NCBI GenBank assembly: GCA_043803945.1
Contig: JAZDJN010000016.1
Location: forward strand, 96,001-160,000
Length of the DNA stretch: 64,000 nt
Reading direction: 5' to 3'
Source of the DNA: a bacterium
GTDB lineage: Bacteria; Bacteroidota; Ignavibacteria; UBA10030
This document shows positions 1 through 64,000 of the stretch, one piece after another. Numbering within the stretch: position 1 is the first letter of the stretch; every line of letters starts with the position of its first letter. The notes beneath the pieces were generated by a model. The model made no database searches and had not been told where the DNA came from. It saw only the letters and a program-made list of their open reading frames with translations. The translations under genes were made by a program, and so were the position numbers.

Positions 1-175
1 ATCACTCTTGAAGGAAGAAACGCTTCCATAACCTAAAATCACCGCGTTGTTCCGGTTTAGTGCGCTTAGATCGGTGGAGCCGCTCAACATTGAGGATAGC
101 CCTCATGGTCTCTTCCATGGTGCAGTGATACCTCGGTGACACTCACATCGAATCTGTCAGGAATACCACACTTCG

Positions 176-1435
176 CTATCGGCGCTTGCGCTCCCGGTAG
201 TCCCGGACGAGATCCATGAACATCTCCACGTCCTGACTCCAATCCTTCGCTTTCCCATCGAAGTACAACACCTTGATCGGGATGTTGTCGTGATCACGAC
301 TGATTTTTAAATAGATGGCTTCGCATACAATCGCGTTCATGCACGTGAAAGGACTGATATCGATGATGCCATCTACGCCCTTCTCTTGAAGGTACACTGC
401 TCTTCCTGTGTTGATCACCATCTCGCCCATGGTTGCATAAGAGGGAAGGTATTGGAGGGATCGGCGGAAGATTTCGTTAATGTCCGCTGGCTCTTCATAC
501 CCTCGAAAATCTTCTCTGAACTGGGCCATCAGCGCGCGCTCGTTCCAGCGCTGTATCAACCGGCGCAACTCGAATGCTCCTCTGGCCAATGAGAATGACC
601 GACCGCTTGCACGGAGATTCAGCGCGACTTCCTCGTTTGTGTACTCTACCCACTCGATGACTCCTGAAAGCCAGACTTCTCCTCCGTAATCTTCTATGTG
701 ACGAATGATCTCGTTGTTCGATCCCTCGTCGAGCCGGCAGTAGATTTCCCCCACGCCTCCGATGAGTGGCTTGCTCCCTGGGTCATGGATCGAAATGTTA
801 TGGAATGCGTTACGCACCTCTCTAAGCGACAAGATCAGTCCATGCAGTCGGTCCCGGTGAGTAACGCCGGAACGAGCCAGAGCTCCGGAGGCTCTGTCGA
901 GAGCATCAGCGTAGACGGCATCGGTTTCTCCGCGGGTGCACTCATATGGACGGGTCTTCAACAGGAGCTTGAGGAGTATATCCCCGACAACAGTTGCACG
1001 CCACGCGGTGCGGAGGAATTCGCTGCCGTACATCCCGAACGCACTGTACCCGTCGCTCGACGATGGCGAAAGGATCATGATGTCGCCATAGCCTAGCTTC
1101 CCGAAAACTTTTCGGAAGAATGGCGCATACTGTCCGAAGCGACATGGTCCGTGCGTGGTGGGCATCAAGAATGCCGTTCTGCGGGTATCAAATCCAGGCT
1201 GACTCACAACCTTTAGCATTCCGGCAAGAGTGACACGCTGCGGCAGGCATTCATCACCTGAGGTATAGGCGCTTGCCATCCTCAGTGCATCCGGCGTGCA
1301 TTCGGGCAGCACCTCGGCTTCAATGTTCATGGAACGGAATGCGGCTGCCATCATCCGCGCACACCCGTGGTTCATGCGCGGAATGTACACAGTCCGTTCT
1401 GCCAACGGCCGAGTGATCACCGACAATCCAGTCAC
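176..1435 (-). CDS. 2-hydroxyacyl-CoA dehydratase/reductase-like subunit (PlsR/Ger-like partner of the activase)
   Basis: 419-aa ORF with SGDECLP, GPCRFGQY, VGEIYCR and ISPFTCM motifs typical of the partner of CoA-activase proteins; overlaps the upstream activase gene by 4 bp. Confidence 0.8.
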   Translation of the reverse strand: MTGLSVITRPLAERTVYIPRMNHGCARMMAAAFRSMNIEAEVLPECTPDALRMASAYTSGDECLPQRVTLAGMLKVVSQPGFDTRRTAFLMPTTHGPCRFGQYAPFFRKVFGKLGYGDIMILSPSSSDGYSAFGMYGSEFLRTAWRATVVGDILLKLLLKTRPYECTRGETDAVYADALDRASGALARSGVTHRDRLHGLILSLREVRNAFHNISIHDPGSKPLIGGVGEIYCRLDEGSNNEIIRHIEDYGGEVWLSGVIEWVEYTNEEVALNLRASGRSFSLARGAFELRRLIQRWNERALMAQFREDFRGYEEPADINEIFRRSLQYLPSYATMGEMVINTGRAVYLQEKGVDGIIDISPFTCMNAIVCEAIYLKISRDHDNIPIKVLYFDGKAKDWSQDVEMFMDLVRDYRERKRR

Positions 1436-4400
1436 GTAAGGAATCCTTTCGAATGCAAATACGCCTCACAGCGGGTGATCATTCCAGCATCGTTGCTGTG
1501 TCCGTCGAACTGAAGCGTCAAGAACGGTCTCCCGGACGCCTCTGCCACGTAGTGCTTCACGTAGGAATCGGGCCCGCACTTGAAATTCGTGGTATAGATG
1601 ATATGAGCGCGGGGAAACTGCTTGAGCGCGAGAGCTGCCTGCAGGATCTGTTTGCCACAATGCCAGTACATATTCTCGTGGACCGTGCGGACATCAAATT
1701 GTTCCAGATCGAAGAAGTCAAACGGTACAACGTTAATCCCATAGTAGTCGCGCAACTTCCCCGCAAGGTTGAGGTTCACGGCTCGATCGTAGATATTATA
1801 CGCCCGGCCAACAATCACGATGGCGCGCTCATTCATTCCTCGCAGAGCATCCAGCACCTCGGCACCTTTCGAACCGAGTGTTGCCCAGAAACGTCGTTGG
1901 GCCTCGAAAGCACACTCTGTTGCGCGATTGCTTTCAGCCCTCGATACTTCGAGCGTGCGAGCAAACGAAGCAAGCTCTTTTTTCACTCCCTTTGTACCCC
2001 GACTAAAATGGAGCGTCGGTATGAGAAACCGGTCGCGCGCTCCTTCGAAGGATGCCTGACAGCGGGTTACAAACGGAAGCGTCATGGTCCAGGGGCATGC
2101 GTACGGCGTGAGCGACGAATTGTCCATTTCCGCATCGATGATGTTCGGCAGCAGTACGTGCTCCACATTTTTGCGAAGAAGATTCAGAATGTGTCCGTTC
2201 GCAAGCTTAATCGGGAAACAGGGTTCAACAACTGTGGCTTCCACACCTGCATCCACGACCTCACGATTTGAAGGATCAGAAAGAACAACCTCAAAACCAA
2301 GCTCAGTCAGATATGCATTGAAGAATGGGAATTGGGTGTAAAACATGAGAGCACGGGGGATTCCAATCCGTGGCTTTAGTCCGTTACGCTTTGGACTATA
2401 AGTCTCAAAAAGAAGCTTCTCGCGGAATGCCAAGAGGTCAGGAATGGCAGCTTTTCGCACCACCTTCGTACTCTTGCGAAACTTGTCCGAACACTTGTCC
2501 CCCCAGTAAGTCTTCTCGTTTCCGACTCGCACCTGCTGGATCTCACAGTAGTTAGAGCACGCTTTGCATGTGAATTGATGGGTTGAGGAGCTTGTGAGGT
2601 CGAGGCGGAAACCCCGGAAGGAGGTTGAGGAGTGCATTGGAGAGCGCGGCTGTTTCTCGGCTTTCACTTTTTCGCGGGCCAGGATAGCCATGCCAATGGC
2701 CCCCAATACACCGTTGTGAGGCGGAACGATGATGCGCTTCTTTAGAAGCATGGCGAACGCGGCTGCAACCGCATCATTGTATGCTGTGCCCCCCTGGAAG
2801 TAGGTCACGCCACCGATTTTCCGGCCACCGACAACACGGTTGAGATAGTTCAGAGCAATCGAATACGCCAGGCCCGCAACAATATCTATCTTCTCGGTCC
2901 CTTGGTGAATGTGTGTATTGATGTCACTCTCGATGAAGACCGTGCATCGTTCACCGAACTGAACAGGTGCAGTTGATGCAAACGCCAGTGCAGAGAATTC
3001 CTTCACGATGTTGATGCCAAGTCGCTCGGCCTGTTCTTCGAGAAATGAGCCTGTCCCAGCCGCACAAACCTCGTTCATGGCGAAGTCCACCACTACACCA
3101 TCCTCGATGCTGATGAATTTCGAGTCTTGCCCGCCAATCTCGAAGATTGTATCGACCTTCTGCTCCTGCAAGCGCCTGCTGATGTAGAGCGCTCCGGTCT
3201 TATGTGCTGTAATCTCATCGTTGATCGTGTCCGCCCCAACGAGTGCTCCGATCAACTCACGTCCAGATCCTGTTGTTCCAACCGCACAAACTCGTATGCG
3301 GGATCCAAGTTCCTCTTCAATGTCTCGAAGTCCTCGGTTCACAACTTCAATCGGTCTTCCCTCTGTCCGAACGTAGATCTCTTTAATGAGGTTGTCGTCA
3401 TCATCGATAAGGACGAGGTTTGTGCTCACTGACCCTACGTCGATTCCAAGGTACACATCAACGGGTAAGATCTTACCTTCAAAGGAATAGGGGACGACGC
3501 GATCTCGCAGAAACAAGACATTATCGGTCGAGAGAGTGGGCAGTCGGCCAGCGTTCACAGACTTCGCTCTGTTCAAAGTGTATGGTCTGCCTCGGCCAGC
3601 GATGACATGCTTTTCTGGACCGTGTTCGGAACTGTGAGTCGCCTGCCGATTTCGTTCGATGAGCGCGCAACCGATTGCACCCATAGCTGCCGGGAACGGA
3701 GGAATGATGAGCGATTCACCATCAAGCTCGAAGACCTTCCTGAGAGCTCCAACGACACCCTTGTTCAAGGCCAAACCGCCAGCGAAGAGAACCTTTGGCA
3801 GGATCTGCTTGCCTCTGCAAACACTGCTCTTGAAATTGCGCACGACAGCTTCACAGAGGCCCCGCAGAATCGCCGGTGGGCTGTACCCCTTCTGCTGCGC
3901 GTGGACCATATCGGTCTTGGCAAAGACTGAACATCGGCCCGCAATCAGTGCTGCCTTTTCGGCCTGGAGCGCCACCTCGCCCACCTGTTCAAGCGAGTAT
4001 TTCAATCTCGTCGCCTGTTGCTCGATGAATGCACCCGTTCCAGCAGCACAGTCGCCGTTCTTCTCATAGTCAAGAATCCGAACAATCTGTTGGCTCTTGG
4101 CTTCGATTCTCGCATATCGCGCCGTCTCCCCGCCAAGCTCAAGGACAGTCTGCACTTCGGGGTAGAGTGTACCGGCTGCTTGGGCAATTGCTCTGAAGCT
4201 GTTCTCAAATGGGGCGCCTAGGAGTGTGCTCAGTGCGTTTCCTCCGCTTCCTGTGACGCACAGGCCGACGATTTCTAGATGCTCAAACGTGGTACGGAAA
4301 TCGTCAAGGAGCGTGCGCGCAGTCTCTATAGGCTCACCTCGTGTGCAGAAGCTGCGCGAAAGCAACAGCGGATGACCACCAGCCTGGGCGAAGAAGAAAG

Positions 4401-4518
4401 TGCTCGCGGCCTTGCCGGATATTGAACCGGCAACCAATGGATCGTCCATCGTTCCGCAGGCAGCAAGTTTCACTGCCACCGATCCGACATCAATACCAAT
4501 ACATATCTTCACGATCAC
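1432..4518 (-). CDS. Double acyl-CoA dehydratase activase (BadF/BadG/BcrA/BcrD ATPase) with DUF2229-like C-terminus (PlsA-like)
   Basis: Two GIDVGS...TGSG...GG(E/Q)...CAAGTG(A/S)F...(G/E)RC(S/T)VF activase modules, CKACSNYC, and a C-terminal PCFPIK...NFKCGPDS region. Confidence 0.88.
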   Translation of the reverse strand: MIVKICIGIDVGSVAVKLAACGTMDDPLVAGSISGKAASTFFFAQAGGHPLLLSRSFCTRGEPIETARTLLDDFRTTFEHLEIVGLCVTGSGGNALSTLLGAPFENSFRAIAQAAGTLYPEVQTVLELGGETARYARIEAKSQQIVRILDYEKNGDCAAGTGAFIEQQATRLKYSLEQVGEVALQAEKAALIAGRCSVFAKTDMVHAQQKGYSPPAILRGLCEAVVRNFKSSVCRGKQILPKVLFAGGLALNKGVVGALRKVFELDGESLIIPPFPAAMGAIGCALIERNRQATHSSEHGPEKHVIAGRGRPYTLNRAKSVNAGRLPTLSTDNVLFLRDRVVPYSFEGKILPVDVYLGIDVGSVSTNLVLIDDDDNLIKEIYVRTEGRPIEVVNRGLRDIEEELGSRIRVCAVGTTGSGRELIGALVGADTINDEITAHKTGALYISRRLQEQKVDTIFEIGGQDSKFISIEDGVVVDFAMNEVCAAGTGSFLEEQAERLGINIVKEFSALAFASTAPVQFGERCTVFIESDINTHIHQGTEKIDIVAGLAYSIALNYLNRVVGGRKIGGVTYFQGGTAYNDAVAAAFAMLLKKRIIVPPHNGVLGAIGMAILAREKVKAEKQPRSPMHSSTSFRGFRLDLTSSSTHQFTCKACSNYCEIQQVRVGNEKTYWGDKCSDKFRKSTKVVRKAAIPDLLAFREKLLFETYSPKRNGLKPRIGIPRALMFYTQFPFFNAYLTELGFEVVLSDPSNREVVDAGVEATVVEPCFPIKLANGHILNLLRKNVEHVLLPNIIDAEMDNSSLTPYACPWTMTLPFVTRCQASFEGARDRFLIPTLHFSRGTKGVKKELASFARTLEVSRAESNRATECAFEAQRRFWATLGSKGAEVLDALRGMNERAIVIVGRAYNIYDRAVNLNLAGKLRDYYGINVVPFDFFDLEQFDVRTVHENMYWHCGKQILQAALALKQFPRAHIIYTTNFKCGPDSYVKHYVAEASGRPFLTLQFDGHSNDAGMITRCEAYLHSKGFLT

Positions 4519-4795
4519 TCCTGCTCGAATTACAGCGACTCGATGATTCTATAGTGGGATATCGTCTGCACTATCATACTTCACGCCTCCGCTAGGAAGA
4601 TGTTGGATCCTCAAATTCCAACTGCTCATAAAAAGCGTTCGCAGGGAATTTTGGGACATCTCGCCACTCCCAAGCTTTTCAAGGATTTCATAATAAGAGA
4701 TTATCTGACCAATCATATCATTCCCTCCGCTTTTCCCTTTCCCATCGATTTGACTTGAGCCGATAGATCAGAATTCTTCCATTGTCACTTCTCCA

Positions 4796-6241
4796 TCAGA
4801 AGTTCGGCCCAATTTCTTTTTCGAAGGCCTCTGTCAAGGTCGCTCCCCAATTCTCCAGGGCTTCGAGCTTGCCGAAGAAAAATCTTAGAACGGGCGGTTC
4901 TTCGATAAATTTCAATCCCTTTACTTTCTCTCGATGACCATACAACCATTTCAACCGATCAACGGCATACTCGATTTGCGACATCGTATACACCCTTCGG
5001 GGAATGGCAAGCCGTGCCAACTCGAGGTCTGCATAGACTTCGTTTCCATATTTATCGCGATCAGTAGAAATTGTGCCTCGTTCCATACTTCTTACCCCCG
5101 AAGCGATGTAAATGGCAGCCGCTAATGCACCTGCCGGGTACTGTGCTTGCGGAATGTGAGGCAGAAAGAGCTTCGCATCGAGGTGACATGCCAATCCCCC
5201 GGGGGGCGTAACAACAGGGATTCCATTTTCGATCAATCGCTCAGCAAAATATTTGACGAATTCTGCTGCGCTTCCCGCCACATTGAGATCGGTCATCTCC
5301 CGGAGGCCCACAGCCATCGCTTCGATTTCTTTTATGGACATTCCGCCGTACGTTAAAAATCCCTCATAGAGGGGAAGCCAAGGCTTAATATCCTCAAAAA
5401 CTTTCTTGTTGTTCGTGGCAATAAAGCCGCCGCGCACGCAAGTGCTCTTTCTCCCAGAGAGGTAGAATATATCTACACAATTCATTAATTCAGTGATGAT
5501 CTCCTGAATGCTTTTATGTTCATACCCTTCTTCCCGTTGCTTGATGAAATACGCGTTTTCTGAAATCAGGCTTCCATCAAAGACTAGCGGAATACAATAG
5601 TCAGATGCGATCTTCTTTACATCCTTCAAATTCTGTAACGAGAATGGCTGACCACCTAAAAGATTTGTCGTTGCCTCCATTCTGATGAAGGGAATTTTCT
5701 CTTTCCCATACTTCGCGATGACATCTTTGAATTTCTGGAGATCGAGATTCCCTTTGAATGGATTGGTGCTCTGCGTATTCAGAGCTTCATCGGTGAAAAT
5801 TTCCAATACCGTACCGCCTGCCATCTCAAAATGCGCTCGTGTCGTGGTGAAATGATAATTCATCGGGATCACATCACCCGGTTTCACAAACACTTTTGCC
5901 AGAAGATGTTCCGCTGCCCTGCCCTGATGGACCGGTAGAACGTACTGGAAGCCGAGCACATCCTTGATTGCATCGGCAAGCTTATAGAAACTCTCGCAGC
6001 CAGCATAGGCATCATCAGCGACCATCATGGCAGCGAGTTGATTATCACTCATCGCGTTGGTGCCACTATCAGTCAACATATCAAGAAAGATGTATTTTGT
6101 TCGTAGTGAGAAGGTATTATACCCTCCTTCTTCGATGACACGCAATCGTTCGCGTACGGGAACGAGGTACGTTTTCTGCACAATCCGCACTTTGTGATTC
6201 TCAACCGGGATTGTCTTTCCGTTTGATAAGAGTACGTTCAT
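4796..6241 (-). CDS. tnaA: Tryptophanase / beta-eliminating lyase (PLP-dependent)
   Basis: DMLTDSGTNAMS, DDAYAG, HQGRAAE, YEGFLTYGGM, RLAIPRRVYT and LRFF motifs; the PLP-Lys region is a variant (SGRKS), so tyrosine phenol-lyase is not excluded. Confidence 0.8.
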   Translation of the reverse strand: MNVLLSNGKTIPVENHKVRIVQKTYLVPVRERLRVIEEGGYNTFSLRTKYIFLDMLTDSGTNAMSDNQLAAMMVADDAYAGCESFYKLADAIKDVLGFQYVLPVHQGRAAEHLLAKVFVKPGDVIPMNYHFTTTRAHFEMAGGTVLEIFTDEALNTQSTNPFKGNLDLQKFKDVIAKYGKEKIPFIRMEATTNLLGGQPFSLQNLKDVKKIASDYCIPLVFDGSLISENAYFIKQREEGYEHKSIQEIITELMNCVDIFYLSGRKSTCVRGGFIATNNKKVFEDIKPWLPLYEGFLTYGGMSIKEIEAMAVGLREMTDLNVAGSAAEFVKYFAERLIENGIPVVTPPGGLACHLDAKLFLPHIPQAQYPAGALAAAIYIASGVRSMERGTISTDRDKYGNEVYADLELARLAIPRRVYTMSQIEYAVDRLKWLYGHREKVKGLKFIEEPPVLRFFFGKLEALENWGATLTEAFEKEIGPNF

Positions 6242-6349
6242 AGATCGATCCTTCTCAAGATGAATTGTGTATAGATTCCTTTTAAGAAAATGATACGAAG
6301 GGGATCAAAGATCCCATCGGGAGTACTCTAGAAACTTAAACGAAAGCCT

Positions 6350-6490
6350 CACCACAAAGGGCACAGAGGACGCAAAGGACAGAGAGAGAATAGACTAACA
6401 AAAAATCAAAAAAATCCACCGTTCTTCCTTTGCTTGCCCGCTGCTTGCCTGCGGACTGCCATGACAGGCGGGTGGCCTTTGCGAACTTTA
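6350..6490. repeat. Imperfect palindromic REP/MITE-like element with an internal GC-rich hairpin
   Basis: accacaaagggcacagaggacgcaaag 9-mer arm versus cctttgc...cctttgcgaac arm; inner GC-rich segment at about 6433-6476. Confidence 0.55.
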
Positions 6491-6622
6491 ATAATCGATC
6501 CATTTGACTTTCGGACATTCGGCCTTTACTTCATTGAACCATTTTCTCCCAATGGTTTCGTGCTTGTGAAGATTTCCAAGTCCATTGGATGAAAGTTTCG
6601 TAAGTATGATATACGTCGGCAT
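6488..6622 (-). pseudogene. Truncated GYD-domain protein (N-terminal 44 aa)
   Basis: Strong RBS (GAGGAGGAG), then MPTYIILTKLSSNGLGNLHKHETIGRKWFNEVKAECPKVKWIDY*; resembles GYD-family N-termini; the stop lies at the edge of the repeat element. Confidence 0.6.
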
Positions 6623-6669
6623 CGCGCTCCTCCTCTTGATTGTAAATGATGACCATGATCCTTGAAACC

Positions 6670-7959
6670 TCAGACTCCTAACACACTTTCATAGCCGTGT
6701 AAATCGAGAAAACCATGTCCACTGATGTTGAACGCGATCACCTTCTGCTGGCCGCTCTCCCTGCACTTGAGAGCCTCATCGATGGCACAACAGACAGCGT
6801 ATGCCGACTCAGGTGCCGGGAGCCATCCTTCAGCCTCGATAAAGAGTTTTGCGTTTTCGAACACATGCTTTTCATCCGCCGGAAAAGCTACGGTATCAAT
6901 GATCGCTTTATGACGGAGAAAGCTTATGATGGGTGAACAGCCATGATAACGCAGTCCATCACCTTTGATAGGTGACATCGCAGTACGATGTCCCAACGTA
7001 TACATCTTCAGCATGGGTGTAATCTCAGCGTAATCGGCAAAGTCGTACTCATACGTACCCTGCAGATTAGGAGCTACCTGGCTTTGGGCTGCGATGAACT
7101 GGATCTTCTTTCCCTTTGTTAGTACATCGCCAACGAACGGTAAAGCAAATCCACCGAAATTCGATCCCCCTCCAAGACAGGCGATAACCACGTCAGGATA
7201 ATCATCGAAGATTTCAAACTGCTTCTGTGTTTCCAGACCAATAATGGTTTGATGCATCAAGACATGATTCAGAACTGAGCCGAGAGCATAGGTCGCCTTT
7301 GGATCTTTTTGCGAGTCTTCAAGACCCTCAGAGATTGCGATGCCCAGTGAGCCGACATGGTTCGGATCGAGCTGGTAGAGCGATCTGCCAAATTCTGTTG
7401 CGGGACTTGGAGAAGCATGAACGTCTGCTCCGAGGAGTTTCATGAAGTACAATCGATCTTTTTTCCAATTGTAGACACTGCGCACCCAAAAGACTGTGCA
7501 CTTTAATCCGGTAACTGCAGACGCGTAGGCAAGTGCAGTACCCCATTGACCCGCACCCGTTTCAGTAGTGACTCTCTCGAATCCCTGTTCTTTCGCGTAC
7601 CAGCATTGAGCAAGTGCGGTATTCACCTTATGGCTGCCGGTAGGACTAAAGAACTCTCCTTTGTAATACAGGCGAGCTGGTGTATCGAGTCGTTTTTCGA
7701 GATTGGTGGCACGGAAGAGCGGCCGCGGCCGGCCTGCCTTAAAATAGAGATCGAGAATACCCCCTGGGATATCGATCCAATGCTCGTTCGAGAATTCTTG
7801 CTTCAGGCATTCACCAATCATCAGGTTGGGCAGATTCTGTATGCGTGAAGGACCCTCTGCAGGATCTTTCGGTGGGGGCAATGGTTCTGGTAAATCGGGA
7901 ATGATATTATACCATTGAGTAGGTAATTGATCTTCTGTTAGGATCGAAATGTTCTTCAT
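6670..7959 (-). CDS. trpB2: TrpB2-type (TrpB-like) PLP-dependent tryptophan synthase beta enzyme
   Basis: PTQWYNI, SPTGSHKVNTA (PLP Lys), TETGAGQWG, LGSVLNHV, GGGSNFGG, PAPESA, FNISGHG; start refined to ATG 7959. Confidence 0.88.
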   Translation of the reverse strand: MKNISILTEDQLPTQWYNIIPDLPEPLPPPKDPAEGPSRIQNLPNLMIGECLKQEFSNEHWIDIPGGILDLYFKAGRPRPLFRATNLEKRLDTPARLYYKGEFFSPTGSHKVNTALAQCWYAKEQGFERVTTETGAGQWGTALAYASAVTGLKCTVFWVRSVYNWKKDRLYFMKLLGADVHASPSPATEFGRSLYQLDPNHVGSLGIAISEGLEDSQKDPKATYALGSVLNHVLMHQTIIGLETQKQFEIFDDYPDVVIACLGGGSNFGGFALPFVGDVLTKGKKIQFIAAQSQVAPNLQGTYEYDFADYAEITPMLKMYTLGHRTAMSPIKGDGLRYHGCSPIISFLRHKAIIDTVAFPADEKHVFENAKLFIEAEGWLPAPESAYAVCCAIDEALKCRESGQQKVIAFNISGHGFLDLHGYESVLGV

Positions 7960-8102
7960 AGTATGATCCCTTCTGAATGCTTGGATAAAGTTGATCATGG
8001 GTCACTCTAGTTCGACTACCCAATTTGAAAGGGCAGAGTACACCCTCGTGTTCTTCTCATCACTCGCTGTCCGTCAGGTTCCGATCGCCTGGATACTTGC
8101 GT

Positions 8103-8507
8103 TTACTTCGCTCGGAGGACCTGAGCGGTTTTATCAATATCTGCCTGAGCAACCCAAAGAAATGTTCCGAAACGCCCACCAACTGCGACAGCTTCAATGG
8201 CAGCGATGTTGACACCAGCTTTGGCGATGGCATCCAGGCTTGCGACGAGCGCTCCAGTTTTATCTTTACCGCTGAAGAAAAATACAGTGCCTTCTTCAGC
8301 AAGTGTGCCGGAGGCTTTCCAGATGTTTCTCAGTTTATCAGGATTTTTCGGAACGACTAAGACCCCTCCTTCTCCCGCCTGGCTGAAACCCCTAAGCCCA
8401 ACGAGGCTTTGTTTTTTTTCCATCAAGTCTTTTACGAGAGCGAGCAAGGCCCCGGGCTTGTCCTCAATTTTCGCTTTGAAGTACGTAACGCGTTTTGCTT
8501 TTGGCAT
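8103..8507 (-). CDS. ACT domain-containing protein
   Basis: Tandem ACT-like EDKPGAL and DKTGALVASL...AGVNI motifs; RBS AAGGAG. Confidence 0.75.
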   Translation of the reverse strand: MPKAKRVTYFKAKIEDKPGALLALVKDLMEKKQSLVGLRGFSQAGEGGVLVVPKNPDKLRNIWKASGTLAEEGTVFFFSGKDKTGALVASLDAIAKAGVNIAAIEAVAVGGRFGTFLWVAQADIDKTAQVLRAK

Positions 8508-8718
8508 GGCATTCTCCTTTTGTATTGTCGGTTACCTAATTACTATTTTGTTACGAATAAATGAACTGTATCATCTCGCCCACCATAGATTTTCCCTCTC
8601 CACTTATTGCTCATCAACCTCCAACTCTCATTGTTCTTTCTTCGCCTTTTTTCTTCTCCTTTCTCCTATTCACCATTCTCTCTCCCACACTCAGGCACTC
8701 TCACACTCCCGCTTCACC

Positions 8719-8871
8719 TCACACCTCAAACTCCTCCCACTCTTTCTTCACGTGCTCCATCAGCTTCTTGAACCGCATCTCGGTGCGGAGATTGGCAATG
8801 AAGGGATCTTTCTCATAAAGGACCTGGTAGTTGATGAAGTCGCGATGAACTGCATTTTCAATCCAATCTAT
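8719..8871 (-). pseudogene. Orphan C-terminal fragment of a TPR-type (kinase/TolB-N-associated) protein
   Basis: Translates IDWIENAVHRDFINYQVLYEKDPFIANLRTEMRFKKLMEHVKKEWEEFEV*, resembling the conserved DWLE.AV.RGF.NY...DP.L.N.R...RF end of TPR proteins; no start codon or RBS. Confidence 0.6.
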
Positions 8872-8904
8872 ACGTACTCTATGGAGTACTTCAACCTCTC
8901 GTCG

Positions 8905-9768
8905 TTATTTTTTCCAACGTTCCATCATCTCCCAACGATTCACCGCCTCTAAAAAGATGTCGGCAATAGAGTCCGCTTTCTTCTGAGTATAACTCTTCGC
9001 TTTGTTCACATCGAAGTCCATATACCCAAAATCTTTTTCGGGTAATCGCGATGTCGCCCAGGAGGGGAGCATAAAGAATCCATCCTCAACACCTGCTCGT
9101 CCAACATTATCCTTTCCAAGCTTCTCGTACATTTCTTTATCAATAAGCTCCGGACGAAAGGACAGCACAAGAGCTGCTTCTTCCAAATCTCCATGTCCCG
9201 ATTGTTGAGGCTTGCCTCCATACACCTCGTTCACTGTATTGAATCCAATTTTCCACCAATCAACAGTCAACATGTGTGCACCTGTCTCAAGATGCAGTCT
9301 ACTCATTGCTTTCTTTAATGGATCCGTATTCCCACCATGACCATTGATGATTAAAATATTTTTAAAGCCAGTCCTAATGAGATGTTTAATCACATCGTAG
9401 AGATATTCCTCCATGATCTCCGGCCTCACCGTGATGGAGCCGGGGAATTGAGAAATACTCGTTCCCGTGGTACCATGGTTGATGGCGGGGGCAATCAACG
9501 CGTTACATTTATCCCAGAGCATATTGGCAAAATTCTCCGGGATATAATTATCGGTGCCAATTGCACAAACACCATGGGATTCGACCGTACCAATCGGTAA
9601 GATCACTCTATCGGTCACTTCGGGTACGACCTCGGCAAGTCTCATCCATGAATATTCCTGTAGAGCATGGAATTTCAGATCCCTCACCTTCTTCTGTGAG
9701 AGAAGTGTTGATAGACAACAACCACAGACCAGAAACAACAACGCGATGTGACGCATGCACATTTTCAT
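8905..9768 (-). CDS. Creatininase family protein (signal peptide)
   Basis: LPIGTVESHG, GTD, FPGSI, INGHGGN and HGDLEE motifs; GGAGG RBS before ATG 9768. Confidence 0.85.
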   Translation of the reverse strand: MKMCMRHIALLFLVCGCCLSTLLSQKKVRDLKFHALQEYSWMRLAEVVPEVTDRVILPIGTVESHGVCAIGTDNYIPENFANMLWDKCNALIAPAINHGTTGTSISQFPGSITVRPEIMEEYLYDVIKHLIRTGFKNILIINGHGGNTDPLKKAMSRLHLETGAHMLTVDWWKIGFNTVNEVYGGKPQQSGHGDLEEAALVLSFRPELIDKEMYEKLGKDNVGRAGVEDGFFMLPSWATSRLPEKDFGYMDFDVNKAKSYTQKKADSIADIFLEAVNRWEMMERWKK

Positions 9769-10016
9769 CTGCAATCCTCCAATGAAATTAGTGATTGGTA
9801 TTCTTGTCTCATTTGCTCTATTCCCTCAATCACACTTTCATACCGTCTCAGACGCTCACACGTGGCATCTGCTCCCAACAGAAAGTATGCATTGGGGCAG
9901 GAAAGCAGCTTCAGAGCAAACGGATTCCTGAATCAATCATTTCTATAAAGCAACCTGGCTGGGTCGCATCCTCACTCTCAACTGAACATACCGACTCGGG
10001 TTTATGAGAAACATCA

Positions 10017-10427
10017 TTAAACTTCGATTGCATTGAAAATATCTGTATTGCTAAGGATTCCGACGACTTCTTTGCCGTCAAAGACAGGGGCTCTTCTGAT
10101 GCCAGCATGATGGAATATTCTGGCGCAATATTTTAATGCAAGACCCGGGGAAACCATAATGAGCGGCTTGGTCATGATTTCGAAGACTTTAACCTCCTTC
10201 GGATTCTTTCCAGGATCGACGATCTTATTCACCACATCCTTTCGAGTAATAATCCCCCATGCGTCCTCTACTCCCCGCCGATTCACAAGCAGACTTGAGG
10301 TTTTTTTCTCTCTCATCAGCTTAATGGCATCTGCCACAGTCTCCTTCCCATCGATGAAGACGACATTCTTCTTCATGACAGTACCCGCAGTAGCGAACCG
10401 TACAACCTTAAGTGCTTTCTTTGCCAT
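10017..10427 (-). CDS. CBS domain pair protein
   Basis: Two CBS repeats (GIITRKD, GILSNTD); start refined to MAKKALK after an AAGGAG RBS. Confidence 0.85.
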   Translation of the reverse strand: MAKKALKVVRFATAGTVMKKNVVFIDGKETVADAIKLMREKKTSSLLVNRRGVEDAWGIITRKDVVNKIVDPGKNPKEVKVFEIMTKPLIMVSPGLALKYCARIFHHAGIRRAPVFDGKEVVGILSNTDIFNAIEV

Positions 10428-10521
10428 AAAATCTACTCCTTTCTTTGAGTCTGGTACTGCTTCCCTCGTGACCCAGCCGAAGTCACTTTTTTGCCAATTA
10501 ATTTGTGAGTGCTCAGTGTTT

Positions 10522-10580
10522 TTGCCACCAAGGCTTAAAGCCACTAAGTAATATTTTGTGCCATTGTGTCTTCGCGGCAA
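10522..10580. repeat. Short imperfect palindromic REP-like element
   Basis: ttgccaccaaggcttaaagccactaag ... tttgtgccattgtgtcttcgcggcaa. Confidence 0.45.
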
Positions 10581-10622
10581 TATGTCTTATGATACTGTTC
10601 ATCGTCGAGAGTGAACACCTCT

Positions 10623-12857
10623 TTATCGTTCTTCCAGCGCCCGCAACTCGGCATCAGTCTGGCGAAGCCGCAACGCAATGGCATGGGCCAGGCGTGCGAA
10701 GACCTGAACACCAATTGTGGGATTGGATTTGGATAGCACGTTAAATCGTGTGCGAGAGAGGACATAGAGGTCTGTAGGCACTTTTGCCACGACTTCCGCA
10801 GAGCGGGCGCCCCTGTCGAGAAAAGAGAGTTCCCCGAAGAAATCGCCGCGTCCGATCGTAGCAAGGTGATGATATTTTCCTCCTTCCAGTGGTAGCATGA
10901 TCCGGACACTCCCGCGCCGGACCAGAAAAATCTCGTCTCCCACTTCTCTTTGTGAAAAAGCTTTCTCTCCTTCATCGAGTGAGACTTCGAGCATGCATAA
11001 CAATAGCTCGCTCAAGGTATGATTATCAAACTCCCGGAAGAGGTCAAAGTTTTTTATCTCAAGTAATTGCTCTTCACCCTTCTTCTGGACTCCCGTGATT
11101 TCCAGGATTCGTTCTTCTATCCATTCCAGTCCACCGTCCAGGGTTTCCGAGATTATCACACCTGCGCCCTCTTTGACGACACCGAGTTGAGCAAGATAGT
11201 GCGCAAAGTCCCGTTCATCCAAAAGACCAGAAGGCATTCCACTGAAAAGTAATTGTCCTCCGCGTTCTGCAAGCTGAGCATGCATCTGTTCAAAGAGATG
11301 AGCTGCAGTGTAATCCATCGAATGGACTCGCCGCATATCGAGGAGAATATAGCGCTTGGTTCGGAGATCAGGTCCGAGCTGAGAAAAGAGTTGATCGGTG
11401 GTACCAAAGAACAGGTTGCCCTGAAGTTCACAGAAGACACCCTGGTCTCCTTGCTGGTTGAGTATCTCCCGTTCCGATCTCCGACGTCGGGTCTTCGAAG
11501 ATATCTGATTCAGGTAAAGTTTTCGACGAATCACTGAGCCCCGGATCTGATCACGAATGAAGAGCAGAATCGCGAGGGCTACTCCAACAAGCGAAGCTGC
11601 TATCAAATCGACTGTGATCGATACAATGACCACTCCCGCGATTACGGCAAAATCGAGCCGACCCGCTGGAGAGCGCAACAAGCGGAACATCCCCTTGTCA
11701 AACATCCGCCAGGCTATGACAAGCAGTATACCTGCAAGTGCGCCGATGGGAACCCAAGCGATTAACTGACTCAAGAGGAGCAGGGCTAAGATGACAAAAC
11801 CTCCCTCAATGATTCCCGAACGGAAAGTACGCCCGCCGCTGGTGATGTTAACGAGTGTGGGGCCCATGGTTCCAGCACCCGGCATTCCACCGACCATGAA
11901 CGAGGCGAGGTTCCCAATACCCTGCCCGATGAGCTCACGATCTGAATTGTGCCGGCTGCGGGTAAGGGCATCGAGACCGACGCACGTCTTCAGTGTGTCG
12001 ATTGAGAGAAGCACTGAGAGCGTCAGAGCAGGTATAATGATAAGCTGAATCGACCCAAGGTTGATTGACTGTAGAGAAGTGAATCGGCCAGCGACAGCAT
12101 CGAAGAAAGAACCTGAAGTTTGGATTGGCCCGATGACAAGCGGATTGCTGCTGAGGTTCAGCAACGCCGGCGAAAATAGTGCAAGCACGAAATAGGAAAC
12201 AATTCCTCCCCCAAGACCGATTATGGCGGCTGGTACTTTCTTTGTGATACGCGGTGCTGTTCCCATAAGCACTATCGTGACGATACCGACCACAAGCCCT
12301 TCCCATCTCCAGATATCCGGAGAAAAGAATCCTTGAGAGAGTGGAATTCCTTTTGGCAGTCCGAACAGCTTCGGCAGTTGTCCCAGTGCGATAAGAAGGC
12401 CCACGCCTGAGAGGTACCCGGTAACCACAGGGTACGGTATGAACTTGATCAAGCGGCCGCCACCGATGGCACCATAAAGAATTTGAAACGCTGCTGAGAG
12501 CAGAGCGGTCAACGCCAGGAGAGGAAGAATATCTGCCTGTGTCAATCCGGCTCCTGCCTTGCCACCAAGAAGTCCGGCAATCAGAGCAGAGAGAACTGCA
12601 GCGGCCGGGGCACACGGGGCGGAGATCAATCCGCCTGTTCGGCCAAAGAACGGTGCGACGAGTCCGAGGGCAGCTGCACCAAGAATTCCAGCCATTGCAC
12701 CTGCACCTGCAAGCTCAGATCCTATCACCGTGTAGGTGAGGACTCCAAAGGCAATCGATGATGGGAGCGCTACGAGCATCGATGCCAATCCTCCCCAGAG
12801 ATCACCAGTGAATGTCGTTGTCTTCCCTGCAACTTTTTCGGATTGAATGTTCATCAC
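10623..12857 (-). CDS. SulP/SLC26 anion permease with STAS and cyclic-nucleotide-binding domains
   Basis: Hydrophobic TM core (RELIGQGIGN), STAS (LFFG...LDMRRVHSMDYTA), cNMP domain (GDFFGELSFL...RSA). Confidence 0.92.
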   Translation of the reverse strand: MMNIQSEKVAGKTTTFTGDLWGGLASMLVALPSSIAFGVLTYTVIGSELAGAGAMAGILGAAALGLVAPFFGRTGGLISAPCAPAAAVLSALIAGLLGGKAGAGLTQADILPLLALTALLSAAFQILYGAIGGGRLIKFIPYPVVTGYLSGVGLLIALGQLPKLFGLPKGIPLSQGFFSPDIWRWEGLVVGIVTIVLMGTAPRITKKVPAAIIGLGGGIVSYFVLALFSPALLNLSSNPLVIGPIQTSGSFFDAVAGRFTSLQSINLGSIQLIIIPALTLSVLLSIDTLKTCVGLDALTRSRHNSDRELIGQGIGNLASFMVGGMPGAGTMGPTLVNITSGGRTFRSGIIEGGFVILALLLLSQLIAWVPIGALAGILLVIAWRMFDKGMFRLLRSPAGRLDFAVIAGVVIVSITVDLIAASLVGVALAILLFIRDQIRGSVIRRKLYLNQISSKTRRRRSEREILNQQGDQGVFCELQGNLFFGTTDQLFSQLGPDLRTKRYILLDMRRVHSMDYTAAHLFEQMHAQLAERGGQLLFSGMPSGLLDERDFAHYLAQLGVVKEGAGVIISETLDGGLEWIEERILEITGVQKKGEEQLLEIKNFDLFREFDNHTLSELLLCMLEVSLDEGEKAFSQREVGDEIFLVRRGSVRIMLPLEGGKYHHLATIGRGDFFGELSFLDRGARSAEVVAKVPTDLYVLSRTRFNVLSKSNPTIGVQVFARLAHAIALRLRQTDAELRALEER

Positions 12858-12987
12858 TTCTCCGGAATGATCTGTTGAGTGTTAATCGACAACAGTAAAA
12901 ACGTTATAGAGTTTATGGTTCACAATTATCAGGAAACAATTTACAGGTTCAGTTTGGTTTTCCAGATTTCTTTTTCTGGACGTTCCT

Positions 12988-13185
12988 CCCTCACCCTCGA
13001 TGGGGCTGTCCAAAAAGTATTTTCTAGGGCGAAGGCGTCCTCGCCGAGCATAATAATTTCACTATTTCCCTCGGCGACCAGCCCGCCATGCGTTCTGGCG
13101 GGGACGCCTTCGGGTTAGTATTATATTCTCTTTTTAGTCACCCCCTGAGCCCGCCCGCCTGACCGCGTGCGGTCGGGGGTGAGGG
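12988..13185. mobile_element. Nested palindromic element / MITE-like with IS-type ends
   Basis: Outer IR ccctcaccctcg/cgggggtgaggg; inner imperfect IR ggggctgtccaaaaag/ctttttagtcacccc; inner IR cgaaggcgtcctcgccgag/ctcggcga..gacgccttcg; innermost cccgcca/tggcggg. Confidence 0.6.
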
Positions 13186-13380
13186 TTGAGCTATTCTCCT
13201 CCTGCACTCACAAAGCTATTCACGAGTTTGATAAGGAGATATGATTTGTCTAACCATCAGCACAATCCCTCCTTCGGAAGTGTGCCCGATTATTGCTGCG
13301 TCTCAATTCTTTTCGGTTGGAAGGATCAGGAAAAAGAATGATGAGAAGAATCGAGACTAAGTAACCTACTTGTTGATATC

Positions 13381-14682
13381 TCAGGAAATCCGCTTAATGA
13401 CGATCATGGTGATATCGTCTAACTGAAAATTTTTCTCAGCAAATTGTTTGACGTCAGAAACAACCCGGTCGATGATCATGCTTGCGCTGAGGTGAAGATT
13501 TTCCTTCACAATCTGAACCGCGCGTTCCGCACCGAATTGATCTTCATCAACATTCGCCGCTTCTGTGATACCATCAGAAACAATAACAAGGGTGCCGCCG
13601 GGTGGAAAGGTAATACTTTCTTCTTCAAAGGGAAAATCCACTAACAGACCAAGGGGGATACCCCCAACTTCTAAGGAGTATGGATCAAGGTTTGTGGTGA
13701 GCAGGACAGGCCGTTCATGGCCTGCATTTGTGTAGATTAACGTGTGATTTTGAGTATCGAGGATCGCATAAACAATTGTTGCGAATTTATCAGAACCGGT
13801 GCTGTGAAAGAGCAGTTTGTTCGATTTAATCATACACTCTTTTGGTGCATCGGTCAACATCGATTGTCCTCGGAGTGTCGCCTGGAGGTTTGCCATAAGC
13901 AGGGCAGCCGGGAGACCTTTGCCGGATACATCTCCAAGACATATCCCAAGGCGTTGATCTTCAAACTCGATGAAATCGTAATAATCTCCCCCAACCTGCT
14001 TTGCCGGAATCGTCAGAGCTGCGATGTCATATCCCTCTATCTGTGGCAGCGTTTTAGGCAAGAGATCGGTCTGAATTTTTACGGCGAGTTGAACCTCTTT
14101 CATCATCTTCGCAAGAGTTTTTTCCTCTTCATAGAGTCTTGCATTTTCTACCACCTGGGCCGACTGCCCCGTGATGATGGCAAGCAATCGTTGATCGTCT
14201 TCGGTGAATCCGTTTGGCTCTTTCTTGTTGTACACTGTCAACACTCCGATCAATTCCGATTTGATCATCATCGGAACACATAACAGGGAACGGATTGTGG
14301 GTTCAATATGAATCCCTTCAAATCGTGCATCATGATGCGGGTCGTTAAGAACGAGCGGCTTCTTGTTAAGATGCATCCAGCCTAGCATGGCCTGGCAGAG
14401 ATGAAATGCGGGAAGTTCATTCGAGCCCACTTGAGTGCGGATGAGCGTCTTCCCTTCGGCATTTGGCTCCTTCTCAACCAGAGTGATCACACCCTGTTCG
14501 GCATGAACAGCCCGGAGAGAGCGTTTGATAATCGTGTGGATAATTTCTTCGGTACTGGAAAGGGCACCGATGGAACGGGCAAGATCATTCAGGACGGTGA
14601 GTTCTTCAATTGCTCTTTTGAGGCGGTGGTTTTCTTCTTCAAGTGTGTGAACCTGTAGTGAGTCGTCTTTGTGTTCAACCAT
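13381..14682 (-). CDS. GAF + PP2C (SpoIIE/RsbU-type) phosphatase
   Basis: GAF domain followed by VGGDYYD, GDVSGKG, NAGH, SDGITEA and DDIT motifs. Confidence 0.92.
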   Translation of the reverse strand: MVEHKDDSLQVHTLEEENHRLKRAIEELTVLNDLARSIGALSSTEEIIHTIIKRSLRAVHAEQGVITLVEKEPNAEGKTLIRTQVGSNELPAFHLCQAMLGWMHLNKKPLVLNDPHHDARFEGIHIEPTIRSLLCVPMMIKSELIGVLTVYNKKEPNGFTEDDQRLLAIITGQSAQVVENARLYEEEKTLAKMMKEVQLAVKIQTDLLPKTLPQIEGYDIAALTIPAKQVGGDYYDFIEFEDQRLGICLGDVSGKGLPAALLMANLQATLRGQSMLTDAPKECMIKSNKLLFHSTGSDKFATIVYAILDTQNHTLIYTNAGHERPVLLTTNLDPYSLEVGGIPLGLLVDFPFEEESITFPPGGTLVIVSDGITEAANVDEDQFGAERAVQIVKENLHLSASMIIDRVVSDVKQFAEKNFQLDDITMIVIKRIS

Positions 14683-14732
14683 GGTGACCTTAAGGGATTA
14701 ATCTATCCTGTCCATCCATCTTACATTATCTC

Positions 14733-14805
14733 ACATCGATCTACAGGATAATCAGGATGTTTTAGAATACATACTTTATATCCTGTCTATCCTATACATC
14801 CATGT
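14733..14805. repeat. Imperfect palindromic REP-like element (CAGGAT/ATCCTG type)
   Basis: acaggataatcaggat ... atcctgtctatcctatacatccatgt. Confidence 0.5.
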
Positions 14806-14818
14806 TAAATTTTCTCTG

Positions 14819-15700
14819 CTATGAAATTGCTTTTGCTGACTTCAATGTATTCCTCACTAACATCGCAATCGTCATTGGTCCAACACCACCGGGTACGGGT
14901 GTGATCGCTTTTGCTTTCTTCTGGACTGAATCGAAATCCACATCACCAACAATTCTGTAACCTTTTTGGGCTGTTGAATCTTCTATGCGATTGATGCCGA
15001 CATCGATCACAACAACACCCTCCCTCACCATCTCACCGGTAATGATCTGTGGTTTACCGATCGCAGCAATAAGGATATCCGCCTGGAGAGTATATGGCCT
15101 GAGATCATGCACTCCGGTATGAACCATGGTGACAACAGCGTTGGCTCCCTGTTTCTTCTGGAGGAGTATGTTTGCAATCGGCTTGCCGACAATATTGCTC
15201 CGTCCGGCGACGACGACATGTTTTCCTGCAGGATCGTTTCCGCTGCGGAGGAGTAACTCCTGAATCCCTGCCGGAGTGCAGGGAAGAAATGTCTCGAGGC
15301 CAATCATGAGTTTACCGATGTTGATCGGATGAAACCCATCGACATCCTTTGCAGGATTAATGGCCTCAATAATTTTTTGCTCATTGATCTGTTTTGGCAG
15401 GGGAAGTTGAACAAGAATTCCATGGATATCGGTGCAATGATTGAACTCTTCGATCTTCGATAAGATTGTCTCTTCCTTTGTGTCCGCCGGCATTACTTCT
15501 GTGAGAGAGAAGAAACCGACCTCTTCGCAAGCCTTGCCCTTGGAGCGAACGTAGGATTGCGATGCAGGATTATCGCCAACGAGGAGAAAGGCAAGCCCCG
15601 GTGTAATACCTTTTGTTTTCTTGAGAAGTTCGGTTTCGTTCTTCACTTCCCGGCGAATCGCATCCGCAATTGCTTTACCATCGATAATCTCGGCAGACAT
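14819..15700 (-). CDS. folD: Bifunctional methylenetetrahydrofolate dehydrogenase/cyclohydrolase
   Basis: HGILVQLPLP, KDVDGFHP, PCTPAG, GRSNIVGKP, ITPVPGGVGPMT. Confidence 0.97.
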   Translation of the reverse strand: MSAEIIDGKAIADAIRREVKNETELLKKTKGITPGLAFLLVGDNPASQSYVRSKGKACEEVGFFSLTEVMPADTKEETILSKIEEFNHCTDIHGILVQLPLPKQINEQKIIEAINPAKDVDGFHPINIGKLMIGLETFLPCTPAGIQELLLRSGNDPAGKHVVVAGRSNIVGKPIANILLQKKQGANAVVTMVHTGVHDLRPYTLQADILIAAIGKPQIITGEMVREGVVVIDVGINRIEDSTAQKGYRIVGDVDFDSVQKKAKAITPVPGGVGPMTIAMLVRNTLKSAKAIS

Positions 15701-15735
15701 GGATCTCCTCTAAATGCTAGAACGAAAAGTCCATC

Positions 15736-15831
15736 CACGAAGGACACCAAGAACACAAAGGATAAAATGAAAATATAAATAATTTGAATTTTTATCATTT
15801 TACAACTTTTTCTTCGTGTCCTTAGTGGTTA
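15736..15831. repeat. Imperfect palindromic REP-like element (9-mer arms)
   Basis: ccacgaaggacaccaagaacacaaag ... cttcgtgtccttagtgg around an AT-rich spacer. Confidence 0.55.
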
Positions 15832-15861
15832 AATTATTTTCTATCCCTTTCAACCGGGTCC

Positions 15862-16659
15862 CTAGATGAATGAGGGGAAGATGATATGTTCGATTTTTTG
15901 AGCCTTGCCTGTTTCGGTATCGACCCGGATGTGAACGGCACAGAAGCGAACATCGTACTGCGCCATCTCGAATTTATGAGGTGTTTGTGTGACAAATCGT
16001 TTGATAGCAATCTCTTTTTTCATTCCAATCACCGAGTCATACGGACCTGTCATCCCAACATCGGTTATGAATGCAGTGCCGTTGGGTAAGATACGCGCAT
16101 CGGCAGTCGGAATGTGGGTATGCGTACCGACAATTGCACTCACTTTTCCATCCAGATGCCATCCGAGCGCCATCTTCTCCGCGGTGGCTTCGGCGTGCAT
16201 ATCAATAAAGATCACTTTCGTCTCGTTGCTGATTCTCGTTACCGCCCACTCCGCCGCCTTGAATGGATCATCAATGGTCTGCATGTAGGTGCGCCCCTGA
16301 ATATTGATGACGCCAACCTTTCCTTTTTCCTTCAGATCATACACAAGATATCCTCGACCCGGATTCTCGCGCGGATAATTCAATGGACGCAGAATATTTT
16401 CTTCCTTCGAGATTAATGCCCGGGCCTGCCATCGATCCCATAGGTGATTCCCTGTTGTGATAACATGCACACCAAGATCGAACAGGATTTTTGCATCATC
16501 ATCGGAAAGGCCCTTGCCATCGGCGACATTCTCTCCATTGACGATACACAGGTCAATCTGGTATTTCTGCAAATACTGTTTGAGAATTGTCGCTGTGAGG
16601 GTGAGTCCCGGTTTTCCGACAATGTCACCAACAAAAAGAATATTAATATGATGAGCCAA
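15862..16659 (-). CDS. ymdB: TIGR00282/YmdB family metallophosphoesterase
   Basis: GDIVGKPG, NGEN, TGNH, RPLNY, DMHAEATAEK, GTHTH, TDVGMTG. Confidence 0.92.
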   Translation of the reverse strand: MAHHINILFVGDIVGKPGLTLTATILKQYLQKYQIDLCIVNGENVADGKGLSDDDAKILFDLGVHVITTGNHLWDRWQARALISKEENILRPLNYPRENPGRGYLVYDLKEKGKVGVINIQGRTYMQTIDDPFKAAEWAVTRISNETKVIFIDMHAEATAEKMALGWHLDGKVSAIVGTHTHIPTADARILPNGTAFITDVGMTGPYDSVIGMKKEIAIKRFVTQTPHKFEMAQYDVRFCAVHIRVDTETGKAQKIEHIIFPSFI

Positions 16660-16834
16660 GAGTTACTCCACTGTTCATAAAATTACGTCTTGTGTGAATA
16701 ATCTGATAGGATGTTTCTAACTTAGCTGCTGAAACTACGGATGTCAATATAGCGGAATTTGGCTGGAAAAGAAAGAAGCAGGACAGCCCTTAAAGCAACG
16801 ACATGCTCAGCAAAATCATTATCGACAGATCATC

Positions 16835-17413
16835 CTAACGGTGGTTCATGCGATAGAATCGCTGCAGCACAAAGCGATCGACCATGATCAATGCAAGTAA
16901 TGTCCCAAAAGTGAGAAGGAGAACATTGCCTCCCGTATTGCTCGCCGGAAGTTGGATTTTTTTGCTGAAGAGTCTTGAGTATTCCTTTTTGACTGTCTCC
17001 GCTGTTGCGTTATAGAAATTAGAGAAGGAATTCATAACCTGAGAGAGCTGTGTCGGTTTCTGATCTTGCTGCGCTAGTGAGGAAGAGTGAGTGAGAACGA
17101 TACTGATGATAGTGAGAACCAGTCCCATTCCCAAAAAATATCCAAGATTATCCAGCAATTTTCTCGATAGAGAATGCTTGGTTGAGGGTGCAACGACCGC
17201 CATTATTCTGGAGGTAAAACTGGAAGGCACTTGAAGGAGAGGAGCTCGATGTGCGGCCTCATTAACTTTTCTGTACAATTCCAATTCTTGACGGCATCGG
17301 GAGCATTGGTCGAGGTGGAGCAGCACCTTCCGGCGATCACCGTTGACCGTCGTTTCATCGAGAAATTGGAGTATGTCATTTGTCGATAAATGATTCATTT
17401 CACTATCCTTCAC
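16835..17413 (-). CDS. Zinc-binding anti-sigma factor (zf-HC2) with TM segments
   Basis: HL...HLDQCSRC motif, two TM helices; coupled to the upstream ECF sigma. Confidence 0.8.
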   Translation of the reverse strand: MKDSEMNHLSTNDILQFLDETTVNGDRRKVLLHLDQCSRCRQELELYRKVNEAAHRAPLLQVPSSFTSRIMAVVAPSTKHSLSRKLLDNLGYFLGMGLVLTIISIVLTHSSSLAQQDQKPTQLSQVMNSFSNFYNATAETVKKEYSRLFSKKIQLPASNTGGNVLLLTFGTLLALIMVDRFVLQRFYRMNHR

Positions 17414-17997
17414 TAACCGAACACATGAGAGATGGAACCAAGGCGTTCGACAATCGCTTCCTTCAGCATCATCCGGGCTCTAAAGAGACGTGCTTTTACT
17501 GTACCTAATGGCAACCCAGTCACTTCAACGATTTGTTCGTAGCTCATATTTTGTACGATGAACAATGTAAAGAGTGAACTATAGTGAGCGGGAAGTTTCT
17601 CAATCTCTTCATACAGAATTTCTTCAAATTCTCGCGATTCGTACTCCGCATCCGGCTGAGCATCTTCTGAGGGTAATTCGATGAATCTCTCATCCTCGTT
17701 CTGCTGTTCGATTGAAACATGGATGCTTTGTTCTCTGCGAGATAACGCTGTTGCACAGACATTATAGACTATCCGATAAAACCAGGTAGAGAAGCTTGAT
17801 TTCCGTTCGAACTTCGGTAACGCATGAAATGCTCTGATAAAAGCATCCTGAAGTGCCTCTTCGGCATCCTGATGGTTCTTGAGCATACGCATCGCCAATG
17901 TCATAGCCCGGTCTTTATGCTTATCGACCAGTTCGGCATACGCTTTTTTTTCACCAGCGAGTATTCGCTGGATTATGGAATAATCCTTATCTGGCAT
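17413..17997 (-). CDS. ECF RNA polymerase sigma-70 factor
   Basis: DAEEALQDAF, FSTWFYRI, MSYEQI...GTVKARLFRAR; start refined to MPDKDY. Confidence 0.93.
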   Translation of the reverse strand: MPDKDYSIIQRILAGEKKAYAELVDKHKDRAMTLAMRMLKNHQDAEEALQDAFIRAFHALPKFERKSSFSTWFYRIVYNVCATALSRREQSIHVSIEQQNEDERFIELPSEDAQPDAEYESREFEEILYEEIEKLPAHYSSLFTLFIVQNMSYEQIVEVTGLPLGTVKARLFRARMMLKEAIVERLGSISHVFG

Positions 17998-18146
17998 AGG
18001 TATCGTGAGCAGTCTCTGCTGCACTCTATTTGACCAGAAAAAAAACTTAAGGTTTCGGAAATTTGTTGAAACCTTGATAATAAATCTCAAGTCAAAGGTA
18101 GCAAAGGAAGCAACGAACAGCAACCACATCTATCATTGGAGGACCT

Positions 18147-18503
18147 ATGGAAGAAGTCTTAGTACCTATAACAATATTCGGCGGACTTGCCGTTGTTTTA
18201 ATCGTCTATTTTAACAATCAACATCGTGAGCGCATGGCGATGATCGAAAAAGGATTGAACCTTGCAGATGCGAAGGGCACTCCCTTACGTGAAATGTTCA
18301 GGCTTAATCCACTGTCGTCGCTAAAATGGGGGCTTCTTGCCCTCTTCATTGGGGTTGGCTTCATTGTTGGAATTTATCTCCACAATTATTATTCCGTCGA
18401 TGAATCAATTTTCGCCGCCCTCATGTTCTTCTTTGGCGGTTTGGCACTCATTATCTTCTATTTCTTCGCCACGAAAAAAATGAAACAGGAAGAGAATAAA
18501 TAG
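18147..18503 (+). CDS. DUF6249-like membrane protein
   Basis: HRERMAMIEKG motif plus three TM helices; divergent from the ECF sigma; GGAGG RBS. Confidence 0.75.
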   Translation: MEEVLVPITIFGGLAVVLIVYFNNQHRERMAMIEKGLNLADAKGTPLREMFRLNPLSSLKWGLLALFIGVGFIVGIYLHNYYSVDESIFAALMFFFGGLALIIFYFFATKKMKQEENK

Positions 18504-18539
18504 CCTTCTAGATTTCTTTCTCCAGTATAATTATTCACG

Positions 18540-18568
18540 AAAGGCCGGATGCAAAATCCGGCCTTTTT
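18540..18568 (+). terminator. Rho-independent terminator
   Basis: aaaggccggat-gcaaa-atccggccttttt stem-loop with T-run. Confidence 0.8.
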
Positions 18569-18803
18569 ATTTTATTTTTGAATGGAGAAATGGGTACATT
18601 GAAACAGACTGTAGAGGAACTTATGTTGGTTATCTGCATACAACATAAAGGAAATTACCCTACGGATTCCTGAATAGAACCACTTGAGAAGGGTATTACC
18701 ACCAACCGGGAGCGCAGGTTGATCCCAGAATATTATTATTCCGATATTGTCTGGCGTCACACTTCTGGCGCAATATTGTATACGATAAAGGAGACTATTC
18801 TCT

Positions 18804-20567
18804 ATGAATATCGATCGTTCCCATAACAGAAGCACCAATATTTTGCTGCCATTGTGCCTCTCGATTCTAATTTGTTCCTCTCAGCTTTTCGGACAGACTT
18901 CACTGGATGGGTACTGGGAAGGGGCAATCAAGATTATGAATCAGGAAATAAAGATCCTCGTTCATTTCCAGAGCGAGACGAAAGCCTTGATCGATGTGCC
19001 TCAACAGGGAGCAAAAGACCTGGAGCTAAAAAATGTTGCAAGGAACGGGGATAGTATCCACTTCGAATTACCCTCGGGATTGGGGCAAGCGCGATTTGAT
19101 GGAGTCATAAAAGAAAAATCAATCACCGGTGATTTCTCTCAAGGGGGAGCCACAGGAACATTCTTCCTGAACCGCAGCACTCCTCCAAAACCCGATATTG
19201 CAGTGGAAGCACCAATTCCACTTCGTCCAATCATCGGTACATGGAATGGTGCCGTTCAGCTCGGAGAGATGGATCTCATTATGATTGTTGAATTCAGCTA
19301 TACTTCAAATGGCCTGAAGGCAGCAATCGATCTTCCGCAGCAAGGGGCAAAGAGTTTACCGCTTTCGAAAGTTTCGTTCGAAAATCCTAAAGTACATTTT
19401 GAATTGGTGGCCGGACCCGGGCTCGCAATCTTCGAGGGCGAGTTAAAAGGTGATTCTCTCCTCGGACAATTTTCTCAGAGCGGGATCATCGGCCCATTCA
19501 AACTTGGCAAGGGAGCACTCAAGGAAGCTGCGAAGGAACCACCTCCGCCCTACAAGCAGGAAGAAGTAGTTTTCCATAACGACAGTACTACCCTGGCAGG
19601 AACATTAACCCTGCCAGTAAATCAGGGGAAGCATCCGGCCGTCGTCATGATTACCGGCAGCGGGGCACAAAATCGAGATGAAGAGCTTCTTGGATTTAAG
19701 CCGTTCAAGATTATTGCAGATTATTTTACGCGGCATGGTATCGCTGTTCTCCGTTATGATGACCGCGGCATTGGTGGTTCAAGCGGAAATACCATGGCAT
19801 CCACCACGAGCGATTTCGCAAACGACGCACTCGCGGCTGTGGCGTATCTGCAATCGCGCTCCGATATCAATCCGAAACAGATCGGCATGTGCGGGCACAG
19901 CGAGGGTGGAATTGTCGCACCATTGGCCGCATCCCGCTCAAGCGATGTTTCCTTTATCATCCTGATGTCCGGTACCGGTGTCGATGGCGGGACCATCATT
20001 CTTGCCCAGACTGAGCTCATCATGAAAGCAGAGAAGGCAGGCGAATCCGAAATCAAAGAAAGTCTGGATTTATCCAGACGGATGTTTCAGGCGTTTCGCG
20101 AAGAGAAACCTCTCACGTCGTTCTCCGAAGAGCTCTCCATCCTGACGAGAAAAGGGCTTGACAAGATGAAACCGGAACAGCGCAAAGCAATTACCAAACC
20201 AGAGGAGTACGTTGCACAACAGGTAAAGACGCAATTACTTTCATTCGCTTCTCCCTGGATGAAATACTTTCTCCGATATGATCCGGCACCGGCTCTTGAG
20301 AAAGTGCACTGCCCGGTGCTGATGTTGTTCGGAGAACTCGACCTTCAAGTTCCGACAGAATTGAATAAACCGAAGATGGAGGCCGCCTTAGCACGAGGGG
20401 GTAATACAAAGGTCACAACCAAAGTTTTTCCAAAGGCTAACCATCTCTATTTAGCGGCAACGACAGGCAGCCCATCAGAATATGCAACGATGAAAAAAGA
20501 ATTTGTTCCGGGATTCCTCGAAACAATGAGCACGTGGATCCACCAGCAAGTTTCGTCGCGACAATAA
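18804..20567 (+). CDS. Secreted alpha/beta-fold hydrolase (S9/S33-like) with duplicated N-terminal beta domains
   Basis: Signal peptide; two ..W.G....G..L repeats; ITGSGAQNRDE, GHSEGG nucleophile, DLQV, NHL. Confidence 0.85.
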   Translation: MNIDRSHNRSTNILLPLCLSILICSSQLFGQTSLDGYWEGAIKIMNQEIKILVHFQSETKALIDVPQQGAKDLELKNVARNGDSIHFELPSGLGQARFDGVIKEKSITGDFSQGGATGTFFLNRSTPPKPDIAVEAPIPLRPIIGTWNGAVQLGEMDLIMIVEFSYTSNGLKAAIDLPQQGAKSLPLSKVSFENPKVHFELVAGPGLAIFEGELKGDSLLGQFSQSGIIGPFKLGKGALKEAAKEPPPPYKQEEVVFHNDSTTLAGTLTLPVNQGKHPAVVMITGSGAQNRDEELLGFKPFKIIADYFTRHGIAVLRYDDRGIGGSSGNTMASTTSDFANDALAAVAYLQSRSDINPKQIGMCGHSEGGIVAPLAASRSSDVSFIILMSGTGVDGGTIILAQTELIMKAEKAGESEIKESLDLSRRMFQAFREEKPLTSFSEELSILTRKGLDKMKPEQRKAITKPEEYVAQQVKTQLLSFASPWMKYFLRYDPAPALEKVHCPVLMLFGELDLQVPTELNKPKMEAALARGGNTKVTTKVFPKANHLYLAATTGSPSEYATMKKEFVPGFLETMSTWIHQQVSSRQ

Positions 20568-20614
20568 CGTTCAATTCCTATTCAACGATTCTTCACTAAC
20601 AAGAAAGACTCTCT

Positions 20615-21469
20615 ATGAAGTACAAACAAGCTGTTGCGATCCTCATCGTCATCATCATCGGATTCTCGATTGTACCCGGTGCCGACCAAAAACTCCGCTA
20701 TCAATACCAGAAAGGTAAATCGTACCAATATATCATTACCTCGGATATGGCATCGGAGAGTGAAGCGATGGGTCAACCGATTAATGTCACAGCAAAGAAT
20801 TATTTGAAGTATACATTGATTGTTGATGACATCAATTCAGCCGGCAATTTCGTCTGCACAGCACGTATCGACAGCTTTGACATGAAAATGGATTCTCCGA
20901 TGATGCCTGGTAACTTGCCGGACCCGAAGGAGTTTGTTGGCAAGCGGGTGTCGGTGACCATAAATAATACAGGAAAAGTGATCGAGGCTGCCGCTCTCGA
21001 CAAATTTTCTCCCCCTGCCGGTGCAATGATGGGCAGAACTCCGGAAGGAATGTTGAAAGAAGCTTACTTTACACCTCCGGAACAGGAGGTCGAAACCAAT
21101 GTTCCCTGGAAGAGCACGAAAACCGACACGATTAATCAACCGATGATGGGATTTCCAATTCTCAGCAACACCGAGAGTGAATATACGATCATCGGAAATG
21201 AAACTGTCGGTAAATACGATTGCCTCAAAATCGCCATCAATTCAAAATCAAAACGAAGTGGTTCCGGAACAACTTCACAAGGGATGGACCTGGGAATCGA
21301 TGCAAAAGGAACGACCACAGGATTTATATATTTTGCTATGAAGGAAGGCATCGTGGTGAAAATGGATACGACAACCGATATGGAAAGTGTGACGTCAGTG
21401 ACCGCGCCGCAGGCATTCACCTCGACAACCATCAGCAAGGTAAAAGCCACGATGGAACTTGCACAGTAG
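20615..21469 (+). CDS. Secreted hypothetical protein (DUF6263-like)
   Basis: Signal peptide, LRYQYQKG N-terminus, beta-rich; family assignment tentative. Confidence 0.6.
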   Translation: MKYKQAVAILIVIIIGFSIVPGADQKLRYQYQKGKSYQYIITSDMASESEAMGQPINVTAKNYLKYTLIVDDINSAGNFVCTARIDSFDMKMDSPMMPGNLPDPKEFVGKRVSVTINNTGKVIEAAALDKFSPPAGAMMGRTPEGMLKEAYFTPPEQEVETNVPWKSTKTDTINQPMMGFPILSNTESEYTIIGNETVGKYDCLKIAINSKSKRSGSGTTSQGMDLGIDAKGTTTGFIYFAMKEGIVVKMDTTTDMESVTSVTAPQAFTSTTISKVKATMELAQ

Positions 21470-21494
21470 AATCTAGTAACGGAGTGAGTTATCC

Positions 21495-21525
21495 AAAAAA
21501 AACCGGGTGTATCGACCGGTTTTTT
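21495..21525. terminator. Bidirectional intrinsic terminator
   Basis: aaaaaaaaccgg...ccggtttttt. Confidence 0.75.
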
Positions 21526-21590
21526 ATTAGGATGAAAACCTACACATCACTCTCCCCTTGACTGGTTCCCACTGAACATCTATCTTAAGA

Positions 21591-22877
21591 TTGGAGATCA
21601 GAATGAATTATCCGGAACCGGCCAGGCACATTGAGAATATCAAAAAAGTGAAAACAACATTAGGGCTCCTTCTCTTCACCTTCCTTCTCCAGTGTATTTC
21701 TTCTTCTATGGTACATCCACAGAGCACGATAACTCCGACGGAGTTGATTATCCGTCGTACTCTTGCTTCCTTGGAAAGCCAGCGCATTCGTTCAACGATT
21801 CAATCTCTCCAGAATTTCCAAACACGCTACCTTCATGCCTCAAATCGAGATTCAGTCGTACAGTGGATTCGGCAGCAATTTCTTTCCATGGGCTACACAA
21901 CTACTTCTGTTGATTCTTTCATCTATACTTCGGGGAGCACCATAAGTTGGCAAAAGAATATCCTTGCCACGCTTCCTGGAACCGAGACGGCAGCCGGCAG
22001 GATCGTCGTCGGTGGCCATTACGACAGTCGGGCAAATCCCGATCCTATGACCTACTCTCCGGGGGCTGATGATAACGCCAGTGGAATTGCGGCCATTCTG
22101 GAAATCGCAAGAGTGTTCAAGGAGAAAAAAATACGGCCGCAGATCCCGATTACCTTCATCGCCTTTGGCGCCGAAGAGGTTGGCTTATACGGAAGTGCGC
22201 ATCATGCACGGACTTCAAAAGAACAGAATGACAGTATACGATTCATGGTGAACCTCGATGTTATTTCCTGGTGTCAGCTACCGCCAAATCAATTCCTGGT
22301 GAAGATCAGTAAGAGCAAATCCATGCAAACGTCCACACTGAGCCAAGAGGCCGTTGATGCGACCCATCGGTTCACCTCTTTGCAAGCCAGCATTTCCGCT
22401 GGGATCAGCTCCGATGAGTTATCTTATCAAGCAGTTCAGATTCCGGCTTTGAGTTTTTATGAGAGTGTCTTCAATCCTTTGATGCACACCAAGAGCGATG
22501 TCCTTGAGAATTGCAATATCGAGTATTGCACTGAAATCGCCCGTGCAACTGCAGCATTCATCCTCAGTTCCGCACCTCCAATGACAGACGATCCTGCACT
22601 TACCGTGAGACCAGATGAGATTCAACTTTACCAGAATTATCCGAATCCATTCAACTCATCAACCACTATTGAGTTCGACATTGCAGCGCCTTCTCATGCC
22701 AGGATAAAAATTTTCAACCTACTGGGAAAAGAAGTTGCCACACTCGTAGACAAAGAAATACCGCAAGGGCGTTATGTCGTATCCTGGAAAGCACAGGATC
22801 AATCAACAGGAGTGTACTACTGTGTCCTCAATTCCGGAGGGGCAACGATGACGAAGAGAATTCTCCTCCTTCGTTAA
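21591..22877 (+). CDS. M28 family metallopeptidase with T9SS-type C-terminal sorting domain
   Basis: GGHYDS, PGADDNASG, AEEVGLYGS, NLD, MHT; C-terminal YQNYPNPFN...IFNLLGKEVATLV; start uncertain. Confidence 0.88.
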   Translation: MEIRMNYPEPARHIENIKKVKTTLGLLLFTFLLQCISSSMVHPQSTITPTELIIRRTLASLESQRIRSTIQSLQNFQTRYLHASNRDSVVQWIRQQFLSMGYTTTSVDSFIYTSGSTISWQKNILATLPGTETAAGRIVVGGHYDSRANPDPMTYSPGADDNASGIAAILEIARVFKEKKIRPQIPITFIAFGAEEVGLYGSAHHARTSKEQNDSIRFMVNLDVISWCQLPPNQFLVKISKSKSMQTSTLSQEAVDATHRFTSLQASISAGISSDELSYQAVQIPALSFYESVFNPLMHTKSDVLENCNIEYCTEIARATAAFILSSAPPMTDDPALTVRPDEIQLYQNYPNPFNSSTTIEFDIAAPSHARIKIFNLLGKEVATLVDKEIPQGRYVVSWKAQDQSTGVYYCVLNSGGATMTKRILLLR

Positions 22878-23058
22878 TCACTCTACCCTTTCCCTCCAAT
22901 TTATAGTAGAAGTTTTCCCAATTCTGGGAGTACCATCATCTCCCTTTCTCTAATATCCAATAGAAAAGCTGGCATAACACTTGATAAATCATCCTTCACC
23001 TTCAAGGATGAGAGGTCTGTTTTCATAACAATACACTACTCCTACCAACGAGTGCAGT

Positions 23059-24441
23059 ATGGATAAAAAGCAAATACAAGCATGCGAACAGATTATTAAG
23101 AAACACAAGATTGAGATGATCGATCTAAAGTGCATCGATCTTATAGGGACACTGCACCATATATCACTCCCTGTCAACCCCGGAATTCTCACACGACTGA
23201 TGAACGAGGGTGTTGGGTTTGATGGATCGAGTTACGGATTTCGGAAAGTGGAGAACAGCGACATGATTCTGGTTCCAGACCTGAACACCGCTGTGATTGA
23301 TCCGTTTCGGATTGAAAAAACGTTGAGCTTCTATACCCATATTCTCGTGACCGACGAGAAACGATCAGCGTTCTCCCAGGACGGCAGAATGATTGCGAAA
23401 CGGGCCGAGCAGATGCTGAAGAAATTAACCGGAGCCGATCATTCGCTTTGGGGGCCTGAATTCGAGTTTTACATTTTCTCAAAAGTGAAGTTCGACACAA
23501 GGACATCTTCATCATACTATCAAGTAGAACAGGTCGAGGAGTTCTTTAAGAATGCGTACCATGCGGCCAACCCGTTTGATGTCTACGATGACTTCCGGGA
23601 TGAGGCATGCAAAGTATTGAAGCAATTTGGCATCAAGGTGAAGTATCACCATCATGAGGTTGGCGAACGCGGGCAGCAGGAAATTGAAACGTACTTCAGC
23701 GATCTTCTGACGACGGCAGATAATATTATTACCGCAAAGTATGCTCTCTTCAACTTAGCCCGTCAAAAAGACCTTCACGTCACCTTTATGCCGAAACCAA
23801 TGTACCAGCAGCCCGGGAACGGGATGCACCTTCATCTCTTCCTGACGAAGAATGGCAAGAACCTCTTCTATGAGAAAGGTGCCTATGGCAATATCGGCAA
23901 GATGGGTCATTCCTTCATCGGCGGATTATTGAAACATGGGCCGGCACTCTCAGCATTTACAAATCCCAGTACGAATTCTTATAAGCGCCTTGTTCCGGGA
24001 TTTGAAGCCCCTGTCGCCTTGACTTATGGAATGGGGAATCGATCCTCCGCGATCCGGATCCCAAAGTATGTGAACAATCCTGACGAGAGCCGCTTTGAAT
24101 ACCGTCCGCCCGATGCGACCGTGAATCCTTACCTCTGTCTCTCGGCTATGCTGCTTGCCGGCATCGATGGAATTGTGAATAAGATTGATCCCGTGCAGGA
24201 AGGTTTTGGCCCGTACGATCAGAATATTTTTGACGATTCCATAAAAGAAAAAATCCGGTTTCTGCCGCGCAATCTCGCTGAAGCTTTGGATGCTCTCGCT
24301 GTCGATCATGAATTTTTAAAACGAGACAATCTCTTTACCGATGATTTACTGGAACAATGGACAAAAGTAAAGCAGCAGGAAATCCGGTCTATTGCTACTA
24401 TGCCGCATCCCTACGAATATAAACTCTATTTCAACCTGTAG
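23059..24441 (+). CDS. glnA: Glutamine synthetase type I
   Basis: FDGSS, GPEFEF, HHHEV, TFMPKP, GNGMHLH, NSYKRLVPGFEAP, NRS, EYRPPD. Confidence 0.96.
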   Translation: MDKKQIQACEQIIKKHKIEMIDLKCIDLIGTLHHISLPVNPGILTRLMNEGVGFDGSSYGFRKVENSDMILVPDLNTAVIDPFRIEKTLSFYTHILVTDEKRSAFSQDGRMIAKRAEQMLKKLTGADHSLWGPEFEFYIFSKVKFDTRTSSSYYQVEQVEEFFKNAYHAANPFDVYDDFRDEACKVLKQFGIKVKYHHHEVGERGQQEIETYFSDLLTTADNIITAKYALFNLARQKDLHVTFMPKPMYQQPGNGMHLHLFLTKNGKNLFYEKGAYGNIGKMGHSFIGGLLKHGPALSAFTNPSTNSYKRLVPGFEAPVALTYGMGNRSSAIRIPKYVNNPDESRFEYRPPDATVNPYLCLSAMLLAGIDGIVNKIDPVQEGFGPYDQNIFDDSIKEKIRFLPRNLAEALDALAVDHEFLKRDNLFTDDLLEQWTKVKQQEIRSIATMPHPYEYKLYFNL

Positions 24442-24726
24442 TGCTGCTACTCAACGAGTGTCCTGCTCACCTGTCGAGCGGCTTCAGAACCAGGACAGTT
24501 GACACTCCACGAGTTCCATCACAGGTGGTCCAAACAGAAATTGAGATGTGCACTGCATCGATTGTTTCTTTTTTTCCACCGGTTGTATGAGTGTCACCAT
24601 CACTATTCGTGTAATCACTGCAATCAGTAGAATCAGTGGAATCAGCGGTCCTTCTTGATTTCATCATCTTCCCTTTCTATTATGCAGTGAAGTCTTTTGT
24701 GATTTGTCAATTATTCTGGATGACCA

Positions 24727-25308
24727 ATGGAACCTGAGAATCTGAAAGATACAATTGCCCGATTAATCTCGGAAGAAATTCTTATCGTCCCCTACGACGA
24801 TCGGTGGCGACTCTTCTTTCAGCAAGAAGCCGAATATCTGAGAAGCACCCTCCCCTCCAATATCATCAAACGCATCGAGCACTTCGGCAGCACGGCAATT
24901 CCCGGACTCCCTTCGAAACCAATAATCGATATCCTGGTTGAGGTCAGCAGCCTCGAAGAAGTCAAACATTCCATTGCACCTCTGCTTGAATCTACCGGGT
25001 ACGAATATCTTTGGCGGCCGGAATTCGATGATATATCCTCCAGGTTCTATGCCTGGTTTATCAAGCGGAACAGTCAAGGGAAACGTACACATCACATCCA
25101 TATGGTCGAAGCTAATTCCACATTATGGGAGCGATTGTTATTCCGGGATTATCTGAGGACCCATCCTGAAGATACAAACCAATACGCGGAATTAAAGCGA
25201 CAACTTGCCTCAGAATTTCAAAACGACCGCATCGGATATACTGCGGCAAAAACTACATTTATTCAGAGCATTATGGATAAGGCCCGGCATCACTATGCGA
25301 AAACCTAA
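24727..25308 (+). CDS. GrpB family protein
   Basis: IEHFGSTAIPGLPSKPIIDI, THHIH, FRDYLR...Y..LK. Confidence 0.9.
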   Translation: MEPENLKDTIARLISEEILIVPYDDRWRLFFQQEAEYLRSTLPSNIIKRIEHFGSTAIPGLPSKPIIDILVEVSSLEEVKHSIAPLLESTGYEYLWRPEFDDISSRFYAWFIKRNSQGKRTHHIHMVEANSTLWERLLFRDYLRTHPEDTNQYAELKRQLASEFQNDRIGYTAAKTTFIQSIMDKARHHYAKT

Positions 25309-25599
25309 GCAATGTTTTTCAGGAGAAGCATCCGTTCGTTACTTCAGAAAAGATCCCCCACTCAAAATGAATGCTTTTCATGATTGACTTCTTCTTCGAA
25401 CAATCGTAGTTTTAGACAAATAACTCAAGATGATGCCTGGCACGAATAAAAGATCTTGTCCATTCGAGAGACTTTTAGGACTGATATTCGTTTATTATGG
25501 AGTTCGCAGGTATCACGTATCGAATATTCCTAAGCAGACCGTGGTTTTAACTTACTTGCATCACTTTTGATTTACATCATACATCAATTGATTGAAACT

Positions 25600-26655
25600 A
25601 TGCTAAATACTCGAAAAATTGCATTTTCGCTTTTAATTTCAGGGTGTCTTTATATGCTGCCATCCTGCGGCACGAAAAGTAATGATTCCGCCCAGCCAAG
25701 GTCTGGTTCGCGCCCCTCAATGATGACAGTAAAGGGCGTTGTCATTACGCCACAACCGCTTGATAATCTTGTTATCTCTTCAGGTACTGTCCTTGCATCT
25801 GAATCTGTGGAATTAGCTGCAGAAGCTTCCGGTCGCATTGAGAGCATATTCTTCACAGAGGGTGCACACGTGAAGAAGGATGTTCTCCTTGTGAAGATTA
25901 ATGATGATGATCTGAAGGCACAGTTGAAAAAAACCGAGTTACAGATTCAACTTGCTTCGGATATTGCAGACCGGCAGAAACGACTTTTTGAAACGAACAA
26001 TTCAAGTAAAGAGCAATATGACACAGCGGCAAACCAGTTAGGTACATTAAAGGCTGATCGCGAAAATCTTCTCGCTTCAATCCGAAGACGGGAAATCCGC
26101 GCTCCGTTTGACGGAATCCTCGGCTTGCGGTATGTGAGTGAGGGTGCGTATGTCACACCAACAACGCGCATTGCTTCGCTTCAGAAAATCAATCCGCTCA
26201 AAGTGGATTTTGCGATACCAGAGAAGTATGCGGGGAAAGTGCGTGTCGGCGATCATGTGAAATTCTTGAGCAATGAGACGAATCAACAATTCACTGGAAA
26301 AGTATACGCCATCGAGCCGGAAATCGAATTAACAACGCGCACTGTGCAACTGCGCGCCCTCTGCGATAACAAATCAGAAAAAATATTCCCCGGCGGATAC
26401 GTTCATGTTGAATTGCGCTTGAAGCAGTCTGGCGGCGCACTCATGGTTCCCACCCAGGCTATCATCCCCGTGCTCAAAGGCCAAACGGTTCTCGTGAGAA
26501 AGAATGGAGTAGTCGCGAGCGTACCGGTGAAGACGGGAATCCGTACAGCGTCCGAAGTACAAATTACCGATGGACTGTTTGCAGGCGATACCGTCCTGAC
26601 AACAGGCATTCTGCAATTACGTCCGGGAATGCCCGTAAACGTAACGGTCAGGTAA
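25600..26655 (+). CDS. RND efflux periplasmic adaptor subunit
   Basis: Lipoprotein-like N-terminus, lipoyl halves (EG..V.K...IRAPFDG), adjacent RND permease. Confidence 0.92.
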   Translation: MLNTRKIAFSLLISGCLYMLPSCGTKSNDSAQPRSGSRPSMMTVKGVVITPQPLDNLVISSGTVLASESVELAAEASGRIESIFFTEGAHVKKDVLLVKINDDDLKAQLKKTELQIQLASDIADRQKRLFETNNSSKEQYDTAANQLGTLKADRENLLASIRRREIRAPFDGILGLRYVSEGAYVTPTTRIASLQKINPLKVDFAIPEKYAGKVRVGDHVKFLSNETNQQFTGKVYAIEPEIELTTRTVQLRALCDNKSEKIFPGGYVHVELRLKQSGGALMVPTQAIIPVLKGQTVLVRKNGVVASVPVKTGIRTASEVQITDGLFAGDTVLTTGILQLRPGMPVNVTVR

Positions 26656-26692
26656 TTCAACGTTCATCGGCACAATCTGAGAATATCCCATT

Positions 26693-29600
26693 ATGAGCCT
26701 CGCTTCGACTAGTATTAAACGTCCCGTGCTTGCCATTGTCATGTCGCTGGCAATATTATTGTTCGGCATCATCAGCTTTACGTTTCTTGGTGTTCGAGAG
26801 TATCCTGCAATCGATCCCCCCATCATCAGCGTGCGCACAAGTTATACGGGTGCCAATGCCAGTGTTGTGGAATCTCAGATCACGGAACCGTTGGAGAAAG
26901 CAATCAATGGTATTGCCGGTGTTCGCAACATCTCTTCGAGCAGCAGCCAGGGAAGCAGCAACATTACGGTGGAATTCAATCTCGATTCAGATCTCGAAGC
27001 AGCAGCAAATGACGTCCGGGACAAAGTCTCCGCAGCCGCGCGTTCGCTCCCCCAGGATATTGACAACCCACCGGTTGTTACCAAAGCTGATGCGAATGCC
27101 GATGACATCATTTCCATTACACTGCAGAGTGATACCAAGAACCAGCTTCAAGTGAGTGACTATGCAGAGAATGTGATCGCACAAAATCTGCAGACGATTC
27201 CCGGGGTTAGTTCCACACAGATCCGGGGACAGAAACGGTATGCAATGCGCATGTGGTTAGATCCGAACAAGCTGGCTGCGTACGGTCTCACGCCGCTCGA
27301 TGTCAGAACCGCTCTCTCACGGGAGAATGTGGATCTCCCGTCCGGAAAGCTCTCCGGCAACCAGACTGAGCTGATCGTGAATACGAAAGGCCGGATGCAA
27401 ACGGAACAGGAGTTTAACGACCTTATTCTGAAGACCGATGGAAACCGATCTGTTCGTTTCAGCGACGTAGGGCAGGCAATGCTCGGACCAGAAAATGAAG
27501 AATTCATCTTGAGGCAATCCGGAGTTCCGATGGTATCAGTTGGGATCATTCCGCAGCCGGGAAGCAACTATATTGAAATTGCGAAGGAGTTCTATAAACG
27601 TTTTAATCAGATAAAGAAAGAGCTGCCGGCAGATTACCAAGTTGATATTTCGATCGACAACACACGATTCATCCAGAAATCGGTCAAGGAAGTCCAGGAG
27701 ACCATCCTGATCGCTGTACTGCTTGTCATTCTCATCATCTACATCTTCTTCCGTGATTGGATTATCGCGTTCCGCCCGCTTATCGATATCCCTGTCTCAT
27801 TGATCGGCGCGTTCTTCATTATGTATGTGATGGGATATTCGATCAATATTCTCACGCTCCTTGCCATCGTCCTTGCTACAGGCCTTGTTGTCGATGATGG
27901 CATCGTGGTGACCGAGAATATTTTCAAAAAGGTTGAGCAGGGGATGTCTCCTATGGAAGCGGCTTTTGCCGGTTCGAAAGAAATTTTCTTTGCTGTGATC
28001 TCGACCTCCATTACCCTCGCTGCAGTATTCCTCCCGATCATCTTCCTGCAAGGATTCGTTGGTCGATTGTTTCGTGAGTTCGGAGTCATCATCGCCGGTG
28101 CAGTACTCATTTCAGCATTCGTCTCTCTTTCATTGACACCGATGCTGAATGCCCGCATGATCCGAAAGAAACGTGCTCACACCCGCTTTTATGAGGTGAC
28201 AGAACGATATTTTGAATCGATGAATAAATTCTATGAAAATTTACTTACGCGATTCATGCAGCATCGATGGATTGCAGCGGCAGTCATCACCGCTTCGCTC
28301 TTCCTCATTGTGCTTATCGGAACCACACTCCAATCCGAACTTGCACCGCTCGATGACAGGAGTTACCTAAGGATGTCGGCGACAGCCCCTGAAGGTGCGT
28401 CGTTCGAATACACTGATGCTGTTGTCGACCGACTCGTGGCGATGATTAACGACTCGATTCCGGAGAAGCGCATCTGCTTGAGTTTCATCGGCGGATTTAT
28501 GTCGGTGAATACCGGCAATATCCGAGTGATGCTTTCAGAGCCCTCAGAACGAAAACGCTCACAGCAGGATATTGCAGATTATCTCACGGCAAACACACGC
28601 CGCATCACGGAGGCTCGTGTCTTTGTGACCCAGGAACAGACGATTTCAGCAAGCGGCGGCGGTATGCGCGGCGGTTTTCCTGTTCAGTATGTCATCCAGA
28701 ATCAGAATTTTGAAAAAATCCGCGGTGTTCTTCCAAAATTCATCGATGAAGTAAACCGCAGCAATGTATTCCAGAATTCCGATGTCAACCTAAAATTCAA
28801 CAAACCGCAAATCGACATTTCGATAGACCGCGATCGCGCACGAAGCCTGGGAGTCTCTATCGTCGACATCGCACAGACGCTCCAGCTCGCATTCAGCGGC
28901 CAGCGATTCTCGTATTTCGAGATGAATGGATTTCAATATTCGGTCATCGGTCAAGTGGAACGCGCGAACCGCGACGAGCCGCTCAATCTCCGATCACTCT
29001 ATGTCCGGAACAATCAGGGTAAGCTCATCCAGCTCGATAATCTGGTGATGATGAAAGAAGAGAGTGCACCGCCGCAATTGTATCACTTCAATCGGTTCAA
29101 AGCCGCGACGGTTTCGGCCGGACTTGCGCCCGGTAAAACAATTGGCGATGGTATTGCAGAGATGAATCGTATCACAAAAAATATTCTGGATGATTCATTT
29201 CGAACTGCACTTGCAGGAGCTTCCCGAGACTATTCAGAGAGTTCCTCCAACATCCTTTTTGCCTTTCTTATGGCATTGGTGTTAATTTATTTAGTCCTCG
29301 CTGCTCAATTCGAGAGCTTCATCGATCCATTCACGATCATGTTGACGGTCCCCCTTGCCCTTGCCGGAGCGCTCCTCTCCCTGTGGATCACGGGTAAAAC
29401 CCTGAATATCTTCAGCGAGATTGGCATCATCATGCTCATCGGCCTTGTAACGAAGAACGGAATTCTGATTGTTGAATTTGCCAACCAGCAGAAGGAAAAA
29501 GGAAAGAAGCTGCTTGAAGCAGCACAATATGCGGCGGCTGCACGGTTCCGTCCCATCCTTATGACATCGCTCGCTACGATGCTTGGCGCTTTGCCAATTG

Positions 29601-29740
29601 CGCTGGCACTTGGCGGCAGCGCGAAGAGCCGCGTCTCGATGGGTATTGTCGTTATCGGTGGATTGTTCTTTTCCCTTATTCTCACACTCTTCGTTATTCC
29701 AGCGATGTATACCTTCTTTTCAAAGGAGAGAAAAGAATAA
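26693..29740 (+). CDS. RND efflux permease subunit (AcrB family)
   Basis: 1015 aa; IKRPV, REYPAIDPP, GLVVDDGIVV.EN, RFRPILMT. Confidence 0.96.
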   Translation: MSLASTSIKRPVLAIVMSLAILLFGIISFTFLGVREYPAIDPPIISVRTSYTGANASVVESQITEPLEKAINGIAGVRNISSSSSQGSSNITVEFNLDSDLEAAANDVRDKVSAAARSLPQDIDNPPVVTKADANADDIISITLQSDTKNQLQVSDYAENVIAQNLQTIPGVSSTQIRGQKRYAMRMWLDPNKLAAYGLTPLDVRTALSRENVDLPSGKLSGNQTELIVNTKGRMQTEQEFNDLILKTDGNRSVRFSDVGQAMLGPENEEFILRQSGVPMVSVGIIPQPGSNYIEIAKEFYKRFNQIKKELPADYQVDISIDNTRFIQKSVKEVQETILIAVLLVILIIYIFFRDWIIAFRPLIDIPVSLIGAFFIMYVMGYSINILTLLAIVLATGLVVDDGIVVTENIFKKVEQGMSPMEAAFAGSKEIFFAVISTSITLAAVFLPIIFLQGFVGRLFREFGVIIAGAVLISAFVSLSLTPMLNARMIRKKRAHTRFYEVTERYFESMNKFYENLLTRFMQHRWIAAAVITASLFLIVLIGTTLQSELAPLDDRSYLRMSATAPEGASFEYTDAVVDRLVAMINDSIPEKRICLSFIGGFMSVNTGNIRVMLSEPSERKRSQQDIADYLTANTRRITEARVFVTQEQTISASGGGMRGGFPVQYVIQNQNFEKIRGVLPKFIDEVNRSNVFQNSDVNLKFNKPQIDISIDRDRARSLGVSIVDIAQTLQLAFSGQRFSYFEMNGFQYSVIGQVERANRDEPLNLRSLYVRNNQGKLIQLDNLVMMKEESAPPQLYHFNRFKAATVSAGLAPGKTIGDGIAEMNRITKNILDDSFRTALAGASRDYSESSSNILFAFLMALVLIYLVLAAQFESFIDPFTIMLTVPLALAGALLSLWITGKTLNIFSEIGIIMLIGLVTKNGILIVEFANQQKEKGKKLLEAAQYAAAARFRPILMTSLATMLGALPIALALGGSAKSRVSMGIVVIGGLFFSLILTLFVIPAMYTFFSKERKE

Positions 29741-29749
29741 CTATCGCAC

Positions 29750-29937
29750 CCACTAAGAACCCAGAATAGAACACCCGCCTGCCCGCCACCGCGGGCATGC
29801 ATCGGGCAGGCAGATTACACAAGAATAGCACTGATAGCCACAGATAAGGCCTTATAAATAATTCTGTTGACCATTTTTGCTTTCAAGAACCATAGTATCA
29901 GTGACAATCTTGTGTTTTTCTGCGTCCTCAGTGTTCC
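29750..29937. repeat. Imperfect palindromic element with inserted GC-rich hairpin
   Basis: acac[ccgcctgcccg...cgggcaggc]agattacac..cactgat..cacagat versus atcagtgacaatcttgtg..ctcagtg. Confidence 0.5.
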
Positions 29938-30070
29938 ATCTTTTTCTCACTGAGCAATCGCAAACGACAACAAAAAGATCCTCCAGCTATCTTTTCAAGA
30001 GACAACAAGTTGCCCAAACCCCGGCAGTTTGTTACATTGTGTTTAAGAGTCTCGAGGGATCAGCATTTCT

Positions 30071-30754
30071 ATGGCGACACAGTTCACACTATTTGGAGTG
30101 TACCATTGTTTCTTCATCGCACTGATCCTGTTTGTTCCGGCCCTTCTCACCAAATTATCTCTTGGATATACTTCACGTGTTAAGCATTTTCGATATTCTC
30201 TTGGTGGTGTCATCCTCGTCAATGAGCTTGCATGGTATTTCTATGTGTTTATTCAGGGATGGTTCAATTTTCCATACATGCTCCCAATTCATCTCTGCGA
30301 CATCGTCCTTTGGCTTACCGTTTATACATGCTTCACCAATAAATCCTGGTCGTTCGACATTATTTATTATTGGGGACTCGCGGGAACGAGCATGGCGGTG
30401 CTCACACCGGATATAACCTCTTCGGCATTTTCTTATCTCACACTGCGTTTCTTTCTTGCTCACGGTGGAATTCTGATCGCAATTCTCTTTCTTCTCTGGA
30501 GTAAGCAATCGCGTCCCCGGAAAGGGTCGCAGTGGAGAGCCTTCGGTTATCTTAATCTCTATGCACTTTTCATCGCCCTGTTTAATTATCTCTTTAGCGC
30601 AAACTATTTTTATCTCTGTGAAAAGCCTGCGGAATCATCTCTACTCGATTATTTAGGGCCATGGCCGATTTACATCTTTGCGGGCGAAGTTCTGGCGCTT
30701 GGATTCTTCTGGTTACTTGCGCTACCGTTTCGAAATCACAATAAACATTCATAG
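30071..30754 (+). CDS. TIGR02206/YwaF family integral membrane protein
   Basis: LPIHLCD, YYWG, FFLAHG, NYFYL.KP...SLLDYLGPWP.Y. Confidence 0.88.
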   Translation: MATQFTLFGVYHCFFIALILFVPALLTKLSLGYTSRVKHFRYSLGGVILVNELAWYFYVFIQGWFNFPYMLPIHLCDIVLWLTVYTCFTNKSWSFDIIYYWGLAGTSMAVLTPDITSSAFSYLTLRFFLAHGGILIAILFLLWSKQSRPRKGSQWRAFGYLNLYALFIALFNYLFSANYFYLCEKPAESSLLDYLGPWPIYIFAGEVLALGFFWLLALPFRNHNKHS

Positions 30755-30850
30755 ACGATTCCACCCCCTTTCATCTACTAACAGGAAAAAAATAATAGAA
30801 GTGGCAGGAACGGAATTATCGTTGAATGATACTTCGTCCTTGTCTCGCCT

Positions 30851-31035
30851 GACTCATCCCCTAGCCCCTTCTCTTAATCAAGAGAAGGGGGATAGGGATC
30901 TCACTTTTTAAAAAGGCTTCACTCCCCCTTCTCTAATTTTTTTTAGAGAATGGGGTAAGGCCCGCTCCGCCGACCTGTACGCCGAAGTTCGAACAACAAA
31001 GGTGGAAGCAGTGGCGAGGCGGAGGGGGATGAGTC
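30851..31035. repeat. Composite palindromic REP-like element (CCCCTTCTC..GAGAAGGGG type) with inserted hairpin
   Basis: gactcatcccct...aggggatgagtc outer IR, two inner ccccttctc/gagaa(g/t)gggg hairpins, GC-rich insert at 30961-31022. Confidence 0.65.
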
Positions 31036-31066
31036 AGAACAAAAATGCGGAACACAATCAAATCAC

Positions 31067-31198
31067 TATGTAGATTCCCGAAATCAGAAAGATTTCGGGA
31101 ATCTAACGAAAGATTTATTTTAAGTCCTGAACAAGACGAAAACCGAGGCCGAGGAGCGGGCTGTCTGGATAGTTCCTATTACGGTTAGCGGTTCGGAA
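31067..31198 (-). repeat. DGR-type variable-region cassette 1 (gene-less) with stop and 15-bp hairpin
   Basis: Minus strand encodes ...ANRNRNYPDSPLLGLGFRLVQDLK*; perfect IR tagattcccgaaatc/gatttcgggaatcta at 31071-31105; 83 bp shared with cassette 2 with 2 mismatches. Confidence 0.8.
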
Positions 31199-31220
31199 GG
31201 GCATTATTTGGATTCCCCTG

Positions 31221-31355
31221 TATGTAGATTCCCGAAATCAGAAAGATTTCGGGAATCTAGCAAAAGATTTATTTTAAGTCCTGAACAAGACGAAAACCGA
31301 GGCAGTCGTTCTGGTCGACTGGAAAGCACTTATTACGGAGAGCCGAGCGGCAGTC
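31221..31355 (-). repeat. DGR-type variable-region cassette 2 (gene-less) with stop and 15-bp hairpin
   Basis: Minus strand encodes DCRSALRNKCFPVDQNDCLGFRLVQDLK*; identical hairpin at 31225-31259; 154-bp period relative to cassette 1. Confidence 0.8.
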
Positions 31356-31424
31356 CCGCCAAAAAGCGTGGCGAGACTGCCGGACAATAAAAAAAAGTGT
31401 AAAGGATAAAAGGAAAAAGGGTAA

Positions 31425-33242
31425 CTAAAGAGTTCTCGAAAGACGAAAACCGTTATTGTTGGTCCTGTTGGGCGCGTAGTCTTTAATGCGAAACGCAACA
31501 CGACAACCGTCGGCGTCGCCGCCCCACGACCCGCCGCGAACAACCCGGGCCGAGCCACTGCTTGGTCCGGATGGATTTATCTGAGAACCGGAAGAGTACG
31601 CTCCATACCAATCCTGACACCATTCCCATACATGACCACTCATATCATAGATACCAAGCTCATTTGCAGTTTTTGCTCCGACTGTGTGTGTTGTGTTACC
31701 CGAATTTGAAGAAGACCACGCTACTGTATTTACTGTACGACCGCCGCTATAGGTAAACCCCTGACCTTTATTTCCACCCCGCGCTGCGAACTCCCACTCA
31801 GCTTCAGTTGGCAATCGGTATTTATTTGTGTTCTCCTTTTGATTGAGCTTCTGAATGAACTCCTGCACATCATTCCAGCTCACTTGTTCCACAGGCCGAT
31901 TATCTCCTTTGAAGTTGCTTGGGTTGTTACCCATTATGGTCTGCCATTGTGCTTGCGTCACCTCATACTTGCCAATGTAGAACGGCTTATTTATCGTTAC
32001 CGTATGAACCGGCTTTTCATCATCCTTCCCATCATCACTTCCCATCTGAAATGTGCCAGGTTGTACAAGTACCAACTGCATGCCTATAGAATTGCTTATC
32101 GCAGGTAAATCTGTAGAGGCACTTTTTGTTGCGACCGGAGAAGCAGCCTCTTTCAATCTCTCCCAATATGCAATTTGAGTTTGTGCTTTCTCCCTCATCG
32201 TATTGACTTCGGTTGAGTATGGATCGTCTTCAGAATACGTTGTAACAAACCTTTTCCAGGCAGTCGCTTTCAAATCAGAAGAAACATTTCGCTTTTCATA
32301 AGCAAGGACATCCTGGAATGCCTTCTGCATTTCTTTCAGAGTAGTTGCCCATGCCTTTTTTACATCTTCTTCTTTCTTCGCCGCGGCGTCGAGATCAGAG
32401 AGAATGAATGGTCTTTGGGTAGGTTTGTTCGGGAGGTTGGCATCGGGGAGTTTATCATCACCAGTCACTTGCACGAAGTAAAACTCACCTTCAACAGAGG
32501 AGGCCGTCCATGGAATCTGCTTGCCGCCGGATGCTTGCTTAACGCTGCTCAAGACTGTTTTGAATACATCCTCCAATTTTACGCCCGGAGTTTTCATCTC
32601 GCGAACCAGCTCCTGAGTGTACAAGCCGTTTGCTCCCTCGCCATCGGCAGCTATGGAGCCAGGGGCAGTCGCATACGCGATGTATGTACCTGTCGGCGCT
32701 GTCATCTGCACGAGACCTCTATTTGCGCTTCTGTAGCTTCTGCCAAACGGATTATTGCGGCAAGCATCGAGAATCACAATGTTCATCCTGTTCTGGGCAG
32801 CTTCCATCTCTGCAAGAGCGTACCCCACATCAACAGCTTCAAGCTCAACATCCTGCTCTTTTGTAATGTCGGCAGCGATTGGTATCAGGTAGTTACGTCC
32901 GTTGGATTGAATACCATGTCCCGCATAATAGAAGAGACCAACACCGCTGCTTTTTATCTGTTGTCCAAACTCACGGATGATTCGTTTCATCTCTTTCTGG
33001 TTCAGGTTCTCTCCAGTCAATACTTTGAATCCGAGACTCTTCAGCGTTGCAGTTATGAGGCGTGCATCGTTGACGGGATTGCACAAGGGGGCCTCTTTGT
33101 AAGCAGCGTTACCAATAACGAGTGCGACGCGTTTTTCAGTTTGAAGTTCTTGCATTGTAGTTTTCATTCCGCGTTGCTGGCTAAAACAGAATGTTGATAT
33201 AAGCAGCAGTAGAGAAAGGAAAATTGTTCTCGCTGAAATCAT
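31425..33242 (-). CDS. Secreted caspase (peptidase C14) + FGE-sulfatase (SUMF1/CLec-fold) domain protein, putative DGR target
   Basis: Signal peptide; RVALVIGN, YYAGHG, ILDACRNNP; F.MG, YEVT..QW, P...VSW, RLPTEAEWE, DMSG.VWEW, RGGSW...GFR. Confidence 0.93.
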   Translation of the reverse strand: MISARTIFLSLLLLISTFCFSQQRGMKTTMQELQTEKRVALVIGNAAYKEAPLCNPVNDARLITATLKSLGFKVLTGENLNQKEMKRIIREFGQQIKSSGVGLFYYAGHGIQSNGRNYLIPIAADITKEQDVELEAVDVGYALAEMEAAQNRMNIVILDACRNNPFGRSYRSANRGLVQMTAPTGTYIAYATAPGSIAADGEGANGLYTQELVREMKTPGVKLEDVFKTVLSSVKQASGGKQIPWTASSVEGEFYFVQVTGDDKLPDANLPNKPTQRPFILSDLDAAAKKEEDVKKAWATTLKEMQKAFQDVLAYEKRNVSSDLKATAWKRFVTTYSEDDPYSTEVNTMREKAQTQIAYWERLKEAASPVATKSASTDLPAISNSIGMQLVLVQPGTFQMGSDDGKDDEKPVHTVTINKPFYIGKYEVTQAQWQTIMGNNPSNFKGDNRPVEQVSWNDVQEFIQKLNQKENTNKYRLPTEAEWEFAARGGNKGQGFTYSGGRTVNTVAWSSSNSGNTTHTVGAKTANELGIYDMSGHVWEWCQDWYGAYSSGSQINPSGPSSGSARVVRGGSWGGDADGCRVAFRIKDYAPNRTNNNGFRLSRTL

Positions 33243-33350
33243 ATCTGCCTCCTTTCATAATGTGGCAATGTACAAAGCAAGCGAGTTAGCCGCAAGATTG
33301 TCAACTCCAGCAAGTCGGGAGCTGGAGCTCCCTCCTAGAAAATTAAGATC

Positions 33351-33489
33351 TCCACAGATGGCACACCGAGACACACCGATAATGATTTTATTTGTGCTTT
33401 CTTCGAACAAAATCTTATACTACTTTTTTTCTCAGTGATTATCAGCCTGCCCGCCGAAGGCACGCAGGCGGGTGTGCCAACCGTGGTTA
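33351..33489. repeat. Imperfect palindromic element with inserted GC-rich hairpin
   Basis: ccacagatggcacaccga..caccgat versus ctcagtgattatcag[cctgcccgcc...ggcgg]gtgtgccaaccgtgg. Confidence 0.55.
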
Positions 33490-33523
33490 AAAAACTCATT
33501 ACCTGTTGAACTGAGCAGTTCCA

Positions 33524-34003
33524 TCATTTCTTCGATTTCTTTTTCTTCCCTTTGCCTTTCAACGATTTCACCTTTTTCACTTTTACTGTTCGTTTCTTCG
33601 CTTTGGATTTTGGTTTTGGTTTTGGTTTCGGTTTTTCCACCGGATCCGATTGCGGACCCTTCACGAGACCGACAACATTTCCATCCAAATCTGTGAACAT
33701 TGCGAAGGTAACCATGTTTGGAATTTCTGTTACAGGGACAATCACCGTAGCTCCCATTTGTACAGCTTTATCCAGAGAGGATTGTGGATCTTCAACCTGG
33801 ATATACACCGTCACAAACGTCGGCTTGTCAGGGGCAGGCGAACTAAAACCTCCACCAATTCCGAGTTTGAGACCGGTATTCACCATGACATAGTTCATTC
33901 CCTCCATTGGCTGGAAATTCCATCCAAACAAGGAAGAATAGAATTCACTCGCGCGTTTGAGATCTTTAGAATAGATCTCGAAATGAACAACTGCTGCACC
34001 CAT
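33524..34003 (-). CDS. VOC/glyoxalase family protein with Lys-rich C-terminal tail
   Basis: VVHFEI...FYSSLFGW...GIGGG...FTDLDGNVVGL; GGAGG RBS before MGAAVV. Confidence 0.88.
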   Translation of the reverse strand: MGAAVVHFEIYSKDLKRASEFYSSLFGWNFQPMEGMNYVMVNTGLKLGIGGGFSSPAPDKPTFVTVYIQVEDPQSSLDKAVQMGATVIVPVTEIPNMVTFAMFTDLDGNVVGLVKGPQSDPVEKPKPKPKPKSKAKKRTVKVKKVKSLKGKGKKKKSKK

Positions 34004-34101
34004 TTGGACCTCCAAAAGTATTTGAGTAATTGTGATTTGAAGTAGATAGAGTTAAAAGAACAGCATTATTCTATTCCGCCCCCTCCAGTCCAACTGATGA
34101 A

Positions 34102-36330
34102 TTACAAATTTCGTTTCCAGAAATCGATCTGGACATTGTTCCAGTGTGCTCTCCCCACCGGATCGCCCACACCATGGCCGCGCATTGGATACACCATCAG
34201 TTCAAAGAGTTTATTGGCCTTAATCAATTCATCAATGAATCGCCAGATATTCTGGATGTGCACATTATCATCATGGGACCCATGGATCAGCATTAACTTT
34301 CCATGTAAATCCTCGGCATACTTCAGCAAGGAATTCTCCTCATATCCTTTCAGGTTCTCCTTCTCAGTTTTCATCACCGCTTCTGCCCACTTTGAATCAT
34401 AGAAACGGTAATCGGTGACCGAGCCTCCTGCCATGCCCGCTTTGAATTCCTTCGAGCGGGTCATCGCCAATATGGTATTCGTACCTCCTCCGCTCCAGCC
34501 ATAAATGCCGAAACGCTCAGGATCGATGCCCGGCTGCTTCTTCATCCAACGAACACCATCAACCAGATCATTCAGTTCAATTTCTCCCGGTGAACGGTAG
34601 AGAATCAAATTCTCGAGCTTCTTGCTTCTCCCGGTCGCAGCACGGTTATCGACCTTCATACAAATGTACCCCTGATTCAATAAGACATTCTCCCATACAA
34701 CATCATTACCGAACGCATTCGAGACCTGAGGAGCTGAAGGGCCTCCATAGACGTAGACAATGACCGGATACTTCTTATTTGGATCGAAATCCTTTGGCTT
34801 CCTAATCGATGCAGGAAGCAGATATCCATCGCGTGCCGGTATCTGAAAAAGCTCCACATATTGAACATCATACTTCTTCAATCCTGCATAATTGCTCTCT
34901 GCCAGCACACTCTTTTTTCCCTTCTTCACTTCATAAAGAGTCAGTGATGGGGGTGCAGTAATATTGGAGTACCGGTCAAAGTAATACTTGCAATTCTTGC
35001 TCAAGGCAATGGCATGAGTACCTTCCTGTTCTGTCAGGACTTCAAGTTGCGTACCGTCAAACTTCACCCGATAGAGATGTCGTTCGATGGAAGATTTTCC
35101 CAATCCGGTAAAATAGACCCATCCCTCCTTCTCATCGATCCCCGCCACAGCTTGTCGAATCCAGAATGCACCTCCTCCCGAGGAACGCATACTCCACTCT
35201 CCGGGTGTCACAAGATTGACAAGCTTCCCTTCCATCGTGAAGCGATAAAGGTGCTCGTATCCATCACGTTCTGACGAAAGAAGAAAATGCTTTCCATCCT
35301 TCAGAAAGTACAGATCGTCGGTCATATTGACCCAGCCCTCATCGGTATCCTTCAAGATAAATTTTGATTTCCCGGACGCACGATCGATGAAGTACAAGTC
35401 GCTCTCTGTTTGTAACCGATTCTGAGTTCGCACACAAACCTGTTTATTATCAGGCAGCCAATTGACCCGGATGATGTACTCATAAGAATTGCGATCGATG
35501 TCGGCCCAGGTGGTTTTCTCGGAACTAATCTCGATGACACCAAGTCGAACCGCAGGATTTTTCTCACCGGCCTTCGGATAGCGTTGGGTTGTTACTGTTG
35601 GAGTCCAGGGTGTAATATCGACATAATGTTGAACGCTCACTCCCGACTCGTCGGTCTGTAGATAAGCGACTGCTTTTGAATCTTCCGACCACCAGTACCC
35701 GATATCGCGCCTGCCAAAGATCTCCTCCCAATAAACCCAGGAGAGTGTTCCATTCAAGAGTGTCTTGGATCCATCATTCGTTAACCGAGCTTCTTTCTTC
35801 TGTACGATGTCGTAAACATACAGATCATTCTCTCGTACGAAAGCGATTTTGTTTCCATCGGGAGAGAATGTTGCAGATTTCTCGTCCTGGGATGTGTTGG
35901 TGATTCGATAAAATTCGGCACTGGGAATATCGAGGATAAAGATGTCGCCCCTAAGAAGGTAAAGGCCTTTTTTTCCATCAGTCGTCATGAGTGTTGGAAC
36001 GGGATTCATTCGCGGAGCCTGCCCATCCGGGAATAACTTGCTGAGGCTCGCTGCAGCCTTAGCCCGATCGAGCATCGGTGTACGTTTGCCAGTGGCTGGG
36101 TCGAATCGTTCCAATGTTTGTTCTGCTGCAGGTTTTCGTGTATCATAGATCACTGCAGTGTTATCGTCGAGCCACCATGTTCTTGGTGTACTGAATGCCT
36201 GAAAAATCGTCGGATCACTCATCGTCTCCAGGCTCAGCTTGAGCGGTTGTTGGGCAACTCCTGTAGTCGTCCAGCAGTTGAGACAGATCAATACAACAAA
36301 GAAAACTATGGAGCTTGAAGATCTTCTCAT
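34102..36330 (-). CDS. S9B dipeptidyl peptidase IV family
   Basis: Signal peptide; WVYWEE, RYPKAG, VYGGP, GWSGGG nucleophile, DDNVH, His in RGHG. Confidence 0.93.
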   Translation of the reverse strand: MRRSSSSIVFFVVLICLNCWTTTGVAQQPLKLSLETMSDPTIFQAFSTPRTWWLDDNTAVIYDTRKPAAEQTLERFDPATGKRTPMLDRAKAAASLSKLFPDGQAPRMNPVPTLMTTDGKKGLYLLRGDIFILDIPSAEFYRITNTSQDEKSATFSPDGNKIAFVRENDLYVYDIVQKKEARLTNDGSKTLLNGTLSWVYWEEIFGRRDIGYWWSEDSKAVAYLQTDESGVSVQHYVDITPWTPTVTTQRYPKAGEKNPAVRLGVIEISSEKTTWADIDRNSYEYIIRVNWLPDNKQVCVRTQNRLQTESDLYFIDRASGKSKFILKDTDEGWVNMTDDLYFLKDGKHFLLSSERDGYEHLYRFTMEGKLVNLVTPGEWSMRSSGGGAFWIRQAVAGIDEKEGWVYFTGLGKSSIERHLYRVKFDGTQLEVLTEQEGTHAIALSKNCKYYFDRYSNITAPPSLTLYEVKKGKKSVLAESNYAGLKKYDVQYVELFQIPARDGYLLPASIRKPKDFDPNKKYPVIVYVYGGPSAPQVSNAFGNDVVWENVLLNQGYICMKVDNRAATGRSKKLENLILYRSPGEIELNDLVDGVRWMKKQPGIDPERFGIYGWSGGGTNTILAMTRSKEFKAGMAGGSVTDYRFYDSKWAEAVMKTEKENLKGYEENSLLKYAEDLHGKLMLIHGSHDDNVHIQNIWRFIDELIKANKLFELMVYPMRGHGVGDPVGRAHWNNVQIDFWKRNL

Positions 36331-36415
36331 GATAGTATCTCCTTACTTATAAGATTTTATTTATTGCGTCGTCGAATGAGCAGGGTACTACTCACAGTGT
36401 GACAGTAGAATGACC

Positions 36416-37378
36416 CTATCGTACTTTCCAGAGAAAGTCCCTCTTCTGGAAAAAGTGTCTGATCTGTTGTACACTCATTTCTGATTTTCGCAAAAGTGCT
36501 TCAGAAGAATTAAACGCGTTATGTGGTGTCAGCAGAACATTGGAATGGGAAAGCAGCCGATCGATCAACTCGACGGTGGATGGAATTCCCTTCTTTCTGT
36601 TCCGAAGAGAGACTGCGAGAGTACTTTCCTCTTCGAACACATCCAGTCCAAGCCCGGCAAGATGACCCTCCTTCAGAAGGCGATCCAGATCATGAAGCGG
36701 AGAGAGTTCTCCCCGGGCAATATTGACAAACATGATTCCTTTTTTTGCTGCGTCCAACAGTGCATGGTTGAAGTATGCGCGGTTTTCAGTAGTAAGATTC
36801 ATCGAACAAACAATGACATCCGCCCAGTGAATTCCCTCCTCCTTCGATACAAATTTTACATCTGCTTTGTCTGGCACGATATCGACACCATGGACATGAA
36901 AACCCAGCCCTTTGGCAACCTTGACAATTTCGCTTCCGATCCTGCCGACACCGACGACGAGGAGTTTCTTTCCTTCACATTCAATGCCGGTCAGGCCATC
37001 CCGTTCAAATGATGGAAATTGCCGAATCTGTTGGGGAAGTTTTCTCAAGAGTGCCATTACCATCATCATCGCATGTTCAGCGACTGCCCGCGTTGAATAT
37101 TCATTGAGATATCCCAGCAAGACAGGTGTGGAAACTTGCGCTTTAAATTTCACAAGATGATCATAACCGGTACTGCGGCTCAGAACCGCATCGATTATTC
37201 CACCCCATTCAGGAGGAATGATCGATTGTGTCCGAATACTAATCAGCCGTGCCGGAGGATCCGTATGGCCGGTTTCCTGGATGGTTTTATCGGTCGTTTG
37301 GTAAGAATATTCCGAGCCGAGGAGATGCCGCAATGTCTCGGCTTCTTCTGCAAACGCTTCATAGAAATGGATATCCAT
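36416..37378 (-). CDS. D-isomer specific 2-hydroxyacid dehydrogenase
   Basis: RSTGYDH, AVAEHA, GVGRIG, VNIARG, LDVFEEE, TPHNAF; start refined to MDIHFY. Confidence 0.9.
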   Translation of the reverse strand: MDIHFYEAFAEEAETLRHLLGSEYSYQTTDKTIQETGHTDPPARLISIRTQSIIPPEWGGIIDAVLSRSTGYDHLVKFKAQVSTPVLLGYLNEYSTRAVAEHAMMMVMALLRKLPQQIRQFPSFERDGLTGIECEGKKLLVVGVGRIGSEIVKVAKGLGFHVHGVDIVPDKADVKFVSKEEGIHWADVIVCSMNLTTENRAYFNHALLDAAKKGIMFVNIARGELSPLHDLDRLLKEGHLAGLGLDVFEEESTLAVSLRNRKKGIPSTVELIDRLLSHSNVLLTPHNAFNSSEALLRKSEMSVQQIRHFFQKRDFLWKVR

Positions 37379-37572
37379 TGGTGCGATGCCTGCAATACTG
37401 GAATTGATGATGATTTTGATGCGAAGGATTGTAAGAAAAGTTTTAAGAGCGGTCAAGTCACTTATTGTAGAAGCATGGCGGGAATGTACTTTATCCCCCC
37501 TTCTCCTTGCATCGTGGGCAATATTACGATACATTTTAGCAGAAAAGAGAGGGATTTCAACAGACAGTGAGC

Positions 37573-38268
37573 ATGAAAAAAGCCGTCATATTATTGAGCG
37601 GAGGCCTCGATTCGGCGACCACCCTGGCTATAGCTAGCCACGAAGGGTATGAATGCTACGCTCTTACGTTCTCCTATGGGCAACGTCATCGATTCGAACT
37701 CGAATCGGCAAAAAAAGTCGCTCAAAGTCTTGGAGTGGTAGAGCATAAGGTACTGTCGATTGACCTCGCCTCCTTTGGCGGCTCGGCCCTCACTGATTCC
37801 ATTGAAGTACCAAAGCAGCGGACAGAACGTGAAATCAGTACAGAAATTCCAGTTACCTACGTCCCTGCAAGAAATACAATCTTCCTCTCATTTGCTCTGG
37901 CGTTTGTTGAGGTGATTCAGGCAGAGGATATTTTTATCGGTGTGAATGCTATTGATTATAGTGGATATCCCGATTGCAGGCCTGAGTATATCTCCGCTTT
38001 TCAGCAGATGGCGAATCTTGCAACCAAGGCTGCGGTTGAGGGAACGATGAAACTGACGATTCACACACCTCTCCTGCGGCTGTCGAAAGCAGAGATCATT
38101 CGAGCCGGCAGGAATTTGGGAGTCGATTACTCTTTGACAAGCAGTTGCTATGATCCTTCTGAACATGGAGATCCGTGCGGATTGTGTGATGCATGCATGT
38201 TACGAAAGAAAGGATTCGCAACGGCCGGAATGACAGATCCATTGAACTATCGAGTAACCGGAGTATAG
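37573..38268 (+). CDS. queC: 7-cyano-7-deazaguanine synthase
   Basis: SGGLDS, YGQRH, TYVPARN, SGYPDCR, SCY...CG.CDAC. Confidence 0.97.
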
Positions 38269-38291
38269 AATATTTTGGAGAGAGGAGCAGT

Positions 38292-38651
38292 ATGGAGATT
38301 TTTGAGGAATTTTCATTCGAAGCATCGCATCGATTACCAAACGTACCCGACGGGCATAAGTGCAAACAGTTGCACGGACATTCCTACCGAGTGGTCGTTC
38401 ATTTAGAAGGGCCAGTTGATCCTCACGTCGGTTGGGTTGTTGATTTTTGGGATGTAGGGAAGATATGTAAACCCGTCATTGAAAAGCTCGATCATCGATG
38501 CCTTAATGACGTTGAGGGGTTGGAGAATCCAACGAGTGAGTACATTGCCCGCTGGATCTGGGATCACGTAAAACCTTCCATGCCGCTGCTCAACAAAGTG
38601 GTTGTAAAAGAATCAGCAACGAGCGGTTGCATCTATCGGGGCGAGGGATAA
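38292..38651 (+). CDS. queD: 6-carboxytetrahydropterin synthase
   Basis: FEASHRL, CKQLHGHSY, LDH, NPTSE. Confidence 0.95.
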   Translation: MEIFEEFSFEASHRLPNVPDGHKCKQLHGHSYRVVVHLEGPVDPHVGWVVDFWDVGKICKPVIEKLDHRCLNDVEGLENPTSEYIARWIWDHVKPSMPLLNKVVVKESATSGCIYRGEG

Positions 38652-38670
38652 CAGGGTTCTCCCGAGCGAT

Positions 38671-39378
38671 CTACACTCCTCTTCGATTTCCGAACAGCTC
38701 AATATGCAATCGTGGACTGAGACGATATCCTCTCCTTTGGCATAGCGTCTTCAGCCATTCCGTTTTTTCCCGAAGCTCATCTTGCTCCCTCGCTTGTGGC
38801 ATCAGAAGGATGTTTTCAAGTGGAATCGAAGCTTGCTGAGCCAGCCTCTCCACCTCAATCAGATCATTTTCTGAATCGATGACAAATTTAAATTGCACAT
38901 TGGCATCGGGCGGTCGATACAACTCCAGATATTGGGAGATGACATCCGGACGCAGCCTGTAGCGTTCATGCGATCGTTCAAACTTTCCTCTCGGAGTGGA
39001 GTTCGAAAGTTTCGGGCTCATGGAAATGAGTTGCGCTCGAAGCGGGATGAATATTGTTGCATTCGTCTCGATTGTACAGTGATAACCATCGGCAGAGAGG
39101 ATTGCACAGAGGTCGGGGAGTTCATGCCGCTGCAGGAGAGGCTCTCCCCCTGTAATGACGACGTGCCTGCTTGGTGATGCTTGGTTTGCTGCAAGGTGAC
39201 GCACGCGCGAATAGATTTGTGAGACGGTCATCTGCTCCAATTCGGGTGCCCAGCTCGTATACGGTGTATCGCACCACCAGCAGCGCAGGTTGCAAATGCT
39301 TGTTCTAATGAATACCGATGGTGTCCCTGCAAGCATTCCCTCGCCCTGAATCGAATGAAATATCTCCGATATCTGCAT
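38671..39378 (-). CDS. queE: 7-carboxy-7-deazaguanine synthase (radical SAM)
   Basis: EIFHSIQGEG, CNLRCWWCDT, ITGGEP, IETN, SPK. Confidence 0.93.
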   Translation of the reverse strand: MQISEIFHSIQGEGMLAGTPSVFIRTSICNLRCWWCDTPYTSWAPELEQMTVSQIYSRVRHLAANQASPSRHVVITGGEPLLQRHELPDLCAILSADGYHCTIETNATIFIPLRAQLISMSPKLSNSTPRGKFERSHERYRLRPDVISQYLELYRPPDANVQFKFVIDSENDLIEVERLAQQASIPLENILLMPQAREQDELREKTEWLKTLCQRRGYRLSPRLHIELFGNRRGV

Positions 39379-39514
39379 AGTTCATTCCGGGTCGGTCACC
39401 ATCTGTTCCTTTGTCAGAAAAATATAAAGACCTCTTGAAACCGCCTCTTGAGAATAGATCTGGTTGGCTGTTTCATCCTAACTAGAAAAGCGGCGGCGAT
39501 GGAATTCGAATCCA

Positions 39515-40138
39515 TCACTCTTTTCTCATTGCGATGGAATTCAGCAGTTGATTGAATTCCCCGGCGGCATCAATGACAGTTTTATTTAATCCAACCAGCT
39601 TGAAGAAAACATTCCCCTCGGTTCCCTCCACGAGAACGCCGAGCATTCTGCAATTTTCTGCCTTCAGAGTATCGACAATGCCAATGCGTTTAAGATATGT
39701 TCCAGTCAGATGGATGGAGGTCATCATGAACCCATTTTTTTCGACGACATCCCGATCAGAAAAAGTCACGTCCTGAAATTCTCTCACCACACGTCCGAGG
39801 ACAGATACTGTGTCTCCGGGTAGAGGAGTGCTGACAAGATAGATGCTACACTGGGCAGGTTCCGGATCTCCCACACTCTGAGGAATTATATACAATCTGA
39901 TCAGACTCGATCCATGATCTGCCTTTATCCATCGCGATGGATGGGACCATTTGAGACCCCCAGTTGGGCCATCAAATGATTCCGGTACAACAGGGCGAAC
40001 GATGGTCTTGGAATCTTCGCTCGTACCGCACCCGAAGAACAGGGCAGCGCCAACTGCACCGATCACAAAGAGCCAAAGAGAACTCCAATGAACGCGAGTA
40101 GCAATTCTCCTGAGGCCTATCATTTGATTTTGTGACAT
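39515..40138 (-). CDS. Hypothetical lipoprotein
   Basis: TM helix ending FFGC; C-terminal MLGVLVEGTEGNVFFKLVG. Confidence 0.6.
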   Translation of the reverse strand: MSQNQMIGLRRIATRVHWSSLWLFVIGAVGAALFFGCGTSEDSKTIVRPVVPESFDGPTGGLKWSHPSRWIKADHGSSLIRLYIIPQSVGDPEPAQCSIYLVSTPLPGDTVSVLGRVVREFQDVTFSDRDVVEKNGFMMTSIHLTGTYLKRIGIVDTLKAENCRMLGVLVEGTEGNVFFKLVGLNKTVIDAAGEFNQLLNSIAMRKE

Positions 40139-40358
40139 TGTACCTGCAAATCTTATTATGCTTTAAGAATTAGTTTAGCCGAGATACCATTACCAGTGTA
40201 CAATATTTTTTCCATAGATGGAATCGACACAATCTTGAGAATTTGACAGAAAAGCTGCTGTAGTATGTTATACCATAAAAGAATACTTGAAGATATCAAT
40301 TCACAGTGTTAACTTAATTCCAGGTACTATTAACCTCACTACACGTCTGGATATCACT

Positions 40359-41813
40359 ATGCCGCTACCGAATCAACCTCCGGGACCGGGTCAGCCACCG
40401 CAGCGTCCATCAGGACAACCGGCAGGTGGAGCGCAGCCACAACAGCGGCCGTCTGGCCAACCGGCTGCTGGTCCACAACGCCCAACTCCCGGGACACCAA
40501 TTCCGCCACGACCAGCAGGCCAACCGGGCACTGGCACGCCCGGACAACAGCGCCTTCCTGGTCAACCAGGCCAGTCAGCTCCCCGTGTACAACTCGAGCA
40601 ACTCGATGTCCAAACACTATCGAAGGAAAAGATACGGGACCTGTTCAGATCCGGAAATCTTCCCACAGCCGAGCAAATTGTTGATGAACTCATCTGGCGT
40701 GCGACAAAAATCGGGGCCAACGACATTCATTTCGAATCACTGGAGGGGCAGCTCAGAATCCGAATAGGGCATGAAGGAGTTTTAAAACGAATCGTTTCCC
40801 TCCCACCCGACCTGACAGAAAATATTCTGAGCATATTGAAAACCAAGACCTCTTTAAATCAATTCGAAAAGAGAAAACCTCAGGAAGGGAGATATTCGGC
40901 GTCGTACCATGGCGACCAGTATGATTTTCGTATTAGCACCATTCCTGTTCTGAATGGTGAACGAGCATTACTTCGGATCTTAAAAAAAACCACTCAGGTA
41001 CAGCAACTTGAGGAGTTGGGATTTACCGATGTCATCCTGGAGAGAATTCGAACACTCCTCCGGCAACCGAAGGGATTACTACTCGTGACCGGTCCTTCCG
41101 GGAGCGGCAAGACCACCACGGTATACGCTGCGACTAATGCCGTTGAGACTCCGGAAAAATGCATCATCACGGTGGAAGATCCTGTTGAGTATCGCCTTCC
41201 ATTTGCCAGTCAGGTGCAGCTACCTGCGGATAAATCATTCAACTTCGTCGATGCATTACGGGCAATTCTCCGCCAGAATCCTAATGCAATTCTGATTGGA
41301 GAAATTCGCGATGCAGAGACCGGAACCGTTGCAGCGGAAGCAGCAGTGACCGGAAATCTGGTCCTGAGCACAATGCTAGCCGATAACTCCATCGGTTCGA
41401 TACATCGCCTTCTCAATATCGGCCTGAAACCCTATTGGCTCTCTGCTACACTCGTCGGAGTGATCTATCAGCAATTGATGCGGAAAGTTTGCACATCATG
41501 CAAGGAAGAATACAAACCCTCGGATGTCGAGGTCGAGCTGATCTCACCATTTTTACCCAAGAGCGATTTGAATTTTTCGTTCGGAAGAGGTTGTCAGGAT
41601 TGTGGTAATAGCGGCTACCTTGGAAGAACAGCCATATGCGAGATTATCAGCGCTACTGATAGATTGAGAGATTTGATCCTCAAACAGAGTACTATTTTGG
41701 AAATGCATGACGAAGCGCTAAAAAATGGCTTTGAGGATATTCGATTTGATGCAGCACGGAAGGTGGCGGCTGGTATTTCAACGATCTCCGAGTTTATCCG
41801 CGTGCTGGGCTAA
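40359..41813 (+). CDS. GspE/PilB family ATPase with Pro/Gln/Gly-rich N-terminus
   Basis: DIHFE, PQEGR, GPSGSGKTT, TVEDPVEY, GEIRD, CxxC..CxxC; start refined to MPLPNQ. Confidence 0.88.
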   Translation: MPLPNQPPGPGQPPQRPSGQPAGGAQPQQRPSGQPAAGPQRPTPGTPIPPRPAGQPGTGTPGQQRLPGQPGQSAPRVQLEQLDVQTLSKEKIRDLFRSGNLPTAEQIVDELIWRATKIGANDIHFESLEGQLRIRIGHEGVLKRIVSLPPDLTENILSILKTKTSLNQFEKRKPQEGRYSASYHGDQYDFRISTIPVLNGERALLRILKKTTQVQQLEELGFTDVILERIRTLLRQPKGLLLVTGPSGSGKTTTVYAATNAVETPEKCIITVEDPVEYRLPFASQVQLPADKSFNFVDALRAILRQNPNAILIGEIRDAETGTVAAEAAVTGNLVLSTMLADNSIGSIHRLLNIGLKPYWLSATLVGVIYQQLMRKVCTSCKEEYKPSDVEVELISPFLPKSDLNFSFGRGCQDCGNSGYLGRTAICEIISATDRLRDLILKQSTILEMHDEALKNGFEDIRFDAARKVAAGISTISEFIRVLG

Positions 41814-41818
41814 AAGAA

Positions 41819-42904
41819 TTATTCAGGCTGAAAGCGATCGATCTCTTCAAGAACGGTCTGAACGATTTCTTCTTCTTTCACTCGCTTAATCATCTCCCCT
41901 TTCCGGTAGAGTATTGCCACTCCTTTTCCTGCGGCAATACCGATATCAGCCTCACTGGCTTCGCCCGGTCCATTCACTACACAACCGAGCACTGCAATCT
42001 TTACCGGCTTCTTGACTCCGGCTAACTTTTCCTCCAGTTGTTTCATCACGCCAAAGAGATCGATCTCCAGCCTTCCGCACGTCGGGCATGCAATAAGTTC
42101 GACGTTTCGTGTGGCAAGGCTCAATGACCGGAGAATTTCTTTTCCTACTTCGACTTCCTTCACAGGGTCATCTGTCAGCGATACCCGGATTGTATCGCCA
42201 ATTCCTTCGGCAAGCAATGTGCCGATACCAACGGCCGACTTAATGGTGCCCACGCGTGTCGTCCCGGCTTCAGTGACACCAAGGTGCAAGGGAATATCTG
42301 TTCGTTGAGCGACGAGACGGTAAGCTTCAATCGTCAACTTTACATCAGTTGATTTTACCGAGATGATCACATCCTTGAAATCAAATTCATCACAAATTGC
42401 CACATGCCGCATCGCACTTTCAAAGAGCGCTTCGGCGGTCGGATAGCCATGCTTTTCAAGAATGTCTTCCTCGAGCGATCCTGAATTGACTCCGATGCGA
42501 ATCGGGATCCCGCGATCCTTACATGCTGTGAGAACCTGGCGGATACGATCTTTGGAGCCAATATTTCCAGGGTTGATCCTAACCTTTGCCACACCTGCTG
42601 CAACGGCATCCAACGCAAACACATGGTTGAAATGGATATCGGCAACGATAGGGACCGGTGACTGGCTGACAATACTTTTCATTGCTTCAGCCGCCTCTTT
42701 ATCATTTACAGTGACGCGTACAATGTCGCAGCCCGCTTCAGCGGCGGCACGGATCTGGGCAACAGTTCCAGTGACATCATCGGTCTTGGTCTTCGTCATC
42801 GTTTGGACAGAAATCGGTGAATCTCCGCCAATCTTAACTCCACCAACATTCACCGACCTTGTTTTACGGCGAATCCCAACTTTATATGTTTGATGCTCCA
42901 TCAT
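41819..42904 (-). CDS. ispG: (E)-4-hydroxy-3-methylbut-2-enyl-diphosphate synthase
   Basis: VADIHF, RINPGNIG, RIGVNSGSL, LHLGVTEAG, GDTIRVSL, CPTCGR, GCVVNGPGE. Confidence 0.97.
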   Translation of the reverse strand: MMEHQTYKVGIRRKTRSVNVGGVKIGGDSPISVQTMTKTKTDDVTGTVAQIRAAAEAGCDIVRVTVNDKEAAEAMKSIVSQSPVPIVADIHFNHVFALDAVAAGVAKVRINPGNIGSKDRIRQVLTACKDRGIPIRIGVNSGSLEEDILEKHGYPTAEALFESAMRHVAICDEFDFKDVIISVKSTDVKLTIEAYRLVAQRTDIPLHLGVTEAGTTRVGTIKSAVGIGTLLAEGIGDTIRVSLTDDPVKEVEVGKEILRSLSLATRNVELIACPTCGRLEIDLFGVMKQLEEKLAGVKKPVKIAVLGCVVNGPGEASEADIGIAAGKGVAILYRKGEMIKRVKEEEIVQTVLEEIDRFQPE

Positions 42905-42959
42905 TTCTCAAATTCGATTCTGCGTTAAATCGGTAAACGCTGAGGTTCGCTCCCGCAGA

Positions 42960-43895
42960 TTAATTTATTTTTTTACTCACCTCAAAAAGGGTTTTCTTTT
43001 CCTCCTCTGACAGGCTTTGATATCCACCCTGGCTAATCTTATCCAGAATCTGATCGATTTGTTTCTGGGTGATCAGATCAGGTGATTTCTTGGGGGCATC
43101 GTTAATATCGAATACCGGTGTGTCGATAACTTGATCTTCCTGGTCTGAAGATTGCTTCACCGATTTTGAATTTATCCACCACCGCGCACGAGCGATGAGG
43201 TGTTCAAGTGGCAGACGCCTGCTATCGTAGAGGAAGTAGATATATCCGGACAGAGCGCCTCCCAGATGCGCCAGATTTGCTACCTGACTGTCGCTCCCGA
43301 CGGAAAGAACTCCAAGCACAATCAGTCCCATGACAAAGTATTTCACCTTGACCGGTACGAAAAAATAAAACAGGATATAGCGATCAGGGAATAACATGGC
43401 AAACGCTACCAGAACACCATAGACCGCACCCGAAGCTCCGATCGTGGGAATCGGATTCCCCATCGCTCCTGTCACCGATTGCGGGTCGATGAGGGGTGTC
43501 ACCAGGAGCTGCGTCAATCCGGCAACAATGCCACAGATAATGTAGAAGAAGAAAAATTTACGAGATCCCCAAACATGCTCCACCTCCATTCCAAACATCC
43601 AGAGGCCGAAGAACATATTATAGAGCAGGTGCCAGATATCTGCATGGAGGAATTGATAGGTAATGAGCTGCCAAGGGTAAAAATATCCGCTCCCTAACGG
43701 CATTAACCCAAGGTAATAATTGATGTAGAAGTTCAGCGGGACTTGTTGAATAGTGAACATCTTTGCAAACAGACCAAGGACGACAAAGATCCCGGCGTTC
43801 GCGATGAGAAGCCATTTGATGACAGGAGGAAAGAATTGGAATCCGCCCTGCATGGAAGGCCGATAGTAATTACCCTGATTTGAATTATAGGACAT
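42960..43895 (-). CDS. Rhomboid family intramembrane serine protease
   Basis: WQLITYQFLH, GASGA, AHLGG, C-terminal IDQILDKI..GY.SL. Confidence 0.93.
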   Translation of the reverse strand: MSYNSNQGNYYRPSMQGGFQFFPPVIKWLLIANAGIFVVLGLFAKMFTIQQVPLNFYINYYLGLMPLGSGYFYPWQLITYQFLHADIWHLLYNMFFGLWMFGMEVEHVWGSRKFFFFYIICGIVAGLTQLLVTPLIDPQSVTGAMGNPIPTIGASGAVYGVLVAFAMLFPDRYILFYFFVPVKVKYFVMGLIVLGVLSVGSDSQVANLAHLGGALSGYIYFLYDSRRLPLEHLIARARWWINSKSVKQSSDQEDQVIDTPVFDINDAPKKSPDLITQKQIDQILDKISQGGYQSLSEEEKKTLFEVSKKIN

Positions 43896-44031
43896 GAGAC
43901 CGTATCGTTAGAATAATGATATTGAGTATTGAAAGCCGATGATTAGTTTGCGAAGTTTTAGAGCAAGCCGTTGTCAGAACAGATGATGGGCTACTGGATT
44001 CGATGATCAAACCGATAGCCCATCTTCTCAA

Positions 44032-45297
44032 TTACTTCTCATTTAATGCAGCGACCCCGGGGAGCACTTTTCCTTCGAGGTACTCGAGAGAGGCTCCACC
44101 CCCCGTAGAGACATGGGACACGGATTTCTCAAGTCCTGCCTGTGCGATCGCGGAAGCAGAATCGCCGCCACCGACGACCGTTATGGCGCCAAGGGTTGTT
44201 GCTTCTGCAAGAGCTTGTGCGATGGCCGTTGTACCTTTAGCGAAGTTCGGCATCTCAAAAACACCCATCGGTCCATTCCAGACAATTGTCTTACCTTTTT
44301 TAATCTCGCCGCAAAACAGAGCGATCGTTTCAGGGCCAATATCCACACCGGCCCATCCTTCCGGGATCGCGTTGATTGCTACAATTTTTGTTACCGCTTC
44401 ATTATCAAATTTATCGGCAATCAGACAATCGACCGGCAGAAGCAATTTCACATTCTTTGCTTTCGCCTCATCGAGAATCTGCTTTGCCAGATCAATCTTG
44501 TCTTCTTCTAACAACGATTTTCCGATTTCCATTCCCTGCGCTTTGAAGAAGGTAAACATCATACCACCGCCAATGAGCAGCGCATCAACTTTCGCCATGA
44601 GATTCTGGATCACATCAATTTTCCCCGAAATCTTTGCTCCTCCCAGCACTGCCACATAGGGCTTTGCCGGAGTCTCCGTTGCTTTATCGAGATAGGCAAT
44701 CTCTTTCTCCATCAAGAATCCTGCAACTGCCGGCAGGAAATGTGCGAGAGTCTCGGTGGAAGCATGGGCACGATGTGCCGTTCCGAATGCATCGTTGACA
44801 TAGACATCGCCATAGGCAGCGAGTTCCTTCGCCATCGTTTCACGATCGACCGCTTCCTTTCCTGTCTCTTCTTTATGGAATCTTGTGTTCTCCAGCATGA
44901 GAATCTCGCCATGCTGCAGGCCATCAACCATCGCCTTGGTCTCAGCCCCAATGGCTGCCGGGGCAAGCTTCACCGGTTTGTTGAGCAGCGCCGAGAGCCT
45001 CTCGACAATCGGTTTCATTTTATGTTTGCCTTCGATGTACTTTGCTTCATCAAACGGCTTTCCATCCTTTTCCGCTTTTTCCTTTGCTTTCTTTGCATCC
45101 TTCTTCGGATCGCCGAGATGCGACATCAACACCAGATACGTTGGCTGCTGTTCCAATACATACGTAATGGTTGGCAGCGCTGCGCGTATGCGGATGTCAT
45201 CCTGTATCACTCCGTTTTTTAATGGGACATTAAAGTCAACGCGCATGACAACACGCTTTCCTCTCAAGTCGATATCTTTTACCGTTTTCTTATTCAC
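44032..45297 (-). CDS. pgk: Phosphoglycerate kinase
   Basis: RVDFNVP, SHLG, LENTRF, NDAFGTAHRAH, WNGPMGVFE, GGGDS, STGGGASLE. Confidence 0.97.
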   Translation of the reverse strand: MNKKTVKDIDLRGKRVVMRVDFNVPLKNGVIQDDIRIRAALPTITYVLEQQPTYLVLMSHLGDPKKDAKKAKEKAEKDGKPFDEAKYIEGKHKMKPIVERLSALLNKPVKLAPAAIGAETKAMVDGLQHGEILMLENTRFHKEETGKEAVDRETMAKELAAYGDVYVNDAFGTAHRAHASTETLAHFLPAVAGFLMEKEIAYLDKATETPAKPYVAVLGGAKISGKIDVIQNLMAKVDALLIGGGMMFTFFKAQGMEIGKSLLEEDKIDLAKQILDEAKAKNVKLLLPVDCLIADKFDNEAVTKIVAINAIPEGWAGVDIGPETIALFCGEIKKGKTIVWNGPMGVFEMPNFAKGTTAIAQALAEATTLGAITVVGGGDSASAIAQAGLEKSVSHVSTGGGASLEYLEGKVLPGVAALNEK

Positions 45298-45402
45298 TGT
45301 TCCCTCATACTATAAAGAGAGCATCATTACGCCTCTTCCCCGGGAAAACCGGGAAGTCGAATAACGCTCTACGATTCCAAAATTTTGTCTGTCGTAAAAT
45401 AC

Positions 45403-45452
45403 AAAACCCGCGCCCATTACTTCGATCGTGTTCAGCAACGGCGCGCGGGTTT
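45403..45452 (-). terminator. Probable intrinsic terminator/hairpin after gap
   Basis: aaaacccgcgc...gcgcgggttt inverted repeat just downstream of the gap stop. Confidence 0.6.
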
Positions 45453-45457
45453 ATGAA

Positions 45458-46537
<1,080 letters not shown>

Positions 46538-46713
46538 TCATGTTTAGGAAAGAAAAATTTGCCGTTCAATCCAATAAATTCTTTGCGAAGTTAGACAGAA
46601 ATAGAGTGAAATGCAATTATTGCTCTGGAATTTGCCATTCGTGACCAAGGCATATTGATTCTCCGCTATCTTCCTCATACTTTGGGCCTGACCTTACACT
46701 GAAAGAACAGGCA

Positions 46714-47748
46714 ATGCGACCAGACATTGAAGAACTGAAAAAGACATTACGGCGAGGGAAAGGAAGATTTGTGCCGTACATGGAACTCGGTGTGCATCCA
46801 TCCATTAAGGAGCGTTTTCTTGGGAAAAAGCTTGAAACACTTCAGGATGATGTAGAATTCTGGCACAAGGCCGGATATGACTATGTGAAGCTTCAGCCAA
46901 TTGTCGATTTCAATCCTGGCAAGATCGGCCTCTCGGATAACGTCACCTACAATGATGATGGTACTATTATTCGAAAATGGGCCTCGGAATCGAGTGGTGT
47001 CATTACTACCGTTGAGGAGTTTGAGCGTTATCTCTTTCCGCGAAAGGAAGACTTCAATTACTCCCGATTCGAAGAGATCAGATCCCTGCTTCCAGAGGGT
47101 ATGGGTGTCATTGGCCAGTATGGCGATATCTTCACGATGAATTGGGAGATGATGGGCTTCGAAACGTTTGCAGTAACCTGGTATGAGAATCCTGACCTCG
47201 TTCTGGCTCTGAACCACAAACTCGGCGAGTTAGTGTTGAGTATGTTTGAATGTTTTGCTCAGTCAGATGCCGTGGATATTATTTGGTATTCAGATGATAT
47301 TGCATACACGGAAGGATTACTCGTTTCCCCGCAACTTCTGGATGAGGTTTTTTTTCCATGGTTAAAAAAAATTGGTGATCTCGCACATCGGGCCAATAAG
47401 CCGTTCATTTATCATACTGATGGTGTGCTCTATGATGTGTTTGATAAGATTCTTGATTCCGGCGTCGATGCAATTCACCCAATTGAACCGAAGGCAATGC
47501 AGATTGCCGAAGTAAAACAGCGGTATGGGGACAAACTCTGCCTCATTGGCCACGTCGATGTCGATCTGCTCTCGCGAGGAACACCTGCAGAAGTACGAGA
47601 GAGAGTTCGTTTGAACATCGAACAAGCGGCTTTTAACGGCGGGTACTGTGCTGGATCGGGAAACAGCATTCCAGAGTATGTAAACTTTGATAACTATATC
47701 GCGATGTTGAAGGCCGCAGAGGAGTTCGGAGGTGAAGGGAAATTTTAA
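46714..47748 (+). CDS. Uroporphyrinogen decarboxylase / MtaA-CmuA methyltransferase family
   Basis: DDIAY, YHTDG, GVDAIHPIEP, YGDKLCLIG.VD, GGY..GSGNSI. Confidence 0.85.
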   Translation: MRPDIEELKKTLRRGKGRFVPYMELGVHPSIKERFLGKKLETLQDDVEFWHKAGYDYVKLQPIVDFNPGKIGLSDNVTYNDDGTIIRKWASESSGVITTVEEFERYLFPRKEDFNYSRFEEIRSLLPEGMGVIGQYGDIFTMNWEMMGFETFAVTWYENPDLVLALNHKLGELVLSMFECFAQSDAVDIIWYSDDIAYTEGLLVSPQLLDEVFFPWLKKIGDLAHRANKPFIYHTDGVLYDVFDKILDSGVDAIHPIEPKAMQIAEVKQRYGDKLCLIGHVDVDLLSRGTPAEVRERVRLNIEQAAFNGGYCAGSGNSIPEYVNFDNYIAMLKAAEEFGGEGKF

Positions 47749-47750
47749 TT

Positions 47751-48506
47751 CTAGATGTTTGTATCCTTCTGTGCTAATGCCGCTGAGGCTGCAATAATTT
47801 TTTGCGCACCGCATGCCAGGAGTATTTTCGCACACGCTTCGATTGTTGCGCCAGTGGTAATAACATCATCGACGATGATGAACGATTTTCCTTCTACCGA
47901 ATTCACCCGATTTGACTTCAGAGAGAATGCTTCATGAACATTCTTCTTTCTCTGCTCCAGGTTTAATGTTGTCTGACTTTGCGTATCCTTCGAACGGCAG
48001 ATGAGCGTTCTCAATTGAACGATGCCTGTAATACTCGTAATCCCTTCAGCAAGGGAGTCCGATTGATTGTACCCTCGTTCACGATACTTTCTGCGATGAA
48101 GCGGTACTGCCAAGACGTAATCTGCTGTGATACGGGCATCGAGCAATGCCAGCCCGATCTGTTTTCCCAATGCCACTCCAAGAGATCGTACACCATCGTA
48201 CTTGAGCGCGTGGACAATATGTTGGAAGGCACTCTCCTTCTCAAAGACAAATACTGAAACCAGTCCATGAATACACCGGGAGGAAAGCAGCTTTTCGTTT
48301 GTATCCTGAAAGAGAAGGTGATCAGAAGAAATACGAGGGATATTTGCCCAGCAGGTCGCGCAGACCTGATGCTCACCGCGTGTAAGCAATCCTGCACAAG
48401 AGCGGCAAACCGGGGGATAGAGATAATCAAGCCACAATGCGCCGAATTCACGGACAGCGTGATTCGTACTCCTCATAATCCCGGTGAACGAAATCATCGT
48501 GAGCAC
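47751..48506 (-). CDS. comF: ComF family protein (zinc ribbon + phosphoribosyltransferase)
   Basis: CRSC/CATC, LKY, VPLH, RGYNQS, IVDDVITTGAT. Confidence 0.9.
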   Translation of the reverse strand: MLTMISFTGIMRSTNHAVREFGALWLDYLYPPVCRSCAGLLTRGEHQVCATCWANIPRISSDHLLFQDTNEKLLSSRCIHGLVSVFVFEKESAFQHIVHALKYDGVRSLGVALGKQIGLALLDARITADYVLAVPLHRRKYRERGYNQSDSLAEGITSITGIVQLRTLICRSKDTQSQTTLNLEQRKKNVHEAFSLKSNRVNSVEGKSFIIVDDVITTGATIEACAKILLACGAQKIIAASAALAQKDTNI

Positions 48507-48633
48507 TCCCTGTTTTCTGACGGTGTCGCATAAAACTTACTGAATTCAGATACAAATCACCATTGGAATATTCGGAGAAAGATGATATTTTCTCCTTGAG
48601 CAAATCAATCATCATTCCAGGACATCATAGAAG

Positions 48634-49086
48634 ATGGAAGAGTACAATCCGAATAAAAAAGAATATAATCCCCAGATGCACTCAGCAGAACACATCCTGA
48701 ATCAGACGATGAATAGGATGTTCAATTGCGGGCGAGCGGTAAGTGCTCATATCGAGAAGAAAAAATCGAAATGTGATTATCGCTTCAATCGAAATCTGTC
48801 GCAAGAAGAAATCACGGAGGTCGAGCGAAGAGTAAACGAAGTGATCGAGACACGTGCACCGGTTAAAGAAACTTTCCTTACGCGGGAGGAAGCATCTCAG
48901 CGATTTACTCTTACCAGACTACCAGAGGATTCAGGAGACAGTATCAGGATTATCACTATCGGTGACTATGATGCCTGTCCATGCAGTGGTTTACACATCT
49001 CAAACACCAGCGAAATCGGTACGTTTAGTATTGCATCAACGGAACTAAGAGAGGGAATGCTCAGGGTACGATTTAAACTAACCTAA
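48634..49086 (+). CDS. Free-standing alanyl-tRNA editing domain (AlaX-like)
   Basis: HSAEH (HxxxH) and CSGLH (CxxxH) zinc motifs in 150 aa. Confidence 0.82.
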   Translation: MEEYNPNKKEYNPQMHSAEHILNQTMNRMFNCGRAVSAHIEKKKSKCDYRFNRNLSQEEITEVERRVNEVIETRAPVKETFLTREEASQRFTLTRLPEDSGDSIRIITIGDYDACPCSGLHISNTSEIGTFSIASTELREGMLRVRFKLT

Positions 49087-49164
49087 CGGGCGGGATCCAT
49101 CTCGTGCCAGGTGTGATCGAATTGCTATGAGAATTGTTTTCTCCAACCGAATTATGAGGAGGGA

Positions 49165-49296
49165 GAAATTCGAATCCCCAATTCCAGATTCAGAATTCAT
49201 CAATCCCAATTTGTCAATCGGCAATCGTAATTCATCAATCTCCATTCTCCCATGCTCACACACTCCTTCTCATACACTCTTACCCTCTCACTCCCT
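49165..49296. repeat. Degenerate short tandem repeats (7-mer AATYCNN, then CT-rich 8-mers)
   Basis: aatccccaattccagattcagaattcatcaatcccaatttgtcaatcggcaatcgtaattcatcaatc, then ctcccatgctcacacactcc... Confidence 0.55.
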
Positions 49297-51308
49297 CACT
49301 TCTTCCCTTCCAATTTCTCAATTTCATCGCGCAATTCAGCGGCGCGCTCAAACTCCAGATCTTTTGCTGCTCGCCTCATCTCAACCTTCAATTCCTCGAG
49401 CAGATCATGGCGCTGTTCCTCACTCATGTATCGGATGACCGTGTCTGAGACAGCAGCAAATTTTCCCCGGTCCTTTCGGGCCTCTCGCATCGTCTGAACG
49501 TCGGCAATGGCAGTTGCGGCAAGTACTTCGTCGACACTCTTGTAGATGGTCTTCGGTTGAATTCCATGCGCGGCATTATACTCTAATTGTTTCTCCCGTC
49601 TCCGGTTGGTTTCATCAAGCATCCGTTGCATGGAACCGGTGATCCTATCGGCATAGAGCAGTACTTTGCCATTCACATTGCGCGCCGTGCGGCCCGCCGT
49701 TTGAATCAACGATCGCTCCGATCTCAAGAATCCCTCCTTATCAGCATCGATGATCGCGACGAGCGAGACCTCGGGCAGATCGAGCCCTTCGCGGAGAAGG
49801 TTAACCCCCACAAGCACATCGAAATCTCCAAGCCGCAGATTGCGCAGGATTTCAACACGCTCGAGTGCATTGACTTCCGAATGGATATAGCGCACTTTAA
49901 TGCCAATGTTCAGCAAGTATTCCGTCAAATCCTCCGCCATGCGCTTGGTGAGGGTTGTCACAAGTATCCGTTCTTTGCGCCCTGCACGTTCCCTGATTTC
50001 GTGGATCAGATCGTCAATCTGATGTTTGCTCGGTTTTACTTCCACCGCCGGATCAACGAGCCCCGTTGGGCGGATGACTTGCTCGACAAAAATACCCTTG
50101 CACTTTTCCAACTCATAATCGCCCGGCGTTGCACTGACAAAAATGATTTGCCCTACTTTCTTCTCCCATTCGTCAAACGTTAAGGGACGGTTATCAAGGG
50201 CCGAAGGAAGGCGAAAGCCGTATTGGACAAGTGTTTCCTTTCGCGATCGATCGCCATGCCACATCCCGCGAATCTGTGAAACCGTCACATGTGATTCATC
50301 GATGACGGTAAGGAAATCGTCCGGGAAATAATCGAGGAGACAGGACGGGCGTGAGCCGGGAGGCCTTCCTGTCAAATGCCGGGAATAGTTTTCGATGCCC
50401 GTGCAGTATCCTATCTCCCGGAGCATTTCCATATCGAACCTCGTTCGCTGCTCAAGCCGTTGGGCTTCGACAAGCTTACCGAGATTTCTCAGTTCGGAGA
50501 GCCGTTCCATAAGCTCTTGCCTGACACTGACGAGTGCGCGATCAATACTGGGCCTGGTGGTAATAAACTGCTTCGCAGGATAGATGACTTCAAATTCTGT
50601 TTCGCCGATGATCGCTCCGCTTACCTTGTGGATATAGGAGAGCCGTTCAATCTCATCGCCAAAAAATTCAATGCGGACCGCTTCTTCATTTTCATATCCC
50701 GGTATGACTTCAACGACATCGCCGCGGACACGAAAGGTACCGCGGGTAAATTCGTAGTCATTTCTGGAATAGAGCATATCGAGGAGCTTTTTCAGGATCT
50801 CATTCCGACTGACCTGCTGCCCTTTTCGGAGTGCAAGAGTCTGGGAAAGCCACTCCTCGGGAGCACCGATGCCATAGATGCTGCTTACGGAAGCAACGAC
50901 AATAACATTGGTGTCTCCACTCAACAAGGCACTTGTCGCACGCAGGCGAAGCCGGTCGATCTCCTCATTGACCGAGGAATCTTTTGCAATATACGTATCA
51001 GTCGTTGGTACATAGGCTTCGGGTTGGTAATAATCATAATAGCTGATGAAGAATTCCACCCGGTTCTTCGGAAAGAATCCTTTGAACTCAGCATAGAGCT
51101 GTGCGGCCAGCGTTTTATTATGTGACATCACGAGCACCGGTTTGTCGAGGTGCTGGATGACGTTGGAAACGGTGAAGGTCTTTCCGCTTCCTGTAACTCC
51201 AAGGAGAGTCTGATAGCGGTCGCCGCGTGAAAGACCTTCGAGCAGTTGACGGATCGCCTCGGGCTGGTCACCCTCGGGGCGATACTCAGAAACAAGCTGG
51301 TAGGGCAT
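49296..51308 (-). CDS. uvrB: Excinuclease ABC subunit B
   Basis: [55 protein letters not shown]. Confidence 0.98.
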
Positions 51309-51332
51309 GAAATTCCGCTTGTGTGGGACGGA

Positions 51333-51779
51333 TTATTCTTTTCCGCCAGTTCTGGCGGCATTTAAAAATGCATCCCGGACAAAATCGGCCGCATTTGTCA
51401 TAAACGTTTCCGGAATTCCTTTTTTAAATTGTTCGAACATAAACGGAGTGCCGCCGGCAGAAATCGAAAGATTCGGATTGATGATAATCATGCGAGTTGC
51501 TCCTCCGCATTTCAAGAGAACGGAACCCTTCACCACTGGAAATGTCGTTTCAATAATCGGCTCAACTGTCACCGGAACATTGAGGATATGCATCGTGCTA
51601 ATATCCTCACCCTGTGCTTCCACATTCTGGGCTTTCAAAAAGATAATGCTTTCGGAAATGCATTTCCGTGCCTGGGCAGCAATCTCATTGGCAACCCCTG
51701 TCAACTTCTCTCGCTCGGCCACAAATTTATTCCACTCTTTGACAGTATTGACAAGAAGAGTCTTTGATGCTTCGTTCAT
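51333..51779 (-). CDS. Hypothetical protein
   Basis: 148-aa ORF with AAGGGG RBS, co-directional with uvrB; no family recognised. Confidence 0.65.
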   Translation of the reverse strand: MNEASKTLLVNTVKEWNKFVAEREKLTGVANEIAAQARKCISESIIFLKAQNVEAQGEDISTMHILNVPVTVEPIIETTFPVVKGSVLLKCGGATRMIIINPNLSISAGGTPFMFEQFKKGIPETFMTNAADFVRDAFLNAARTGGKE

Positions 51780-51927
51780 TGATGGATCCCCCTTTCAGAA
51801 CTGTGATTGAATAAGTGAGATGATTGAGATACAATATAGGAGTTGGAAAGACGGTTTTCAAGCAATGCCGACGGACAAACCGTTTCATCCTTGCTTCCCA
51901 ATCCATCCTTTGGTACTTTCAGATCGG

Positions 51928-52272
51928 ATGACGACTATGAAAATAATCAGGTTTTCTACACTTGCCGGTTTTGTGCTCCTTCTCGGAGCGTGTTCTCCCC
52001 AACCTTCTGCGCCATCGAAGGAAGAGCAGCGGCTGATATCCCTTTACACCGATCTCTTGATCCTTCAGGAGCAGAGACTTGCCCAGGCATCACTGCCCGA
52101 TTCGTTCACCTCACAAAAGAAGATACAAGATCTCCTCACAACATCAGGACTGACACAACAGCAGGTGTGCGAACAATTTTTTTCGAGATTGGAAGATCCG
52201 GAAACAGCACGGGAATTTTTCAATCGGATCCAAACTGAGATTGACGGCAGAAGACGGGTTCGGAGAGAGTAA
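51928..52272 (+). CDS. Hypothetical lipoprotein (DUF4296-like)
   Basis: Lipobox LLGAC, then LYTDLLI helical domain; start uncertain. Confidence 0.55.
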   Translation: MTTMKIIRFSTLAGFVLLLGACSPQPSAPSKEEQRLISLYTDLLILQEQRLAQASLPDSFTSQKKIQDLLTTSGLTQQQVCEQFFSRLEDPETAREFFNRIQTEIDGRRRVRRE

Positions 52273-52333
52273 GACGAAGGAGTCTGGCTCGAACGAGCAT
52301 TGTTCATCGCTTCCCTCCCCTTCCACCGGAGAA

Positions 52334-54163
52334 TCAGTTCCCCCTCTTCAAGGTGAAATTGAAGACACTTCCATTTCCTAATTCACTTTCCACCCAGATC
52401 CTTCCCCCATGGGCCTTTATTATTTCACGACAGATCCAGAGGCCAAGCCCAGTTCCTTTGATCTTCGACGCATCACCGTAATCCACCCGTGCGTACTTTT
52501 GGAAAAGCTTATTAACTTGTTCCGGGGGAATGCCTAATCCTTCATCCCGGACGGAAAAGATGACTTCGTCCAGATTATGTTCTAATGGACTTACGCGTAC
52601 TGTGATGACTCCTCCTGCCGGTGAATACTTTACGGCATTCGAAATGAGATTCTGAAGAACCTGACGAAGCTTGTTTTGATCGCCGCGCACATAGGCTGCA
52701 TTGATATCGATCGCATAGTCGAAGGTGTGCCTGCTTGATAACTTGATCATTGAGATTGCTTCGTTGATGATGACCTCAACATTAACTATGGTAAACTGAT
52801 AATTGAGCTGTCCGGATTCAATCTTGGCAATCGAAAGGGTGTCCTCCGCGAGTTTGCTCAGCTTACTTGCCTGATCGACAATAATGGAGAGATATTCCCG
52901 TAACCGGTCATGGGTGGTTGAATCCTCTTTTCGCAGAAGAGACTTTGCAGCGAGCATGATCGTGGAAAGCGGTGTCCGAAAATCATGCGAGACGATGCTC
53001 ACAAAGTCGGTCTTAATCCGATCCAATTCGAGCAGACGCTGGTTGGTTTTTTTGACCTCTTCGAAGAGATGGGCGTTCCGCATGGCACTTCCCATCTGAT
53101 CACACAGTGTTTGAAGCACAACAACATCGGTCTCATCGAATGCGTGAAGCTTCGTATCCTCCACATTCAACACGCCCACAACCTCGGCATCGATTTTAAT
53201 AGGGACGGCAAGCTCGGAGTTTGTGTTATGATAGTTCAAAGAAAGGTAGCGTGGTTCCACAGACACATCATTCACAAGGACATTCTGTTCGTGTTCCGCA
53301 ACCCAACCGATAATTCCTGTACCCATTTTCTGGGAATACCCATGCGGCAGATAATCGATGTAGTTTCCGGAATGCGCCGCCAAGATAAGCTCATTTGCCT
53401 CACGATTAACCAGAAAGATTGTCACATCGAAGTAATGGAAACTTTTCTGTATCGATTCTGCCGCCGATGTTAAAAGCTCATCTATATCCAGGGTGGTGGT
53501 CAGTTTCCCAGCGACATGGTTCACAAGGGCAATCTGGGCGACACGTTTTTGTGCCCGTTCGATCAGTTCCGTGTGACGCAATCCGATGGCAATCTGAAGC
53601 GAAAGCAGTTGCGCTAGCCAAAGATCCGGTTCGTTGTATGCCTCCGGTTTCGAAGAGCCCAGCATCAGAGCACCAATGACCGAAGCGGCCGTCCGGATCG
53701 GAACAACAATCAGCGATCGGATCCCAAGCTCTTTCAGTTTCCCTTCGAGCATCGGATCGAACGATGGCACAGAATTGATATCGACGACAACAGACGAATT
53801 ATTCCTGATCGCCCATCCGGGCATGCCGGTGTCGACAGAACAGTGTTTATGATCAAGTTCAATCGCATCCATCAGCGGCGTCAATGTGCTGATACTGACA
53901 TGGGACTGGTTCTGGCTCAGCAGGGCAATGAGTGCACCTTCACCATGAATGAGCTGTCTCATGGTCTCGCGGAGAATACGAATTATTTCCTCACGGGAAT
54001 GGACCGCTTCGATCTTAAGTGCTAGTTCTCCAAGAATATTCACTCGTGAGCTGAATTCCTGAGCCTCCTGTAAACGCAACCGCATCTCTTCAGGAGTGAG
54101 AAAATTAAGATTTTCGGATGATCGCCAATCTGCTGACATTTTACCGGGTTTAAAATGTTCCAT
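52334..54163 (-). CDS. GAF-GAF sensor histidine kinase
   Basis: Two GAF domains, H-box VSHDFRTPL, N-box NLISNAVKY, DEGLG, GTGLGL. Confidence 0.93.
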   Translation of the reverse strand: MEHFKPGKMSADWRSSENLNFLTPEEMRLRLQEAQEFSSRVNILGELALKIEAVHSREEIIRILRETMRQLIHGEGALIALLSQNQSHVSISTLTPLMDAIELDHKHCSVDTGMPGWAIRNNSSVVVDINSVPSFDPMLEGKLKELGIRSLIVVPIRTAASVIGALMLGSSKPEAYNEPDLWLAQLLSLQIAIGLRHTELIERAQKRVAQIALVNHVAGKLTTTLDIDELLTSAAESIQKSFHYFDVTIFLVNREANELILAAHSGNYIDYLPHGYSQKMGTGIIGWVAEHEQNVLVNDVSVEPRYLSLNYHNTNSELAVPIKIDAEVVGVLNVEDTKLHAFDETDVVVLQTLCDQMGSAMRNAHLFEEVKKTNQRLLELDRIKTDFVSIVSHDFRTPLSTIMLAAKSLLRKEDSTTHDRLREYLSIIVDQASKLSKLAEDTLSIAKIESGQLNYQFTIVNVEVIINEAISMIKLSSRHTFDYAIDINAAYVRGDQNKLRQVLQNLISNAVKYSPAGGVITVRVSPLEHNLDEVIFSVRDEGLGIPPEQVNKLFQKYARVDYGDASKIKGTGLGLWICREIIKAHGGRIWVESELGNGSVFNFTLKRGN

Positions 54164-54238
54164 CGTTTCTACGGTTTAACTGACACCTCAGTTACAAAAA
54201 CAGACTTCTTTATGAGAGACACTCTCACCTTACTCCAG

Positions 54239-54799
54239 TCAACCACCGGGCTTATGCCACTCTGTGGCGAGCTTGCAGTAGACAGCATGGTCGATATAAT
54301 GGTCATAAAGCCACTCAGCGCTGCGCGAGTAACCTTCGTATTCAAATCCCAAACGCTTAGGAATCGCACGGCTTCGTTCATTTTCCATTGCACATCGGAT
54401 TTCCAGACGGTGAAGATGCATCGACTGGAACGCATAGTCGACTAAGGCCCTCGTGGACTCCGTCATAATTCCTTTTCCCTGAAGTTCCTCGGCGAGCCAA
54501 TATCCGATATTCGCAGACCGGTTAGCCCAATCGATGCGGTACAATCCTATGATGCCTACGAGCATCCCCTGACGACGGATCCCTGTCTGCAATCCATTCT
54601 TCGACACGGCCTGCTGCATCATATAGTTGATGAAGCTTATCATATCTTCCATTGTCAGCACAGTATCCAACCAAGGCAACCATTGCCGGAGATACAATCG
54701 GTTTGCATCGATGAGTGTGAATAGATCTTCAGCATCCGATTGTTCGAGTGGCTGGAGGAACGTCTGGTCATCCACGGGAATTCTCATAATGTCACTCAT
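54239..54799 (-). CDS. RimJ/RimL family GNAT acetyltransferase
   Basis: NRLYLRQWLPW, IGYWL...QGKG, N.RS.AIP.RLGF..EG. Confidence 0.9.
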   Translation of the reverse strand: MSDIMRIPVDDQTFLQPLEQSDAEDLFTLIDANRLYLRQWLPWLDTVLTMEDMISFINYMMQQAVSKNGLQTGIRRQGMLVGIIGLYRIDWANRSANIGYWLAEELQGKGIMTESTRALVDYAFQSMHLHRLEIRCAMENERSRAIPKRLGFEYEGYSRSAEWLYDHYIDHAVYCKLATEWHKPGG

Positions 54800-55265
54800 C
54801 CACAAGAACATCAAACTGAATGACATCGAACGCCCGTCGGGCGTCAAGGAGGGCATAGATCACACCGCAAAAAACGATGAGGATCCCAAACAGGAAAGTC
54901 GCAATGACGACATATTCAAAACCGACTACCGGTGCAAAGAAGCTCAATCCGATCAGCATAGAAGTCAGAATAAAGAGTGCAATCGCACCTGAATAACAAA
55001 TAACCGCATTCCTGACCAGCCTTGCACGGATCATCAAATTGCGGATTTGTTGAATCAGACTTTCGAACCGAAGATTTTCCTCGAATGATTTCTCGGCAGC
55101 CTTCTTAAAAAGTTTCCGTTTTTCTTCGTTCAATAATCGGATGCGTGTCAACACCGCCGTATATTTATTCGAAGTTCCGAGCAGCAATAAGCCGCAGGCA
55201 TTAATCATAACCGCAGGAGCGAGAATGAGTTGAATAAGTTGTATGACAGACAGTTCCTGACCCAT
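54792..55265 (-). CDS. DUF2721-like membrane protein
   Basis: IQLILAPAVMI..G.LLL..NKY..V..RIR motif plus TM helices. Confidence 0.78.
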   Translation of the reverse strand: MGQELSVIQLIQLILAPAVMINACGLLLLGTSNKYTAVLTRIRLLNEEKRKLFKKAAEKSFEENLRFESLIQQIRNLMIRARLVRNAVICYSGAIALFILTSMLIGLSFFAPVVGFEYVVIATFLFGILIVFCGVIYALLDARRAFDVIQFDVLVDE

Positions 55266-55286
55266 AAATCACATCGTTCCAATTTG

Positions 55287-56291
55287 TTATTGCCTGGAGA
55301 TCTCTCCAATGATGAAGGGTTTCTCATTTTTCCTTTTCAAGTACCGGACAACGGCATCGGCCTCACGGGGTGACACCATGATGATAATGCCGATACCGAG
55401 GTTGAATGTCTTTCGCATATCAGCTTCGGGAACATTTCCTGTCTGTTGGATGAGTTGAAACAACCAAGGCCTTTCCCACGCTTGCCAATCAATATTCAAC
55501 TTCAACCCTTTTGGTACTACTCTCATCGTATTACCTTCGATACCTCCTCCCGTGATATGTGATAATCCCCTGACGCTAAACTTCGTGAGGAGGGGATAGA
55601 TCGGACTCAAATACGAGCGGTGGACTTGGAGCAACGCCTCACCCAACGTCATATTCATTTCTACAAAATACCGATCGAGTTTTATTCTTTTCAGTAAACC
55701 AGCTCTCGCCAGCGAGTACCCATTGGTGTGTAAACCCGTTGATGGCAAAGCAATTAGAACATCGCGGGGTCGTATCGCTTTTCCCCTGATGATTGATTTC
55801 TGCTCTACCACTCCAACAATTGTGCCAGCAATATCATATTCACCCGCCTTATAGAAACCAGGCATTTCAGCTGTCTCACCGCCGATAAGGGCACAATTAT
55901 TTTCACGACATGCTGTTACGAATCCTGAGATCACGCGCGCAGCAGTCTCCGGAGCGAGCTTTCCAGTTGCAAAATAATCCATGAAGTATAATGGTTTGGC
56001 GCCGCAAACGAGAATATCATTAACGCAATGATTGACAAGATCCTGTCCGACTGTGTTGTGACGATTCATCGCAAATGCGATTTTTAGTTTTGTTCCGACA
56101 CCATCCACACTCGAGACCAACACGGGCTTTTTATACCCTTTAAAATCGGCACGATAAAACGCACCGAACAAACCGATATCGGTTAAGACATTGCTATTGT
56201 ATGTCGAGCGTACATTGTGTTTGATCCGACGCACCAACTCATCGCCGGCCTCAATATCCACGCCAGCCTGTTTATAGGTAAGAGCTTTCAT
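55287..56291 (-). CDS. purM: Phosphoribosylformylglycinamidine cyclo-ligase
   Basis: Y..AGVDI, DGVGTK, GGETAEMP, STGLHTNGYSL, HITGGG, TFNLGIG. Confidence 0.97.
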   Translation of the reverse strand: MKALTYKQAGVDIEAGDELVRRIKHNVRSTYNSNVLTDIGLFGAFYRADFKGYKKPVLVSSVDGVGTKLKIAFAMNRHNTVGQDLVNHCVNDILVCGAKPLYFMDYFATGKLAPETAARVISGFVTACRENNCALIGGETAEMPGFYKAGEYDIAGTIVGVVEQKSIIRGKAIRPRDVLIALPSTGLHTNGYSLARAGLLKRIKLDRYFVEMNMTLGEALLQVHRSYLSPIYPLLTKFSVRGLSHITGGGIEGNTMRVVPKGLKLNIDWQAWERPWLFQLIQQTGNVPEADMRKTFNLGIGIIIMVSPREADAVVRYLKRKNEKPFIIGEISRQ

Positions 56292-56317
56292 GGGACTTTG
56301 CTGTTATTGTGTAAATA

Positions 56318-56346
56318 AAGATACCGGATTTTCCCGCGTTGAACAA
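56318..56346 (-). promoter_or_regulatory. Putative sigma70 promoter of purM
   Basis: TTGTTC-17 nt-TATCTT on the minus strand. Confidence 0.5.
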
Positions 56347-56504
56347 GACTATTTTTTCAGAACAATTCTCATCGCAGCATCGAACTCCCCTGAGGGTTGG
56401 TTCGTCTAATCACATTGAATACTGTATGGCGAGGCTGGATCGAGAATTGGACCTTGGCCCCCTGTGATGCGCAGTGAGTGGCACCCGGAGAAGGGATGAA
56501 TTTC

Positions 56505-56533
56505 TTGATAGTGTCTCACCCCTTCTTTATATT
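56505..56533 (+). promoter_or_regulatory. Putative sigma70 promoter of the FAH-family gene
   Basis: TTGATA-17 nt-TATATT. Confidence 0.55.
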
Positions 56534-56562
56534 GACCTGAGAAATATAAAAACGGGAGCGCT

Positions 56563-57234
56563 ATGCCGTTAGTTCATATTACTGATACCAATGAACATCT
56601 GGAAGTGAAGAAAATTCTTTGTATCGGAAGAAATTATGCCGGCCATGCAAAGGAAATGAACGCCTCAATTCCGGAGAATCCGCTCTTCTTCCTGAAACCG
56701 GCGACGGCCATCATTCACGATGGTGAAACCGTGCGCGTCCCGGAGATTTCAAAAGAAGTACATCACGAAGTGGAGATGCTCGTGTTAATAGGAACGGGCG
56801 GTACCAACATATCCCCTGCGGACTCGCTGCGGCATGTGGCAGGGTACGGAATCGGGCTCGACATGACAATGAGAGATGTGCAGGCCGAAGCCAAGAAAAA
56901 AGGTACGCCATGGACTCTTGCGAAAGGATTCGACACATCCGCTCCTGTCTCAAGCTTCGTTTCCGCTTCCCGGATTCAAAATCCCCATGAGCTTGGTGTG
57001 AAACTCACTGTCAACCGCGCGCCGCGGCAAAACGGGTGTACCGACCAATTCTTATTTAGAATTGAGGAACTCATCGCGTACCTCTCCCGCTTTATCACAC
57101 TTGAACGCGGAGATATCATTTTCACCGGCACACCTGAAGGCGTCGCTCAGACAGTCTCGGGCGATGAACTGCACGCAGAACTCTCCCTGCCATCCGGCGA
57201 GGTTCTTTCTTCTTTGACGGTACGCGTTCAATAA
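56563..57234 (+). CDS. Fumarylacetoacetate hydrolase family protein
   Basis: CIGRNY..H..E, FLKP, HHEVE, DMT.RD.Q, KGFDT, GDIIFTGTPEGV. Confidence 0.94.
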   Translation: MPLVHITDTNEHLEVKKILCIGRNYAGHAKEMNASIPENPLFFLKPATAIIHDGETVRVPEISKEVHHEVEMLVLIGTGGTNISPADSLRHVAGYGIGLDMTMRDVQAEAKKKGTPWTLAKGFDTSAPVSSFVSASRIQNPHELGVKLTVNRAPRQNGCTDQFLFRIEELIAYLSRFITLERGDIIFTGTPEGVAQTVSGDELHAELSLPSGEVLSSLTVRVQ

Positions 57235-57239
57235 CCCGG

Positions 57240-57623
57240 TTGATGATGAAGAAATTTATTCGATTTCTCCATACCTATCGTAATGCCTTGCTGGCCTGGC
57301 TCGGTATGGCAATCCTGATCGAGATCGGGATAGTCTTGAGCATCGATAAAAGTGCAATTGCCTTTGCTGTTGTGCTCCTCGGCCTCATCGGTCATGCGTT
57401 TACCGCCTTGATTGTTTGGATCGGACTTGTTCCGGTCGTGGGACCGATAGCCGCTCAGATTCTGACGATGCCATTCATTTGGATATTGAATGGAATAGGC
57501 TATGTGGCTTCCGTCATCGCGATTAAAAGAGGGTATTCGAAAGATGTCTTGAATTATCGCATCATCACGATAACCTTGTTGGTGGGGATCACGCTCGGCT
57601 ACATCCTCGGAAAACTCATTTAA
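57240..57623 (+). CDS. Hypothetical membrane protein
   Basis: 127-aa hydrophobic ORF (GLVPVVGP) in an operon with the FAH gene. Confidence 0.7.
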   Translation: MMMKKFIRFLHTYRNALLAWLGMAILIEIGIVLSIDKSAIAFAVVLLGLIGHAFTALIVWIGLVPVVGPIAAQILTMPFIWILNGIGYVASVIAIKRGYSKDVLNYRIITITLLVGITLGYILGKLI

Positions 57624-57645
57624 CAAACTGAAAGAAAGACAAGCC

Positions 57646-58806
57646 ATGTTCACACACCTCTTGCTTGCCCTCGTGATGAGTATCAATCCGGTGAATTCCA
57701 AGGATGCCCATAGAGAAAAGCTTACTGACCGGGAGAAAATAAATATCGATCTTCTGTACGCTCCATTCGACAACCTAAAGACTGATGTAAGTGATTATCG
57801 GTGGCCAATCAATGTCTCAAACGAAATTACATCGAACTTCGGAGATTACAGGGCAACCCATTTACATTGCGGCATAGATATTTCTACCAATGGTGAGAAG
57901 GGACATCCTGTCTTTGCCTCGCGGGATGGAGAGATTTTCAGGATTCGCGTCTCCCACCGCGGCTATGGTAAGATGCTCTATATCCGCCATGCCGATGGAT
58001 TCGTCACAACCTATGCTCATCTCCAAAAATTCGACGATGAAATCGATCGCTATGTAAAAAAGGTTCAGAAGCAAACACGACGATATACCTTCGATCTCCG
58101 ATCCGATATTTCCCTCTTCACAGTCTCGAAAGGTGAAGTAATTGCCTACTCCGGAGACACCGGCATCGGCGGGGTCCACCTCCATTTCGAAGTCCTGGAT
58201 TCCTTAATGAACCCGATCAACCCCCTCCTGTTTCCTCAGCTCGCCGAAGCGCTCGCAGACACTGTACCTCCGATTTTTTCCAATATCGCTTTAACACCCC
58301 TTAGAAAAAACACAACCATCCAGGGAAAACAAGCTCAACGACTTCTTGCCGTGAAACGCCTCACGAGCGGCGAATATACTATTCCCGGTCTGTTGGCGAT
58401 GAATGGATCAATCGGAATAGCCGCGCGAGTTACCGATCATTCAAACATCCTGAAACATCAAATTGGTCCATACCGATTTGAAGTCTATCTGGATGATGAA
58501 CTGACCTTCACTTCTGAAAAAAAACAAATCTCCGATGAAGCTGTTCACCAGGTAGACATGGCATTCGATAAAAAGCTTTCACGTCTCAAAAAAAATGGGC
58601 GCTATGATAAGCTCTATATTGAGAATGGCAACAAACTCCCATTCTACGATCGACTACCGGAGGGTTCGGGGATCATCAACACCTCGGAATATCCAGACGG
58701 CCTCCATGAGATAAAGATTGTTGCTGCTGATGTCTCGGGGAATTCCTCCACGCTGCGTATGCCTGTCCGCTTCACTCAACCCGCTTCCCAGAAAAAGGGA
58801 AAGTAA
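57646..58806 (+). CDS. M23 family metallopeptidase
   Basis: FGDYR..HLHCGIDI, GYGK, YAHL, SGDTG..G.HLHFE. Confidence 0.9.
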   Translation: MFTHLLLALVMSINPVNSKDAHREKLTDREKINIDLLYAPFDNLKTDVSDYRWPINVSNEITSNFGDYRATHLHCGIDISTNGEKGHPVFASRDGEIFRIRVSHRGYGKMLYIRHADGFVTTYAHLQKFDDEIDRYVKKVQKQTRRYTFDLRSDISLFTVSKGEVIAYSGDTGIGGVHLHFEVLDSLMNPINPLLFPQLAEALADTVPPIFSNIALTPLRKNTTIQGKQAQRLLAVKRLTSGEYTIPGLLAMNGSIGIAARVTDHSNILKHQIGPYRFEVYLDDELTFTSEKKQISDEAVHQVDMAFDKKLSRLKKNGRYDKLYIENGNKLPFYDRLPEGSGIINTSEYPDGLHEIKIVAADVSGNSSTLRMPVRFTQPASQKKGK

Positions 58807-58977
58807 GTTCCAGCAAAGTGTTTCTTTATCGGAAATTAGCTCTCTCTCACTCGTTGATTTCAATCAAGTTTTTTTGTTTATTGAGATGAGCGCTTTCATC
58901 GATTGCGGTTAAGTGCAACGTGAGCACAAATTGGAACGGGCGGAGATTTAACAATTGAGCTGTGCTTCTGGACCGCT

Positions 58978-59007
58978 GGGTAGCTTTTTCTGGCTACCTT
59001 TTTCTTT
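58978..59007 (+). terminator. Intrinsic terminator-like hairpin upstream of valS
   Basis: ggtagc-tttttctg-gctacc followed by tttttcttt. Confidence 0.55.
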
Positions 59008-59039
59008 AACTGATAACATTAATAGGATTTTATAACCGG

Positions 59040-61775
59040 GTGGAATTGACTGTGCAGGAACTATCGAAAGCGTATAATCCAAAAGAGGTCGAAGATAAGT
59101 GGTATTCATTCTGGGAATCGCATGACCTGTTTCATGCAACCGTAAAAAAAGATAAAAAGCCGTACACCATCGTCATTCCCCCGCCAAACATTACCGGTAT
59201 TTTGACGATGGGCCATGTACTGAACAACACTATCCAGGATGTGTTGATCCGATGGAAAAGAATGCAGGGGTACGAAGCGTGCTGGATCCCAGGAACAGAT
59301 CATGCCGGCATCGCAACGCAAAATGCAGTTGAAAAAGCCCTTGCCCGCGAGGGTATGAATCGTCATCAGCTTGGCCGTGATGCATTCCTGGAACGAGTGT
59401 GGAAATGGCGTGAGGAATATGGCAGCACGATAATCAAACAATTGAGAAAACTCGGTGCATCCTGTGACTGGCAGCGTGAGCGATTCACCATGGATGAAGG
59501 GCTTTCCGAGGCAGTCAATGAAGTATTTATCCGGATGTTTGAGAAAGGTTTGATTTATCGCGGGAAGTATATCGTGAACTGGTGCCCTTTCCACCAGACA
59601 GCCCTCAGTGACGATGAAGTAGACCATAGTGAAGTGAACGGCAATCTCTACTATCTGCGATATCAGATTGAAGGGATGAAGCAGTATGGTATCGTTGCGA
59701 CGACGTGTCCAGAAACAATTTTGGGCGATTCGGCACTTTGTGTACATCCAAAAGATGAACGCTATAAACATCTCATCGGGAAATTCGCCATTCTTCCGCT
59801 TGTCGGCAGAAGGCTGCCGATTATCGCCGATGAATATATCGACTCGTCGTTTGGCACGGGGATGATGAAAGTTACCCCAGCCCACGATCCAAATGATTTC
59901 ATACTCGGCCAGCGTCATCAGTTGCAGCAGATTAACGTGATGGATGAACGAGGGAGAATGAATGAATCAGTGCCTCATAAGTTTGAAGGACTGGACCGGT
60001 TTGAATGCCGCAAACTCCTTCTGAAAGATCTTGAAGCACAAGGGTATTTGGAAAAAGTCGATCAACACGTTCACAATGTGGGGCGCTGCTACCGCTGCAA
60101 TGCAATCATTGAACCATATCTTTCCGACCAATGGTTTGTAAAAATGCGCCCCCTCGCGGCACCTGCCTTACGTGTGGTGCATGAAGGAAAAATCCGGTTC
60201 CATCCGAAACGATGGGAAAAAGTGTATGAACACTGGATGACGAATATCCGCGATTGGTGCATATCACGACAAATCTGGTGGGGACACCGCATTCCTGTCT
60301 ACTATACGGATGATGGCAATTACACCGCTGCTCGCAATGAAAAAGAGGCGCGAAAAAAATTAGGCCTCGATGCTGCAGCATACCTCCGCCAGGATGAGGA
60401 TGTGCTCGACACCTGGTTCTCTTCATGGCTCTGGCCATTTTCCATACTCGGCTGGCCGAAAGATAATGAAGACCTTCGCTTTTTTAATCCGACCAATACC
60501 CTCGTAACGGCTCCCGACATCATTTTCTTTTGGGTCGCCCGCATGATCATTGCCAATATGGAATTTATGAAAGGTGAACCTGGAGCGGATGGCAAGCCAA
60601 GGAAGAAGGAAGAGGCGCTCATTCCTTTTCAGGATGTTTACTTCACCAGCATCATCCGCGACGCTCAAGGCCGGAAAATGAGTAAGTCGCTTGGCAACTC
60701 CCCCGATCCTCTCGATGTTATCAATGAGTATGGTGCCGACGCACTTCGATTTACCATCGCGTACCTCTCGCCGCTCGGGCAGGATGTTCTGTTCTCCTCC
60801 GAGAAGTGTGAGATTGGACGCAACTTTGCAAACAAAATCTGGAATGCAGGTCGTTTCCTCTTGATGAATCGAGCCGAGCTCGACAGCGGTACAGAGAATG
60901 AGGAAATCCACTCCCTTCCCACAGAACATCTCGACCTTGCTGACCGGTGGATCCTTTCGCGGCTCAACCATACTATTCGGGATTTTAATAGTGCACTCTC
61001 GGAATTTCATCTGAATGAATCCAGTAAAGTTGCCTACGATTTTCTCTGGCATGACTTCTGCGACTGGTATCTCGAGCTGGTGAAAACGCGTTTCTACGGC
61101 GATGAGAGCCCTGAAGCCAAACGCATCGTCATCCGCCGTGCAGTCTGGATGTATGACCAGGCTTTAAAGACGCTGCATCCAATCATGCCGTTTATCACCG
61201 AAGAACTCTGGCAGCACCTCGGTAAACGAGCCGGCCGATCCATTATGTGCGCGCCATTTCCCTCGATCGATGAGTGGTGGATAGATCAGAAGACCGAAAA
61301 GGAGATGACCTTTGTTCAGGATGTGATCAATGCCATCCGCAATATCCGCGGTGAAAACAGCATCGCTCCATCGAAAGAGATACTCGTACAGGTGCGGATC
61401 GGGGCAGACGACCATGATGCAATTCTTCAAACCTATGAAAAATATGTAAAGAAGCTTGGAAAGGTTTCCTCTATCCAGACGATTGGCGACGGTGAGAAAC
61501 CAAAATTCGCTTCAAGCTCGGTGGTATCGGGAACGGAGATTTTCGTCCCACTCCATGACCTCATTGATATCGAGGTGGAGCGAGCCCGGCTGGAAAAAGA
61601 AATTGTGCGATTGAGAGGTACGCTGGAGGGAATCGATAAGAAATTGAACAATCGGCAGTTCGTTGAAAAGGCTCCGAAGGATGTCGTCGATCGTGAAAAG
61701 GAAAAGCTAGCAAATTTCCAATCGAACCTAGAAAAATTGGAAATCAATTTGACTGCACTAATCAACAGTAAGTAG
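59040..61775 (+). CDS. valS: Valine--tRNA ligase
   Basis: PPPNITG.LTMGH, DHAGIATQ, DWCISRQ.WWGH, DVLDTWFSS, KMSKSLGN, coiled-coil C-terminus. Confidence 0.98.
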   Translation: MELTVQELSKAYNPKEVEDKWYSFWESHDLFHATVKKDKKPYTIVIPPPNITGILTMGHVLNNTIQDVLIRWKRMQGYEACWIPGTDHAGIATQNAVEKALAREGMNRHQLGRDAFLERVWKWREEYGSTIIKQLRKLGASCDWQRERFTMDEGLSEAVNEVFIRMFEKGLIYRGKYIVNWCPFHQTALSDDEVDHSEVNGNLYYLRYQIEGMKQYGIVATTCPETILGDSALCVHPKDERYKHLIGKFAILPLVGRRLPIIADEYIDSSFGTGMMKVTPAHDPNDFILGQRHQLQQINVMDERGRMNESVPHKFEGLDRFECRKLLLKDLEAQGYLEKVDQHVHNVGRCYRCNAIIEPYLSDQWFVKMRPLAAPALRVVHEGKIRFHPKRWEKVYEHWMTNIRDWCISRQIWWGHRIPVYYTDDGNYTAARNEKEARKKLGLDAAAYLRQDEDVLDTWFSSWLWPFSILGWPKDNEDLRFFNPTNTLVTAPDIIFFWVARMIIANMEFMKGEPGADGKPRKKEEALIPFQDVYFTSIIRDAQGRKMSKSLGNSPDPLDVINEYGADALRFTIAYLSPLGQDVLFSSEKCEIGRNFANKIWNAGRFLLMNRAELDSGTENEEIHSLPTEHLDLADRWILSRLNHTIRDFNSALSEFHLNESSKVAYDFLWHDFCDWYLELVKTRFYGDESPEAKRIVIRRAVWMYDQALKTLHPIMPFITEELWQHLGKRAGRSIMCAPFPSIDEWWIDQKTEKEMTFVQDVINAIRNIRGENSIAPSKEILVQVRIGADDHDAILQTYEKYVKKLGKVSSIQTIGDGEKPKFASSSVVSGTEIFVPLHDLIDIEVERARLEKEIVRLRGTLEGIDKKLNNRQFVEKAPKDVVDREKEKLANFQSNLEKLEINLTALINSK

Positions 61776-61834
61776 GTTTTTATCCCTGGGTACTACCGTA
61801 CCACTTTCTATTTTCATTCTTTGCGAGAAAAGCT

Positions 61835-62245
61835 ATGGTTTCTCAAACTCTTGAATATCTTGGCGGTTTGCGATGCACTGTCGTCCACGGACCGAGTCGT
61901 ACGATCATAACCACAGACGCTCCGACTGATAACTTCGGCTGCGGAGAATATTTTTCCCCGACCGATCTTGTTGTGTCCGCCCTCTCCTCGTGCATTATAA
62001 CCACAATGGCAATCCTTGCCCAACGCGACAGTGTGACACTCGACGGATCGACAATATACGCGGAGAAACATATGAGTGTCGATTCACCTCGGCGGATCAG
62101 CAACGTTGTGATACGGCTTATGTTTTGTCCAGGGATACCGTTGGACTATCGCGAAAAGCTGGAAGCAATTGCACGTACCTGTCCTGTGGCGCAAAGTTTG
62201 AACAAGGAGATCGTCATCAACATCGAAATAACGTATCCCGATTAG
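61835..62245 (+). CDS. OsmC family protein
   Basis: TDAP.DN.G....FSPTDL...L.SC, CPV..SL. Confidence 0.9.
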   Translation: MVSQTLEYLGGLRCTVVHGPSRTIITTDAPTDNFGCGEYFSPTDLVVSALSSCIITTMAILAQRDSVTLDGSTIYAEKHMSVDSPRRISNVVIRLMFCPGIPLDYREKLEAIARTCPVAQSLNKEIVINIEITYPD

Positions 62246-62304
62246 CGTTTTGAACACAGTATACTAAGCAGGAATCGAACCATCCTCTACGAAAGGAGGA
62301 ATCC

Positions 62305-63384
62305 ATGAAAACTGTCGGATTCACCGCTATTCTCCTCCTTCTTTTAATCCTCAATCTGGATTGTTCATCCTCAATTTACCGTGACGTCTACCCGACGCTC
62401 ATCGATGGCCGTTACGATTCTGAATTCCCTTATCGGCGCAGTTCAGATCAACTGCAACAAATAGCGGAAAGCGTCAAACGCATCTCTGTGCTCGCTCATT
62501 ATCGATGGTACTTCTTTAAACGCTCCGATCAGGTTCTCCTCTCCATGATCAATACCGATTTTCTTCAACAGCACAAACAGAACCTCCAGTATACCAATCC
62601 CTCGACGAGTGGAACCGCCCTTGTCGTCTATTCGAGAGATTCAAAGATCGCACTCCTCACCTGCGCCCATATTATTTCGTTCCCCGATAGTGTCGTAAGT
62701 TACTATCTTGATGAACATCAGAAACGGACCGAGCATATCAGAAGCATTGCATTCAAGGAAGAACAGTTGATTTATCTCAGTGACATCGGAGGCGGTACAC
62801 CGCTGCAAATTCTCGCAAATGATCCAATACACGATTTGGCGATTATCGGAAATCGATTGGATCGCGGATTTGCACTCAACATTCTCCCATTTCCTTACCC
62901 AATGGGAAGAGCACGGGAATTGGAATGGGGGTCATTTGTCTACCTTTTCGGATATCCTCACGGTTATAAGATGATTACAAAAGGTATCGTCAGCAATCCT
63001 AAAGGGCGATTGGATGGAACATTCTATGTCGATGCCGTACTCGCTCAGGGATCCAGCGGTGGTATCACACTTGCCATTCGTGACGGTGTGCCCAACTTCG
63101 AATTGGTGGGACTGGTCAAACTCGTTCCAGCTCAAAACTATTACGTTCTGACACCGCCAAAAACTCTCGAGAATGCCGAGTATGATCCCGTCGAACTCTA
63201 CAAGGGGGATATCGTAGTTGAGCAAAGAACGGATATTCAATACGGTATCGTTCAAATTATTTCATCGGAACGAATAGTCGATTTCCTTGAGTCCAATCGC
63301 GAACAGTTATTACGCAGGGGATTCAATCTGGATTCTTTTGCCGCACCGAGACAGATTCCATCAGATACACTCAAAGCTCGATGA
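62305..63384 (+). CDS. Trypsin-like serine protease (probable lipoprotein)
   Basis: LTCAHI, DLAII and GSSGG catalytic-triad contexts; N-terminal signal. Confidence 0.8.
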   Translation: MKTVGFTAILLLLLILNLDCSSSIYRDVYPTLIDGRYDSEFPYRRSSDQLQQIAESVKRISVLAHYRWYFFKRSDQVLLSMINTDFLQQHKQNLQYTNPSTSGTALVVYSRDSKIALLTCAHIISFPDSVVSYYLDEHQKRTEHIRSIAFKEEQLIYLSDIGGGTPLQILANDPIHDLAIIGNRLDRGFALNILPFPYPMGRARELEWGSFVYLFGYPHGYKMITKGIVSNPKGRLDGTFYVDAVLAQGSSGGITLAIRDGVPNFELVGLVKLVPAQNYYVLTPPKTLENAEYDPVELYKGDIVVEQRTDIQYGIVQIISSERIVDFLESNREQLLRRGFNLDSFAAPRQIPSDTLKAR

Positions 63385-64000
63385 CTTCAACCCCCTCACA
63401 TCATGGGGAACACCGATCCCCACAGGATCGTTTGCGCTGGATCGGACACCTGGATCTCGATTGCTTCTATGTCTCGGTTGAACGAATCAAGCATCAGGAA
63501 CTCCTTGGGTATCCTGTCGCTGTGGGGGGAAGCCCAACGGGAAGAGGTGTGATTGCCTCAGCCTCCTATGAGGCGCGAGCATTCGGTGTACACTCTGCCA
63601 TGCCTGCGGCCCATGCGCTTCGCCTTTGCCCTAACCTCATTCTTGTTCGCAGCCATTTTGAAGAGTACGAGGAGTATTCCGATAAACTTTATTCCCGCTT
63701 ACTCGACCTTGCGCCGATTGTCGAACGCGCGTCCATCGATGAATTTTATTTTGATCTCACCGGATGTGAAGCACTCTACCAGCATAACCTTGCTGGTTTT
63801 ATCAAACGCCTCCAGAAATTAGTCTGGAGCGATCTTACCCTTCCCTGCACCGTGGCACTCGCATCGAGCAAAGTGCTGGCAAAAATCGCCGCCGGTACAG
63901 TGAAACCGGCTGGAAACATCTGTATCGAACATTTTACGGAGAAAGAATTCCTTGCCGCTCTTTCCATCGATGTCATCCCGGGTGTTGGAAAAAAGACATC
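63381..64000 (+). CDS. dinB: DNA polymerase IV (partial, runs off the window)
   Basis: Hand translation: HLDLDCFYVSVE...PVAVGG...RGVIASASYEARAFGVHSAMP...SIDEF; ATG overlaps the previous TGA. Confidence 0.93.
   Translation, partial: MTSTPSHHGEHRSPQDRLRWIGHLDLDCFYVSVERIKHQELLGYPVAVGGSPTGRGVIASASYEARAFGVHSAMPAAHALRLCPNLILVRSHFEEYEEYSDKLYSRLLDLAPIVERASIDEFYFDLTGCEALYQHNLAGFIKRLQKLVWSDLTLPCTVALASSKVLAKIAAGTVKPAGNICIEHFTEKEFLAALSIDVIPGVGKKT

Follow-up and report, generated by a model that had tools for sequence, protein, structure and literature searches.

How does what looks like the variable end of a DGR target protein come to stand twice on a chromosome with no gene leading into it? The question is raised by the largest inter-ORF gap (671 nt in the ORF list) of the window, the 64-kb stretch of DNA analysed here. 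This gap holds two short repeated cassettes behind an intact caspase-FGE gene, each encoding the end of an FGE domain and closed by a hairpin (Table 1). The explanation we prefer, with a little more than even confidence, is that the cassettes are orphan 3'-terminal DGR target modules, independently rewritten, and that they are by-products and not a working store of sequence.

Table 1. Features of the cassette locus and of the gene in front of it, in window coordinates.
Feature	Position	Strand	Description
Caspase-FGE gene	31425..33242	-	ORF, 605 aa, intact; hydrophobic leader, Peptidase_C14, linker, FGE-sulfatase/C-type-lectin domain
Unit 0 (the gene's own 3' module)	31353..31505	-	153 nt; Cys-Arg codons, stop 31425-31427, T-rich spacer, hairpin A
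G-F-R-L 13-nt identity (gene and both cassettes)	31440..31452, 31287-31299, 31133-31145	-	spaced 153 and 154 nt
Hairpin A	31348..31382	-	14-bp G+C-rich stem, 7-nt loop, -16.3 kcal/mol, z -5.7
Cassette 1	31221..31352	-	27 codons (CRSALRNKCFPVDQNDCLGFRLVQDLK), TAA 31269-31271, 9-nt linker, hairpin B 31225-31259, 4 nt more
Adenine-mutagenised zone of cassette 1	31302..31352	-	17 codons; from the mismatch pattern against cassette 2
Constant coding segment	31115..31147, other copy 31269-31301	-	LGFRLVQDLK and stop; identical in both cassettes
Inter-unit spacer	31199..31220	-	22 nt; unlike the sequence 5' of cassette 1 or 3' of cassette 2
Cassette 2	31067..31198	-	27 codons (FRTANRNRNYPDSPLLGLGFRLVQDLK), TAA 31115-31117, 9-nt linker, hairpin B 31071-31105, 4 nt more
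ATG ORF covering cassette 2	31115..31204	-	29 codons; ORF scan

The cassettes make up a direct-repeat family of two copies (31067-31199 and 31221-31353) with 84% identity, and the repeat search agrees with the 154-bp period given in a preliminary description of this DNA. The pair is the sole long direct repeat in the 64-kb window. Two parts of the unit, the 21-nt constant segment and the 31-nt core of hairpin B, each occur exactly twice, against zero expected from 100 shuffles. TRF calls no array at the locus, and there is no head-to-tail repeat of the whole unit with its spacer. The 22-nt spacer matches neither flank, so plain tandem duplication fails to explain the array. In both cassettes the codons align with the last 27 FGE-domain residues of relatives of the adjacent gene, and the FGE homology stops at the same codon. 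Of the unit start proposed earlier the core codons stand, but the homology probably begins three codons further 5' (Cys/Phe-Arg-Ser/Thr, an extension that rests on 9 nt). Counting these three, a cassette probably consists of 27 codons and a stop.

Across 13 core codons there are 15 mismatches between the two copies, all at codon position 1 or 2 (the probability of no third-position change among 15 is 0.0023), and adenine is present in one copy at 13 of them (P = 0.0037 for at least 13). These are the counts of the preliminary description, and they stand above chance. Its count for the 83-nt 3' portion is also reproduced: two mismatches, both inside the 9-nt linker. The clustering of mismatches, 15 of 39 positions against 2 of 83, gives p = 3.5e-7 by Fisher's test. 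Changes at positions 1 and 2 reflect the AAY design of DGR templates.

The same division appears when adenines are counted over the whole unit. In the first 66 nt, adenine is found in one copy at 15 sites and in both at 4, and there are 4 differences that involve no adenine. The next 66 nt contain 20 adenines, every one of them shared, no site with adenine in one copy only, and two other mismatches. A 21-nt stretch free of adenine parts the mutated zone from the 3' zone of 20 intact adenines. The 4 non-adenine differences are explicable as template adenines altered in both copies. With the comparison of cassette against cassette taken as a proxy for comparison with the template, all differences in the template-covered part are thus explicable by template adenines. 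If the copies are modelled as drawn independently from a single template, the maximum-likelihood substitution rate is 0.55 per adenine; for the Bordetella enzyme, about 50% adenine substitution is reported both in vitro and in vivo (PMC6182149). At the 13 core sites that involve adenine, the adenine lies in copy 1 at 6 and in copy 2 at 7, and because of this split neither cassette can be the template, in agreement with the preliminary description. The preliminary description saw in the locus the signature of a DGR, and the pattern is indeed that expected of two VRs drawn from one adenine-rich template, with a sharp end, a constant segment and a hairpin.

The template that had been deduced from the two copies keeps most of its codons under closer comparison. 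Codon 7, however, has T fixed at position 1 and becomes TAT in place of WAT, and codon 14, with G at position 2 in both copies, is more parsimoniously AGC than AAC. At a position where the family conserves Arg the inferred template has CAG, and both cassettes carry Gln or Pro there; cassette 1 also carries two extra Cys. A template CAG at the conserved Arg position would be odd for a working target, and it counts as a point against the orphan-module explanation.

Mutagenesis ends at a sharp 3' edge and the constant segment follows, as in known DGR targets. That segment, which starts within the adenine-free stretch, is a candidate equivalent of the IMH (IMH and IMH* being separable only against a TR), and it is not composed of G+C only, unlike that of BPP-1. 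An inverted repeat shortly 3' of the VR, another feature of DGR targets, is supplied by hairpin B. It begins 9 nt past the TAA, and its 15-nt arms, around a 5-nt loop (TTTCT), are 100% complementary in both cassettes, so that the perfect 15-bp hairpin described earlier is upheld. Counted by hand, 6 of the 15 base pairs are G-C, the stem being mostly A+T, and the two copies folded as DNA give z scores of -5.7 and -5.3. Hairpin B departs from the phage consensus (a G+C-rich stem of 7-10 bp with a 4-nt GRNA loop) in having a longer stem, more A+T and a loop that is not GRNA. A high-confidence G+C-rich repeat is reported for only 34% of DGRs (PMC5758913).

Hairpin A lies about 43 nt 3' of the stop of the caspase-FGE gene, and its 3' arm reaches 5 nt into the start of cassette 1. 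Hairpins A and B were both considered as terminators and rejected: neither is followed by a T-run (for hairpin A, on either strand), and the three terminator-like matches of the scan lie elsewhere. An Rfam scan of the hairpins returns only sub-threshold, miRNA-like noise. A separate structure occupies the ~300 nt after cassette 2 (30760-31040, minus strand), where a long-range stem encloses two perfect hairpins (-110.5 kcal/mol as RNA, z -4.0). Nothing in Rfam matches this fold, which occurs once in the window. It may represent a MITE-like or REP-like element; alternatively, it may act as a composite terminator for convergent genes on its two sides.

Neither cassette forms the C-terminal end of a protein-coding target gene. 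Cassette 1 has no in-frame ATG, GTG or TTG. The earlier statement that the units have no gene body holds insofar as no FGE-coding sequence was found 5' of either, but it needs amending for cassette 2, which is covered by the short ATG ORF of Table 1. That ORF is probably fortuitous, since no promoter-like site is nearby. On the plus strand, ORFs of 60 codons (31208-31390) and 47 codons (31045-31188) each cross a hairpin and a constant segment. The 60-residue frame across cassette 1 has no match in an exhaustive search of 1.84 billion representative proteins, and with the longer of the two lacking a homologue the antisense ORFs are most likely fortuitous. The same result gives no sign of a family encoded on the other strand, or of similar units called as genes elsewhere. 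A search of the 40-residue frame of cassette 2 against longer proteins yields three candidates, none of them scored, and is weak evidence.

The gene in front of the cassettes matches PF00656 over residues 37-255 (E 3.6e-41) and PF03781 over residues 389-601 (E 2.7e-50), and ends in GFRLSRTL before a TAG stop. The best solved relative of its C-terminal domain is TvpA (2y3c), the DGR variable protein of Treponema denticola, aligned to the last residues with an E of 1.1e-38; true FGE enzymes reach about 1e-21. The PF03781 match and TvpA as closest solved relative bear out the CLec fold assigned to this gene earlier. Judged by its sequence, the domain is closer to the CLec/FGE variable proteins than to FGE enzymes, with a C-terminal variable stretch. 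The six residues before its Cys-Arg, GGDADG (31506-31523, minus strand), are all reachable from AAY through changes at positions 1 and 2, and they vary among the gene's closest relatives.

Gene and cassettes share a register. The unit lengths are 153 nt (unit 0), 154 nt (cassette 1) and 154 nt (cassette 2), and the Cys codon opening the gene's last 27-residue stretch stands at 31505, its counterpart in cassette 1 at 31352 (153 nt apart) and that in cassette 2 at 31198 (154 nt further). The distance of 153 nt places cassette 1 in frame with the caspase-FGE gene, and from this gene's TAG to the TAA of cassette 1 lie 51 codons, none of them a stop (31269-31427, minus strand). No mechanism is at hand for the common register of the three units, and chance may explain it. 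Read-through or recoding of the TAG into cassette 1 was considered and set aside as unlikely, TAG being ordinary in the window, where it terminates 14 of 42 Pfam-backed ORFs.

The end of the gene itself is of a different type from the cassettes, with an unrelated tail, spacer and hairpin. Alignment of the variable part of unit 0 with the cassettes is no better than chance (40 and 532 of 1000 shuffles score as high), its 3' flank is not significantly alignable to theirs, and the gene's variable part is compatible with the cassette-inferred template at 13 of 18 codons. The 13-nt G-F-R-L stretch is the only sequence common to gene and cassettes. Hidden homology between the 3' flank of the gene and the cassette flank was looked for and rejected, the alignments being no better than shuffles. 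A foreign origin of the end that the gene now has was also considered; its CRVAFR start recurs in the close relatives P0001 and P0007.

The lineage of the cassettes themselves can be followed through their tail. We used 238 homologues, combining the best 120 full-length matches of the gene with the best 120 matches of the C-terminal 54 residues of one relative, P0008 (the two sets overlap). A tail of the RLVQD type is found in 3 of the 238, namely P0002, P0008 and P0010, and all of these are among the gene's ten best full-length relatives (72%, 56% and 70% identity, respectively). P0008 is a complete caspase-FGE protein of 613 residues; its last ten residues are identical to the LGFRLVQDLK of the cassettes, and its C-terminus is 73% identical to cassette 2 over 26 aa (E 3e-6). 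The last 18 residues of its variable region are all reachable from the inferred template by adenine changes alone, a test that 7 of 239 proteins pass but that is not very specific, in a protein set biased by having half its members picked for likeness to P0008. A P0008-type tail with RLVQD in close relatives of the gene indicates that the cassettes are ends of the same caspase-FGE lineage. As the GGDADG residues suggest, variation in the gene itself probably begins 5' of the point that corresponds to the cassette starts, and the cassettes would therefore be 5'-truncated relative to a full VR.

The machinery that would have written them would lie outside the window. No RT family is found at E<=1e-5 among the 49 ORFs of at least 100 aa in the 64-kb window, nor at E<=1 among the 8 window ORFs without any family, and there is no template repeat (TR) in the 64 kb; on both counts the ORF family scans and the repeat search agree with the preliminary description. 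Targets remote from the RT are reported for 45 of 372 DGRs (PMC5758913), and since such targets are documented, failure to find an RT in 64 kb does not count against a DGR, which we infer to exist elsewhere in the genome. Neither the phage nor the plasmid collections contain a match to the cassette units. A scan with the degenerate template pattern, run over a contig collection of genomes other than the window's own, finds one locus (L001), an unrelated caspase-FGE gene from a different organism; its fit to the pattern depends entirely on N positions. The L001 gene (1-2112 of contig CAZLOQ010000352.1) has 639 codons and comes from a MAG with the label uncultured Chitinophaga. Its contig breaks off right behind the VR-like end, 64 nt past the stop; hypervariable regions are frequent break points in assemblies. 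In other respects the window is ordinary chromosome (ValRS, UvrB, PGK, GAPDH, GlnA and an AcrB-type pump; 47.6% G+C; no tRNA genes). A peptidase of the M28 type encoded at 21591-22877 on the plus strand carries a C-terminal T9SS sorting domain (Por_Secre_tail), a hint of the Bacteroidota/FCB group.

Work on the Bordetella phage suggests how a cassette that encodes nothing might still be rewritten. Three things are reported to be required of a target there: an IMH, an inverted repeat close by, and homology of 8 bp or more where the upstream join is made. Sequence 5' of the VR can be dispensed with, and the module remains functional when placed behind a foreign gene (PMC3240598). On the orphan-module explanation, each cassette would derive from a caspase-FGE gene of the adjacent gene's family, copied without anything 5' of the last 27 codons but with stop, linker and hairpin; having kept the three cis requirements it could be rewritten although it encodes nothing. 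Adenine-mutagenised cDNA from a template outside the window would rewrite each cassette, and constant segment and hairpin would stay identical because the cDNA does not replace them. One truncation followed by copying accounts more economically than two truncations for the shared truncation codon. The copies would have been identical when made, so that at least one would have been rewritten while gene-less; rewriting of at least one cassette after the module was copied would also be why the copies differ only at template adenines. This step leans on parsimony, applied to one sequence with two copies. The units would have arisen incidentally as the gene's 3' module was duplicated or turned over, and they would presumably have no function, or at most act as decoy sinks for cDNA.

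A different history would make the cassettes fossils, VRs whose diversification was confined to the time when they still ended intact genes and that a DGR since lost, or no longer using them, has left behind. With neither RT nor TR within the window this history has some appeal; the closest relative compared has only 72% identity to the gene, and cyanobacteria are reported to show remnants of TR-VR homology with no RT close by (PMC7517822). It would ask for two independent truncations at the same codon, however, which is unlikely, and it must contend with zero non-adenine mismatches in the template-covered part from the Ala codon on, in the constant segment and in the hairpin. In unconstrained non-coding DNA this lack of mismatches argues for recent refreshing or a very recent origin, and near-zero drift outside adenine sites fits either. 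The sole trace of drift is the two linker changes, covered by neither template nor hairpin; abandoned VRs in Trichodesmium are reported to gain non-adenine changes, including in the 3' homing stretch (PMC4143802). We think the fossil history unlikely, while granting it an appreciable share of the probability. Serial ectopic retrohoming, proposed in the preliminary description, would have each unit be an inserted cDNA copy. That both units are 5'-truncated at one point and that each follows a hairpin would suit it, and truncated classes of cDNA are known for the Bordetella enzyme (PMC6182149). But the units include linker and hairpin, whereas the Bordetella template copy is described without the following inverted repeat (PMC5758913), and reverse transcription should have left about half of the adenines in the 3' 66 nt different, yet the two copies agree at 20 of 20. 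An adenine-mutagenic RT therefore did not copy this part, which includes the hairpin, a conflict that makes insertion quite improbable.

The preliminary description had also suggested a silent reservoir, with stored C-termini recombining onto the caspase gene. The cassettes are promoter-less partial copies directly behind an expressed family member, and the frame of the gene runs on without a further stop into cassette 1, exactly 51 codons downstream; the 13-nt identity at 153-nt spacing could allow an in-frame deletion giving the gene a cassette tail and hairpin. Yet 13 nt is all that is shared, the shuffle test above leaves no usable 5' homology, the gene's variable part fits the cassette template at only the 13 of 18 codons already given, and the 3' flanks are unrelated. 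Gln or Pro at the conserved Arg and the two extra Cys of cassette 1, moreover, look like unselected output. With flanking homology missing, the reservoir idea is poorly supported and we rate it as very improbable. A bolder variant would have a stack of exchangeable 3' modules in one register, from which a swap (deletion between the 13-nt G-F-R-L repeats being one route) would re-couple the gene to another template and hairpin. The gene would then toggle between a frozen and a diversifiable specificity, with stranded modules kept fresh by DGR rewriting. If true, this would place a second, recombinational layer of control above mutagenic retrohoming, but we regard it as a long shot. DGR regions are hard to assemble, and the period of 154 is near a common read length. 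An assembly might have chained population variants of one hypervariable region, or two loci, and doubts about tandem targets in an assembly have been voiced for Stenotrophomonas (PMC5758913). Each unit has its own left flank, however (hairpin A or the 22-nt spacer), and the spacer follows hairpin B, so at least one junction of hairpin B, spacer and cassette is real; the window is also free of N, and we see only a very slight chance of an artefact. An ordinary duplicate that diverged by diversifying selection or chance, with no DGR involved, might be entertained where two copies only, and no template, are seen. The missing third-position changes (p 0.0023), adenine at 13 of 15 mismatches (p 0.0037) and the sharp boundary (p 3.5e-7) all oppose it, as does the position of the units outside any gene on which selection could act, and we give it next to no credence.

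If a DGR rewrites the cassettes, as the orphan-module explanation holds, they would be a natural case in which a short 3' module alone, and not a gene, defines the target. The module principle would then extend from one engineered phage system to a chromosomal FGE-type system with a quite different hairpin. Being free of protein-level selection, rewritten cassettes would record the raw output of the enzyme (~0.55 substitutions per adenine). Pipelines that require VRs to lie inside ORFs would miss such sites, and stranded modules could soak up cDNA. The in-register layout is a hint that VR, IMH and hairpin are gained and lost together at the ends of target genes, and such turnover would bear on the recruitment of DGRs to genes and their loss from them.

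Several known systems resemble the cassettes in part. The silent cassettes of pilS/pilE and vls are promoter-less partial copies beside an expressed gene, and their flanks are shared with the expression site. Such systems need shared flanks, whereas the cassettes described here have 13 nt of identity with the gene. Remote CLec/FGE targets of DGRs (the TvpA family and cyanobacterial orthocaspase-FGE proteins) have the same position-1 and -2 changes at adenine sites in the last ~20 codons and the same constant end and inverted repeat after the variable part, and the cyanobacterial targets are reported to have a caspase and FGE architecture like that of the adjacent gene (PMC7517822). The cassettes differ from these in standing in tandem, in the absence of a gene body and promoter-like site, in the missing start codon of cassette 1, and in a template and RT that are out of sight. 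Published accounts of DGRs cover VRs on remote genes and multiple or tandem target genes; in the literature consulted, supplementary tables aside, we came across no account of modules that stand in tandem without a gene, are diversified at adenines and keep their cis elements intact. One of the four VRs of Pelodictyon phaeoclathratiforme BU-1 is reported to lie outside any identifiable coding region (PMC3521204). It shares with the cassettes the position outside an ORF. It is a single mention, and the cassettes differ from it in being two copies, in register with a gene end, with a hairpin each. In Thiohalocapsa PB-PSB1, the 3' CLec/VR module is reported to have been duplicated and recombined apart from N-terminal domains, leaving redundant or degraded DGR parts (bioRxiv 10.1101/2023.09.22.558884). 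Those modules end on genes that have an RT and accessory genes, whereas the cassettes, units of about 130 nt, are stranded without a gene. For BPP-1, an engineered minimal target in which IMH and hairpin stand behind a fragment of a kanamycin-resistance gene is reported to suffice for retrohoming (PMC3240598). The BPP-1 module has a 14-bp G+C-only start to its IMH and an 8-bp G+C-rich stem with a GAAA loop, against the mostly A+T stem of 15 bp and the 5-nt loop of the cassettes. It would appear, by analogy, that the cassettes are natural counterparts of that minimal target.
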